Shown: positions 1 through 64,000 of the stretch, one piece after another
Position numbering within the stretch: the stretch's first letter is position 1
Layout: each line of letters opens with the position of its first letter
Source of the DNA: Microthyrium microscopicum
Lineage: Eukaryota
Length of the DNA: 64,000 nt
Direction: 5' to 3'
Assembly (NCBI GenBank): GCA_010405405.1
Contig: MU004231.1
Location: 62,001 to 126,000 of the forward strand
The notes under the pieces: model-generated
The model's database searches: none
Seen by the model: only the letters and a program-made list of their open reading frames with translations
What the model was told of the DNA's origin: nothing
Position numbers and translations under genes: made by a program

Positions 1-1644
1 CATAGCGAGTCTAGCTTGTTCAATTCAGTCGATGAATGGCGACGATCATGAGCGTAGAAACAGTGCAGAACTTTGGTTCGTGCAAAAGAAAGGGTTGGAG
101 GTGGAAGGTTTCAGGTGGAGCAAATTCGTGGCTGACATCAGACGTCTTTGGTGAGAATCAGGGGCTTGATAACGCAGTGATGTACAGCAAATCTTTCCAT
201 CATTCCATATTTTATTTTAGAGCACCATTTCTTCCTCAAACATTCGCCAAAGAAAACGATCGACTTGGTGACAATTCGATTCCAGTATTTCCAAGAACCG
301 TCCCCCGTCATACCATCGTAACAAGCTCATCAAAACAAGCTCTCATACTTCAAGTTTATTTTGCAGATGTCACAACTCCAAATTGTTCCCAAAAGTTGAT
401 CATCATCATTATGTAGAATATGTTCGCACAGTTACGATTGTTGTAGTTGTGAAGGACTATTCAGCCTTTCTCCGGGAAAGATGATAGCATAGTATCGTCC
501 CAATAGAACCAAGCGCCGTTGCGCGGGAATATACATTGAATCTATGAGGACGTACTTCCGTACGTATTCTTTACTTCTCGTGTTCATTCGAGTCTTGTTG
601 ATTCCTGCACAATCTTTCTGATGGCGCATCGGTATGGATATATCATAGCAGGTAGGGTAAGCAATATAAACGGACCAAATGACTTGCTAACAACAAAGAT
701 TCTTCTTCAATCAAGCAAGAGCGCACTGAAATCCTTGAAAGTCATTGAAGTCTCTTGCAACATGAACAACCATTAATCATAATGCCCCGACTAGTTTCGA
801 CACTGAGAGACAATTCAACTGATAATGCTGTTACAAATCTTCCGAAAAATGAACTGCCAATTCCAGATGCCCACGGTCTTATTTATGGTACATTAAGGCC
901 CTAGCTTTCTACTCACGAAAGTGGGTGGTCTTCCAAGCTACAAAGCCATATATCACATACAACGCTAAGTCCATTTGATCCCATTGTACCATGAAGGCCT
1001 GTAATTCATTAAGCATTCACTGTCCTGTTGCCTCTGCCAATTGAGAAGTCTCGTCAACAAATCCTATAATGATATGAGCAAATATCTGCTTGCGAGTGCC
1101 ACATAACCTATGGTAAATGAAATGGTGTCCATCATTACAAAACTCGCATTCGGAATTCCCATTGCTTTACCAGTACGCGGGAAGGATATTGAGGTTCCTA
1201 TTTAGCCAACACTCCTATGCAAAGAACATCGCCTCCCATCAGGGGTATGTTCCAATGAAAATAACTAAATGGTAAGCTTGGACACGATTTATGAGCCACT
1301 GTGTTCCTATCATCGTCTTGTGATTTCACCCCCATGCAATTCGATCGAATATGTAGTATAATCCTAGAATCATAGCTTCCTTGAGCAATGAGTTTAGTAA
1401 CTAATGATACTACTCTGAGGTGTTCAGGGGCCAATAAAGCTCTGAAATGCCTGCAAATTGGCAGATCTGGGTCCGTACAGCGATGTGACATGTCAAATCT
1501 ATGGTCATAGTGTGATAACGGTGATTGCCTATTTGACGAGCTCCTGCGGAAGATTATTTAGTCTACATCTTGCCATATGCTCGTAATTCCGCGTCTTGTA
1601 ATGCAATTGTTGATTCATTTGCATTGGTTGCGGGTTTCTCCACA

Positions 1645-3408
1645 ATGCGGTTCTCCATATTCATAAGATTGGCGTGCTTGCTGTGTAATTGTCATATTAC
1701 CAGTAAGTTTACTGGAAGTCACCCTTATACAATCGGGCCATTTGACGCTAACATGAAGTCTAACAACAGATGCCGCTTCCTATGAATCTCCCGCCCCTGG
1801 CGCATTGGCTGCTAGTTTTGAGCCACATCAGACAAAATCCGTCGTCAATACGGTCATCCTAGATGTTGCGCCCACGCCAATACCGCGAGAACTACAGGCA
1901 AGGAGCCCGCAGAGAGGGAAGGGTATGGCATGGGGGAAAGGACGAGGTCCGCCGTGGGGCGCAGGTCCTCCTCCCTGGGTACGAGGAGGTGAGTAATTCT
2001 TCAGAAAAGTTGTGCATTGGCTGAAGTTATATAGCAATTCCGCCTGTTGAGATACATGGTGGAGGGAACCTAGCAAGAGATCAGTTTTGCGCGCAACTTC
2101 TCGAGTCTGTTATACCGCCCATGTTCAGCATGATGGGAAATACTGTACTAGGAGGCGCGCAGGGCCCGAAACCCACCGTTACAGTCAATATGGGCGGACC
2201 TAATCGGTATGGAGAGAATCTCGATACATGTATGAATACAATGGGTCCGCCATGGGCCTGGACAGGCGGGCGGAAGCCACCTTATGGAGATGGATTACCT
2301 CCAATTGTAAGACCCTGTTGATGCCTTATTGTAGGGGATTGGTCTGACTGATCTAGGTCATTGTACAACAAGGTACCCCTTCGAACAATCCTATGGTATG
2401 CTCAGCTGCTACTTCGTCACTATCCAGATCGGTCTCGCAGTATTTCTCTTATGTTTCCTCATCCAGAAACGTAAACTCGGTACATCGGACTGGCCTGGCT
2501 GGGACAGTGGCTTCAGCGGTTGCATCCGCATTGAGCACGAGGCCCTCAGCAACCTTCTATGGAGGACCATGTGTGACTGGAGGGAGATATAGTGGAGGCT
2601 CAATACCAGGCGTTTTCCCAACGATAGGAATTGCGACGAAATCGGGTGGCAGCGCAGTATTTGGCGACGCTCCGGCATCAGGAATTACGCACGCTACTAC
2701 TTACTTTACACAGGCCCGACCAACGCAACAAGCGACGCAGACTGTGACTATAACGAGAGACAATTCTCCCCCTTCTGCGCCGTTGGATATCGAGACTACT
2801 TCTGAAGTCACTGTGTGTCGGCAATATCCGGATTTGCTTACCAATGACTGGAGCCATGTAGCGAATTTGGAACTCAAGACGAAAATCAAACCCACTTGCT
2901 GGACGGTATCATCTCTTCCATACGAGATGGGCAGTATAAATGGAAGCAACATATGGATACACGATCAACCCCATGACTGCTGGGTCCACGAGCAACTCCT
3001 AAACACCCACCAGGATGACCTTACTCAAAAACTGAAATACTGCAAAACGCCCCAACATCTAGTCGGTGGGTTACAAGAACAATATACACGACAAGACTGT
3101 TATGACGGTCCCTCTTTGGACGCTCCATCCAAAAACCTTGGAGATGGTGACTACGTCGATGTCACCTGTCAGATTTTCGGCGAAAATGTGCGAGGCAACA
3201 AGTGAGTTTCCAACAGGAAAACATTTCTTTCACTGTTAAAAGAGGCTAATATGATGAAAGTACCTGGATCAAAACCTCTCAGAACTGTTATATGCCCGGA
3301 GGAGTCTTCGATCTTGCAAAATGGCTCAGTGAGTACAAAGACTCATAAGAATATCACACCTTACTAACAAACCAACCAGCACCAATGAACCTCAAATCAT
3401 GCACATAA
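1645..3408 (+). CDS. Secreted Gly/Pro/Thr-rich protein with two C-terminal Cys-containing SH3b-like repeats (6 exons)
   Basis: ATG 1645 gives MRFSIFIRLACLLC (signal-peptide-like). Five GT..AG introns join ORF-track pieces 1805, 2121 and 2393 and two short 3' exons in frame, ending ...KTSQNCYMPGGVFDLAKWLTPMNLKSCT* (TAA 3406-3408). The repeat C..GP....V.VTCQ..GENV.GN..W.KT...CY resembles, from memory, the N-terminal SH3b-like repeats of fungal NlpC/P60 proteins. Confidence 0.75.
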
Positions 3409-3843
3409 CAACCAGCCACTGAACCATACTTAACGAAAACGATCATATCGCCCATCCTATGTAAAATTAGCACAAAGTTCCGTTTATACAATACCCCAAA
3501 TATCAAATGTCAGATACCTGACCTGAACCGAAAGCAAAGCATATGTTCATACCAAGAGTTCACATAAGATTGATGAAGCGACAAGCGTTTAGTATTGTAC
3601 CAACGTTCCAAGTGACAAGATGACAAAAGTTGTTTTGATTCAATTCAGAGCACAAGCCCAATTTTCATGCAAAACATGCTGTCACGAGCTCTATAAATGT
3701 CCCATACATGTGTTGTTACAAAATGGCGTCAAATTGGCCCTAGCTTTTCCTTTCGGAGGGACAGATAAAGGGTTCGATCTGCCCACTTGCTTTCTCAACC
3801 TATACTTCCTCCTTTTTGCTGCTGTTATGCTGTCCGATCTTTT

Positions 3844-5516
3844 CTAGATGGTTGTTGGTGTGCTGGCTGACACTACCGATGGGAGTGGTGGGAGAGCACC
3901 GCTTGCTGCGCCTGAAGCAGCAGGTGGTGGTGCTGGGCCTCCGGCTGGTGGTGCTGGAGGTGAGGCAAGTGGTGCTGGTGCTCCTGCTGGTGCAGCTGGA
4001 GAAGTGCCGTTGGTAGATGCGCCGGTGTTGCCAGTACCCTTGGCCGCCTTCTTTGCCTTCTATCGTGGAGATTAGCATGCGAAATTGGAGGTCAGTGGTG
4101 AGTTGCAATTGCTTACCTTTGCCTTCTTTGCTTTCTTCGCCTTCTTGGCGGCGTTCTTCTTGGCCTTCTTACCTCCCTTGCCCTTCTTCGCAGTAGGCGC
4201 AGTAGTAGTACCGTTTCCAGTGTTGGTGCCTGCTGTGAGAGTGGTGTTGGCAGCAGCGCCAGCGGGACCAGCGGGCCCGGCGAGAGCACCAGGACCAGCA
4301 GCCTTATTGTGAGGATCGCGAGCAACGACAGCCTTGTTTGCTGGTTTGGCTGTAGCTTTCAGTTAGCGTTTATATGACTTAAGGGTTGATTAGTTGAGAC
4401 AAATGATCCCAGTGAAGATCGCCCGTGAAGATCACCCGGAAATTTAACAGAAGGACATTGGACCCCTGTTTTGAGCCCATGAGTGTTTTCTTTTACGTCA
4501 AAGTTCTTGAATGTTTCATGAATTTCTTGTGTGTGGTTGTCTGTGTGAGAGTTCTCTTGAAATGTTTATGTTTCTTTTTCTTGGAAAAATTCTTGACTGG
4601 ATTGGTTCTTTGAAATTGGTTGTTGATTCTTTTTAAACTCTTTAAAACGGTTGCTCTTTAAAACAAATTCTTTAATAAAACTCTCCAAACCACAGATTGC
4701 TTTGGCCAAGATGTGTCAACCATGCCATCTTGTATGGCCGAATGGTTTGTTCCAGCCGAAATCAATCGAGAAAAAAGAAGGGTATCGATTTTTGTCGGTT
4801 TGGGGCTCAAAACAGGGTCTTCTTTCAAATGTCCTTCGTGCTCAAATTTCCGGCAATCTTTCAGCAGGATATCATGAAGGACGATTTAGACGCGACGGTT
4901 TCCACCTCTCGCTTTCTTTGCCTTCTTACCTTTCTTTGCGGCCTTTGCCGGAGTTGCGTTCTTCAACACACCTATGCATGATTAGTTTTCGGTGTTTCTA
5001 GAAAACTTTGGGATGTAATACCTCCGTTCACAGCCTTAGCTGGGGTATTGGTCTTTGCCTTGGCGCTAACGGCCTTATAAGCGGCAAGAGATGTAGCACC
5101 CTATCCGCGAGTTAGTATGTTGTTCTGATTTATCTAGTTCAAACACTTACAGTTGCGCTTGGGTTGATCACCATAACCATACCAACTTGGCAATGTTGAG
5201 CCTGAGCGCAGTAAACAACCTGGGGTTGAGTGCTTGTGACAGCAACATCGAATGTTGGCTTGGTACCGGCGTTGGCGGCGACATTGACGAATCCAGAGTT
5301 GAATTGTCCACCTGGCTTGCATCCTTGGCCGGGTGTACCAGCGGTGGCAGTGTGGTTTTGGTCCAAAAAGGTAAATCGGACAGTGTCACCTGGATTGGCG
5401 GTGATAGAGGTTGGTGCGAAAACGAGCTGCTTGTTGCCGCCGACATTGACGTTCTTGATTGCGGCAAAGGCAGCGCCAGCCTGGGCGACAAGAGCAACGG
5501 TCTTTGAGAAATGCAT
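3844..5516 (-). CDS. Secreted cupredoxin-domain protein with Lys/Ala/Pro-rich tail (long isoform; a short isoform ends at 4886)
   Basis: Signal peptide MHFSKTVALVAQAGAAFA. Cupredoxin motifs F.P..I.A.PGDTV.F.F...NHT and YCAQAQHCQVGMVMVINP carry the His/Cys/His/Met type-1 Cu ligand pattern. Introns 5150-5101, 5021-4972, 4929-4350 and 4116-4060 are all phase-compatible; stop TAG 3846-3844. Confidence 0.85.
4426..4863 (-). other. Long-range intronic RNA duplex (arms 4863-4803 and 4478-4426) with internal hairpins
   Basis: On the transcript GGGCUCAAAACAGGG/CCCUGUUUUGAGCCC (15 bp), AAUGUCCUUC/GAAGGACAUU (10 bp) and AAAUUUCCGG/CCGGAAAUUU (10 bp) are colinear complementary blocks, with G-U pairs in the flanking segments. 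Confidence 0.7.
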
Positions 5517-6273
5517 GTTGAGTATGTTGGTAAGGCTATCAAAGCTGTTCGGTAAGGAATGTATTGTTTGTTGGTGAAAGAAGTGAAAGTATACTCTCCA
5601 GGAGATAGATGTATAACGAGCTAGCGTTTTTGTAAAAGAGTGGAATCCAGTCCAAGATACTGAAGAGAAGATCTAAAGAGAAGCTGATGAAGGAATGTTT
5701 GGCTGCTGAAAAAGATTCATGGAAACGGAGTCACTTGGCATATATAGTAATTCCACTTGGCCGTCAAATGTCATTCTTGTGGAGATGTTTCCTAGGTAGA
5801 TGTGGAATTACTTACCAGTACCAGGGACTGAATCAAAGGCGGTAAAGCGGCGCCAGGGAGAGCGGTTGACAGGCTAAACATGGGCGGATTCAAGATGCGC
5901 ACCTGGTGGTTGAGAGACACATGACAGTTGGATGACAGGAACACTTGATGGGAAACAAACGAAAGAATGGCTGAAAATAGAATGCATGATTGGGTGAATG
6001 CTTTGAATCGATGGATATGCCAGGCTCGCCAGTTCTGCCAGGAGGTGAAACGTTTCGAGGTCTGGCAGTGGCTGTATAGAGCAGACTACACAGCATCCTT
6101 CCAAGGTTCGAGATGACCTAGCAAACGCGGAAAAATACAGACGAAGCTGTTTCTGAATACCCTACGTAAATGGTAGGCCTGGAACAATAACAGTGGTTCT
6201 GAACATTGCAACCACGAATCTGGTTTGAAGGATTTCCAAAGTGAAGTTAGAGAGCTCGGAATGATTGGACAAC

Positions 6274-6455
6274 TATGACGGCTCATAACGGCCACCCTAG
6301 CCACTTCACCAAAACCAAAAGGTCTAAATATCTATATTTTATAAATGCAATATTCCTATACCCATTTCCCTATTTTAGCGCTTTAGATAAATTTTAAAAG
6401 AGATATTCAAAAATTACGTATTTTTTAGTACCTAAATTAAGGTAATTAGTAATAA
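6274..6455 (+). repeat. Left terminal inverted repeat (182 bp)
   Basis: Aligns ungapped to the reverse complement of 17484-17665. First 25 bp are identical (TATGACGGCTCATAACGGCCACCCT); 17 mismatches by manual count. Confidence 0.95.
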
Positions 6456-6477
6456 CTAATATAGATATTAGTTAGAG

Positions 6478-6744
6478 GCTTACTAAATTTAGGGAGAAGC
6501 GTCTCTAGAAAATATTCTTATAAGTTAAAGGCTATAAGCTATAGGTAAATTTTAGTATAGTTATAGGGATATATTATAAGCAAAGATATTAGTTCGTAGA
6601 GAAGCTTACTAAATTTAGGAAGAAGTACTTCTAAAAGATATTCTTATAGGTTAAAGGCTATAAACTATAAGTAGATTTTAGTATAGTTATAAGGATGTAT
6701 TATAAGTAAAGATATTAGTTTATAGAGAAGCTTACTAAATTTAG
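6478..6744. repeat. 126-bp subterminal tandem repeat (about 2.1 copies)
   Basis: GCTTACTAAATTTAG starts at 6478, 6604 and 6730; the two full copies differ by RIP-type transitions. Confidence 0.9.
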
Positions 6745-8270
6745 TAAGGGAATATTCTTTAGGAAGACTATACTTATAATATCTTCCCTAAAATAGCTTT
6801 AATAAATAAAATAACTCTGCGTAAGGGTTTTAATTAGGGCTAGCACTATAGGGCTCCTTCCTTAAAAGAATAAAAGCAAGGTTATGGATTTATGACTATA
6901 GTAAAGTTTAGTAAAGCTTAGTAGTAGTAATTCCTTACTAAATTAGCTTATAGGTAAGCCTTAGCTATAATGTCCCTTTTAGGGTATTATTTCTTTTATA
7001 GGTTCTTAGGTTATTCCTTTACGTATTATCCCTTTAGGTTAGGCGTTATATCTTAATAGTAAGGAGGGTATAATCCCTTACTAAATAATATTATTCTAGT
7101 ACGTTATCCTTTTTACTTATAACTACTTTACTAACTTTTAGTAAGTCTAAGTTACTAAAAACTTCTATCCCTTTAGCTATAACGTCTTCTAATGCTCCTC
7201 TACTACTAATTTGTATCTCTAAAAATAATTTCTAGCTTTTAATATAATTATATAAGCTTTAAGACGTTAATATAGAGTATTTTAGACTTTTCTATTTATA
7301 TTATATAAGATAAAGTTATGTTTTGGTAAGTCTATATCCCTTAGCTTATGTACTAAATCGTTATATATACTATTTAGCTTACTAATTAGTAGAACTACTA
7401 ACGCTAAAAGTGTAAGTATTCCTTATAAATACTAATTATTTTATAAAACGTGTCTATACTTAAATATCTAAGGGGCTAGCTTACTATTATAAAGCACTAT
7501 GCCTATAAGAATATAAAAAAAGTAAGGAAATAGCGCAAGATTAGCGCTAGGATAGTTAGCGCTACTATATAATAATCTCATAAGGCTAAATTATATATAA
7601 GTTTGTCTTTTTTTATTAAATTAAGCATAACTAATACGATTAGGTAATAAAATTATAGTAGAGAAAGTTTAGTAAAGTAAGATTTTTTAGTATTAAGTAA
7701 GAAAGAGACTATAACTCTAATCTAGCTATTATATTTAAGTAGCGCTAAGCTAGTTTATATAGCAAGTAGTATATATACCTAAGTCTTACTAAGTTTCTCT
7801 ATAGCTATATTAAGAGCTAGGTAAGTAGGGAAACTTAGCAATTTTAGCTCTTTTATAAAAAAAAAGGAGTAAAATTATAATAAATTCTAACACGTAACGT
7901 TAAAAATTACGTAGAATCTATAATAATATTAAGCTTATACTATATAGTAGTTTTATATCTATGTAGTCTTACTATAATAATCTAGTAGTAAGTATTACTT
8001 TAAGAATAATGTCCTACTACTATAAAGTAAGCCTTCTTAGTTAAAAGGCTCTCTCTACTCTTAATTCTATACTCTCTAGTATAGTATACTTCTATGTGTA
8101 TAAAATTAATTATAAAGCTTACTATGCTATTCCTCCCTAGGGACTACTTAAGAGAATACGTATAGTAAGATACCTTATAATAAAATGCTTAGTATTTTAC
8201 TTATAGTGTGCGCTCTATAGATAACCTATTAGAATATATTAAGGTATCTACCCTTCATAGAGAGATACTT

Positions 8271-8340
8271 TATATAAGGAATTAAGATATTGTTTTACTT
8301 ATTATATAAGGGATTAAGATATTGTTTTACTTATTATATA
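8271..8340. repeat. 32-bp tandem duplication inside the transposon
   Basis: TATATAAGG(A/G)ATTAAGATATTGTTTTACTTAT starts at 8271 and 8303. Confidence 0.85.
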
Positions 8341-11001
8341 TGTTTATTTTAGTAAAATAAAAAGAATAACTTATAATTACTTTTTAAAGTACTATTTAAT
8401 AATTACTTAGCTTTAAGGCAGCTAAAACTAATAGAGATTACTAGTCTAACCTATCTCTATAACCTAGTCTAGTTTTCTAAATATATAAGTATTAACTAGC
8501 TAGGATAGCTATAAAGCTTTTCTATTACTAAGTAGTATTATTTAATACTACGTATTACTTAGGCAAGTAAAGCTTTCTATAATAAAGCTTATTAAGTAGT
8601 ATATTTATACTAATACTTAGTAAAATTACTATAAGGGTATCTTAGTAGATCTTAATTAATATTAAGACTCTTTTAGAGTAATAATATTATAATAATCTTT
8701 ATAACTATTTATGCTTTAGTATTTATTATTAGAGATATCTTATTATACTTCGTTAGTTGCCCTTCTTTAATATACTTTCTAGAAAAGATTAAAATAGTAA
8801 GGTATTTTTTATATTAATTTTTTTTTTTTAAAAAAAAGTCTTAACATCTTTAACGTTAATACATTCTATATTAATATATTATATTATGCTAGGTTAATCT
8901 ATAGTAATATAGGTAGTTTTTAACTATTAATTAATTAGTATTTTAGTTATACTAAATGCTATAACTACTTATTACTTAAAGATACTATATACGAGATATA
9001 AATAATATTACTACCTTTTATTAGTTATAGCCTACTATAGACTACTATCTATAGTAGGCTTATTAATAATGACTAATTACCTTCTTATTTAGAGATTTTA
9101 TCTTATAGATAGGCTTATTAGTTATAATAGAGTAATTCTAGTATATTTTTTAAGTCTAATCTCGTTTTTCCTTTACCTATTTTACTAATAATGCTCTCTT
9201 AAGGCTATAGTTTTGTATAACTTATTATGCTTATATAGTAGTTATACTTTAGTCTAGAGTATAGTAATTAAGTTATTCTATATATTAAAGGAGCTTATAT
9301 TTTATAATATAGAGGAAAGTTAGTTAAAAACTAGTATATTATTTAAATACTATCTAAACTAAATACTAGCAAGTTAGTATTTAGGAGAAAGGTTACCTAA
9401 AAACTAAAGCTAACTACTATAATTTTTTATTATAATTTTTATTTAAACTAGGCTCCTTAAAGACTTTCTAATATTATTATAACCTTATTATTATTATATA
9501 TAAAGATAATTCTATACGCTACTTTATATCCTTAAGAAGTATAAACACTATATTAAGAATAATATAAATAATATAAGTAGGTTATAAGATTATTAACCTA
9601 TATAAATTATAAGCTCTTAATTTTACTAAGAGTATTCCTATCTATAAAAAGTGATTTTACTTTAATCTAGTATTAATAAGTATATTTAATACGTTAGCCT
9701 TAACGTATAATAGAAGTTATACTCTTTACTTTAGTATAAAATATATATCTTTTTTAAGAAAGTTAAGTTTATTAAGTAAAGACTCTAGGTAGCTTTATTA
9801 AGGTAATTTAACTATATTATTTATTAGCTAGTAGTTATACTTTAGATATACCTAATTTTTTCTTAGATAGAAATTTTAGTATATATTATTAATCTAAAGT
9901 AGTAAATATTGTTATTAAAAGAACGTAGATATAAAAGCCTCTAAAAAAATAGAGAAACTTCGTTACTTAATATATAATTAGTAGTATATTATAAGAAAGG
10001 TAGGAATATACTTTTTATTAATATATACTAGATAACGTAAATAAATATTAATAAATATTATTATTAGTTTATTAATATATAGAGGTAGGCTAGTTAACTA
10101 CTTCTAAATATCTTTATTTAAGTAGTATTCTTTTTAAGTTAAAAAGTATTAGTCCCTAGTAGGTAGAAGTAGTAACTATAATATATATCTAAATACTAGA
10201 CGATTAAGTAGTAAAAGAGTAGCTTAGAGTTAGCTAATATCTAAAAATATATTACTAGCTATAGTAGTTACTAACTAGTCGTTATGCTTATTTATAAAGA
10301 GATATTATAAAATCTAAGTAGTTAAACTTTTAACTTATAAAGCTTACGTATCTATCTACCTTATTACCTAGTAATAATTAATAGCTTTAAGAATAAACTA
10401 AGGGTTTATTTAGAATATCTAGGGATATAGAATAGTAGGCTTATATTTTATATATTATAATTAATAGAAACAAAAATATAAAAAGCGTATTATAGGCTAT
10501 CCTTTACTAGATTTAAGCCTATAACGTACGCTTTAAGTAAGTCCTAAATTTACTCTATTATCTACTAATCTACTTTAAGATAATAGAAATTACTTTTAAT
10601 ATCCCTATTTATTTTAGTAGTTATTTTTTAATATATTTACTTTTACTTATTATTACTACGCCTAGGATAGTAAAGTAAGTATACTACTTTACTTACCCTA
10701 GGTACTTATTATATATTTAATTCTTTTATCTTTTTAAGAAGTCTTCTATCTATAGGGATAGTATTATATTAATAGATTAAAGCTAATTATAAACTTAGGC
10801 ATATATTATAAGTATTAATTAGAGTATAGCTAGTAGTACTTCTTTTTAGAAAAATAGTTATATCTAACGTAATAGTATATCTCTACTAAGGACTTTATTA
10901 TATATATATTAATAAAGTACTAGATTTCTACCTACTATATTATTAATTAAGGTAGTGCTTTATATAGAAGAAATATATATTAGCAATAAGATAACTAATA
11001 A

Positions 11002-12400
11002 GTAAGAATTTATCTACTTCCTCTTGCTATTAAAAAGAATACTAACTTAATATTAGACTAATAAAAATCCTAATTTAGGTAGGTATTAGCTCCTTTAGAG
11101 CTATGTTAGACCTTAATTATTTTCTTAGTTTACTTAAGAGGTAGTTAGGGTCTAATATTAAAAGATAAAGACTTAAAAATACTAAGGGAAGTATATACGA
11201 GTTATATTTAACCTTCTTTTAGTATAGCATACCTTTTAGTAGTATATCGTCTAGGATAGAGAGTAGATTAAAATTATAAGTTAATATAGGTATAACTTTC
11301 TCTAGATCTTACTCTATAGTTAAAGTTACTACTTTATAAAATATTCTAATATAGAAGGATTTAGCTAAAAAGTCCTTAAAATAAATAAAGCTTATACGTT
11401 TCTAGCTACTCTCTTAGTTTACTAAGGGGTAGCTAAGAAATTATAAGCTTTATTTCGTCCTATATATTATTTTAATAATATTTACTCTAAGGATTATAGA
11501 TTTAATTAAGTCCTTAATACTAATAACTAGATATAAATTAATATAATATAATATTAAATTAAAGAATCTTACTTAGAGCCCTTCTATAAGGACCTTTAGC
11601 ACTATATAGATAGCAAAGAGAAGTTAAATATTTTTAGGGTACGTTTAAAAGTAGAAAAGATAAAGATATATATAAATTATAATAGTAATATAATAGGCTT
11701 ATTAGTTAAGTTTAGTGACTTAAATCTTCTAGAAGGTAAGGACGCATTAATATTATTAATGCGCTTTTAAGGTAGACTATAGAGATTATATAGGTAAGTA
11801 AGAAGAATTCTTAAAAGTATAAGTAAGGCTAAGGTAAGCTTTATTTAGATAAATAGTACTAAATAGAGAGAGTACTACTAGCCTATTTATATTTTAAATA
11901 ACGCTAAAAAAATTAATATATTTTTAAGAGCTTTAAAAAAGATAAATAGAGTAAAGATTAAGAAAGAATAAGGAGAGAATAAGCAATTAGTTTAGGAAGT
12001 TAACTTTAATAAAGGCTATTCTCTTCGTAAGTATAATAGCGAGAAGTTATTAAAACGCTATTATAAATTTAATAATAAGGATGTAGATAACTATATTACG
12101 TATAAGGGAAAAAATAGAGTTACTCCTAATTAAAGAGTCTTAGAAAGATATAGTCTAGATATTAAAGGGCTTATTACCTTTATCCTTAAGTACCTAGTAG
12201 CCTAATAATTAACTTTATTAACCCTCCTTAAGTTATTTCCTACTAATTAATATTATATTTATCTTAAACAAGACTATGACTCCTCTATAGACTAGTAGGC
12301 TATAAAAGTCTTTTTAGAATTAGAGTTAAAGCTTAACTACTATTATTATATTTCCTAGTAAGTAGTTAATATTATTAAATAGAAACGTAACTAATTTTTT
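11002..12400 (+). pseudogene. RIP-degraded cargo gene relic (ORF3), unknown product; boundaries approximate
   Basis: Intron-like GTAAGA..TACTAAC..TAG at 11002-11056. The frame from 11561 (KESYLEPFYKDL*HYIDSKEK...) runs about 250 codons with only sparse TAA/TAG stops of the kind RIP creates from CAA/CAG/TGG. Confidence 0.45.
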
Positions 12401-12699
12401 TATAGGATTATATTAATACTTAACTAATAACTCTTTAGCATTTAGATTCTTAGTTTAGTATAGCTTTTAATTAATTTAGTTATTAATTTAGGTTCTATTT
12501 TTAGCGTATTTATAAAAATATTATATATTACTTACTATTCTTAAGCTTATTATTTACTTTTTTTATTATTATATGCTAGTTTTTTATATCCTACTTTATA
12601 ACTTCTTTTTACTAAGTCGTATTAATTACTATACTTACTAATGTTTACTTAGGTTTAACTTATAAGTTAATAAACTACTTAAGGATTTAGAGGGGCTTA

Positions 12700-15035
12700 G
12701 TTTAGTAATATAAAGATAAAGCATTGCGGTTTAATAAGTTAGTTACTTATTATTTAGTAATATATGTATAGCCTTATAAGGATATATTATTAGATTATGT
12801 AGCTTTTATTTAGGATAGAGCGTTAGTTCTTCCTAACTATTTAGTCTTATATAAGTTAAAGCCTACGCAAGTAGCGTAAGGGCTTAATTCTCTTTGCTTA
12901 AAGCCTTAAAGGAATAATAAATAATTAATTTCTTTTAAGGAATTAAAGAAATTAACACTATGTCTAATAATAAAAAGTAGCTAGTTTTTAGTAAGTCTAG
13001 CATAGCCTAGTGCGGTCTACTTCTTAAGGGTAGTATTACTATTTATATAGTATTCCTAGTTAGTATTCCTAGTAGAGGCTAAGGCCTAAGGCTAAAGTGC
13101 TCTAGCGCTTTAAATAATTAGTAAGAAGCTATTTTATATTTATAAACTAATATTGTCCTATTTAACTAGCTAGGCACTAAGCCTATCCTTTTTTAGTAAG
13201 CTTTACTTAGTAGCGTTATTATGCTATAAATTAAAATAAAGATAAGACCTAAGAGTAATATTATTAGTAATATAAAGTAAAACTATCTAAAGGAAGGACT
13301 AAAGAGTACTAGTAAAGAGACGTAAAGATAAATTAGTTTCTACTAATAGCACTATTATGCCTACCTTACCTGCTAGTACTACTACGTCCTTTTTTTTCTT
13401 TCTTACTTAAGCTACTTTATAGACTTTTCTTAGTAGTAAGCTATATAACTTATTAAGCCTTTACTTCTTTCTATTCCTATTCTAGGCTTACTACTAGCCC
13501 TTTTTTATACTTTTAAAGGGTTTAATTAGATAGCTTAGTATTAGAGGCGTTATGTTTATAGAGCGTCTTATTAGTTTATAGCTTTAACTTTTCTATATTA
13601 TTACCTTTCTTTTTCTTTTTAGTAGGAGTTTTCTTTATTAGCTCTAAATATAGTTTATAGTTATTATTATCTTTAGTTCCCTTTAGCGGCTCTTTATCCT
13701 CTAGTAGCTCTCTATTATTACTAGAATTACTAGATTTACTAAAAACTTTATCTTTACTATTACCTTATCTAGTTAAGTTAAGGAAGGCCTTAAAGTTAAT
13801 TATAGCTAGCTTAAACTCTTTCTTAATCTTTTAAAAAGTATTAGAATTAACTATAGTAATAGTACTACTAAGCTTATCCTCCTTTTTAATACTTTAAATT
13901 AAAAGTAGTATAAGTAATATAATATCTAGGTATCTAGGCCTTAGTATTGTTTTGCTAAGCTATTCTTATCCTCTTAAAACTAAAGTTTCTAGGTTGTTAA
14001 GTTACTTATAGTAATTTACTTAGGCCTTATAATTTATTCTTATAATCTAAAAGATGAGGTTAATGTTAAACTATGCTTTACCTATCTTCTTTTCCTTCTT
14101 TAGCTTAAATAGCTTGTTCTTAAAAAAATCTTTTAAGCTCTAAGGTTCGTTATATATTCTGCTAACCTTATTAAACCTTAGTTCTTTCTTTTTAGTTTTA
14201 TCTATACCTCCTTAGGTGTCCTCTACGTCGTTATAAAGAAAAATATAGGACTTTATGCCTTTATCCTTATTATATAACGCCTAAAACTATTTAATAATAT
14301 CTTAGTCTAGATGCTTAAATAAGATCTTTATAATAAAGTATAAGATACTATCTATATTACCCTAATAGATAATACTGCTAGAAAAACCTAGCTCTTATTA
14401 GCTAATAGTCTATATTCTATTAGTAAGTTAGCAAACTTACTTATTTAGGCTACTTTTTAGAATATCTCTTTACTATCTAGTAGCATATTATTATAAAAAA
14501 GCTTCTAAGTATTAAAATTATAAGGCTATTTAGTTTAAGTCTTTTTAGCGTTTTAATATATTAAACTTAGATTATCTTTAATACTTTAAAGCTAACCTAT
14601 CTTTGCGTTCCTAACTAATACTAGGTTTAGGTAAGAAGCTAACTAAGTAATAAAAGCTTTAGACTCTATTTATATTAGCGCATCTCCTTCTCTATCCTAA
14701 TAATCCTCTATTTAAATACGCAAATTAAGTAAGAACATAGGGCTATTACCTATAGACCTAAATTATTTAGTCTTAACTATAGAAACTTATTAGGCAGGTA
14801 ATAGATATAACTTAATATTATAAATAATAGTTTCTTCTTTAATTACTACTAGTTCTAGTAGTAGTCTAACCTAGGGTTAAGGATTCTCTTTTAACTATCT
14901 CTCTATTAGTTAAGGTACTCTCTTTACCTAGTAAATACTAGTTTCTTAGAAGTAAGAAGAATACTCTATACCTATATCCTAATTATAACTTCTTTACTAA
15001 GCTATATCTATATCTTAGTAAGCTAGATATAGTAT
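12700..15035 (-). pseudogene. RIP-degraded second gene of the transposon (ORF2), unknown product; boundaries approximate
   Basis: Clean intron GTAAGT..GCTAAT..TAG at 14440-14388 with compatible phase. A long purine-rich minus frame follows (…YNDVEDT*GGIDKTKKKELRF…) with only TAA/TAG stops. Confidence 0.5.
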
Positions 15036-15314
15036 GCCTTTTAGTTAAGAGTTAAGTACCTAAGTAGGTTTATAAAGAAGGCCTAAAGCTAATATAATAA
15101 ATATAAAATTAGAAATATAAGAGTATAAATATTAAAGAAGTAAATAAGTATTAACCTAATATATATATTAGTAAGAAGTAAGTTCTTATATAATAGAATT
15201 AAGTTTCTTAGATAAAGAGTAGTTAAGAAATATATTATTTATCTACTAGAGAAGCGTTATTTATAGTAAGGTATTATAGCAAGTAAGCTAAGACTTATCA
15301 TTAAAATATAGAGC

Positions 15315-17001
15315 TTACTCTATATAAAAGTAGTCTACCCCTACTATATCTAATGCAGCATAGAACTTAGCTGTCCTTACTTTAATAAATTTCCTAACCT
15401 TATCTCGTTCTATATTAGCTAGTATAACTATAGTAGGCTAACTAGGATTAGCTTTAATTTAATTCTCTCTACTACTTAGTATTACTAGAAGATATATAAT
15501 TAGTAACTATTTACTAAGGATATATTTATTTAGTATACCTCTTAGAGTTAGGTAAATGCCTCTAAATAGATTAGTCTTTCTCTAGTAATCTTAGGCGTTA
15601 CTAAAAGAGTCTATAGAGGAATTAAACCCTATCTACTATAGTTCTTGTTAGTACTATTAAAGGGTTTCTTTAGGTAGATAGGTATCTTTGTCCTAGTTGC
15701 TAGCTTATTACTTTACTACGTAGATAAGTTTAAGATTAATTAGTAAGCTAACCTTCTCTACGTTCTAAGGATGATTATATAGGTACTATAGCTTTCTATT
15801 AATAGCATTAGGGCGCTTCTTCTTAGTATTAGTTAACTTATAATTATTCTAGTTATAAACATATCTAGTAATAATATCTTATAAGATGAGTATAAATATA
15901 GCTAGCATTATAATATAATTAGTAAGTCTATTTTATGAGAATTCGCTATCTCTTTAAAGCTACTTAAAAAACTTCTATAGGGAATTAGTATATCTTTTAG
16001 AGCGTATATTAATATTACTTTAATAAAATAAAACTTACTCTCTATTTATTTAGTATAAATCTACTAAGATTTCCCTACCAACGTTCTATTTATTAGTTAA
16101 TAATACTTATCCTATATAGGAAATAGTTCTTAAAATAAAGGTTAGGTTTATAAGCAAGCAAGAATCTATAATAAGTATTAGCGAGTATAACTATTTTACT
16201 ACCTTAGTCTAATTAAATAAATTATAGCTAAATTAGCCTACCTTCTAAATAATCTAAGTGTTAGTAAAGATAGCTAACACTCGTCCTATTTAATATATTA
16301 ATATTATAATAGTTAAAATATCTTAAGTAGGCGTTAATATAGCTATAAATCTTAAAGCTAAATTGCTTTAGTTTATTATACTTATTAATAGACTAAATAT
16401 AATCTAGACTTTTAACTTTATATTTACCCTATTTTTAATGTACTTATTTCTATTAAGTAGTAGTAGCTTCTAGATCTAATTATCATTAAATAAAATAAAT
16501 ATTTCTTAGAAGTATATTACGTCCCTAGGCTCTAATTCTTATTACTAATATATAATATCTATAATTTATAATACTAAGATAGGATTATTAAAGCTTACGC
16601 TAAATTGTATCGTAATTATCCTTAAAGTATACTTTATAGAACTCTTAATATAATCTATAGTCTTACTAATGAGATATTCTAAGCTTCTAGCAATGTCGTT
16701 ATAAAGTTCTCTAAGAAAGTTTATACCTATAATCTTATAGGGTATATATTATCTCTCTCTTGTTACTATTAAAGACGTAAAATAAAGCCTTTATTACGTC
16801 CTTTAAATTTTTATTAAGCTATATAGTTCTTCTTTAAATCTTCTATTTATTAATTCTTTAATGAATAGTTTAAATAGAAACCTTTATATTATATTTATTA
16901 AGAAGCTATTTACGAACCTTAGTATTAGTATAGCTTTTAGTTAATACTAAGCTCTTAATAGAGGCTTAGTATATAATTAAATTAATATAAGTATTTAGTA
17001 T
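15315..17001 (-). pseudogene. RIP-degraded DDE transposase (N-terminal Clr5/HTH-like region plus IS3-like integrase core)
   Basis: Literal SLDYI*SINKYNKLKQFSFKIYSYINAYLRY (16410-16318), L*FI*LD*GSKIVILAN (about 16230-16180) and NYFLYRISIIN**IERW* (about 16130-16075) revert by C>T/G>A reversal alone to GPDYIWSIDG.DKLKQFGFEIYGCIDAYSRY, P.FIRSDRG.ETV.LAD and DCFLYGTSTANQRIERWW. Intron 16038-15975; relic start ATA (for ATG) at 17001. Confidence 0.85.
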
Positions 17002-17184
17002 AATAAAAATTGCTTAGGAGGTATAACTAATACTAAAGGAGAAGAGAGAAATACTATACTTTATATTAGACTCTATAATAATAGTTAACTTCTATCTATT
17101 AGTATATCGTTAAGAATTAAAAGCCTTTCTTAATTAATTTCTATTACTAATCTATATATATACTAATTATATTACCTTAACTAA

Positions 17185-17465
17185 TAATATATAGCTATAC
17201 CTTTCTTATTAATATAGCTATATCTTTCTTGTTACCTTTATTATTAATATAGCTATATCTTTCTTAGTGCCTTACCTACTAACGTAGCTATACCTCGCCT
17301 ACTAATGTAGCTATACCTTGCCTACTAATATAGCTATACTTTACCTACTAACGTAGCTATACCTTGTCTACTAACGTAGCTATACTTATCTTACCCTTTC
17401 CTACTAATGTAGCTATACCTTACCTACTAATATAGCTATACCTTGCCTACTAATATAGCTACACT
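17185..17465. repeat. About 23-bp subterminal tandem array (CTACTAAYRTAGCTATACCTTGC-like)
   Basis: Eight close copies from about 17276 to 17465 plus degenerate copies from about 17185, lying between the right TIR and the transposase start. Confidence 0.9.
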
Positions 17466-17483
17466 ATTGCTATATTATAGTTA

Positions 17484-17665
17484 TTATTACTAATTACCTT
17501 AATTTAGGTACTAAAAAATACGTAATTTTTAAACATTTCTTTTAGAATTTATCTAAAGCGCTAAAATAGGGAAATAGGTGCAGGAATATTACATTTATAA
17601 AATGTAGAGCTTTGTACTTTTTGGTTTTGCTGAACTGGCCAGGGTGGCCGTTATGAGCCGTCATA
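17484..17665 (-). repeat. Right terminal inverted repeat (182 bp)
   Basis: Reverse complement of 6274-6455; ends ...GTTATGAGCCGTCATA followed by ACAAC. Confidence 0.95.
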
Positions 17666-19179
17666 ACAACAGACCTTCTCTAAGAAGCAGTCGACAAGGG
17701 TCATTCCTTCTCTGACAGGAGAAATGTTACAGATTATCTGCTGTGAGCATCTGAGTATTTCGTTTTTGTAGTACCGGTAATAGGCAAGTAGTAAAGCAGC
17801 GGGTAGTCTAGTGGACGGGAGCAAGCTTGAGCAGCTGGAGGCTCTTTGCGGAGTATCAAGATCCGTATTTTTAGCGCTCACACGCAAGACACGCTGGAAG
17901 ATCCGAACAACGTGGAACTGATCGTTTGGCTCCAAGCGCTTAGTCCTGGAGTCCAGGAGTCCAGCGTTGGCACCGATTCCAGGACCGTATTCTCCGACCA
18001 CACCATGCCTAACGCTGGTACAATTGTATTCGAGGTCTGGAGTCGCGCAGGGTTTCTCGTCAAAGACCCGGTTAATTCGCTAGATTCAGTCAAGATAAGA
18101 TGAGGATGGATGAGCTTGTTCGGGCTTGGCGCATCCCGATATGCATCTTGATGCATCTTGTTGCATTTGTTGGACATTGCAGCAGCGGATCTTGATGTCG
18201 CCGCAAGACTCAAATGACAGGTCCAGACTCCAGATCCCCGTCTCGTGCAGCTGCTTCAACCAAGGATTTGCAGGTCATGATTGAGCCTCCATACCTCTGT
18301 AAGTGTAAATTAACGGGAACCCGCAACTGACTCTGTTTGTTTGTTCTTCCGAAAAGAAAGGACTGTTAAAATCCTCCAGGAATTCAGGAGAGTGCAATTG
18401 TTTTGTTATGCTCATGTCATGCAGATGGATGCGACTTTTCTCATCATCAAAACAAACACCAAGGGCTGGATTGAGACATGACTATGCTGAATGAGATATT
18501 TCAAGGGCATAGTTTGCCGAATTGATGGCCCGGAGCCCTGCCTAAATAGTAAGATGAAGTCGTGCAAGTTGCAACAAGATGTTGATCTTGGTCATGCAAC
18601 AGGTCGACCAAATAATGAGTGACAAGTTCAAACCCATTGTTGATGACTGGCGCCATGGCGTTTTTGTCGAGAGAGCGGAAATGTATTTGATCCTCCGTCT
18701 TGATCGAAGTTCAAACATACCGTACCCCTTTTGATGCATTCCATGAATGAAAACCGCCGAAAGAAAGTGTAGTTGATGGAAGTAGTGGCCATAGCACTTG
18801 ATGGAGGTCATGCAATGAGCCCTGACATCATACAATCTATTTTTACTCGCTGGATGAAAAGTCTTGAACTCATGATGTAGGTTTTGATAGCCAGTCAGAG
18901 GTAGTGAAGAGTTGAAAATTGGACGCAATAAAGAGGATAATAAGAGTTCTTGGAAAAGCTTGTGTGAAGGAGGCTCATCACCAATGGTCAAGTTACCGGT
19001 ACTCAAGTAGGCTTACGCGTAGTCTACGACGTACGGATCGCCCTGCATTGAACTTGCCGACATCTGGATCAGCCCTTTGTTGCTTCCTCGACCACGTTGT
19101 TCCTGCATCTCCAAGTCCAACATATTCATCCTGATACACTTCATGGGCTTCATACTACCATTGTCGTGTTTACCAACCT

Positions 19180-20817
19180 ATGCTTCCCTCCGACGATTGC
19201 CATGACTGCGTTCCCAACTACGCCCGCACTTCGCGCGCATCCGCCTTGCTCACCTACCTCCTCTTCACCACTACTTTTATCCTCACAGCCATCGTAGCCT
19301 TGCGACGACTTCTACCTAAGCTATCTCCAGATGCGCTTAGATCTCCGACCAGGGACCATCACGATGTCACGCTCCCACTACACAAGTACGAGCTCTCAGG
19401 CGCGTCGAGCTCAAGATCCAGAAGTACGCGCTTCTCAATGGGACTCTCAGCCAAGCGCATAGGCTACCTTACATTCGCGACAAACATTGGCCTTTCTGCC
19501 GTTCTAGTTGAGCTCTTACTCTGCGAAATCTCCAATGCGCTTGATCCAGGCGCTCGCGCTTTTGCGCTCGATACAGTTTTGCCGGCGTTGATGTTCCTCG
19601 TCATTTTGGTCGCTCCTGCTCTAGAACTTCAGTCTATACTGGCCGCCTCTGGTTTAACCTTTGGAGCATCTGGAAAGGGACGCATACGGATGGCTTGGTT
19701 TTTTGAGGCAATATTACTGTTCGTTTGGCTATTTGGATTTTGGTACCTAGGTCATGCAGTACTCGAGATTTATCTAAGGGCTGGATCTTACTCTGCTTCC
19801 AGCCAAGGTTTTGTTGAAGGCTGTCTTGAACGACTAGGCGTCATAGGCATCACGTTCATGGCAAGCCTTTCCGGTTTCGCAGCTGTAAGCGCCGTTTGGC
19901 AAACATTCATGGTACGACATCGCGTCATTTCAGATTCGGATATCAACAGACGACAAACCGGGCTCGAGGCTACTGAAGAAATGTTAGAGTCCAAACGCGG
20001 TCGACTTCGTGCTCTGGAGCGAAAAATATCAGATGTATCGTCCCGTGGAGTTTTCACCACCGTCATGAGCACACTGCGAGGGACTGGAGACTCCAAAGAA
20101 AGATCAATCCTAATTCTAGAAATCAATGGACTGGAGAGCATGAGGATGTCATTGCAGGACACTCTTTATCTGCTTAAATCAAGGAAAGAGGAGCAGGACA
20201 GGAGCCACACATCAGCTGGACAACTATTCGTCGTGTTCACTTATTCGTTCGCGGCATACTGTGTCATACGGCTCTTTTCCGTCAGTTTCAGCGTCTTTCG
20301 TCGAATGCTCTTTTCCACAGTTTTCCTCTCCTCCGATAGTTCAGATCCTGTTACTTCCATTCTATCAGTTCTGGTTAAGCATTGGGATCCATCTCTCGAC
20401 CAAGGACTTTGGACACGACAGATATCATTCATGCTTTCTGGTGTCATGTTGATTGCAGCGTTCAACAGCGCTCTACAAACATTTTTGATACTCGGACGCG
20501 CATTTCCCGGACTTGCCATATCAGCCGCAGCATTCAGAGAAGCGACAACACTAGCTTTACTGATCAGCCAGGTCGTATCAACATATGTCATTAGCGCAGC
20601 CCTCATGCTCCGAAGTAATCTTCCCAAAGACTTTGGCAGCGCCATCAGCCATGCATTAGGTGCTCCCCTGGAGTCTGCTCGAGTCGATGCGTGGTTTGAA
20701 GGATGTTTTCTCTTCGCGGCCGCTTTTACAGCGGCAGGTATATGGGCAGGCAACCGATTACGAGACAGTGATGATTTGGACGGACTTGGCGGTGTGGAGA
20801 TGGGCAAAAGGAGTTGA
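19180..20817 (+). CDS. Golgi pH regulator / GPR89 (ABA-GPCR-like) multipass membrane protein
   Basis: 545-aa ORF with many hydrophobic helices and family-like motifs LERLGVIGITFMASLSGFAAVS, YCVIRL, DPVT, RQISFMLSG and YVISAALMLRSNLP. Confidence 0.88.
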   Translation: MLPSDDCHDCVPNYARTSRASALLTYLLFTTTFILTAIVALRRLLPKLSPDALRSPTRDHHDVTLPLHKYELSGASSSRSRSTRFSMGLSAKRIGYLTFATNIGLSAVLVELLLCEISNALDPGARAFALDTVLPALMFLVILVAPALELQSILAASGLTFGASGKGRIRMAWFFEAILLFVWLFGFWYLGHAVLEIYLRAGSYSASSQGFVEGCLERLGVIGITFMASLSGFAAVSAVWQTFMVRHRVISDSDINRRQTGLEATEEMLESKRGRLRALERKISDVSSRGVFTTVMSTLRGTGDSKERSILILEINGLESMRMSLQDTLYLLKSRKEEQDRSHTSAGQLFVVFTYSFAAYCVIRLFSVSFSVFRRMLFSTVFLSSDSSDPVTSILSVLVKHWDPSLDQGLWTRQISFMLSGVMLIAAFNSALQTFLILGRAFPGLAISAAAFREATTLALLISQVVSTYVISAALMLRSNLPKDFGSAISHALGAPLESARVDAWFEGCFLFAAAFTAAGIWAGNRLRDSDDLDGLGGVEMGKRS

Positions 20818-21737
20818 TGATCGGGCACGGTATGGGAAAGTGGCAGAGAGCAAAATAAGATTATTACACTAATTTCGGAAGTGCAGAACGACCATGGTAG
20901 TGTCGGCTTGAGCCTTATTAGATGAATGGCCCAGCACTGTAGCGCCAAAAGCCACCGGGCAGGGAAATTAAAATGTATAATAGAAGATTGTTATGATATT
21001 ACGATTTACTGGTTTCATGATCCTAAGACTCCGTATTGGGTTTTTGAAGAGACTCAATGGGTGATGTGATAGCTGCTTTCCTTCTCCAAATACCGAGCTT
21101 TCTATGTATTCAATTTCTATAAATGGTGGTGTTTTTGTACAGTACATGTAAAAAGGGTTGGTCAACTTGACGCCTTGTTGGAAGAGACCAGGCACGGATG
21201 AAGGGGTATTGATAATTGGAAGATATCAATCGATTTTGAGCTCTACGTACATATTTTATGAGAAATGGTAAACACTTGGCTACACTGAACAAGATATCGA
21301 CAAATGTCAAAAGACACATAAATTCTTTTCCAAAGTAATTCACCTCAAGGAGGCGTAACTGACAGTCTGAATATCTCGAGGCTGCCAAGACTATTCCCAA
21401 ACCTCCAGGGGCAAGGTCCACTCCTCCATCTTCATGCATCCCAGGTCAGACTGAGGTGCCGCAGTAACTATCCTACTACACCTCCACCTCTACAATTCTA
21501 CACAAATTGACCTCTATCCTTCTATACTTTAGCAGCTACCTGTTCCACACCTTACAATTCAATCCGTTTCGTCTGCGCTCTCGACAGTCTCTCTGTTCCG
21601 CATCCCTCTATAACCCTCATCAGCCGCATCCCCTCATCCTCCTCGCGCCGCAACGAAGCCATCGTCCCATGACCTTCAATCCAACATCCACTCCAAGGCG
21701 ACCCAAGCGATGACGGGCCGGGGCAAGTCATTGAAAC

Positions 21738-24700
21738 ATGACGCCCCCGCCTGCCTCCTCGTCCGCTGCGACAATGGCACCCAAGGCACCCCTCGAAACT
21801 AACGGCCATGGCGGAAACTTGACCACACCCAACGTCGACCACCTACGCGTGACGCGCGATAATCGGAGTCTGTCTGCTACAAGTGCCACGCCTGCTGGGT
21901 CTCTCTACCCACCCTCTGGGTCCGTCTATCCTCCGCGCATGCAGAGTCTCGCCGCTACAACGAGCATGTTCGCTGGCTCCTTCAGCTCCGCCATGACGTT
22001 ACGGCCCGGCGAAGCGCTATCACGGCCTGAGTTGCCTGCTCACTCATCGTATGCAGAGGAGGATATGCGTGCCCAGTCAGAGAAGAGGCAGGCGGAGCTA
22101 AGGGAAGAGATTGATAAGGAGACGAAGATTCTGATTGGGTCGGAGAAGATGCTTGAGGCTCTGAATGCGAAAGGTGTCAAGGGCGGCAAGGAGCAAAAGC
22201 GTAGAGTCGAGGATGCGCTTAATACGGCAAATCGGAAGCTTCTGGACCTGAGATTGGGACTGGATGCTGAGATACAAAGGAGTAAGGAAATCTATGGCTC
22301 GGCTGATGCTGGAATATCGAGCGCAATGCGGAGTCACTTTGCTCGCCCTTTGAGTCGTCAGGGTTATGCCGTTGAGCCAGTTCATGTGGAGGAAGAGATG
22401 GAAAGTCCAACGTTGGTTCTCTCGGAGCTCCTGGAAGCCTTGGAAACTGGCGGGATGAAACCCGAGTACTATGTGGAGAACATGAACCAGCTTGTTGAGT
22501 TGTTCAAACGTCATCCTCAGCTGAGATATGATCTTGCCTGGTCGATATTTGGACTGCGAATGCAAGCAATGCTACTTAGTGATAGTCGCGAGGTTGTTGC
22601 TGCGGGTTACCGAGTTCTTCGATACTCAATAACTGATCGCCAGTCACTTCAGGTTATACAAGATCTGAACACGGATTACAACGTTATATTATCTCTCGTC
22701 AAGGATTCGAAAGCAAGCGTCGAACGAGAACAGGCATTGAAGTTTGTGAGGGCTTTTTTGGACGTCAAGGGTGGAGTGCGAGAGCTCTCGCCAAAAGTAG
22801 TCCGAATAGTCGTGGCAGTAGCTGGACATAGCGATGATCGGCTTCGAAACATCGCGATCCTCACTTTAGCTGAACTTCTTGTACGAGCTCCAGAACTACT
22901 GGTAAAATCCGGTGGCCTGGGAACTCTAACAGAAGCTCTTGCTCAGGGAAGCTATCGAGCAGCACAAAGTTTGACAGGCGCATTCATATACCTCCTAGAT
23001 ACCCCAGCGCGACGCAAATATCTCAGATCTGGACACGAACTAGATATACCTCTCTCCACGTTTGGAGCTTCGCCTCTAGCCGAAGCGCCAGACGAGAAAG
23101 CACATGAATCACAACTCCGAGCCAGCGCCAAAGTCATCACCAGTCTCCTCCGAAGTTGGCCTGGCCTCATCACATTCTCCATCAACGATTTTTCTGCTAC
23201 AAAGTCTCTGGTGGCATCTCTATATATTCCAATGATCTCAGTTCGAACCGTCCTCCTCGAACTATTCACAGATATTCTCCGAATTAAACCTCCATCATGG
23301 TCCTCATCATTTTTGGCGGGCCGTCGGTTAACAACATATGCGCGTGTTACCAATCTCAAGGCGCAAAACAACTTGTCAGATGAGCCCGGAGTCGATGACT
23401 CTGAGAACCAGCGCAATCTAGTTGACCATTTTACAGCTGTTGTTCTTGGTGTATTACTTCACTCTGGATTGCTTACTGCTCTTCTTCATGCTGAAGAAGA
23501 GCCATTAACTCTACCATTGAAGCGGAAAACTTCTTTACTGCTAGGCGAGGTCCTCAAGATGGCGAACGAGTTATTGCCAACCGAATGGGCGGCTAGTTTG
23601 CAGGTCCTCCCACATCTTCTTAAATCTGGTCTTGAATTTGGCACAGAAGAGCGTTTTGTATCACTGGGCACGCTATATCAAATCGACAGCGTAAACAGAA
23701 CACTATACAGGTCCGAGCCTTCCCTGGCACATCCCAATCGGGCAAATAGTGTAAACGAAGCACTCTCACATCGAAAGTCAGAACAGACAAAGGCGGCTCA
23801 GAACATGCAGATGGACGAAGCACAATTTCGAACCATGATGCTAGACTCTGGGGTACTAAACACAGTCACCTTCACCAAATGGAGATGGGACATAATACAG
23901 AACATTATTGATGGACCACTGCGGAATCCGAAGCGCTTGGATGAAGCTATACGGTCGACCAAGTTTCTGCATAGATTGCTTGGCTTCTATAGACCGTTTA
24001 AATGGCGATTTTCGGATGTCAAGAACACCAAGCCGAATCAGAGATATGTGCGCATTGGATGCGCTTTGATGCAAACTTTGGTGCAGAACCCCGAAGGTGT
24101 GAAGCATTTGCTGGAAAGCAAATTGATTCGACAGCTTGCAGAGTGTCTTTCTCACTTTGATCGGTTGAGTGGTTTGACTTCTGAGCAACCACTGTTTTCT
24201 GCTTCGAGGCTGGCTGAGACGTTGGTTGGTGGATACTTTGCACTTCTTGGAGCGTTGAGTAGTAAGCCTAGTGGTCTTTTGATTCTGGAACGGTGGAATA
24301 TTTTCAATATGTTCTATCATATTGTAGAGCTGCGTGATCGAGATGATCTAGTCAAGGCGCTTCTTAGCGGCATGGATTATACTCTGGACAGTCATCTCAG
24401 GATCATCCTGTCCAAGGCAATGACATCTGGTTCCAAGGACGTTCGGATATTTGCAACTCGACTGCTACGAAAGTATGCGACTCTCCCTCTGACCGAAGAA
24501 AGTGTGCGAACTGTAGAATGGGCGATTCGCCTCTTGGCCACCCAACTATTCGACCCTGAAATTGAGGTCTGCGAAATCGCCATTAAGATCTTAGAGGAAG
24601 CCTGCCGACAAAAGCATTCACTCGAATATATTGTGAAATGCCGACCTGCTTTGGACCATTTGGGCGAAATTGGAGCTCCATTACTTCTTCGCTTCCTTTC

Positions 24701-25885
24701 CACCTCTGTTGGGTACCAATACCTCGACGAACTAGACTACATCACCCGTGAAATGGACGACTGGTTCCTTGGACGGAATGATACCTATGTCGCCGTTATC
24801 GAAGCTTCGCTTGCCCATGCTTTAGCATCTGATCAGAAAACAGAAAAACCAACCCAACAATATCCTCTCTACAATGCTTATGACGATTCACAGCAAGCAG
24901 AACCAGAATATGGCGTCGTACCTCCCCATTTCTATCGCGAACTGACCAGAACAGCAGAAGGTTGCAAACTACTGGCATCAACTGGCCACTTTGACCAATT
25001 CGCCACTACCCTTGCTGACTGGGGAATGGAAGACGACGACAGTGAAACCATCCTCAAAGTTAAAGGCTGTCTCTGGGCCGTCGCCAACGTCGGCAGCATG
25101 GAACTTGGCGCACCCTTCCTCGAGCAATCTGACGTGGTTCGCTACATTGTGCGTATCGCAGAAGAATCCGAAGTCATGACCCTCCGCGGCACTGCCTTCT
25201 TTGCACTCGGCCTAATCTCGCGCTCACTGCACGGCCAAGAAATTCTCGCCGAGTTTGGCTGGGACAGCACGACAAATATGCGCGGCGAAAGCCTAGGCTT
25301 TTGTATGCCTCTAGAGTTCTCCCGCCTCTTCAAAATAAAGTCCTGGCGCTCACCCGCCGTCGACCCAGACGGTGTACGTGGTCCCACCGACAGGACCGTT
25401 CTCAGCGAACATCCGAATCCCACGATCGCACGCGTGCTGAAATGCGTCGCCATGCTTGGTAACACAGTGCTGTCAAAGCGCGCCGCCGGCGAACTCAACA
25501 CGTAAGATCACTCTTCTCCTTTCCTAACCTTCACTGACAAGTATTCCACAGTATCAAAGCACGCAAACCAGCACTATTCCAAAGTCCCTCCCTCTTCCTC
25601 AAAGTCCTCGCCGTCCTCGAATCACACCACTACCACCACCAAATGTGGTATTTCTGCATGAATCTTTTCGGTAAATCCGTCATCCGGCACGTTATCCTAG
25701 ACGAAGATGATAGCGATGTAGAAGATGACGATGACCCGGCTTTATATGAGCATGCGTTGCGTGCGCGTGGCGTTAGGGCGAACACGATGAGTAGTAATGG
25801 ACGGAGTACGGCTGCGAGTTTTCGGACGGCTGATACGGTTAGTGAGGAGGATGAGGATGAGTCGGATGATGATGCGTTCGACTAG
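21738..25885 (+). CDS. AVO3: TORC2 subunit Rictor/Avo3 (Tsc11, S. pombe Ste20)
   Basis: 1255-aa ORF with N-terminal HR1-like segment, EREQALKFVRAF, KFLHRLLGFYRPF, VPPHFYRELTRTAEGC and LRGTAFFALGLIS. Intron 25502-25550 joins it to the ORF ending 25885. Confidence 0.93.
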
Positions 25886-26272
25886 ACAGCTTGTATTGCA
25901 GATCGGGTTGAATCAACTGGTATAGCTGCTTGGGCATTATGGTCTGTTTAGCGTGGTCTGGCATATATGATACTCTTGGGTTTAAGGCGTTGATGGGTGC
26001 TTGGATTAGCGGTCTATGTATGATCATTTGTGCAGTATGGGCTTTGAAGAGCAGATATGCTTGTGCATTTTCCTCAATGTTAAGCGTTCTCATGAGTATT
26101 AAAGCACCACATGGACTATTTCGTATTTCGTGATCACAACCAGGTTGGTGATTGATCAGTTATTATGGACTCGGATCAATTTTCCAAGCCAATCTCTGTT
26201 ATTTCATGGGAATGGTTGTCACGTAAGCAAAATTGACTCATGAATATATCCTTCTATTGGGTATTTGACCAA

Positions 26273-27501
26273 CTACTTGAACAACTTGTTCAAACTCATC
26301 GACTTATCATCATGCTTGTTCAAAATCTTCGCCGTCGCAAGCTCAAAGTCCTCCTGCGTAACATGCACTCTGCGCTCTCGCAGCGCGTACATGCCCGCCT
26401 CCGTACACACACCCTTGAGCTCGGCACCACTGCAGCCATTCATCTTCTCCGCAATCTTGTTGAGCTGGATGCCACGCGTCAAGTTCATCTTGCGCGAATG
26501 GATGCGCAGAATATCTGCTCGTGCCTCCACTGATGGTGGCGGAAACTCAATCTTGCGGTCAATTCGGCCGGGACGTAGGAGCGCGGGATCGAGAATGTCG
26601 AGACGGTTGGTCGCCATGATGATCTTGATGTTCTTGGTGGGCTCGAAGCCGTCGAGCTGATTGAGAAGTTCCAACATGGTGCGTTGAACTTCCGAGTCAC
26701 CGCCCGAGGAACCTTCAACTCGCGAGGAGCCGATGGAGTCGATTTCGTCCATGAAGATGATGGAGGGGGCGTGTTCGCGGGCCATGACGAAGAGTTCGCG
26801 AACCATTCTGGAGCCTTCACCAATGTATTTTTGCACGAGTTCGGAGCCGGATACGCGAATGAACTGGCATTCGGTGTGATGGGCGACGGCTCTGGCGAGG
26901 AGGGTTTTGCCTGTTCCTGGGGGTCCGTAAAGGAGGACGCCTTTTGGTTGGGCTATGCCGAGAGATTCGAAGAGTTCGGGATGTTTGAGACCTAGTTCGA
27001 TGACTTCTTTGATTTCTTTGATTTGTTGATCCAGACCACCAATCATGTCGTATGTGCTGTCTGGAACCTTTTCTACCATCATGAGAGATACCAGCGGGTC
27101 GACGGATGAAGGAAGCATCTTTTCTAGCTTATAAGAGTCGCTTAGGAGGGTTACACGCTTTCCGACTGTGAGCTTGCCGATATCGACGGCATCCGCAACG
27201 TCAACGACTGAGAGTAGGTTAGCAGGCTGATTGTGCTAGTTCTCCATGAGTGGGAGTAAAGCTTACCATATTTGCCTTCCGGGTGAACCTTCACCAACAC
27301 CTTCTTGGTACTCATCACCTTGACCACTTCTCCGACATATGAGCCAGGCTGTTGTAATAGTCCCAATTCTTCTCTGAGTAAACGGACGCGGGAATTATAG
27401 TCGTTTCGCTGAGCTTCCAGCCGACGTAGCTTGGCCTGTCCTTGTATTATTTCGAGCTTCATGCTCTCATTCTTGTTGTGGAAGAAGGTATCGAGCGCCA
27501 T
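26273..27501 (-). CDS. RPT6: 26S proteasome AAA ATPase subunit Rpt6
   Basis: [22 protein letters not shown], Walker A GPPGTGKT, Walker B IIFMDEID; intron 27266-27208. Confidence 0.97.
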
Positions 27502-27919
27502 GATGACGGAGCGCCGGAGGAAGAGATGGAATGGGCTTGGTGATATGGAGACTTTATGTAGGGCGAGGATGAAAGAATCAGATGTCAGAAAGTGAGATAA
27601 AGACACAAATGAGAAGGTGCTGGAGCTGTTCTTGTTGTCGTATGTGAAGGGGCGGCTGTAAGAGGTCAACGCGGCTGCGCAAGCGTGGCAGGCCTTCGGA
27701 ACTTGGCGTTGAGCTGAACAAGCTCTCGGCATGCCGAAGAATCCAACCTCTTCGCTCTTTTGATCCAGATATTATTCACCATCTCAACGAACTGAGTTGA
27801 TAACGTCCAAAACCTTTTCGCGCATTCAAATGCCTGAGAATTACCAGTCACTCACCGCTTACCAAATTTTTGCTTTTGCTTCTTGAAAGCCATAGATTAT
27901 GGCCGACAAAACACCCCCT

Positions 27920-27958
27920 TTGGTGTCAGCAATAGTGGTGTCCTATTGCTGACACCAA
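27920..27958. repeat. Perfect 16-bp inverted repeat with 7-nt loop
   Basis: TTGGTGTCAGCAATAG-TGGTGTC-CTATTGCTGACACCAA. Confidence 0.9.
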
Positions 27959-28635
27959 CGTCTGGCAAAATTGAAATTTCACGGCATGGGAACATATCTA
28001 GTTCTCTGATCAACGCGGATATGCTAACAAGCCTGTTGACTACGAGATGCTTGACTTGGCACTGTGCTCGATACGATTCCGGAACACGAACGCCCTCTAT
28101 GGCTGTTAAAGCACGCAATAACAAAGCGTGAGGAATAGTAGCCATTGTAGTAAATGGGAATACGCCTTTCAATTCGCCTTGAAGTTCAACACGCATGGGA
28201 AGAGTTGTAAACAGAGCCTCATAGCGCCTCTGAGTCACGGAAAGGATGCGTTTCCCAGATCAAGGGGAGAGCTTCATCAGGGAAGAGAAACCAGTCGCTG
28301 TTTCATACCAAGATCTACGCTACGCCTGGAACATGGGAGTCACTTCACAAATTTCAAGACCATGAAGACTCGGAAGCAAGATATGTGTGCAAACAAGGTT
28401 TATATTACTAGCTACTCTGATGGTGACTCTACAGGCAAGGATTGATTTTCCACCAATTTCCCGGCTCAAATTACGATTCAACTATTCATCCACGTTAAAC
28501 GTCTCCGATCTTCCCCAAATTACGTCTTTCTTGCCACTATTAGATTTGAGAAGGTTGAGAGTCATGCATGGAGTGTAAAGCGCACTCTAGCTCATATCTC
28601 GAATGCCCCATTACCGCCACCTTTCTCAACCAAGT

Positions 28636-29433
28636 TTAGACGACCGCAATGAGAGCTACGAGACCAGCCAACCCAGCAATAGCTGGCCCATTTCGGGAAC
28701 CCGCGTTTGTGGTCTGCTGAGCTGGAGGCGTGTAAGTCACACTGGAGGTAGGAGTAGTAGTGGGTGGGAAAGATCCAGGGGGTGGAGTGAAAGACCCAGT
28801 AGGAGGAGATGGTGGTGGTGTGGTTGTTGTTGGAGGTGGAGGTGGAACATATGTCCCTGTTGGAGGCGGAGGAGGGACATATGTATCCGTTGGTGGAGGA
28901 GGCTTTGTGTGGCTGGGCTTAGTATGGCTTGAGTATGGAGGTGGTGGGCCCCATGTTGTTGACCAAGTCGAGGACGAAGATTGTGGAGGTGGAGGTGGAG
29001 GTGGCCCCCAAGAGCTCGAGCTACTAGAACAAGGAGGAGAGGTTGGTGGTGGTGGTGGCTATACTTATGTGAGCGAAACTTCAAAAGATATCGACCGATG
29101 GTTTGCTTGCGACCGCTTTGAAGGATATAAAAGACTTACAGGCTTCCAAGTAGAAGACGATGAGGACTCGCAAGACGTGCTCGAGGTAGAGCTTGGTGGT
29201 GGTGGCTTGGTATGCGAATAGGAAGAGGAAGTAGGCGGTGGGACCCATGTGCTCCATGTTGAAGAAGAAGGAGTGGAAGACGGAGGAGGAGGAGGAGGAC
29301 CCCACGATGACGATGAAGGAACCGGTTTGGATGATGAAGAGGGCGGTGGTCCCCAAGTAGAACTCCAAGTTCCCCATTCGCCACCAGCCGCAGCCACGCC
29401 AACGAAGGACACAAAAGCAGATTGATACCTCAT
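28636..29433 (-). CDS. Pro/Ser/Thr-rich (extensin-like) putative GPI-anchored cell-wall protein
   Basis: Signal MRYQSAFVSFVGVAAA, repeated (S/T)WGPPPP, intron from 29139 to about 29059, C-terminus QQTTNAGSRNGPAIAGLAGLVALIAVV* typical of a GPI signal. Confidence 0.85.
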
Positions 29434-32378
29434 TTTCACGTTTGTAGCTACTTCCAAGTGTCAACGACAGTGAGAACTCGAAGAAAGAATTTTGGTTAAC
29501 TTTGAAATGAAGTAGCGAAAGACCAGTGAGTATGTTATCGGGTGAGGTCAAGGAAACGGCGCAAGTTCTTTCTTATACTGCCAAATATTGTCACGATTCA
29601 CAACCTAGACACAGCATGATGCCAGGGCCCTGGGCATACATTGTATCTCGATAGCTTTTGATGAGAGGGGAGTGTAGCATCAACAATCAACTCCAGTGCC
29701 TCCTATGGCCAAGACAAAGCATCGTACCATTGATGCCATGAGTAGAGATCCAATTCACCTCCGGAAAGCCTAAGCGAATGGTTCATGGAGCTGCTAGCCG
29801 TGGAGACGGTGAAGCATTTCAGCAAATCAAAAGAGGCTCCAAATGCTCATTCTTGTCATGTACAGCACTAACTAGAGAAGGTAGCTTGATACGGTAGCTA
29901 GGGTAAATCACCCGAGGCTGAACCCTACCAAGGCAAAGTAGTTCTAACCTAAGAAGAGCTGGTGGATGCATCGTGGTCAAAATGGCTAGGCAATTCAATA
30001 GTCCTGGTTGAAGTGTTTGCATGTTTCCTCGTATTGCATGGTCCTGATCAGTTGCAACTTATGAGAGCGAGACAGGCGGGCCGTGAAGATCACTGAATAG
30101 GACGACAGAGACCGCCAGTCTCCCAAGCTACTACTTCCTTCTGTTCAACCAGGCATTCTCTGACCATCCATGAGATGCAACCGTAGATCAAAACTCTCCT
30201 TGTGTGGTGCGACTTTCAAGCGTAAAAGGAAATGAAGGTAGATGTCATTGAGGTTGGACAGCAGATGCGGGAAAACAACCGCCATGGTTCGAACATCTGC
30301 AGCCTCTTCATCTCATAGCAACGGGCAAAGCAATCTGCATAGCTCACCCAGGCTTCTGCAGAAAGCTTGTTCCAGCCTCAGGCTTTGTTGTGGTTCGCCA
30401 TACTCTTCGTTGAGCGGCGATGCCAACCACTGCCCAAATATAGAATTTCAGGCCCATTCACTGGGGCACTGACGAGGTGTGCCAAAAGATCTACGGAGGA
30501 TTTAATGATCGTCAACATCATCACAATAGCAACGCTCCATGAATCATAGCATATGCCTGAATATACCGTAAACCAGCTCGACAATTGCTAATTCCCTCAA
30601 TACGGGGCACAAGAGTCAAAAGCTGACAACCAAAATATGAGACCCCGGTTTTTGGAACAAGTGACCCAATAGTGCAGTCGTATCATTTGAACCATGTATG
30701 AAGAACTGACAGGGCTCGCAAGCAATGTGCTATCACTGGCCGTAATCATGAGGAAGACAGACTGGCTTCCTTCCTTGCCATTACAAGTAGCAACTGAAGG
30801 ATCTCTTCTTCAGATCTCCTACAAGGGTCCCCAGAAATGATTAGCCGAGACGGTTGAATATCAATCAACATTCCCCAGCCTTCCATTAGAATTGAAAACG
30901 ACTAAGATCTAGCACAATAACAAAATTACAAGTCAGACTGAGAGATTCCGTATCGTACAGCCAAATCAGATACTCTCCAGATTCCAGAACCGACTGCATG
31001 TAAACTTCAACCTATTATCAAATGTCCTGACCTGAAAGCTCATGCAACACGAATATGATGTCCCCCATGGTAATACTGGTAAGTCACAGAAGCAACTAAT
31101 GGTATGCTGGACTGTGGCCTTCCTTCGGAATGTCTCTCTCAACCGGTTGTAACCGGCAGATGAAGGACGATTCCTGTCCGTCCTTTCAAGACACCACTAG
31201 GTGACCAGCACCCTTGAACATTGCAGCGATTATCATGTCAAACATGCTAATGGGAATCGGAAGTAAGTCCGGGCAAAGCGCCAGCTTTGTGCCTCCTCAA
31301 CTAAAACCCCGCGAGTGAATTATCATCGAGATACCAGGTCACAATGCTTTTACCCAACTATTCGGCTCCACGTAGTACTCCTTGCCAGGCCGCTGCGATG
31401 CCTCTCGTACTCCTACCAGCTTGTGGTTGCCATGAGACCAGATAAGCTCTTCTCTCAACTACCTTGGACAGCGTAACCATAGCACAACGTCATCTTACAT
31501 ATCGTGGCATGGGAATCCAAATCTGATTACCAGTGTAATTTGTTCAGTCGCCGGCTTGATTGCATATAAGAGCATGTGACCATCAACCATCGTCGACTTC
31601 CTGTTGTAAACGAATATCTCACTAAGTAGCATCCCTTATTCAATCTTCAACATCGAAATGAGGCGCAAAAGCTTCATGAAACACAGCTTTTGCTTCTAGA
31701 TGTTATATCGTGACGCAGAGGTGGACTCCACTTCCTGTACCATGCTCTAGAACATTCCGCTGTTATGGTGTAACTTAAAACTTATGCATCATACTTGCAG
31801 GAAGTGATGGACTTGTGCCAGATATCAATACTGTCTCGCCATTACGGTCCATATCTCCACCAATACGAGCATCTAGGTTAACCGTTACCATAGAAGTGTT
31901 TTCCAGTCATCCATGAGCTAGCGTGGACTTTGAAGTTTCCAATGTTTTTCTTTAATCCTGAGTGACCATAGCAAGCTCGTGGTATCTGGCAGTCAGCAGA
32001 AAAGACTTAGATCACCACTCTTGCCTATCAAAGGTCATAGGAAGGCGTCTATTGTAGTTGGGTATCACAAGTAACTACCTACGTATTTAGAATCTTCACG
32101 TTATATCTGTTGAAAGTGGCCAGGCTCCATTTCGACAACTCTGTTCTCAACCAACGTTGACAAAGGACTCTAAATGCTTGTTCGCAGGCCGAACCAGAAA
32201 CATGAAGCTTCAGGAGTAAACTTCAAGATGATCAATTTGCAAATATCCAGGTATCGTAAAATCAGTGCGATCTTTGCTTGATTGTGACGTTATGTTATTA
32301 AGTGCATGATATTATGTGACACTGCCTGCAAGGCTGAAACTGAATACAGCATCATACGCTCCGATATACCAGCTGTAC

Positions 32379-34137
32379 TCAATCTTCATCACTACCACTC
32401 TCATCTGCACTGTCCCATCCCTCAATATACTCGTCCGCCCAAGTTCTTAACGTACTACTGACATCTTCACGCTCATCTAGCTGCAGTAATCTCCGAGACT
32501 GATCTGCCATGTTCCGCATCCATGCAGACACTGCAGCCGTAGAAGATAACGATGCCTTCAGCGCGATACTAGTATTGTCACCCGAGCTTCCTTGAACAGC
32601 TTGGAAAATTCGAGGGTAGCTACTTAGAGTAGCTGGGAAACCCAAAGAATTGGAAAGTTGCAGAACGGTAGCTTCATATGGATTTTGTGACCGGGCAGCT
32701 GGTCTGGGTGTATCGTGTGACTGGCCACGTTGTACTACCAGACGCGAGAATAGGTGTGATCGTGAGGGTCTGGTTGATGCTGCTGATTGTGGTGGGAAGA
32801 GAGAGATTTCTGTTTGATCGGTATCGTTGGATATGTTGACTGCCTGAGTTGTCGATAGTCGCTCATCAGTGTCATGGGAGACTCCATTGGCAACTACTCC
32901 ATTCCTATGTGGTTCCTCGGACTGGGTGGAAATCCCAGTTTGTACCGTCTTTCTATTGGAAGATACTGCCGTGAAGAGCTGCTCGAGATCGGCCAGGGTA
33001 GCATGTCCAGGCTCACTACGTCTTAGGCGAGATGGAAGTGATAATGTCTCGATGACCGCTTGTTGCAAGGCAGAGGTTTCCCAAGCAGAAGATGCATCTG
33101 TAACAACTGAAGTCTGGTTGGAAGGAGCTGAAGAAACTAGAGGTGCATAGATCGAAGCTTGGCCACCAAGTGTGTGAAGTGAGCGTATAGAGTTCCCAAG
33201 TCGCTGATATCGTCTTTCCTATGTTTTGTCAGTCTCATTCCTGCACTGAGCTTGGCCCATCTTACTCCAGTATTATCCGCCGGGCTGAGAGGGTCATGTA
33301 ATCCCCAAACCAGAATGACTCCCTTTCCCAGTTCATCTCGCAATCTCTCTGCATATCTACTTGCGAACCCTCCCCAAGCAGTCTCCACACCTGCCATTAA
33401 CATCACACCTTGCATTTGATCGCATTCTTCTGCAAAATATCTGAAATCTCGATCTAAGACATCATTTTCCTTGTCATCAGCTTCAAACAGTTCTACACCA
33501 GCGGACCATGAATGGATCGGAGAGAGTGACGCAGTGATTGAATCGATGTGAAGTTGCTGCAAAGAACGAGGATGGTAGAAGACCCTATTATAGTCTGACC
33601 AAAATCGGATATCTGAAGAAGTCAATGGAGGTGGTGTTGTGTTCGAGTCCAAGTGATGTTGATATGGATGTTGAGGAATTCTGGGTTGCCGGATTAAAGA
33701 TGGATTTCCGCTGTTGATGGTCAGCGCCAATAAACATTTATAATAGAGCATGTGCCATACCCAATACTATGGAGTGGATCATGACCCTCCCCTTGCATTT
33801 CATATAGTGCATTTCGCTGTCGTAAAGTCCCGAACGACTCTTTAGCATCATATATCAGAGTGCGAGGAGTGAAGGTATCTGAGCCATAGGCGCCGATGCC
33901 AGACTTTGATATCGGTTAGATATGATTTTCATGGCATTTTTTGCGGGTCCAAATACCCTAAAGTGAATATCATGGTCAACTATAGATGGCTGCTCATTGC
34001 CATACGTGAAGTACGATTCCTAATCTGGTCAGTCCTGTGCTGCCTGATCGCTCTTGAACTCCCACCTGAGCGTTCCAGAAATGTGTTCCAACATAATTGC
34101 TCTGGGTTCCGATTTGTATTGTAATAATTTCATGCAT
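32379..34137 (-). CDS. DML1: Misato/Dml1 tubulin-like protein (multi-exon)
   Basis: [75 protein letters not shown]. Confidence 0.93.
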
Positions 34138-34460
34138 TTTGACCCGAGTTGAAAGGAAGAAAGCAAGTTGCAGGTTCAAAAGGTTCATCGGGTATTTGCC
34201 CGCAATGACCTAATAGGGCCTAGCTTGACACCTATAAGGCTGAAAGTCAACAACTTCTCCGTCATCAGGTCTCTTAATGGCACCACTTGACAATTGATAT
34301 TTTCTAGATTGAGACAGGTTCAAAGGGTAGAGATGACAAGGTAAAATGCAGGTATAACTTCAATTGGATTACTAACGACAACCTTAGGATATTAATATTC
34401 ACGATAGCTATATCATCCCTCCAGAACCATAACAGCCGTCAAATGTGCGAGTTTGATTGG

Positions 34461-34862
34461 TTAGCTACAGCCATTGGTAACAAGTGGAACCTCCTGACAG
34501 CCCTGGGCACCAAGCTCCCAGTGATCGCAAAGCGTATTGCACGGCACGCCAGGCTTGACAAAGACTCTTCCTTCCTGTCCGGGCCAAACCAGGCGCATTT
34601 GAACAGAACCATCAGATGGTGGATAGACAGCCGGGTCAGCCTTGTAGCCAGCACGACATGCACAATAGTCAGGAGCTGTCGTTCCACCAGAGTGAATTGC
34701 ACCAGTGCTGGTGCAGGATGTGGTGATGTCGCATTTGTTCTGCTCCGGGAAGGGGAAGCATTGTGCGATTGGGCAAGTAGCTCGTTCGACGAAGCTGCTG
34801 AATGGAGTGGCTGTTGCCAAGGTGAGGGTTGAGAGGATGCTGAGGATTTGAAAGGATCTCAT
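34461..34862 (-). CDS. Small secreted cysteine-rich protein (133 aa, 10 Cys)
   Basis: MRSFQILSILSTLTLATA signal; CDITTSC, YCACRAGY, RVFVKPGVPCNTLC; TATA-like TATATAAA on the minus strand about 120 bp upstream. Confidence 0.85.
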   Translation of the reverse strand: MRSFQILSILSTLTLATATPFSSFVERATCPIAQCFPFPEQNKCDITTSCTSTGAIHSGGTTAPDYCACRAGYKADPAVYPPSDGSVQMRLVWPGQEGRVFVKPGVPCNTLCDHWELGAQGCQEVPLVTNGCS

Positions 34863-36493
34863 GATGTGTGAGTATGAGCTTTGACTGAACGTTTGTCTTT
34901 TTAAATTGTTTGACTTTGAGAATAGTGCGATGGTTTTGCTTTGCGATGATGTTGTCATGTTTCAACTGGTATAACCGCCTTTATATACGTCTACGCGAGC
35001 GAGAATGCCGCGGGCGTCGTGATATCTGGTGACAGTGGCAGTGTCCTCTTTGTTCGAGTTCAAGAGACCAGAGTCGAACAATTCTGCTAATTATACAACT
35101 GATTTAGCCAACGACATGTCTTGAAGCTGGTATAGACATGATCAAATTAGTAACAGAATCCAAGATCCAATATTTTGAGCTGAATACGAGGCCAGATGCG
35201 GAACAAACATCAAATCAGCCAGTCCATTGTACTGGATATTGTCAAGGCGAAGTGTGAATTCTATGGAGTATAAAGAGTCCATGGAGTCCGACGGTCGAAG
35301 AATCATGAGATGCTGCGACAGGCTGAAGAGAGCTAAATCTAGAAGAGTATATTTAGCACAATCCATGCATCAAGATCTTGGCTTTCACCAGACAGCTTGA
35401 GCTGGGGCGCAGCATCACCATATAACACAATACATTTACCCCGCGATCGTATATATCCTGGGCAAAACAGGGGCGTAGAAGATCTTGTAGGCCTCCATGG
35501 TCTTGCTCTTGTGAACATAGCCTGGGTGGAAGTGTTTGGTGTGGTTATGAGAGGCTCGTAGCTCTCGCCGACCTTCGTATTCGGATATTCGGTTTCTGGT
35601 GTGACCAAATCATACCGAACATGAAGCCCATAGACCCCAAATGATGGAAACGAGTGAACAGCTTATGAGCTCTTCGTCTGGGAGTCGGGACTATGTTGAC
35701 GCAAAGGAAATGCAGACGCATCACCACATAGGCGCGTCTATCCGCGACAAGGACCAGGTTATGTTTGACCTCGTCTGCACACCTATCGTACAGTAATTAA
35801 TCATGACTCCGACGATAAAGTGCTCGTGTTTATTCCAAAGACGACCCGCCGGCAAATGCTGAAAACAAATTGGCTGGCAAACAGTCATCACCTGAGTTCG
35901 CGACGCCGACGCGAAGCCTTGAGCGCCACCAAGCACAATCAAACCAATCATCGCGTCTATCTCAAGTCGCGTTGCTGATACCCCTCATTCGTTCAGCGGG
36001 AGTCAGCTCAATTCCATTGTCTCTTCCTCATTCTTGACAAACTAAATATGCGAGCCATTATCAATGAAGATACCAGTAGAGGGTCTCCCAGGCTGTTGAC
36101 TACGTCAGAGTACCTTAGTATGGAGCGGGCTCGGAACAATATCAGTTCCATCGGACAGAAATTGGACCATGCCTAGAAATCTGTAAACGTATTTTTTCCG
36201 ACGTTCATGACAGGCTCCAGCATACGGCGTAGTATAGGAAGATAACGATATGCGGCCAGTTTACCATGCAGTACATTGCTTTTGCAGCGTTTCAAGAACG
36301 TTGGCTGAAAAATGGCTGATTTGAACCGGTGAATAAGGCCCATTGCGGTTGCATTGGCAACCCACAATGTATCTAGAGACGAGGTATATAACGAGACGAA
36401 TCCCAGCTTCAAAAATTTAGAACATTCCGAACATCACCTCCAACTACATCTTCTATCAAACACACTTTACACTCCTCTCAGCCCAGCAACAAA

Positions 36494-36919
36494 ATGGAAT
36501 CCAAAACCTACAACGGCTCCTGCCACTGCAAAGCCAACACCTTCAAAGTCACCGTATCCCCACCACTTGAAGACGGACACGAAGTAAATGACTGCAACTG
36601 CTCCATCTGCACCACCAACGGCTACCGACTAGCCATCGTCAGCGACGACAGCGTCACTTGGGAGAAGGGTGGATTGGACACGCTGAAGAAGTATAAGTTT
36701 GGCTCCCGTAATCTGTCCCATTATTTCTGCCCGGAATGTGGTACGAGTCTTGCTGCGGGTGGGAGTTTGGGCGGTGTGAGTAAGATCGGAATTAGCGTAA
36801 GTTCTTGGTTAGAAGACAAGAGTGTAATTTTGGTTACTGATAGATGGCAGATTCGAGCACTGGAGGGCGTGGATGTCTCAAAACTCAAGTTGAAGCCATT
36901 TGACGGCAAGGCCATGTAA
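36494..36919 (+). CDS. GFA / CENP-V family zinc-binding protein
   Basis: GSCHC, CNCSIC and HYFCPECG motifs; 54-nt intron 36797-36850. Confidence 0.9.
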   Translation: MESKTYNGSCHCKANTFKVTVSPPLEDGHEVNDCNCSICTTNGYRLAIVSDDSVTWEKGGLDTLKKYKFGSRNLSHYFCPECGTSLAAGGSLGGVSKIGISVSSWLEDKSVILVTDRWQIRALEGVDVSKLKLKPFDGKAM

Positions 36920-37110
36920 AGACTATATGACTTCATCAGCAAGAAGATATTTTCGAAAGTCAAGTGTATTAAAAGAAAGAAAGGTTCTGCTAGTGCCATG
37001 CTGAAGATGAACTCGTCTACATATCCGTGTTACTATGCTGCGATTAAAGTCCAACCCAATGCAATCAAGTTTATCATCATCCATCATACCCGTCGTCGTT
37101 CTATAATCAG

Positions 37111-38005
37111 TCAAGAGCAAAAGTACAAAACGCTTCCCACCCCCGTCAAGGTAAGGCCCATCCACCACCAAGCATTTGGATTGAGTAGAAGTTGCGCATA
37201 GTCCTGCGAGGCATCGACATCGTCCATGAACTTGGCGACGATTTCGGATCGGCGTTTGGCTATTCGAGTAGCTGTTGGGCCGGAAGTTGCGGTACCGAGT
37301 ATGATGGGATGGATAGTCGTTGTTGGTGACATGGTTGGTGTTTGGCTAACGAGATACATAGCTGGCAGTGGCGAGCCATCGAATCGATAAAGGTTTAGGC
37401 GCATAATCTTGTGATACGGGTCGATGAACACTTCATACCACTGAGGTGAAGTTAGCTCTAGTCGTTGGCAATGAGAGGTGAGTTTTCTTCACCTTCATAG
37501 TTTCCGTCTCATTGTAACGAAGATATACTGCATTGCCAAAGTGACACGGGTCTGACATGAGCTGCCGGCCGTCTATGGCAATCGGTTCGAGCATGAGGCT
37601 GCCATTCGAAAGTTTCTGATATGAGCCGTGCTGCCATTGTAGCATAGCACTTGGGCAAGATGGATCTTGGGCTATGAAAATGTAAGTGTCTGGAGAAAAT
37701 CTGGGGCGAAATACGTACGATTTGCGATGGCGCGATACCATGCCGACTCGTAAAAGCCATCGTCAGTGAAGGAATATGATATGCCAGTGTGAGTAGGTTC
37801 GATTAGTAAGTCCCGGCTTGAGTCATAGAAGGCCTGCGATACTGTTAGACTGGACATGAAATAAACGAGAGATTCAATGGTCGCATACCGGTCCAGTCAG
37901 TGTGCTGTTTGACTTCGTCGTCCACGTTCCCGTGAGCCTGGTATCGGCTGATTGAGTGAAAGCGGAGTGAAGGAGTAACAGGAGACTTAGAGCGAAAGGA
38001 AGCAT
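37111..38005 (-). CDS. ROT1: ER chaperone Rot1 (multi-exon)
   Basis: Signal peptide, [57 protein letters not shown] and a C-terminal TM segment (WWWMGL). Confidence 0.93.
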
Positions 38006-38417
38006 AATGACCGCGCGTTATTGCGTCTAGAATGGTAGAATGATTGGAGGTGATAAGTTTGTAGAGGCCATGCTGGGTGGTTGTATCTGACGAGCGGTTG
38101 ATAATGGCAAACAGCGTGGGGCTCCTTCCGTTGTTGAATTTGTAATTGGAAGGAGAGATTCAGTATCAAGGAGGCACGGTTCGAATCAAAGTCCAGACTC
38201 ATCTTGGACGTAAAATGGGAATTGTCAAGTCGCGGGGAGTTAACATTCCGCACCTTGACCAAAACGGCAATGGCGGGTCAACTTTTTTCTTCGACTCCCA
38301 ACGTTCCAACGTCAACCCACACCCACAACATCCCATCCCATCCATATTTCGTTTTGCGGCTTCCTGGCTGCGAAGTGCTAACTCAAGCCTTCCAAATCCC
38401 CACAATCTGGCGTGTTC

Positions 38418-39281
38418 ATGTCCGGAATCGGGGGTGAAGACATGGCGATAGTGCAAGCAAAGAAGGAGTTGCGAAGGCGCATCAAGCAACTATTGAGTGG
38501 AGTTACACAAGAAAGCATAGCCAGGCAAAGTAGGCAACCTCAATATATCTCATTCTTTATTTTATCTGAACTCGAGTAGCGGATTTATGCATGAAATCAT
38601 TGCTCAGTCTCCCAGAGTATAAAAAGGCACGAGCTATCAGCGTATTTTTGTCAATGCCATCTGGCGAAATATCTACCACCAACATCGTCAAAAACGCATT
38701 TCAGCATAATAAGAAAATATTTATACCTTACACATACAAGCTGAAGAAGGCATTGGATCTCTGGCCTCCGCAAGTTATGGATATGGTACAGCTGGAATCG
38801 GTAAGCGACTTTGAAAATCTGGGCAGCGACAAATGGGGAATACCCATCCCAAGCGCAGAATCAGTAGATCGAAGGAGGAACTGTTTTGGAGGCCTCGGAA
38901 AATCCGAAGGTGATCAAGAACTTGGACCAACAGATGAAGACCTCGACATTGTCATTATGCCTGGTATGGCCTTTGATCGAAGGTTGGAACGTGTAGGTCA
39001 CGGCAAAGGATACTATGACTTCTTCTTACAGCGATATCTATATCACACGCAAAAAGCTGGAACGAAAATGCCATTCCTTGGTACGTTATGCATTTGATTT
39101 GATTTCATTACTCTTCAACAGTCACCTGCTAACAGATACTGTTATAGTTGGTCTTGGGCTGGAGGAGCAACTTCTTCCAGCAGAAGAACAGGTCCCGGCC
39201 GATGCAACAGACTACAAGCTCGATGCTTTGATCCTTGGTAGTGGAGAAGTTCTCCGTGCAGATACCACACGTCCGAAATAA
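38418..39281 (+). CDS. FAU1: 5-formyltetrahydrofolate cyclo-ligase (start 38418 or 38442)
   Basis: AKKELRRRIK, SVFLSMPSGEI, KWGIP, IMPGMAFD..L.RVGHGKGYYD; two introns. Confidence 0.92.
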
Positions 39282-39370
39282 TTTCCCATATACATACTGC
39301 GCATTGTTTATTATACCGGCCGGCTGATGTGGTACTTCGGGGTGCCATCGCTGATGTATCAGTGGAAGTC

Positions 39371-39768
39371 TCATTGCGGCGTGAGCATTTGTATGAGGGA
39401 CACATTGTCACCCTTTAGAAGGATGCGACCTGTTGCCCCGTTAGATCATTGTTCTTGTGCATAGACGAATATGTATACCTAGAGGTTTTTTCGTCTCCGG
39501 CGCTGCTTTTGTGGCCAATATGACTTCCACTGCATCGTCTACAACCAGGTTCATGAACTCGTCAAACCCCTATCAAAAATGTTAGCATTCAGCAACCTAA
39601 CAATGAAGAGGTTGGGAAGCATACTCTGATCTTGCCTTCAATGCGCATGTTGAGCTGTTCGTACAACCATATTGAGCAAGGAATTTGTTGTTGTAGGATT
39701 CGGAAGATGAAGTTGATAGGAGGGAGCAGGACTTTTCCTCGTTGACCGCCGCCGTGTCTATGTGCCAT
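39371..39768 (-). CDS. SME1: Small nuclear ribonucleoprotein E (Sm E)
   Basis: Not in the ORF track. Exons 39768-39625, 39569-39479 and 39429-39371 splice to MAHRHGGGQRGKVLLPPINFIFRILQQQIPCSIWLYEQLNMRIEGKIRGFDEFMNLVVDDAVEV...LGRILLKGDNVSLIQMLTPQ*. Confidence 0.96.
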
Positions 39769-40377
39769 GCTGAGATGTGGGAGGTCTTGTGGATGTTGGT
39801 GTTTGACAAACTGATCACGGAAGTTGAGAGCCTCTGATCAAGACTGCGCCTAGTGATTTGGTAGGCCAGGTAGCAGAACAATGCGGTGAATTGGATGAGG
39901 TTACTGGGTATTTGCGACGGGATTTGTACAGGAGGGATATTTTGGAGATAGTGTTGGTGGTTGTGTCTTTTGGAGAATTGAAGTTTCTGGGTTGAGATGC
40001 ACGGGCCTTGCTGCAGCAACCTAGCACGAGGCAAGACAGCAAGAGCAACCGGCAACCCAGGCGCAAGCTCGTTGGTGGGAAAGGAAGGCGCGGGCCAAAC
40101 CGACGTCAATCTGTAGTCGACCTTGAAAACATCCTTTCGCTCACTCTCTTCCTTTTCCACCACCAAACTCTTTCAAACTCTCCACCTGGTTTACGACTTC
40201 TATATCGCTTTCGCCCTCTTACTGCATGCCCGGCTGTTCTTCTTCATAGACAACAGATCACCAGATCCCGTCTCCATACTCACCCCACTTTGCGCTGAAT
40301 TGGTTAAGGCCTCCTGCTTGTTTTCTGGGCTTTGCCCGATATTGGCCTTCCAAGCTCATCCGTATACTGCTGGCAAT

Positions 40378-43300
40378 ATGGCCTCCAACGGTGCTGCCGA
40401 CCAGGCCATTGCGCCAGTAGTAACTGCGTATGAGCTCACTCTGCAGCCAAATGTCACCCCAGAACAGAAGAATGGCGCGCTTCAATATTTGGAGCAGTTC
40501 CAGAAATCGGTTGGTTTGCTCAACAATAGCCCACAACTCACACTAATGTTATTGCTATAGGATGCAGCATGGAACATAATATTCGAGATGCTCAAACATG
40601 ATGCTATCTCAGGACCAATTCAAATGTTCGCGGCCACATCGCTAAAGGGCAAGGTATGTACACTGTTATATTTTCCTCACATCGTGATATGTTATGCTAA
40701 CCTGGGAAGATGATACACGATCTCGATCAGCTACCTCGCAACGCCCTCCCTGCTCTACGAGACTCCTTATTCGAACTTCTACTCAAATATCGAGATGGCC
40801 CTCGGCCAGTGCGAACTCAACTTACAGTCAGCCTTGCCCATCTAGCCATACAAATGACAGAGTGGAAGGATGTGCTACCCGTAGTCATCGCAAAGTTCTC
40901 TGGGAAAGGCGACGGCGCGACTACCGTCTTCCTGGAATTTCTCAAAGTCCTCGCCGAGGAGCTTACAGAAGGACGAAAAATCCACCTCAGTGTACGTTCG
41001 ACCTCGGCTCCGATATTCCCATTGGCCTCCAAACATCAGCTATATACTTTGATCAAAATCTAATACTGCTCGCTCCCTTAGGAAGATGAATTAATTGAGA
41101 GATCGTCAGAATTGCTGACTGGCAACGCTGAACAAATTCTCCAAATCCTCAATGGCTACGCATCGTCGTCATGTAAGTTTTGAGCAGTCGCTACTGTGGC
41201 CATGCTAATAAATCAATAGCTTCTGCTGCCAAAGATTCCTCCTTCATATCATGTATTCAGTCCTGGACTCGAGAAATTCCCTTGGACCGAATCATTGCCT
41301 CGCCGGTCATGAAAACCATAATAACCGCCTTGGACTCACCTGAAGCATTTGATCCTGCCGTGGATTGCTTGATTGCAATTATACGAGAGACTAGAGATGT
41401 CGATGATACATTGGAAAACATCAAGGCGTTATCCCCTATAGTCATGAGTTTGCGCCCCAAATTGTCTCAGGCCGCGGCAGAAGAAGACATGGATACTTTC
41501 AAAGGAATGGCCCGCCTCTTTGCAGAAACTGGTGAAAACTGGGTTGTTTTGATTGCCCGCGAGCCGGCAGCTTTCCAGCCTCTGGTCGAGAGTATTCTGG
41601 AAGTATCGACGAGAGACTGGGAGAAGGAGGCGATAGGCTACACATTCCGATTCTGGGAAGATCTCAAGTTGTGGCTGGTTATGGATAAATACGTTCATGC
41701 CCGGCAGCTTTACGAGCCAATTCTATCGCAATTGATTGATAATATGATCAAGCACCTACAATATCCCACTCCGGAGGATGTCAATGAACTGGATCTCTTT
41801 GAAGGCGATCGAGAAGCAGAGGAACGGTTTCGCAATTACCGACATGACATGGGCCATGTGCTCAAGGACTCTTGCGATGTGCTTGGACCTGAAAAATGCC
41901 TTGCAAAATCTTACGAACTTATCAAGAACTGGGTTGGAAAATACGGCTCGCAAGTGTCTGGAGATTTTATTCCACATTGGCAAGAGCTTGAAGCGCCAAT
42001 ATTTGCAATGCGGGCTCTTGGCCAGGTTATCCCTCCAACTGAGAACGTAATGCTACCACAGCTCATCCCGATCTTGGTCGGCATACCAAACCAAGAGAAA
42101 ATCCGATATCAGGCCGTCATGACCTTGGGACGATATACCGAATGGACAGCACAACATCCAGAAACTCTCGAAGACCAGCTCAAGTTTATCATGGATGCCT
42201 TCGCCCATCCATCAAAAGAAGTCGTTCGCGGTGCCACTCACTCGTTTCAATACTTTTGCGCAGATTGTGCCGATTTATTGAAACCTCATTTCCTTCAGAT
42301 CAAGCAGTTTTACATCGGTGTCATTGACTCGCTCGGAGACAATGCTCAACAAGATGTGACGGAAGGTATGGCATCAATTCTTGCAAAGCAGCCTTTGGAA
42401 TCGCTTTACGACAATATGAAAATGTGCTGTGATCCTATTGTCCAAAAGATAATTCAAATGGCACGAGCTGCTACGGACGACAAATCGAAGATAGATATTG
42501 CAGGTATGGTTATTATTTCATTCGAGTGATCATTACTAACATACGAGTAGACAAACTGCAGCTGTTGACTATCTTCATACAAAAAGTCAGCCCGTATATC
42601 CCTGCCAATCAACCACATCCCGCAGTGAAGTACTGCGAGGAATTGGTTCCAGTGCTTTCAGCATTAGTTGAAGGCTTCATTGACTCTAGCCCAATTCTAG
42701 AACGGGTCTGTCGGTGCTGGCGGTACATGATTCTATCTTATCGCATGTCTTCAGCTCCTCTACTAGCGGTTCTCCCACAAAAGCTCGTCGCAGGATTCAA
42801 AGCCACTCGTCAAGGGTGCTTCTTGTGGGCATCGGATTCCATCGTTCGCGAGTTTTCTGAGCACGCCGAGGATGCTGATCCATCAATTCTTTCAGCAATT
42901 GTTCCTTTCTACGAGAGTCTGGCGGAAATATTCTTGACCGCGATGACCGAGGTGACTGGAGAGAATTTGCCAGACTTGATTGAAGATTTTTTCAGGCTAA
43001 CCATGGATGTTGTTCTTCATCATCCGCGATCAGCCTTCAAATCAACGATATTTGATCCTGTTCTGCTGGCCGCGATTCATGCGCTCAATCTGCTCAAAAT
43101 CGAGGTCCTTATGGCAGATTTACATTTTCTACGGGACTTTATCAGCTATGGTACGGATAACCCTCCCTTCTCAACATACGGCGACTCTGGGACACCGCCA
43201 AATAGCCCGGAGACACAGGCTACAGTGAAAGCTTTGTTGAGCAAACATGGCAAGCAATTGACTGAGAGAGTATTAGCTGGCATGCTATACACATTCCCAG

Positions 43301-43643
43301 GAGACTGCATCCCTGACGCTTCTGGTGTTTTCCTTGATATGATGAGAGTGCTACCTCAAGAAACTGGCGCGTGGTTTAGTGGTACTTTGGATCAGATGCC
43401 TGCTGGTGCCATAAGACAACAAGAGCGCGACAGACTCTCCCACGGAATTCAAGAGTAAGTTTATCAATCAGCAAAAAGAACTTACAATACTAACAACTTC
43501 CTAGAAAATTGGATACGAATGATCATGTCAAGATCCGCATTTTGCTTCAAGACTTTACGACGTCGTATCGCAGACGAAACGTGGCTCCGCGGGAAGGTCT
43601 AGGTATACTGGAGCCATCAAGATTTGTGTATAAAGGAGCTTAG
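40378..43643 (+). CDS. MTR10: Importin-beta family nuclear import receptor Mtr10 / transportin-SR (multi-exon)
   Basis: YLEQFQKS|DAAW, FAATSLKGK, AEELTEGRKI, LFEGDREAEERFR.YRH.MG.VLKD, C-terminal LLQDFTTSYRRRNVAPREGLG. Confidence 0.93.
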
Positions 43644-43907
43644 TGGCAACCAAAAGTAGTAGAAGCATGATTGATAACGAAAAGGTTAATAGCGCTTATG
43701 TTGCATCTGTAGACTGGCAAAGCCTGGGTTTGGCTGATGAGAAGCGATTTGTTGTTTGTGCCACTTACTCTCTTGACTCTGTTGTATGTGTCTAGTCGAT
43801 ATCACGGCGAGGAGGAAGTAAGCTTCTTGCCTACCTATCTGTATACCTCCTCACCTTGATTCTATATAGAATCAAATCAAAGCACTTAGTCTTTCCATGT
43901 GCTATTC

Positions 43908-45245
43908 TTATCCTTGCGCAGCTCTCTCTGCTCGCGCTAGCATTTCTTTGGCTGTCTTGAGTGCTTGGTGTCTTTCATTGCTTCGGCCTGGTGTTGCGTT
44001 GGAATCGATTCCGTCTTCGAGTGAAAGACCTCCCATACTAAAGAGATCATCGTCTATCTTGTCGACTGGCGCATCCACTAGATCCGCTATCCATTGCGCT
44101 ACCATACTTCGTAAGCGCAGCATTTCAACGCTGTTATCATATGGCGCATTGTCTAGTTCCGTATCGAAGCGCTCAGCCAATTCACGTGCTGAAGCAAGTT
44201 CGCGCTCCCGGATGGCCTCTGCTCCATCGATTTCCTCCGCGTCGCGATCTATTGAGCCTCGCCGGTTTGATACGAATAAACTGCTAGACCGTAATGAGGC
44301 TGGGGACGCTGCCCGGCTGCGTGTTTCGATGGCTGCTTTGCGAGCGAGTTTTGCTGTCGCAAGTCGTGAGCGTTGGGTGATCTGATATATCCACACGCTA
44401 AAGAACGCAGGATAGAAATTCGGGATCATGGGAACCAGGTTCAGTGGTGTATTTCGCTTTGGCGGATGTCGACGAATCTGGCCTTCGTAGAACTGTTTCG
44501 CAGCTTCAAGATTGGCCTCTGGAATGACATCTCCCCCATCCACATCCTCAGTCTCCTTTTCAGCAGCCTCATCATCACCATCATCACGCATCTCGACATC
44601 TCCATCGCCTACCACCGTCTCCTCATCACCACCTGAACGACCAGATGTTTTCTGCCTCGTCTTCCCCCTTCTCAGCAAAACCTCCGCCCCAATACCCCAC
44701 CTCCCAAACGCTCGTAAGTCCACACCATCCGGACTAGCCCTTAATAACAATGCCCACGCACGGCCTGCACGCTCATAGTCTCCTCGCAACAACGCGCTGT
44801 GCAGTACCGTCGTCATGACAGCTAAGTGCTGTGCTTTCGCATGTCCGCCTGTCCCAGTCCATATGTTATGTAGCGGAGGTTGCAATGCGAGTGTTGCAGT
44901 TTTTGCTTGAGCGAGGATATTTGGGCCATCAGGGTTTTGGTGTGGCGGGGCATCAGGGAAGGGGGAGGGAGGGATGGGGTCGTTGGGTTGGTGGCCGGCG
45001 AGGGCGAATTGGGAGAGTTGGGCGCGGGTTAGATGGGTGAGGATTGGGGTGGGATTACGGGTTGGTGATTGAGGCGGTGATTGTGGTAGTTGTTGTCCTT
45101 GCGGTGGACTGGAGGAAGGGGAATTGTTTTCGGGGGAAGTTATGGTGCTGCTGCGTTTGCGTTTGCGCTTTGCTGTGGCTTCTGATTCGGCTTGTGTTGG
45201 TGGTGGCGGTTGGCGGCGGGTTTGGAAGATTGTGGTGTTGACCAT
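43908..45245 (-). CDS. Probable RNA polymerase I core-factor subunit Rrn11-like protein
   Basis: 445-aa ORF; the block QHLAVMTTVLHSALLRGDYERAGRAWALLLR...RWGIGAEVLL resembles filamentous-fungal Rrn11 from memory; NLS-like KRKRKR. Confidence 0.6.
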   Translation of the reverse strand: MVNTTIFQTRRQPPPPTQAESEATAKRKRKRSSTITSPENNSPSSSPPQGQQLPQSPPQSPTRNPTPILTHLTRAQLSQFALAGHQPNDPIPPSPFPDAPPHQNPDGPNILAQAKTATLALQPPLHNIWTGTGGHAKAQHLAVMTTVLHSALLRGDYERAGRAWALLLRASPDGVDLRAFGRWGIGAEVLLRRGKTRQKTSGRSGGDEETVVGDGDVEMRDDGDDEAAEKETEDVDGGDVIPEANLEAAKQFYEGQIRRHPPKRNTPLNLVPMIPNFYPAFFSVWIYQITQRSRLATAKLARKAAIETRSRAASPASLRSSSLFVSNRRGSIDRDAEEIDGAEAIRERELASARELAERFDTELDNAPYDNSVEMLRLRSMVAQWIADLVDAPVDKIDDDLFSMGGLSLEDGIDSNATPGRSNERHQALKTAKEMLARAERAAQG

Positions 45246-45816
45246 GGTTGTTTTCGACTTGGGGAGATGATTGTTCAGGGTTTTGAATTCAGTAATTGTT
45301 CATGTGCTTGTGATCATTGTAATGAGAGTTGGAATTGCTAGACTAAGAAAGTGTAATAGTCTGACTGGGAAAATTGTATATGTATATATATCTCATTTCA
45401 TATCTGACATGAAGGTCTTGGTGTTGAGAGCATTTGGGTACTTTATATTGACTGGGAAGCGCCTGCCGCTTTGGTAGCACTGAGCTAGTCCTGTTTAGTG
45501 CTAGTCTACGGGAACTTGGCAAGAGCGAGGCAGACCGATGACCGTGCCAAGCAGCCCGCGCCTGCCAGACGTCTTCCTGACCAATTACATACATGCCTCA
45601 CTTCCATCACATTCGGGGAGTCAACCTACCTCCACATCAAGCCTACCGAACCTACCTCACCTACTGCTCCCATCACCGCATCTCCTCCCTATCATACACC
45701 TCCAACTCTGCCTCAAACAGTTCCGCCATACCTCAGACACGCTCTCTATATCCTCCGCTGTTTCCGGCCTCAAAATTTCACCCTCAGCTGCCGATAGGCC
45801 TCGCGTACGCGCCACC

Positions 45817-47922
45817 ATGGGCCAAGCCCTCTCCTCTAGGCAAGAGACCGCTTCGACGAACGACAATGTAGTCGAGCAGGGAACCGTTCGACAAGACTTA
45901 CATGGCTTTCCGAGTGCTTTCACTGAGGCTCGGACGGAGGAGACCTCGACTCGACCAACGCAATGGCGCCGCCGAAGCTCCCGCATGATTAATCGCCTCA
46001 ATGGTTCGCGGTCCTCAATGATGATGCCACCACCCGAACCTCCGTCCGCCACGTCACCCGCCAACAACAACCGTAGATCTCGACTTCTGCGCCGCGCACA
46101 CTCTTCTATATCAGGCGGAATACCGGGTGTGTTTCGACGTAGAGCTGGAGATCGAGCCCGAGACTCTTCCTCCTCCCTGCTCTTATCCACCCCACCAGCA
46201 GGAGCTATTCGACCTTCATTACGGCATACGATAAGTGCACCTGTCGATTTTGATGTTCCTCCTTCTCCAAACTCTGTTCTCCCCATGGACATTGACGAGC
46301 CGGAGATTGAAAATGAGCTTCCGTCCTTGACTCGTAGGCGGTCAACAGCACGGCCCACGTCACTCTTGGCCGATAGACTGGCGGCTTTTAGGCCAGAACG
46401 ACTTACAAGAACAATGTCCAACTCGATACGGCGGCGTAGAGAAGGCTTATCTCGGGGAGACGAACAAATACCAGTTTTGTCACAATTACTTTCCGCGGCT
46501 GCCGCGGCTACCGCAGCCTCACTCATGGGAGACGATCCAAATGCTGTCCGCAATGCCCGGGGAATTGGGGGAGATGAAAGTACCCTGGAAAGCTTTTTAG
46601 AATCGCTACAAAATGGCAGAATGGCTAGTGCACTCAACAGAACGGCCGGAAATGGCGACGGGGATGATAATGGCAACGCTGCTGGTGGTGTAAACTTTGT
46701 TCGACTGTTTCGCTTCGGTTCTGCCAATAGCCGGCGTCCCGAATCAAGCACATCCCATCGACCCGAAAGTCGTCAAACTAGTGACGAAACCGAGGACGGA
46801 ACCAGTTCAGAGGGTCGAATGGTCCCCATTATAATTGTTGGGATAAGATCCATCAATCCAAATGCTAGCGGCCAAGATGATCAAGGGGTGCCATCATTTA
46901 TTGACGCTCTCACCGGTTTCCCTGACCAAGTGCCCCCTGATCCGAATGCTGAAAGGCTTCCAACCAATGGTTCTAGGTTCAGTCACCGACGGCGAGCATC
47001 ATTAGGTGGACTTGGGTATGACAGTCAGCGACACCAACGAATGTCAGACATTCCAAGACCTTTCTCGTCCACATCGGAAGCCTCGTCGGGACCTCGTCCA
47101 CCTCCTTCGACTCCCGCGAGTTCCGGTTTATCAGCATTTTCTTCTGGAACAACGACGCCGACACAAACTCTATCCTCAGCTTTAGGTACTGGATCAGCAG
47201 TTCCGTCGAGGAGAGGAAGTATTGGCAGGGCGTCACCACTTTTGGAGTCTACAGAAGAAGATCCACCAAATTCGCGAAGAAATCCTCGCACACGAAGACT
47301 TAGCGAGTCTGACTTTACGCGTTGGGGGTCCGGCTCCTCTCGTCGAAATGGAGTTGTTGAGCCTGATGACCCTGATCGTGAACGTTCGCGCAGCTGGATA
47401 ATATATGTTCTTGGTGGTAGCTATCCAGAGAATCATCCTTTGCTTAACACGCCAAGCTTGTTCACTGATCAGCCCACGTACGAGGATATGCTTCTTCTCT
47501 CATCACTGATAGGACCGGCAAAGCCACCTGTTGCTAGTGAGGATGATGTTGCATCGGCGCCAGGCTTGTATACCATTAAGAATGGCGAATACCCTGGCTC
47601 ATTGATTGGAGTCGCTGTCGCTACGGATGATATCGTTGCTATCAGCACAGACGAGCGTTGTCTGGTCTGTCTTTGCGATTTTGAGGCTGATGAGGAGATG
47701 CGAAAGCTAATCAGCTGTGGACATATGTTCCACAAAGACTGCATTGATCAGGTTTGTTTGTAAAGACTCGGAATCACGACTAGACTAACCTTTTGATAGT
47801 GGCTTACAACTGGTCGTAATTCATGCCCACTCTGTCGACGAGAAGGTGTTCAAAAGTCCTCCGAGTCGGGAACCCCAAGTCCAAACTCAGAGGCACCGCC
47901 AGCTGTACCCCAGGCTGCCTAG
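45817..47922 (+). CDS. RING-H2 finger protein (putative E3 ubiquitin ligase)
   Basis: CLVCLCDF...CGHMFHKDCIDQ|WLTTGRNSCPLCR across intron 47752-47799. Start placed at GCCACCATGG (MGQALSS); an in-frame upstream ATG exists at 45538. Confidence 0.9.
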
Positions 47923-50900
47923 ATGTGGAGCTCACGATTGGTCATAACCATCAACATGCACCTGCTTCACTGAACATCTCCGGCTTGCAATATACCAATA
48001 AGGCCATTTTTATCCGCAGTCACTATCCAGTCGCTATCAAACAGGTAGACTGTCAACCCCAAACGACAGCAACCTACGTTCGAAACCTGGACTTTGCACA
48101 GTCTACAGTACTACGTTACATACCCCCAGCCTCTCATGAATATTTCCTAATGAATAGATGCATCATGTTTTAACCTGAGCTTTCCTTGTCGCCCTGTACA
48201 TTTTGCATAACCAGAACTTACGGCCTCTTTGTTGCAGCTTTGTATTTCTTTGCTATTATTATGTATAGCATGTGTTCCTAGAAATCCTGTTATTACTTTC
48301 TTTCTTCCTGCGTTGGTTTTAGCATGCTGGATTGTGCTTTTGTACCTCCAATTCCGTCGGATACTATCGTCAAGGAAAGATGTTGAGCTTCCCAGCTACC
48401 TTGTCCTATCGGAATTTGACAGCGAGCACGACTTTCAAAGCGTTTGAAATAGCGGAGCACACGTCTGATGTTCTACCTTGGCTAAGCGTTTTCTTCATGT
48501 AGAATGAGTTGAATGTGGGCCGTCTTTTTTCCGGTTTTATCTGTTACATTTGATGAATTGATGGAGCATTGCGTTGTGAAAGCGAGAGCGAGTTAATGTT
48601 GATGTATCTTTACATACACTTCTGGAGCGCTCAAATCGAAGACTATTTGTACCTGATTTAAGATGATTCTCATGCTACAGTGCTACGATACCTTGGTGAT
48701 ATCTTCATTAAACTAGCAAGCTTTGGAAACACTCTGTTCCTGTTGTGGGTGCCAGAGAGGAGTAGTGAGAAGCCCACTGTTGCATCAGTTTGGTCATTTA
48801 CGAGTTCGTTTTTGAACTCCATTGATACGCTGCGGCCTGTTATGCTAGCCAAACGCTTGCTCATACTCCAGTATGCAGAGCTTAGTAGTAATGATTCCAC
48901 TGTGAGCCCCGATTTACTGGATCAGTGTACCTGAACCAACTATAACTCAATGTTACCAGGAGGCTCTGCTAGAGGATTGACTATCACAGGAGATCAAGCT
49001 CGGGGCTAAGCGATGAGCACCCCAATTTCAGCTCTTTGCTTCTGTCTACGTGCTCGTACTGCAGCTCTAGCTAGACAAGACCACCACGCTTTGCTCGAAC
49101 AAGTGCGTGCTTTTCGGATGAGGCTCAAGAGCTGAGTAGTGAGGACCTTGCTGTCAGCCTCGTCCTGCCGTATATATGCTCGTGTTGTTGCCTCTTTCAG
49201 CGCCGTGGCATTTCACTAGCAGACGGCAACGCATGCTGTATGTATGCTTCCGTATGTCTCATGTCGTTGTACTTCAAGCTGCAGGTTAAAAGGCATGCTT
49301 ATTGCCATGCACTTCTACAGTATATGCATCGGACCACAAATTTCTGTCACTGAGGCATTTTAGGGATTATACGATGCTTGATTGGCTCGAGTTATTAAGT
49401 CTACACGGAGTATAGTATGAGAATGTCTAGTAATTGCTCTGACATGTCAAATGGAGCATCGTGGTTACGGCTTCCTTCTCGCCAACAGCGGGAGCCTCAG
49501 ACATAACTGCAATATATGGGTCTGTCTTTACAAACGAATATTTCTCTTGTCAGTGTAATGCAAAAGCTCCTAGATGAGAATCCGAAGCTGCGGTATCTCC
49601 CTGGAAAACACACGTCTGACAGTATCTAAAGACAGCGAATGCACAATACCTGCCTCCATCCCAACGCTGATTTGACAACAGTTTCAATCCATGGCCTTTC
49701 TTTCAACCGGACATTCGGGATCACTACTCGCTTGAACCCCCGTCTCCCGTCTTTTCCCGGCCGCTGATCAAATCAAAAACATGATGGGACAAGGAGAGCA
49801 TCCTCCTTGTCTTGAGACCTAGCCTGTAACCATGCTCCTGAGCTGTACAGCGCAGCACTCGTCATCCAAAACAGAGCGTTGCAAGTCCAGCCGTTTGCCG
49901 TCACAAGCCACTTACTACCTGACCATTCTGTGCGATGATGCAGTAAGCGGCGCATGTTTTAGGTGATCTCGCTCGTCTGGGGAAGAGCGGAGAATGGGCC
50001 GCGAGCGAGTATCTGGACGCCTCCGCGCACTCAAGACCATGCTCCAGAAAGCACCGGGTTTGCGGTATCGGTCGATGGGCGTCCGTCGTGATGCCGTGCG
50101 ATGGTCATATGGGTCCTGATTTGAGATTGACGGGAAGGGATCTTTAAGCGAGGAGTTTTGAGTGGTGGCTGCTGTGATCGCTATTCCAAACTGCGTTGCT
50201 AGTCGCCTAGAACATAGCGTATGATGTCGTCGACATGGATAACAAAACAGTACAAGTAAAAACTGTCAGGCAAATGTAAAAGTTGATGGCTGAAAAGAGC
50301 TGGAAGCAGCTCCAAGCGAGTGGTTGACAACCGAATGCGATCTGGTTGTGCTCCAGCTAGCCAATGTTCAGCCTTATTGGACTAGCGGAGAAGGAAGTAT
50401 TGCATTTAATCAACCGCACCGGCGCCCAACGGCGCAACGTTGGACCGTAGCACTGGGGGAAGGTGTTTTAAGCCTCATTCTCCTCATATCCCTTGACACT
50501 GCTGCGTAATCGATCAGCCAAATCAAAGTCTAGACTATCGAGTGTGTCAAATGAGAAGCCGTGTAGTGAGGGAATACAACGCCATAAACGCCATGCATAT
50601 TCATCCATGGTGAATTGGCCTTTTTGGGAAGGGTAGAATGAACTGATTTGGTCCTTGAAGTTAGGATAAACGCCATATTTGCCTTTTCCAAACAACCTGG
50701 AGTACAAATCAGGCCATTTCTAGCTTGCTCTGTCGTAACAGTGAATTCTCCAGCTCAGTGCAGCAACGCCCACGCGATTGACGTTTTGGGCGTATTTGCA
50801 ACGGCTGTACTTTTAATTTTTCTGCCTAAAGCATAGTTTTGAATTGAAGGTTGGTTCCAAGGTTGTGACGGTTGTCAAGCGGTTTGTGTCAATGCGCTCA

Positions 50901-53900
50901 CACCACGGGCCGGCGCGGATTGACAGGACGCAGCAGCATGGATGCTTAATGCTGAATGCTGTTGTGGAAAGGAGTGTAAAACTATGTCATACTCAAATCT
51001 AATAGACTCTTCCTTGTGTTAACAGCAACACACGGGGGGGAATTGTCTCGGATTCAAGCAGGGTTGTCTTGTCGTCTAGAATAGGGCGCTGAAGAAGAGA
51101 GGATGTCCTTTTATTGAGCGCCAAAGCAACCCATGTTTTCGAAAGTTCAAAGCAGCGCTTATCTTGGCCATCAGGAGTGAATGGAACAAGTCACCCTGAG
51201 AGACATCTCATAAATTCCAGGCTGGGGTGATGGCCGGCCAGTCCCAGCTGATCTTCCAGGTCCCTCGTGGCCAAGAGACAGAAATGGTTCAGGCATCCCG
51301 GGCCTCACTTCATGTCGTGCTAGTGAAAGCAAATTATCTCGGGCCATATTCCTTCCAAGCCGGTTCAGCCCGAATGCATAACAAAATATCTTAGAGTCTC
51401 GAGCGCTCAACACTAAGGTTCCCCTGTTTTGAAGTGTCAGAACTCAGAAGTGAAGTCAGCGGAGCCACCTGTCAAACCAAAGAAAGAGGCGTCGAGAATG
51501 CAAGGAACAAGCCTGAGATTCCACGTGAGATTGACAGCAACTCTTTTTTTATGGCTCAAACAACGGTCACTGGCGTGGTTGAAACGTGAAACTAGTGGGA
51601 AAAAATAATAGCTTTTCTCCTGTTCGCTTTCGGGTTTCAACCAGATCAAACTACAACCTTTTGCACGCATCAAGAGAACTAGCACATTCTTGAAATCAAG
51701 TTGCCGATGGACTTGAAGAATAGAACGGAGTCGGACATTGCCGGTACTGTCTTCTAATGAATGGCAGGTGCTTGCTCTGAGCTCAGAGGTAGTTTGGGAA
51801 CTTGCCGGATTACCAAAAGAGCAGACATGGGCATATCATTTTGAATGATATCAATCCCAACCTCTAGATCGTTTCGTTGATGATTGCCTGAACCATATCA
51901 GGGGTAGCGGTGGCCCTCTACCGGTATTTGCGGCTTGTCCTAATCAATTCATTGCCTATAGCATCTTTAAAGCGGTGCTGTTTTCCGTAATTCCGCGACA
52001 TATAAGACATTTGAAGTATTCTCTGGTTGAAGAGATCAAGGTCTCATTTGCTCACATGGAAGAGTAGGTATACTACGAAGTACTTTAAATTATCCCGTTC
52101 AGCCATTCACATTTCTCAAAGGCCTCTGTGGGCGGTGATTGACGAAAAGAGATGGAAAGCCGTGTGGCGTTTTCTTTAATAGGCTGATCTTGCGTGAGCA
52201 CATCCCTTTAGATCAATTCGACGTGGAAATCAATGATTCATTCTACAGCAAAGGGCTTCTTGACGCAAACTCAACATAAGCATGTTACGATAAAGGGAGC
52301 AACTTGCAATGCCATATTCATTCGAAAACTTTGAGCTTGTATTGACCTCGGGACCGTATGTACGGTGCAGCCGCTTCGAAATTTGTGTCGAAGCTGTTGC
52401 AATACTTGAGGTCAAAGTACAACCTTGGAAATCGTCCCTGTTTGATCTTGATGAACAGATCCCGATTGCCTTGGATACCCCAGAGAACCCACTACCTGGT
52501 TCGGTCAACCATACGGTCCATACCGATGGTCGCCTAAAGACATTGTGCTTATTAACTAACTCGTATGGGATTCAATCTTGAAATGACCATGATGCGGTGG
52601 TCAGAACTAAAAGTTGATGTTAAGAATAATGCGCTCGATGATTGTATAGGACAGCAGTCATACTGGGCTTTTCAAATACCTGTCCTATAAACCTCTAATA
52701 GCACCCAATTTCTTAAAAAATATGTTTCTCCCAGGCTGCAACACAAGATTCTTGAAACATAACCTCCGCCTCCCAGTCATACTCTTGAGGATATCAGTCC
52801 ATCCTTTGCAGCGGCTTTCTACCTAATTCCCCCGAATAGGATCATAACATGTTACAATCGGTTTGCTAGATTTACGAATTCGATGCTCCTGTGCTCTCGT
52901 CGGAAATCTTTGTTCTGCTCCCATCGTTATTGCACACCCTGAGAAGGCGTGCAGATCTAAACAAGTAGTATGATCAGGTCATACAGTAATCCCACTATCT
53001 CGAAATATACTGATGCTTTGAATGGGCCTACACTTTTCACAATAGAAGACACCTACCTAATACTTAACGTCCTGCTCTTACTGAAACCAAACACCTGAAC
53101 CGAAGAAAAATCTCCGATACCTTTGCCCAAGGCCACAACAAAACTTGACCGAAACTTAGTACCGGTAGTGCAACGTTCCCCAAAGTGAACACGCGCACAA
53201 GTGTGGTATATTTCTTATATCGATTTCTTTACCAAGCTAATGGTCAACTCTTAGCCGTTCGGTTTTGCAGGGGCTTATCCTGCAAGGACCGGGCTCCATG
53301 CAAAGCCGGAAGGTCATCCAGAAGAAGAGAGCGTTCTGCAGGTTGAATATTAATGGGAATATGCTGGTCATTGATCGATGCTCTCTCCAAGCTCCACGCA
53401 CAACCAATTCGGATTTAGGTAAGACACTGGATTGGATTCGAAATCGATACTGTATCTCTCATTGGAAGTGGCTTGCTATTGTCACATTACTATTCTATAT
53501 TCAGTCATAGTGCATACAAGGACCCTGCAGCCTCCTGACATTCTATCCTTGGGGATCATTGATGGGCTCAGCAATTGATAGTGCCAGACTTGTTGACCGC
53601 GCTTTGATAGTATGGATTTGGCGTTGATATTCAACAATGCCACTTCAGCTTCGTGGACCGCGAAGGCGTAAATCTGGCCCAGCACAGAGGTAAGTTACCA
53701 CGCGCTGGCGGCTGTCTCCACGCGTTTCCACTCCAGTGGGCTTGCCTTGGGAAGAAACCGGCTCCCGGATCCACTCCACCGGCAGCCGATGCTCGTGGCT
53801 TTTCTTTTTTGATACCCAGGTCCCTATCCAGTCTTTTCAAGCTTTGTGGTCTGTGTCATATCGCGACCTAGAGTTTGGAGGTGATCACCACAATGTATGA

Positions 53901-54547
53901 ACTGCAGAGAGTTGCCCCTAAGGGTTTCTTGCACAGACTGAACTTATCTTACGTGCCCATTCGAAGAGTCGAGAAAAGAGCCGCCCGCGAGCTGACCGCC
54001 CTGATCGTATGCATCGGCCATTCAGTCTTCAATAGGCGGATGCACGAAAGCTTGTGCTCTCCAATAGCAGCTAGGTTGTCCGAGGACGAAACAATTGCAG
54101 GTCGAATGGCGCATGAACCGCCCGTCCACCAATGCATTCCCAATGCATATCATCCGCAAAGCCGCTTGCTTGTCTGTGCGGGATTTCATGGGGTTTGACT
54201 TGGTTATGCCACATGCGACGGGGAGTTAGGTATCTTGGGCTGTTGGCTGTGGGCTGGCATCAAGCAATAATATATTCGCTGGCCATCTCTAAAGTGCCTG
54301 TGCAGGGACCTTTGTATCTGCAGACTGTTCATCAAAGAGCTCGACGCATTCTGGAATCTGATCTACTCTATCCTACCACAAAGCTTGCACTCTTTCCTTT
54401 TATTAAATCGCCTGGTCGATTGATCATTGCACACGCCCCTTTCTATTGTTATCCCTACGGTTCTTCATTGCTGCTACAACGTCAAGCGCGTTCCACAATT
54501 CTGGCTCTCTGCTTCCCTCTTCAACCCCTCTTTGCCTTTCTCCCTGC

Positions 54548-54634
54548 ATGTGCCAGTACTGTTATATGACGAGCCTGTCCATCTCTGTCCCCATTGAAGT
54601 CTATACTGGAGAAGATTCCACCTTGTTGCGGTGA
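54548..54634 (+). promoter_or_regulatory. Candidate uORF (28 aa) ending 19 nt before the transcription factor start
   Basis: ATG 54548 and ATG 54566 share one frame (MCQYCYMTSLSISVPIEVYTGEDSTLLR*), downstream of a CT-rich stretch. Confidence 0.35.
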
Positions 54635-54653
54635 CAAGTTGTGTCTTGTTGCA

Positions 54654-57081
54654 ATGTCCGGATTCCCGCACGCCTCTCTTCCACAACAGTACAGTCTGTT
54701 TCCGTCGTACTACACCGTTGATGAAAATGGCCAACCCATCATCCAGCCAAACGCTTATATACAAGCTGGCGGCTTGCCCGGATTCTCTCACCAAGCTCCG
54801 GATTCTTTCAATCTAGGATTCGACTTTGATGACTCAAATCGGACCATGATACCTGCTCAAGGTGGATCTCGAACTCGCCGACGAGTCGGGACTGCTGGCG
54901 AACATGTCAAATTTCGGCGCACCAGAAGTGGTTGCTATACTTGCCGAAATCGTAGAGTCAAGGTACGTCACGTTTGTATGAGGATCTCCCGAAGAAACAC
55001 TTCTAATCAAGAGTCTTCTCCTGTAGTGCGATGAAGGAAGACCGACATGTGAGCGTAAGTTTCATTCTTAAAACAAGTTGAATCATCTCGTGGCCTATAT
55101 GCCCTGACTCTAATAAAACATTAGGATGCAAGAAGGGCAATAGAGAATGTGTCTATCCGGAAGTATCCACCACATCGAAACCTCGCCGCGGAAGCTCCAA
55201 AGACAAGACGGCCAATGACGAGGGCTCCTCCGCAGAGTCCGCAGAGGATGACCTTGACGAAGAGACGATTCTGCTATCATCCATATCTGGGTCCAGTGAA
55301 CCGAACTTCCCAATCACAAGTCCCGAATTATCAGAACTTTCAACGCCAATTCTTACTCATAGCACTAATTCGCGAGAGCAAAGTAGTGAACTAATGCAAG
55401 ATGAACAAATGACACCGATCATGAGTCGTGCAAATAGCATGACAGCCAGGCCCAGATCTTTGAGCACCGATGCGTTATCCAAATATTCCGAAGATATACA
55501 ATTCTACATGCGTTATGCAAAGACTAATATGACTGCGTACCATTGGAACTACGCTCCCGATGGTTCCGATTTTCTCCAAACCGCGCTTCTCGAGGCAGCC
55601 CTTCGTTACGAGCCCCTTCTCTATGCGGTCACCTGCTTCTCAGCATACCATCATTCACTAAGCCAAAAAGACGGACATATCGGGCAATTTCTTGGATATC
55701 ACTCACGATCAGTCTTTGCGCTAAGTCAAGCGTTGGCAAAAGGTCAGAAACGAACGATCGCAACGCTACTAACTATCCTCCAGCTTGCAACGATCGAAGT
55801 AAGCCTCCAAATCCCTCCACTCTCCAATGCTAATATTCTTTTTAGGAATCTTTAGGCGATTGGGTAAATCTAATGAGCCATCAAAAGGCCGCATGCTCAA
55901 TCCTAACCGAGTTGTACACTCCCAAATCCATAATGCGACATCCAATGTTGCGGAACATCCTCAAGTGGTATATGCACTTTGATCAATATGTTGCTATGCT
56001 CTCCGGGACCCCGGCCGTCATTTCGAGAGACTGGCTAGAGGCTCAGCACGCATTTTATGTTGAAGAAGTCGAAAAATCACCAAATACGATCGTTATCCTT
56101 TACGAGGAGGCAATGTCCAAAACAAAACTCATAAGCTTCGACATATTTCAATTATTTAGTCAACTGAATACAGGAGACCTGTCAGAAGCAGAGTTTCAAG
56201 AAAAAGCGACCAAATTTGAACGGCAGCTCAATCGATGGCGAGAAGACATGCATCCAGCCTTGCTCAATCCCGAGCATCTGGTTACCGACTTTTCCGGAGC
56301 GCCACCTAGGGATCCAGATGACATTGTAGACCCATACGAGCCAGGACTTATATATAGTGGGGATTTGTTTCCGACGAATCAGTTTCTTCTTGGAGTGCAA
56401 GGTCTGAAAAACGTCTTTGATTCTAGAATGGCTGCTGTAAGAGGAGTTCCAAAACCAGATGGAGCAGCTCAAAAACTCGCATGGGATTGTGCAAAAGTTC
56501 TGGACGCCGTTCAACATTGGCCAGGGTCACCAAAGGGAGCAATGCTCTCCTTTCGCGCCATTTTCTCTCTATCTGCCTTCTTACTTCCCACGGGCGAAAA
56601 AGAGATTCGGTGGATGAGGAAAAAGTTTGCTGCCATCGAAGCTGAAGGGTGAGTCAAGATTGGTTAGTTGATGTTCATTTGCTAACAATACAGGTATATA
56701 TTCCCTGACTCAATTAAAGGACGACTTGAAGCACAATGGGGAGAAGATCTTTCAGCATGGTGGTTGCCAAATGATGAAAACCTTCCACCAGTCGTAAGAG
56801 GTATTAGAGAATTTATCTCTGAAAGATCTGCCGCTCATCAAGACGATAAAAGCGCCAACATCCGTGATATGAGAGGTATTTTCCAGACACTTAACCTGTC
56901 CGACCAGTCCAGTCCAGAAAGTACCGACATACACAGTCCTGGATCTAGTTCAAATCTACGGAGCGACAAGCGTAGCCCGCCAGACCAAGAAAAGACTCAG
57001 CAAGAACAGGATTACAAATGGCCACCAAACCTCCTGGATGCCAAGGAACTTCATCTGTATACTCAAGGAACCAACTCGTGA
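54654..57081 (+). CDS. Zn(II)2Cys6 transcription factor with fungal-specific TF domain (multi-exon)
   Basis: RTRSGCYTCRNRRVK|CDEGRPTCE|RCKKGNRECVYP across two introns; middle region LLYAVTCFSAYH and TILQLATIE. Confidence 0.92.
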
Positions 57082-59756
57082 TTGAAGGTCAGAAAAGAAC
57101 AGCAATCTATGACAGTTCATAGCTCCAGAGCCATCTCACAGACTTTGAGTGCACTAAAGTGTCAATGGTATCGCCCATACCATAAATCTTGCGGTATAGC
57201 TTCTCGAGCGGCAAAAGTGTTTCCAAGCTCCGACAATTGGAACTGGAAATTTCCTTGCGTCAGTACCTAGGTAGTAAAGTGATTGACACGATCCAGATCA
57301 CAGCCGTGTCTTCCGGAGGATCTACGCATACTACCAGCATTGGCCAATTCGCTCGAGCTTCTCAAATACATGAATATGTTACCGCCTTGTGTATGATCCC
57401 ACCAGTTGATATTCTTGGATGTCGGCGCCGGACCTGATGGATTTGGGGGTAAAGCTCCGAAAGTCAAGGATATACCTTTCGGGGTAATTTTACTCATCTT
57501 GCCCGATCATTTGAACGCACAAGCAACTGTCAGGACAGCACGGTCGTAGATGATAGCTTCGACTCACGGACCCGTTCTTAATGTTGCCCTGTAGGATCTG
57601 CCTGTCTATAGTGCTATCCACACTTGGGCATACCAAGCCAAGAGCAGGGAGGACTCGAAACACTCTCCCCTTCATTGGAATTTCAGCCCTGGTCTCGCAA
57701 GGCTGTACTCGATCTTCGCTATTGTCCGCGAAATACAACCTTAAATACGAATGCACCAACCTTCAGTGAGGCATCAGATCTGACTGATGCTCTGTTCTCC
57801 ACTTCTCCATGATTCGTTCATTTTCAGTAGCTACTGGGGCATCGAAAATGTTCAACCGAGGTACACTTTTTGAACCATTTTGCGAATCCAGTTTGTCAAG
57901 CTGGGAATCAGGCGGACAAACTATTACTTCCAGGCCGATGACTATTTCGAATATCAACGGAACTATGCATAACACTCCATGTACTATAGTAGACTAGCAT
58001 GTACTCCTCGTGTAGTCCACATTACGGCCGCAAGGTACTGCTCCCCTCGATGGACATTACCATTTCAAAACGTGATGCATTGTCTCCTGATTCTTACGCT
58101 CGATTTCTCGAAAATTTAACATCATCATGATTACAAAGCTGCCATCGAGATAGCAAAGTAAAGGCCATGGCCCCTTCAGCTGCGCTGGCTCCCATATGCT
58201 ACCATCTAATGTCTAGCACTTTGTCTGCCATAGAAGGCGTTCCAACCTGTACTGTTTATGGGATGCGATGGTCATTACAGCATATCTGGTTTTGAAGCAT
58301 CTGTGAGAGCCATGGCCGCTGTGCGATCATGTCATTCACTTTGTTATTCGTGTACTTGTGGTGCAAGAACCGATAAGTTATAACATACAACAAGTTCAAG
58401 AGTCTTCAGACAAAGTGCGCTTTGCAATCTCAGTAACCAATAATTAGATATCCAAGGTACATTCCAAACTACCTTGTTCTCTGTCTTTTAGAGGCAGTAT
58501 ACAGTTTTTCCCAGCAAACATGTGTTCATGCACTTTCAGATTTTTAAATCAGAACAGATCATGCTTGAATTGGCTTTCAGACTCAAATCCTACATGGGGC
58601 TAATATTTTCATACACATTCATACTTTGCCAATGAACAGGTTCTTGCTTACGCCCAGGTAAGGACTGTGTAGACCTCCAAGATTTTCTTTCCGTCTTTGA
58701 GACGCTTTCAGAATTTAAGTCGACCTCAAATATCGTTGCTTCCTCTACGTTGCGTAGATCAATTCGATCGAATTGCGCTAACCTTTGGAATTCATTCAAA
58801 CGCACGAATCAGTCGTGCCATCAATTCCTGAAGAGAGCTCACTTGGGGATAGGAGACTACATATAGAGTGAATACAAGAAGATGTCCTCTCCCAAGAGCA
58901 GATTCTGCAAAGAATAAAGTTGGCCGCATGCAATGCAGTCAAAATAAACTGCATCAGGCTTGAAGAGGATGACAGGAAGGTTAAGGAAGTCATCTTCGAT
59001 AGTTCAAGCCTTCACTTGTCCATCATTTCCAGAACGCGATATGACTTCTATATGTCATGGTGGCTCTCGATGGCAAGGTATCCTTCATTCGGATTGATAG
59101 CGGCCATTGGACAAAAAGACATGTTCCAAGTCAAGACCAACTATTGCTGGATATATATCACAGTGAACCAGTGATACTGTTAGACAAGCTCTGAAGCTGG
59201 ACAGGCTGACAGTCAAAACAGTGTATACGAAGACGTACTCGAAATTGCGGAAGACATGCTGAGCTCACTTTCGACAATGGCCGAAAATCCTTTCATCAAA
59301 TGAACTTGTTGATGTTGAATAAGATGAAAAAAGGCGAAGTTGAGATCGATCTGGAGAAGCAAAAGGGGTCAACAGCCCTAAGATATGTAACCCTAAAGAG
59401 CAGCATCAAAATACGTCACGGGACAGCAACGCCATCCAGATTCCAGCATGAAGCCAAGCCAACCAGAGCAACCACCGCTACTTGACTTCTATCACTTGTT
59501 CTACCACTGCTGACTCTCTCACACTCAACTTGCACCTACCTTTGTCCTCTGACGCTTCATATCGCCTCCCTTCTTTGTTCTTACCCTTTCAACCTCGCCC
59601 ATCGTCTCTACTCGTCTCGCCAACACCCCAGAGACTGCTATCAGGCCCCACCTTTTGAACCTAAGCCTAAACATCTAGTCGCCCCGCGACTATTGCGAGC
59701 AGCCAGCTCGTTTCCTACACGTTTCCTTCTTCCTATCCGACATACAGTAGGCCAGT

Positions 59757-60659
59757 ATGTCTGCTGGCTGGGGTTTCGGCGGCTGGTTTGGCGGAGGCGC
59801 CGCTTCTCGCAAGGAAGCTCCCAAGAAGGCGATTCTGTCGCTGCGCGCCCAGCTAGAGATGCTATCGAAGCGAGAGAAGCATTTAGAGAACCAGATCAAC
59901 GAGCAAGATGGAATCGCGAGGAAATATGTCAGTACAAATAAGAATGGTATGTGCTATCTTTCATTGTATTGTTGGTTTGGTGATCGTGAGGCCTGTTCCA
60001 GGCAGCCGTGACTAGGCCATTTGTTGATACATGAGCATAAATGCTAACGATATTCTTATAGCCGCAAAGGCAGCGTTACGGCGGAAGAAGCAGTTTGAAC
60101 ACGCTCTAGATCAAACCCAAGGTCAGATTATGAGTCTTGAACGGGAAATACATAGCATAGAGACTGCGAATATCAACAAGGAGACACTCGAGGCGATGAA
60201 GAACGCTAGCAAGGCTATGAAAGAGATACACGGTGGTCTTACTATCGACAAGGTCGACCAGACAATGTACGTGACTACCGCAAGTTTTACATACTGTGAT
60301 ACTGACAAATTTGATAGGGAAGATCTCCGCGAACAGCATGCTATCGGCGAAGAAATCGGCGAGGCCATTACACAGTCTATTGCTACGCCAGGTTATGACG
60401 AGACTGAGCTTGAGGACGAGCTAGAGGCCCTGCAACAAGAGGCTTTGGACGACAAGTTAATGCAGACCGGCCATGTACCGAAAGATCGGGTGGATGCGCT
60501 TCCAACTGCGCCCGAAGGAGGTTTGTTTGATTCCCGTCATATGTCGAGCATTCTTATGGCTTACTAACTTCCAATCCAGTCAAAGGCAAAGCCACCGCAG
60601 TCACAGAGGACGACGAAGAAGAGGAATTACGGAAGCTACAAGCAGAAATGGCCATGTGA
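59757..60659 (+). CDS. SNF7: ESCRT-III subunit Snf7/Vps32 (multi-exon)
   Basis: PKKAILSLRAQLEMLSKREKHL, AKAALRRKK, IETANINKETL, C-terminal EDDEEEELRKLQAEMAM*. Confidence 0.96.
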
Positions 60660-60984
60660 GGTATCTCCAACTAATCTTAGTTCATGGCCACACAGCACAG
60701 ACTATACTCATGAGGCGGCGTTCTTTGGGACAGACTGACCTAATCTATCTTGTTTGGGTTCTTCTTTTGCACTTTGATGGCATTCTGCGCGGGATAGTAC
60801 AACTTCTTCCAAGTACAACGGGGAATAACGGATGATATACTCTTTTTGAGCTTGCTTTCTGAATTTGCTTTTGACCAGTCCGCGAAACGCTACTGGTAGC
60901 TAGCTTCTACTTACAGACATTGAAAGTGATTCGTTATCATACAAATAATATACAGCGACTGCTACAATATTCATCCCTTTCCTC

Positions 60985-62928
60985 CTATTTTGACAAGAAC
61001 GCTTGGAAAGCTTCATGCTTGATGACCACATTACCCACCGCTCTCAACTTCTTACGGCCCTCCTTTTGCCGCTCCAATAACTTACGTCTTCGCGATACAT
61101 CAGCGGCATGCAATTTTGCCAACACATCTTTGCGATATGCCTTGATCGTCTCGCGCGCCACCACCCGTCGTCCAACAGCCGCCTGTAGTACAATTTCAAA
61201 CATCTGCCTCTCCACATGCTGCTTGAACTTGCTCACCCACTCTCTACCCAGCCTCTCCGCTTGACTGAAATGTATAATGCGCGCCACAGCGTCCACGGGG
61301 ATCTTGTTGACAAGGAGCTGTAATTTAACGACATTGGCCGGTTTAAAGCCAGAGTCTTCGTAATCGAGGGAGGCGTAGCCTTGGGTTGCGCCCTTGAGTT
61401 TGCCGAAAAAGTCATCGACTAGTTGGGCTAGTGGGATGTCGTATTTGAGAATGACCTGCGTGGACGTGAAGAAGGTAAGGTCAATTTGAGTACCGCGGTT
61501 CGCTTCGCAGAGTTCAATGACTTTGCCTACGTATGTTTCTGGGAGTGTGATGGTGCAGAGGACATAGGGTTCTGCGAGTTCGCGGACTTTGTGCTTGAGG
61601 GCGTCAGAGTCTGGAAAATCATTGGGATTGCTGATGGTGGTTTGGCGACCGTCTGTCCAGGTTATGCGGAAGGGGACTGTGGGCGGAGTGAGGATTACGT
61701 TTGCGCCGTGTTCTTGGCGAAGTCGGTCCTGGAAGACGGAGCAGTGGAGGGTGCCGAGGAAGCCGAGACGCCAGCCGCCGCCGAGTGCTTCGGAGGATTC
61801 TTTGGCGACGGTTACGGAGCGGTCGTTTAGGACGAGGGCGGAGATGCTGTCTTCGAGGTGTGTGTAGTCGCCTTGGTCGGTGGGGAAGGCTGCGACGAAG
61901 ACCATGGGTTTGGTTTCTTCGAAGCCTGCGAGTGGTTTGACGTGCTTTTCGCTACTCACGGTTGTGAAGGTGTCGCCAATTTTGGCGTCTTGGATGCGCT
62001 TCATGCCGGGATTAAAGTAGATGTAACCGACTTGGCCGGCGCGGAGGGAGGTTTGAGGGGTTTGTTCGGGATACATGATTCCCACCTCACCTATTATGTA
62101 CTTGTTGCCGGTTGCGAATGATATTACATGGTCGCCTGGTCGGAGGGTTCCTTCGAATACTCTGATCAGTAAGGTGACGCCTTTGTAATTGTCGTACCAG
62201 GAATCGACAAGTAGAACCTGGAGATAGCCAGTTTCGTCTCCAATAGGCGATGGGATATGCTCAATGACTTGGGGCAGGAGAGCTTCGACATTCTTCCCAC
62301 TCTTTGCTGACAGCAGCACAGCCGAATCAGGATCCAGTTCAAATGTGCTCTTGATTTGCTCCAATGCTCGAGGCGCATCAGCGGATGGAAGGTCAATCTT
62401 GTTGATGACTGGCAAAAGCTCGAGTCCCTGAGCAAAAGCTAGATAGAAGTTTGCGACCGTTTGTGCCTGTACACCTTGACTGGCATCAACCAGAAGCAGA
62501 GCTCCTCCACAGCTGGCATAACTTCTTGAAACCTCGGCTCTAAAGTCAACATGGCCAGGTGTGTCCACAAGATGTAGCAGATAGTCCAATCCCTTGTAGT
62601 TATAAAGCATGCTACATGTTTGTGCCTTGACTGTGATGCCGCGCTCTCTCTCAACATCCAGTTTATCCAAGACCTGCTTGTTTCCGCCAGGCGCAATAGT
62701 CCCAGTAAGCTCCAAGAGCCTGTCACTCAGGGTACTCTTGCCATGATCAACATGGGCCACGATACAGAAATTTCTGAATCGTTCAATGGGTATTGCGGCG
62801 ATGCGTTGCTCGAGTTGGGATTGGACGGGCTTTGCGATGGCATATCGACGAATGCTACGAGGGCAGAATTGTGGTTTGTAGATCCAGGACCGGAGGACGG
62901 GATTCGAGTGTCGAAGCCATGATCGCAT
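60985..62928 (-). CDS. GUF1: Mitochondrial translation factor Guf1 (LepA/EF4)
   Basis: 647-aa ORF with Arg-rich presequence, [25 protein letters not shown] and C-terminal [13 protein letters not shown]. Confidence 0.97.
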
Positions 62929-63404
62929 TAGATCTATTCTGTAGACGGGAGTGACATGGCAGTGTTGCTGTGAACGTTGCTTGGAGCTTTGCCAGCTCTA
63001 GAAAAAATATGCAAGTTCGGATTGAATATCTTGTGGCCTTGTAGCCTTGGCGCTCTAGCTTGGATGCCTTGCAGGCTAGGAAACAAGGCCGCAACCACTT
63101 TTTATTTCAGCAAACATTAGATGAAATGCTGAAATGCGCATGAGGATTATAGATGTATGACTATTACAAGAGATGGATTGCTCAATATACCAATCAATCG
63201 CGATGCTACATGTAGATTCAACGAACATGTAGCTAAAAATATATCCAATGTGATTTACTATATACGGCAATGGTGGGAATGCAACAATAATCAGTGGTGT
63301 TGCTTTAAAGTTGCTCCGAGCAAAATCCTTTTCAAGGTGGTATTTAAGCCAATGACGAGGCAAAAGTCGTAACGCCGCTCCAATAGTTTTGGTTCAGAAA
63401 GCTA

Positions 63405-63879
63405 CAGTGCCATTTAGGTTCTCTAGTCCCCCCCTCCAAAATGATGAAATGGCGCTTCACGGCGTAATTGGATGGATCTTGGGGTCAGCCCGGGCGTTAC
63501 AGTACAAATTTGTTAGATAGCACCCGCTTGCGGCCAGGCCTCAGCCCTTTCAAACCATCCTTCCTAAATACTACATCTTAGCTCGCTTTTAAAGCTCTAC
63601 TAGCAACGTAGAATATAAATTTTGAGCCGGAATTACTACTCGCTACTAACTTGAAGATATATTAAAATACTAGAAATAATAGTATTCACTAAAGGTTTGG
63701 CTCTAGAGTAGATAACATTATAACATAGGAAGTAGATGGAGTTGGCAAGATTGATCTAAGGGGCTACGCTGACAAATTTGCATACTAACGCGCTCTTCAG
63801 ATCTTCTCGCCCTCCAATCAGGCCCTGAAGCACCATTTCATAATTTCAGGGGGGGGACTAGAGAACCTAAATGGCACTG
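63405..63879. mobile_element. 475-bp non-autonomous Tc1/mariner-type MITE with TA target duplication
   Basis: 30-bp perfect TIR CAGTGCCATTTAGGTTCTCTAGTCCCCCCC extending imperfectly to about 65 bp; TA at 63403-63404 and 63880-63881; no coding capacity. Confidence 0.92.
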
Positions 63880-64000
63880 TAAGAGCTGCCCTCCTTGGGA
63901 TAGCTTACCACTTATATAATCATTTTCTCGGAGGATAATTGGAGGTCGGAGACGAGCGGCAAGCTTGGCAAGCCACGAGGCCCACGTTGCATTGAAAGGA

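Follow-up and report, generated by a model that had tools for sequence, protein, structure and literature searches.

A cupredoxin gene of Microthyrium microscopicum combines introns of 50-57 nt with a single intron of 580 nt that holds a long inverted repeat, raising the questions of whether this intron is genuinely alternative, which proteins would result, and whether an RNA stem formed by the repeat takes part in the choice between them. The gene lies on the minus strand of the window analysed here, a stretch of 64,000 nt (assembly GCA_010405405.1, contig MU004231.1, positions 62,001 to 126,000), and all positions below are those of the window, except those given with another locus name.

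A long third intron and two RNA forms

Five exons (5516-5151, 5100-5022, 4971-4930, 4349-4117 and 4059-3844) make up one open frame of 311 amino acids, interrupted by introns 1-4 of 50, 50, 580 and 57 nt. If the donor at 4930 is left unspliced, the frame closes at a stop codon (4888-4886) to give a product of 176 amino acids. A preliminary description of this DNA had pointed out both the long intron, with proper donor, branch point and acceptor among short neighbours, and the read-through to a stop reaching 4886, and the sequence confirms both. The gene comprises the following parts.

5151-5516, minus strand: exon 1, coding; signal-peptide-like N-terminus (by eye) and cupredoxin domain with H55, C103, H108 and M113
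5101-5150, minus strand: intron 1, 50 nt; joint in run X1 contigs and splice signals
5022-5100, minus strand: exon 2; open frame and run X1 contigs
4972-5021, minus strand: intron 2, 50 nt; joint in run X1 contigs and splice signals
4930-4971, minus strand: exon 3, the part common to both forms; both downstream contigs begin at 4959, 30 nt before the donor
4350-4929, minus strand: alternative intron 3, 580 nt, which in the short form serves as coding end and 3' UTR; seen as joint 4349/4930 and as unspliced contig 4388-4959
4886-4929, minus strand: read-through coding end of the short form (...GGNRRV, then stop), from the translation; homologue P0003 ends KKANRRV
4117-4349, minus strand: exon 4, long form only, with a Gly/Ala/Thr linker and second Lys block; junction contig
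4060-4116, minus strand: intron 4, 57 nt; splice signals, and a contig loose end at 4117 that reads as the start of exon 5
3699-4059, minus strand: exon 5, carrying the Pro/Ala/Ser-rich C-terminus of the long form (stop at 3844), then covered 3' UTR; run X1 contig

The region was found in one public run, X1, which we take to be RNA and whose contigs were placed at 90% likeness; zero depth in the bins at 2500-2901 argues against DNA in this run. One contig carries a joint 4349/4930 that skips 580 nt with CT..AC ends, with 30 letters on its short side, one below the 31-letter rule for joints. The predicted junction from 4930 to 4349 is thus present, and exon 4349 is joined to exon 3 rather than belonging to a separate transcript. 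Unspliced RNA stands alongside it in the same run, in a contig that covers 4388-4959 continuously, through the loop of the inverted repeat and the whole of its 3' arm. The common starting point of the two contigs at 4959, 30 nt before the donor, probably reflects a fork at the donor in a 31-letter graph. In this one run, two RNA forms of the cupredoxin gene therefore exist, spliced and unspliced at intron 3.

Of the 13 depth bins between 3572 and 5313, ten contig pieces give an exact match to 10; 48 letters of one unrelated Lys-repeat contig explain the remaining three. With the bins so accounted for, unspliced cover is found only in intron 3, and none is needed for introns 1, 2 and 4. Contig depths were 247 upstream, 92 for the spliced form, 121 for the unspliced form and 92 downstream, a single figure per contig that does not amount to an isoform ratio. 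A joint 4146/4911 and a loose end at 4928 were rejected as parts of the cupredoxin gene: they fit another Lys-repeat transcript, represented by a deeper contig that shares short words with the gene (at 4146 and 4911-4928), and the flank of that contig was not found in genome G000.

The unspliced contig might represent plain intron retention, or unprocessed pre-mRNA running on to exon 5. Intron retention reportedly dominates fungal alternative splicing, and the run X1 contigs carry no information on RNA 3' ends or levels, while the filter applied to them can leave holes, so that the missing cover at 4350-4387, holes alone proving nothing, hints only weakly at an end of the short RNA in that area. 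However, no break interrupts the junction contig in exon 4, an indication that it is uncommon for unspliced RNA to run on into that exon; the depth bins are accounted for; and the short tail is of a conserved type. Plain retention is, on this evidence, very improbable indeed.

By its GT donor, CTRAY branch motif, YAG acceptor and exact removal (one run; 30 letters on the short side), intron 3 is of the U2 spliceosomal type. Its donor (AAG/GTAAGA), branch motif (CTAAC, 4366-4362) and acceptor (CTACAG) equal those of the short introns in quality, so weak signals do not account for its incomplete splicing. In a stwintron, removal of an inner intron rebuilds a donor; a [D1,2] stwintron was rejected because the observed joint removes exactly 580 nt, and a stwintron using the AAG at 4378 would, by eye, leave GTCATA and only 29 nt. 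Open frames inside intron 3 were likewise rejected as exons: no branch motif precedes them, and they lack a joint. The public gene model P0002 (203 amino acids) takes as acceptor an AG at 4841 that has no CTRAY motif upstream and no joint in run X1; it fits neither of the RNA forms observed and should be corrected.

Several further observations concern this stretch and its surroundings. A second CTAAT followed by AAG (4378-4393, minus strand), 28 nt before the used acceptor, could give a third, very short ending, and no joint at this AAG was present in run X1. Two consecutive open stretches of 49 and 68 codons, with one stop between them and repeated F-K/Q-E words, occupy 4359-4715 (minus strand), overlapping the AAGAA-rich loop; they may be due to chance or be a fossil coding piece. 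Run X1 carries nine extra letters in the exon 5 Lys repeat at 4045, an allele or an assembly effect. On the plus strand, a low-depth spliced transcript at 2990-3523 (GT..AG joints 3201/3261 and 3328/3380) converges on the 3' end of the long form. Upstream, RNA cover on the minus strand (5517-6117) extends to about 600 nt before the start codon and ends about 160 nt short of an AT-rich, RIP-like block.

The protein and its two endings

The exon 1 product is identical to that of P0002, which is labelled Microthyrium microscopicum. Type 1 copper sites have the ligand set His-Cys-His-Met, and this set is present as H55, C103, H108 and M113, invariant in all 53 aligned sequences. A structure model of exon 1 (pLDDT 84.7) gave pseudoazurin and plastocyanin as top Foldseek matches (E 3e-6 to 6e-6, TM about 0.58), with a Pfam Copper-bind score of 15.6 bits, under the 21.2 cut-off. 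Together with an N-terminal signal peptide recognised by eye, these features make the gene product look like a secreted type 1 copper cupredoxin, as predicted from sequence and model. A search of the literature on Microthyrium microscopicum and on the protein family found nothing about this gene.

Homologues had to show the domain motif, have a Lys-rich end and be shorter than 340 amino acids, and 34 of 208 proteins passed. Tails ending in RV occur in 6 of these 34, among them P0003, which shares 84% identity in exon 1 and ends NRRV; judged by these counterparts, the short form carries the family-typical ending. Exons 4-5 would add about 145 residues, rich in Gly, Ala, Thr and Pro, in which another Lys block and three further N-glycosylation sequons occur. 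Three of the 34 homologues (P0025, P0026 and P0029) have long tails that contain a second Lys block together with a PLPS stretch. Ten tails were compared with the long tail against a background of shuffles: z was 5.2 for P0029 (0 of 500), 2.8 for P0026 and 2.2 for P0025, and P0058, a short-type tail, likewise reached 4.3. The PLPS stretch is common to the long tail and P0025 (E 0.001), and BLASTP of exon 4 against P0029 gave no match (E 2.3). Homology of this low-complexity tail with those of relatives is therefore likely but weak. The earlier suggestion that both splice outcomes look coding is borne out to this extent, the short tail having close counterparts in relatives and the long tail weaker ones.

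Two side observations concern these tails. The long forms, at 4325-4345 (minus strand) and in P0025, P0026 and P0029, have Arg/Lys words (AR, RR, RK) near the point at which the short forms end, which presumably resemble the processing sites of secreted fungal proteins; if they were cleaved, the mature proteins would be alike and a basic peptide would be freed. In P0024 and P0036, a close homologue is fused to a PF01248 domain beyond the Lys-rich tail; the fusion was probably created in assembly, as a chimera through the Lys repeat.

A long-range stem and its possible origin

Within intron 3, the inverted repeat and its surroundings are laid out as follows.

4803-4863, minus strand: 5' arm of the stem; predicted pairing reaches 4873 (folding and arm alignment)
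4841-4842, minus strand: AG taken as acceptor by P0002, inside the 5' arm; mean unpaired probability 0.26
4479-4802, minus strand: loop, 324 nt, A-rich, with nine [C/A]AAGAA words (word count)
4426-4478, minus strand: 3' arm of the stem; predicted pairing reaches 4417 (folding and arm alignment)
4350-4425, minus strand: zone past the 3' arm, with contig end 4388, CTAAT 4393, AAG 4378, A-rich ATATAA 4375, branch motif and acceptor; putative splice-or-cleave role

The arms can indeed pair in the 15-, 10- and 10-bp blocks first described (4817-4803/4464-4478, 4837-4828/4450-4459 and 4853-4844/4436-4445, all Watson-Crick). Their score of 46 was reached by none of 2000 dinucleotide shuffles (maximum 36), the whole intron folds with z = -3.81 (0 of 100 shuffles reach it), and the stem's share of the intron fold is about 51 kcal/mol (-148.2 vs -97.2). 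In stepwise folding, arm pairing arises only while 4470-4420 is made and dominates once available, with about 56 expected pairs. Between the stop and the stem lie 22 nt, and the far end of the stem is 38 nt short of the last covered base and 62 nt short of the branch adenosine; the linkers outside it measure 109 nt for the outermost helix (56 + 53 nt) or 128 nt for the main arms. Three G-U pairs had been proposed in addition. All three (4855, 4854 and 4843) are present in the minimum-energy fold, but their number depends on the alignment, a plain DNA alignment of the arms giving one or two G-U pairs with four transversions and 5-6 gaps. Their use as a sign of strand selection has to be given up, since the antisense duplex is nearly as stable (-60.6 vs -64.4 kcal/mol), the intron as a whole has the lower folding energy on the opposite strand (-158.5 vs -148.2), and one of eight control repeats, L077, likewise has three G-U and no A-C pairs.

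Such a repeat could be incidental: the isoforms would be real, and the arms would be either worn ends of an old MITE or a local inversion that arose neutrally in the 3' UTR, without influence on which form is made. A survey of 464 kb (the window and 40 further stretches of 10 kb each; of 8643 survey windows, the 7953 with a GC of at least 0.36 were kept) returned seven other loci of similar geometry with a higher arm score, and with seven stronger repeats in about 400 kb of sampled DNA, inverted repeats of this kind are common in the genome. The two of the seven that were searched genome-wide gave 56 and 35 matches and are MITE families. The small strand asymmetry in folding, and the gaps between the arms, as in an old repeat, also fit an incidental origin. 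Against it, the same search returned one genome match each for intron 3 and for its 5' arm, absence of matches being no proof of rarity. A 15-nt arm pattern had four hits, two of them the arms and the other two not extending (a control pattern had three), and a 22-nt arm pattern with three mismatches allowed had the 3' arm as its only hit. The possibility that the arms were multicopy MITE ends was thus tested by both match and pattern searches, and they are not detectably multicopy. The TpA/ApT ratio of the intron (0.50) is like that of exon 1 (0.41) and unlike that of the eight control repeats (0.83-2.0), so intron 3 bears no RIP signature. Its arms have no TA ends, in contrast to the two control MITEs; their outer ends are not sharp, and no target-site duplication was seen at them by eye. 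A young MITE is therefore unlikely; the arms may still derive from a very old one. Moreover, none of the seven stronger repeats is flanked on one strand, within 120 nt, by donor and branch-acceptor motifs, L059 with a weak GTGTGT excepted, although the lower-scoring L083 has both. Taken together, we regard an incidental repeat as rather unlikely.

Among 30 metagenome loci, all distant (best whole-domain identity 46%), there was no match to intron 3 beyond chance (best E 0.74); three were inspected with downstream DNA (L011, L013/L028 and L014) and carry short tails, and the introns of L038 are all short. The genome itself gave eight paralogue matches, of which L010 was left out for its overlap with L003, and no comparable inverted repeat was found at the seven loci tested.

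The survey also brought other repeats to light. A TA-flanked MITE with 73-nt terminal inverted repeats lies at 63403-63881 of the window (56 genome matches), some end pairs being about 3.7 kb apart, which suggests longer parent elements. L064 (8059-8350, G000:C2) belongs to a second TA-flanked family (35 matches). Five further strong inverted repeats are L060 (1482-1725), with perfect 46-nt arms, L059 (4301-4618), L077 (1192-1606), L080 (2925-3259) and L085 (7488-7879).

A putative composite terminal exon and its known counterparts

In the preliminary description, the stem looped out an internal stop and a putative poly(A) region at about 4500-4880. Neither part agrees with the data: the unspliced contig runs on without a gap across the loop and 3' arm to 4388, and the stop at 4886 precedes the 5' arm by 22 nt and is not enclosed by the stem. 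RNA that is unspliced and carries an in-frame stop is observed, its 3' end probably lies within the intron, between the 3' arm and the acceptor, and the gene would thereby possess a putative composite terminal exon.

We lean slightly towards a model in which the stem shortens the path from donor to branch point, so that splicing can compete with intronic 3'-end formation and the output is mixed. The arms could pair only once the 3' arm is transcribed, and the stem would then reduce the distance between donor and branch point from 566 nt to about 110-130 nt. Fungal spliceosomes prefer short introns, and the shorter path would let a spliceosome used to introns of 50-57 nt commit in competition with cleavage. 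Cleavage would take place in the zone 4425-4350, the 75 nt from the 3' arm to the acceptor, into which ATATAA, CTAAT and the branch point are packed. Where intron 3 is not spliced, the RNA would end shortly past the 3' arm and encode the family-typical protein of 176 amino acids with its Lys-rich tail NRRV; where the 580-nt intron is removed, exons 4-5 would be joined to give the protein of 311 amino acids. The stem may also hide the AG at 4841. It would be a static splicing aid with mixed output and not necessarily a regulated switch. If it is functional, a fungus with introns of about 50 nt could splice across a whole 3' UTR, having gained a new last exon while retaining the old ending.

The stem might instead act mainly in the mature short mRNA, folding almost the whole 500-nt 3' UTR and bringing the stop codon near the 3' end, with consequences for stability, surveillance or translation, and with splicing as a side beneficiary. 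Both arms lie inside the unspliced contig, the paired region fills the span between the stop and the last covered base apart from the short stretches given above, and the 498-nt stretch folds with 62 long-range pairs; yet the positions of the splice sites alone yield the same geometry, and we consider this role improbable.

A regulated switch, in which a protein on the AAGAA-rich loop or the elongation rate decides whether the stem forms in time and the tail varies with condition, could build on the nine [C/A]AAGAA words in the loop (0.7 expected, 0 of 2000 shuffles, the pattern having been picked after being seen), on the late pairing in stepwise folding, and on a 9-mer that occurs twice where the 3' arm has its outer end and that, by eye, permits two registers. 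Folding revealed no competing structure of similar strength, however, and the RNA comes from one condition. A riboswitch was rejected, as intron 3 has no Rfam match, the TPP riboswitch included; the one match of the search (E 1.8, at 5587-5643) lies outside the intron and below the cut-off. Such regulation appears decidedly improbable.

A fuller scenario joins the splicing aid to a co-transcriptional timer: a selected stem could not close until about 60 nt before the branch point is transcribed, 3'-end signals would overlap branch point and acceptor, the AAGAA array would recruit a factor that tips the race, the ratio of short basic to long glycosylated cupredoxin would be tuned by condition, and the arrangement would have been gained by enclosing the ancestral ending and 3' UTR in an intron. 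We hold this combination to be unlikely; if it were true, a filamentous fungus would have an Nmnat-type switch between splicing and polyadenylation that needs no ligand. The literature covered, outside which most subscription papers fall, contained no ligand-free stem of this kind for filamentous fungi, only the TPP riboswitch. A 580-nt intron with two abundant outcomes and three clean helices would offer a compact reporter for splicing versus 3'-end formation in filamentous fungi.

The repeat resembles MITEs and introner-like elements in having terminal inverted repeats of 40-80 nt that enclose a few hundred bases. It differs from them in being single-copy, without RIP signature or TA ends, and in having its arms 57-76 nt inside the splice sites.

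Closer likenesses come from known folded introns, as far as the accessible parts of the papers cited here describe them. The motif had not been recognised as a described one, but a fold-back intron with two tails is an arrangement already described in fruit flies and yeast. In intron 4 of Drosophila Nmnat (Raker et al. 2009; PMC2724269), a stem sets distal splicing against a polyadenylated terminal exon: its 3' box lies upstream of the signal for poly(A) addition, and the stem is needed for distal splicing, giving two C-termini. Cupredoxin intron 3 shares the complementary boxes and the two C-terminal outcomes. The Nmnat stem is conserved, was proven by compensatory mutants and governs a choice between two acceptors, whereas the cupredoxin short form arises by donor read-through, and its predicted stem has longer arms, of about 55 bp.

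The zipper stems of Saccharomyces (Rangan et al. 2025; PMC12350175) join donor and branch point in long introns by a 5'-3' stem; their primary sequence is poorly conserved, and some did not promote yeast splicing. The cupredoxin stem would likewise bring donor and branch point together, and its outermost helix, 56 and 53 nt from them, agrees with one criterion of that study. Its linkers of 109-128 nt fall outside the 42-85 nt of the definition, so that it is not classed as a zipper stem, and the intron, unlike theirs, also holds a coding end and a 3' UTR.

Among filamentous fungi, AFUB_001550 of Aspergillus fumigatus (PMC12810187) has short introns followed by a long 274-nt intron with an in-frame stop, where many transcripts end, and 154 of 484 CDS-internal ends in that species lie in or beside introns. 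The cupredoxin gene has the same succession of short introns and one long intron with an in-frame stop. By contrast, the accessible part of that paper describes no stem, and the short form there loses a domain, whereas the cupredoxin short form is family-typical. The TPP riboswitch of Neurospora crassa NCU01977 (PMC3597705) offers long-range pairing in an intron of a filamentous fungus, its alpha-alpha' pairing over about 500 nt bringing a distal donor near the acceptor; the cupredoxin intron differs in having neither a TPP aptamer (Rfam) nor a series of alternative donors. Finally, long-range pairing in human PCCRs has been proposed to suppress intronic polyadenylation (PMC8052449). The cupredoxin case would also link long-range pairing, splicing and intronic 3' ends, but the PCCR model places the 3' ends inside the paired region, whereas the unspliced cupredoxin RNA passes the 3' arm. 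Set beside these systems, cupredoxin intron 3 is a genuine alternative intron, with two products that are plausible as proteins, and its long-range stem is likewise real and single-copy, with a putative role in splicing.

Follow-up and report, generated by a model that had tools for sequence, protein, structure and literature searches.

A structurally complete, RIP-saturated 11.4-kb DNA transposon, very probably of the IS3EU superfamily, in an ascomycete-type genome

The 64-kb window analysed here, that is, the whole stretch of DNA under study, contains a sole AT-rich block (GC content 0.243, against 0.46–0.49 in the flanks), which raises the question of whether this block is one mobile element and, if so, of which kind and with which genes. 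Our analyses show that positions 6274–17665 form one element of 11,392 bp, very probably a structurally complete, genetically dead copy of a multi-copy IS3EU (IS3EU/GingerRoot) DNA transposon of an ascomycete-type genome. The composition of the block is that of a RIP-mutated repeat, with indices shifted with respect to the unique flanks for both TpA/ApT (1.73 versus 0.66–0.70) and (CpA+TpG)/(ApC+GpT) (0.18 versus 1.29–1.33), the usual cut-offs being ~0.89 and ~1.03, respectively. Relative to their frequency in the flanks, CpA is found at 0.09x and TpA at 4.4x, and the differences between copies are almost all transitions (1502 of the differing places between the element and other copies in run X1, with 77 transversions). 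This saturated signature bears out the preliminary description of an element hidden by RIP. Pfam detected 0 families at E ≤ 1 in the six X-read frames of the element and 0 at E ≤ 10 in a 400-aa transposase piece; as it misses even the transposase relic, it is blind to RIP this heavy. Stop-density maps of the element provided no discrimination either.

The limits of the element could be read directly at both junctions, which confirmed the exact ends and the 5-bp target-site duplication (TSD) reported before. The two copies of ACAAC directly abut the termini TATGACGG and CCGTCATA (TATGA..TCATA, or TATG..CATA in their outermost bases), with a sixth base mismatched on both sides, and at a single fixed junction five bases would agree by chance in ~1 of 1024 cases. 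In a purine/pyrimidine coding, which is unaffected by RIP transitions, the arms of the terminal inverted repeats (TIRs) agree at 80 of 80 positions (from 6331 versus 17608) and constitute the sole inverted repeat inside the element, and in the aligned terminal 200 nt they differ at 13 transitions and 8 transversions. The long TIRs initially noticed are therefore real, their length being revised from 182 bp to the measured 190 nt at 89% complementarity (Table 1).

Table 1. Features of the element, with positions in the 64-kb window.
Feature	Position	Strand	Basis
TSD, left copy, ACAAC	6269..6273		read directly; equals 17666-17670
Left TIR, begins TATGACGGCTCATAACGGCCACCC	6274..6463	+	190 nt, 89% complementary; purine/pyrimidine match
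Left subterminal tandem repeat, 126-bp unit x 2.2	6474..6748		tandem repeat found in sequence
Left interior, ~4.6 kb	6749..11373		no coding periodicity, strongest RIP, GC ~0.20, highest summed contig depth
Possible coding relic B	11374..12300	+	period-3, low stop density; strand inferred from skew and dicodon score
Possible coding relic A, downstream of transposase	13324..14373	-	period-3, dicodon score, few stops
Transposase relic, C-terminal part, second exon, frame unlike first	15507..16001	-	family and exon HMMs
Transposase relic, N-terminal Clr5-like region and DDE core	16018..16995	-	phmmer, family HMMs, motifs, RIP-aware score
Motif NQRIERWW (E at 16084-16086)	16075..16098	-	RIP reversal
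Motif RSDRG.E (D2 at 16207-16209)	16195..16215	-	RIP reversal
Motif W.IDG.DKL (D1 at 16384-16386, now N)	16369..16395	-	RIP reversal
Right subterminal tandem array, 23-bp unit, ~8 or more copies	17173..17465		between transposase gene start and right TIR
Right TIR, ends ..CCGTCATA	17476..17665	-	190 nt, 89% complementary to left arm
TSD, right copy, ACAAC	17666..17670		read directly

The minus strand at 15507–16995 holds a DDE transposase of the integrase type, decayed but almost complete in length; this relic spans ~1.49 kb and not the ~1.7 kb first attributed to it. All three catalytic motifs previously proposed reappear in a single frame of the minus strand when T>C and A>G are the only changes allowed, with a D-59-D-41-E spacing, including the 41 codons announced between the second D and E, that is identical in the intact relative P0003 (D202, D261, E302). 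The first D comes ~203 codons into the match (16995 to 16386). Searched with phmmer, the X-read of the transposase retrieved 130 proteins of the library at E ≤ 1e-3, the best of them at 1e-19, and its tested matches contained rva_4 in 17 of 17 cases, Clr5 in 12 and a zinc-finger family in none. The local Clr5 and rva_4 family HMM covers the relic over positions 5–456 of 485 in two pieces, positions 5–323 matching the N-terminal piece (i-E 1.8e-37) and positions 308–456 matching 15510–16001 (i-E 3.1e-14). HMMs of the separate exons match 16696–16995 (N-terminal, 6e-9) and 15507–16031 (C-terminal, 8e-12), and the transposases of the relatives are divided at the position where the two parts of the relic meet. 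The RIP-aware score of the transposase reached ~400, with a reversed-query null maximum of 128.

What the rest of the interior encoded is more difficult to read. Purine/pyrimidine codon and dicodon scores are weak (the median of the training ORFs was 1.1 bits per 100 codons), and for this reason we relied on the period-3 spectrum, which in this RIP-proof coding yields a signal only in the ~11.4–17.1 kb region, corresponding to the transposase and one or two candidate coding relics. Relic A, purine-rich and in part of low complexity, has a period-3 power of 8.3 (shuffle maximum 5.2), a dicodon score of 11–21 bits (21.1 was reached by 0 of 100 shuffles) and ~1 stop per 26 codons versus an average of ~1 per 9; a word-indexed search for its homologues (P0132, residues 100–400), which covered proteins of 302–963 residues, found none at E ≤ 0.01. 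Relic B has a power of 4.9 for a shuffle 99th percentile of 4.3 and a dicodon score of 14.1 that is not significant, being reached by 31 of 100 shuffles. The right half thus probably held one or two genes besides the transposase. The left 5 kb appears to be non-coding, either passenger or structural DNA: period-3 power at 6749–11373 is 0.0–1.8 in every interval scanned, and Pfam, phmmer, the RIP-aware search and family HMMs found no protein likeness in it. The ~9 kb originally left for other genes was therefore an overstatement, and of the “multi-gene” character claimed for the element we retain the one or two coding relics beside the transposase, and neither identified passenger genes nor a coding left part.

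We also compared the element with 80 related loci from metagenome contigs. A phmmer search with their 1,277 ORFs yielded 136 domain matches, 135 in the transposase and one that was noise; with these ORFs, an ungapped RIP-aware search gave none outside the transposase above the reversed-query null maximum of 128, and of the HMMs built for 23 ORF families conserved in these loci only those of the two transposase-exon families match the element. The passenger genes of the relatives are accordingly undetectable in the element by phmmer, RIP-aware search and profile, or family HMMs, as are relics of TET/JBP or alpha-kinase genes by Pfam, RIP-aware search and family HMMs. DUF3716 gave no match by phmmer or family HMM; this 59-aa domain may be masked by RIP. 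A candidate for it in relic B, suggested by eye from Y at 4 of 5 Cys spacings, was set aside as unproven, since the RIP-aware profile scored at most 56.2, a value attained in 48 of 200 column shuffles.

Only one copy lies inside the window. The runs found numbered four, all of one sample that is probably the source. Contigs from this sample show many RIP-diverged copies and others with internal deletions and, among those listed, copies give way to different flanking sequence at precisely 6274 on the left and directly past 17665 on the right. The listed deletion joints (11489 to 16035 and 10060 to 15229) remove the coding half and spare the left part. In run X1, summed contig depths, which are not copy numbers, are 2,500–8,000 in the left 5 kb versus 450–1,000 in the right half. 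A composite or nest might be imagined on these grounds, in which an IS3EU element of ~6 kb, with the transposase and one or two genes, gained ~5 kb of an unrelated high-copy repeat in its left half, possibly another degraded element or captured repeat DNA, so that the 11.4 kb would not be one coherent gene-carrying unit. We consider this origin unlikely. Depth is several-fold higher in the left 5 kb than in the right half, which would suit such an acquisition, but the high depth begins at the left TIR itself. The left 5 kb is without period-3 signal, and nowhere in the element is GC lower or RIP stronger, but purine/pyrimidine coding reveals no second inverted pair and, besides the right 23-bp array, no direct pair of at least 40 nt; the element therefore harbours no nested TIR or LTR element in intact form, and Pfam, phmmer and the RIP-aware search detected neither transposase nor reverse-transcriptase likeness in the left part. 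Finally, the nearest two-ended relatives (L017, L002, L073 and L025) measure only 3.1–4.1 kb, a point in favour of the composite, but the listed joints, in which the coding half is deleted and the left kept, fit non-autonomous derivatives of one family.

The placement of this single element in IS3EU is supported, as was initially suggested, because the intact members of its transposase family carry the published IS3EU hallmarks. It is hallmark-based and not tree-based, clade membership being deduced from the features that the relatives share. IS3EU elements have TA..TA termini, usually 6-bp TSDs and an integrase-like DDE (DDD/E) transposase without HHCC zinc finger and with a first D located 100–300 residues from the N-terminus (PMC10045372, in part), and the fungal ones have TAYGG..CCRTA ends, TIRs >30 bp and TET/JBP cargo (PMC12730594, in part). 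Here, the transposase relic is integrase-like, with a DDE triad, no zinc finger and a first D within that range; the TIRs have 190 nt and the termini are of the TA..TA type. The duplication, known from this single copy, has 5 instead of 6 bp. TATGA..TCATA agrees with the fungal ends at 4 of 5 positions, and the terminus lines up with the TACGG-type ends of the relatives in an alignment of 19 termini. Among the 13 relatives bounded by inverted repeats and with both flanks readable, seven start with TACGG (TACGG..CCGTA ends) and three have a clean duplication, of 5 bp in L052 and of 6 bp in L069 and L077, which also possess a Tet_JBP ORF; the remaining ones may or may not be assembly chimeras. 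L011, with an ambiguous duplication, has a right end that reads TATGACGG, as in the element. In L001, L005 and L034, a DUF3716 ORF is convergent with the transposase. As observations counted against IS3EU, we recorded the 5-bp duplication, the TATGA terminus, the Pfam-silent relic, the few clean duplications among relatives and the undetected passenger genes of the latter.

The preliminary description also proposed a poorly described cargo-carrying lineage with 5-bp TSDs. This is not supported, since cargo-carrying fungal IS3EU elements have already been published and no coherent 5-bp lineage was found among the 80 related loci: the sole other 5-bp case, L052, ranks 57 of 80 in likeness to the relic, behind the 6-bp L077 (19) and L069 (24). 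It is conceivable, although doubtful, that the element represents a distinct ascomycete IS3EU branch with 5-bp cuts, unusually long 190-nt ends, a mainly non-autonomous spread around a 5-kb non-coding module, and one or two passenger genes without detectable relative among the passengers of the 80 loci.

A 5-bp duplication, long TIRs and an integrase-like DDE core are also the features of Ginger2/TDD elements, as in TDD-4 and TDD-5, with 5-bp TSDs and TIRs of 50–180 bp (PMC2836005, in part). Nevertheless, the termini of Ginger2 conform to TGTNR and an H2C2 zinc finger belongs to its transposase (same source, in part), but our element ends in TATG..CATA, its relatives in TACGG, and none of the 17 relatives scanned contains a zinc-finger family whereas 12 contain Clr5, which makes this affiliation very improbable. 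Even less credit can be given to a kinship with Sly1-1 of Neurospora crassa: this CACTA-Mirage-Chapaev (CMC) element of 11,534 bp, also with TIRs (PMC4592977, in part), is indeed similar in size, as pointed out earlier, and likewise comes from a RIP fungus, but the transposases are unrelated, the relic being of the rva_4 integrase type (1e-19 and 1.8e-37). That the block is no transposon at all, just an AT-rich isochore or an inverted duplication that arose by chance, as its single copy in the window might suggest, is practically refuted by the 190-nt inverted ends, the exact 5-bp direct repeat and the transposase relic, and by other copies that share the ends and differ in their flanks.

Extrapolating from its family, the transposase, which combines a Clr5-type helix-turn-helix at the N-terminus with an rva_4 core, would bind the long inverted ends, excise the element and insert it where the target had been cut with a 5-bp stagger, the repair of which would leave ACAAC on both sides. 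Because the family reached many copies, RIP turned nearly all CpA/TpG into TpA, and every reading frame was destroyed. The element thus gives a little-studied superfamily another ascomycete representative, clean and with both limits defined, well preserved and fairly ordinary. It also illustrates that a saturated RIP relic can be mapped by combining purine/pyrimidine periodicity, transition-only reversal scoring and HMMs of close relatives. The related loci suggest that a Styx-like layout, with an integrase-type transposase and a convergent DUF3716 gene, is widespread beyond Zymoseptoria and that duplication length varies from 5 to 6 bp within the family, neither of which alters the understanding of these elements.

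Fungal IS3EU elements of 8–13 kb with cargo are already in print. The TET+ IS3EU families of rusts have consensus cells of 8,337 to 12,933 characters (Table S1 of PMC12730594, in part). With the IS3EU elements described there, ours shares the integrase-like DDE transposase without zinc finger, the TA..TA termini, the long TIRs and the build of a large, in our case probably, multi-gene element; by eye, ~19–20 letters of the first 30 nt of IS3EU-1_PGra (same table) are also found at its terminus. Unlike them, it has a TSD of 5 and not 6 bp, TATGA and not TAYGG, and an ascomycete-type, RIP-mutated host. Styx/REP9 of Zymoseptoria has 7.9 kb and four genes (PMC8232023, PMC10853768). In contrast with our dead copy, Styx is active and shorter, with TIRs of 36–43 bp and 6-bp TSDs, but both are multi-copy, RIP-exposed, IS3EU-related ascomycete elements that bear several genes, of which that for the integrase-type transposase lies at one end, and the DUF3716 ORF of Styx is convergent with its transposase as in the three close relatives of our element mentioned above.

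Our analyses confirm that the element (window 6274-17665, 11,392 bp) has the ends, inverted repeats and ACAAC duplication proposed for it in the preliminary description. It is a well-bounded DNA transposon inactivated by RIP (repeat-induced point mutation) and, judged by hallmarks common to its relatives and not by a tree, a member of the IS3EU kind. It is the only AT-rich block of the 64-kb window, with a GC content per kb of 0.20-0.28 vs 0.42-0.54 elsewhere. Its termini, TATGACGG.. on the left and ..CCGTCATA on the right, both abut ACAAC, a target-site duplication of 5 bp with the sixth base mismatched. After purine/pyrimidine recoding, which is blind to C>T and G>A changes, the terminal arms are identical over 80 of 80 positions (6331 onward vs 17608) and are the sole inverted pair in the element, and no direct pairs of at least 40 nt occur beyond the right-hand tandem array. 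The left and right subterminal arrays differ from each other. The mutation pattern is that of saturated RIP, implying that the sequence was formerly repeated: TpA/ApT reaches 1.73 (0.66-0.70 in the flanks) and (CpA+TpG)/(ApC+GpT) falls to 0.18 (1.29-1.33), CpA, CpG and TpA stand at 0.09, 0.19 and 4.4 times their flank values, and stops occur about once per nine codons in all frames.

Features of the element and of related loci in metagenome contigs
Feature	Position	Strand	Period-3 power	Properties
Left inverted arm	6274-6463			190 nt, 89% complementary to right arm
Left subterminal tandem array	6474-6748			126 bp x 2.2, just inside left arm
Windows starting 6274-10774	6274-11673		0.0-1.8	
Relic B	11374-12273	probably plus	4.9	possible coding relic, ~11.4-12.3 kb
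Relic A	13474-14373	minus	8.3	possible coding relic, ~13324-14373
First transposase exon			6.7-7.5	positive control
Transposase HMM positions 308-456	15510-16001			3.1e-14, different frame from positions 5-323
Transposase HMM positions 5-323	16018-16989			i-E 1.8e-37
Right subterminal tandem array	17173-17465			~8 units of 23 bp, just inside right arm
Right inverted arm	17476-17665			190 nt, 89% complementary to left arm
DUF3716 ORF	L001:3585-4106	minus		strand opposite to transposase
DUF3716 ORF	L005:3953-4456	minus		strand opposite to transposase
DUF3716 ORF	L034:4565-5116	minus		strand opposite to transposase
Relative with Tet_JBP ORF	L069:261-7746			7.5 kb, AAAGAC duplication
Relative with Tet_JBP ORF	L077:6654-13205			6.6 kb, TCCCTG duplication
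Relative with DUF3716-like ORF	L052:7083-12329			5.2 kb, GTTAG duplication
Relative with SNF2-type helicase gene	L044:22-13287			13.3 kb between 52-bp inverted repeats
Locus with Argonaute/Piwi gene	L012:959-4024			gene just upstream of terminus resembling L011 terminus

The left flank is present in only four sequencing runs (X1-X4), all from one sample that is possibly the source of the window DNA; these runs cannot serve as independent evidence of the insertion, but other copies are visible in them. Contigs with 80-99% likeness to the element number about 2,500-2,700 in three runs and 882 in X3, with 1,502 transition sites and 77 transversion sites separating those of X1 from it, and they pass into unrelated flanks just before 6274 (also nearby, at 6271) and directly after 17665. 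The family is thus multi-copy, with many diverged copies, and the ends are real. In X1 the flanks have a summed contig depth of about 110, compared with 2,500-8,000 at 6.2-12.4 kb and 450-1,000 at 12.8-17.3 kb; summed depth does not equal copy number, and this contrast is not repeated in X3. The left half probably exceeds the right half in abundance. Contig joints from 11489 to 16035 and from 10060 to 15229, in which the coding half is gone and the left 5 kb and right end are kept, imply that internally deleted copies exist. At position 8095, X1, X2 and X4 each have five or six contigs that continue into different AT-rich sequence. When the element and one ACAAC are removed, joining 6089-6273 to 17671-18079, a 198-codon stop-to-stop ORF spans the insertion point on the minus strand; since ORFs of that length cover 37% of the host window vs 0.13% in shuffles, the insertion was probably into a host exon. 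Pfam matched neither half of this ORF.

The relic of a DDE integrase-type gene is clear. Each of the three catalytic motifs initially reported was recovered in one minus-strand frame using T>C and A>G reversal alone, and their D-59-D-41-E spacing equals that of an intact relative (P0003). The minus-strand query 15679-16878, with stops read as X, retrieved 130 of 1.84 billion representative proteins at E <= 1e-3 and 21 at <= 1e-10 (best 1e-19). All 17 scanned matches contain the integrase core rva_4 (PF24764); Clr5 is present at the N-terminus of 12, and zinc-finger families are missing from all 17. Five short matches (P0071, P0088, P0089, P0090 and P0112) have RIP-type words in common with the relic (YNKLK for YDKLK; YINAY) and look like gene calls on other RIP-mutated family copies in other assemblies. 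A local HMM built from 58 near-full-length matches covers the relic in two frames. As the gene is divided between two ORFs at this position in three relatives too (L001, L006 and L017), the frame change is most simply a conserved intron and not damage, which suggests a short intron near model position 308-323 (window 16001-16018).

The claim that the element is multi-gene was overstated. We used a purine/pyrimidine period-3 spectrum in 900-nt windows, insensitive to RIP transitions, for which shuffled windows have a median power of 0.7, a 99th percentile of 4.3 and a maximum of 5.2, and host windows a median of 1.8. The signal makes additional genes plausible in the right 6 kb; they are unsupported in the left 5 kb, where its absence is suggestive, though not proof, of non-coding sequence. 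Relic A has few stops and a dicodon score of 21.1 reached by 0 of 100 shuffles; relic B is weaker, its score of 14.1 being reached by 31 of 100. Neither obtained an identity from Pfam, a word-indexed protein search, 23 family HMMs, a DUF3716 profile, or phmmer and RIP-aware comparisons with 1,277 ORFs from related loci. Pfam models matched none of the RIP-mutated frames of the element, the transposase included, so that these negative Pfam results carry little weight.

An alignment of 15 relatives, used as query against metagenome contigs, yielded 80 loci, among them 13 inverted-repeat-bounded candidates with both flanks readable. Seven start with TACGG (L002, L017, L020, L044, L069, L073 and L077; the others are L005, L007, L011, L040, L052 and L060). 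Duplications are clean in three, of 6 bp in L069 and L077 and 5 bp in L052, and absent or ambiguous in ten, possibly through assembly of multi-copy repeats with flanks of different copies; no matching duplication was seen in the flanks of L044. L052 has termini TACTGAGG..CCTCAGTA. CTTAG lies directly left of the ends in L020 and L025, which with GTTAG of L052 hints at a TTAG target preference. The separate 5-bp-duplication lineage suggested earlier is not supported: by RIP-aware likeness, ranked on ungapped segment scores that are affected by intron fragmentation of ORFs, the relic is nearest to L016, L001, L003, L006 and L017, and L052 ranks 57 of 80, below L077 (19) and L069 (24). The simplest reading is a stagger varying between 5 and 6 bp within the family. 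By analogy with that family, the transposase would bind the inverted ends, and perhaps also the subterminal arrays, excise the element and integrate it at a 5-bp staggered break; for Styx, cut-and-paste mobility is documented (PMC10853768). Multiplication would then have led to RIP in sexual cycles, killing this copy, and none of the data point to an intact copy in the genome.

Comparison with known systems favours the family originally proposed. Ginger2/TDD elements have 4-5-bp duplications, but their TGTNR termini and H2C2 finger (PMC2836005) rule them out, and the analogy drawn with Sly1-1 was mistaken, this being a CACTA-Mirage-Chapaev element according to PMC4592977. IS3EU elements are described with TA..TA termini and usually 6-bp duplications (PMC10045372), those of fungi with TAYGG..CCRTA ends, inverted repeats longer than 30 bp and TET/JBP and alpha-kinase passenger genes (PMC12730594), and Styx/REP9 as a four-gene element of 7.9 kb that combines DUF3716 genes with an integrase and has 6-bp duplications and 36-43-bp inverted repeats (PMC8232023, PMC10853768). 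The rva_4/Clr5 relatives have these same hallmarks in their ends, duplications and Tet_JBP or DUF3716 ORFs. The terminus of the element aligns with theirs and resembles, by eye and not by computation, the first 30 nt of the rust IS3EU consensus sequences (Table S1 of PMC12730594). The novelty initially claimed is outdated, as the literature already contains Styx and passenger-bearing fungal IS3EU elements of 8-13 kb. In L069 and L077, which have TACGG..CCGTA ends, the Tet_JBP ORF lies upstream of the transposase and the opposite strand carries an unnamed ORF, unlike the published order "TET between transposase and alpha-kinase". A DUF3716 ORF adjoins the rva_4/Clr5 transposase in 7 of the 80 loci, on the opposite strand in six; weaker DUF3716-like ORFs are those of L035, L040, L044 and L052. 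A full-text literature search for DUF3716 plus transposon had the Styx paper as its sole match. The arrangement of these seven loci is the Styx/REP9 layout, which the accounts of Styx in PMC8232023 and PMC10853768 give from Zymoseptoria only.
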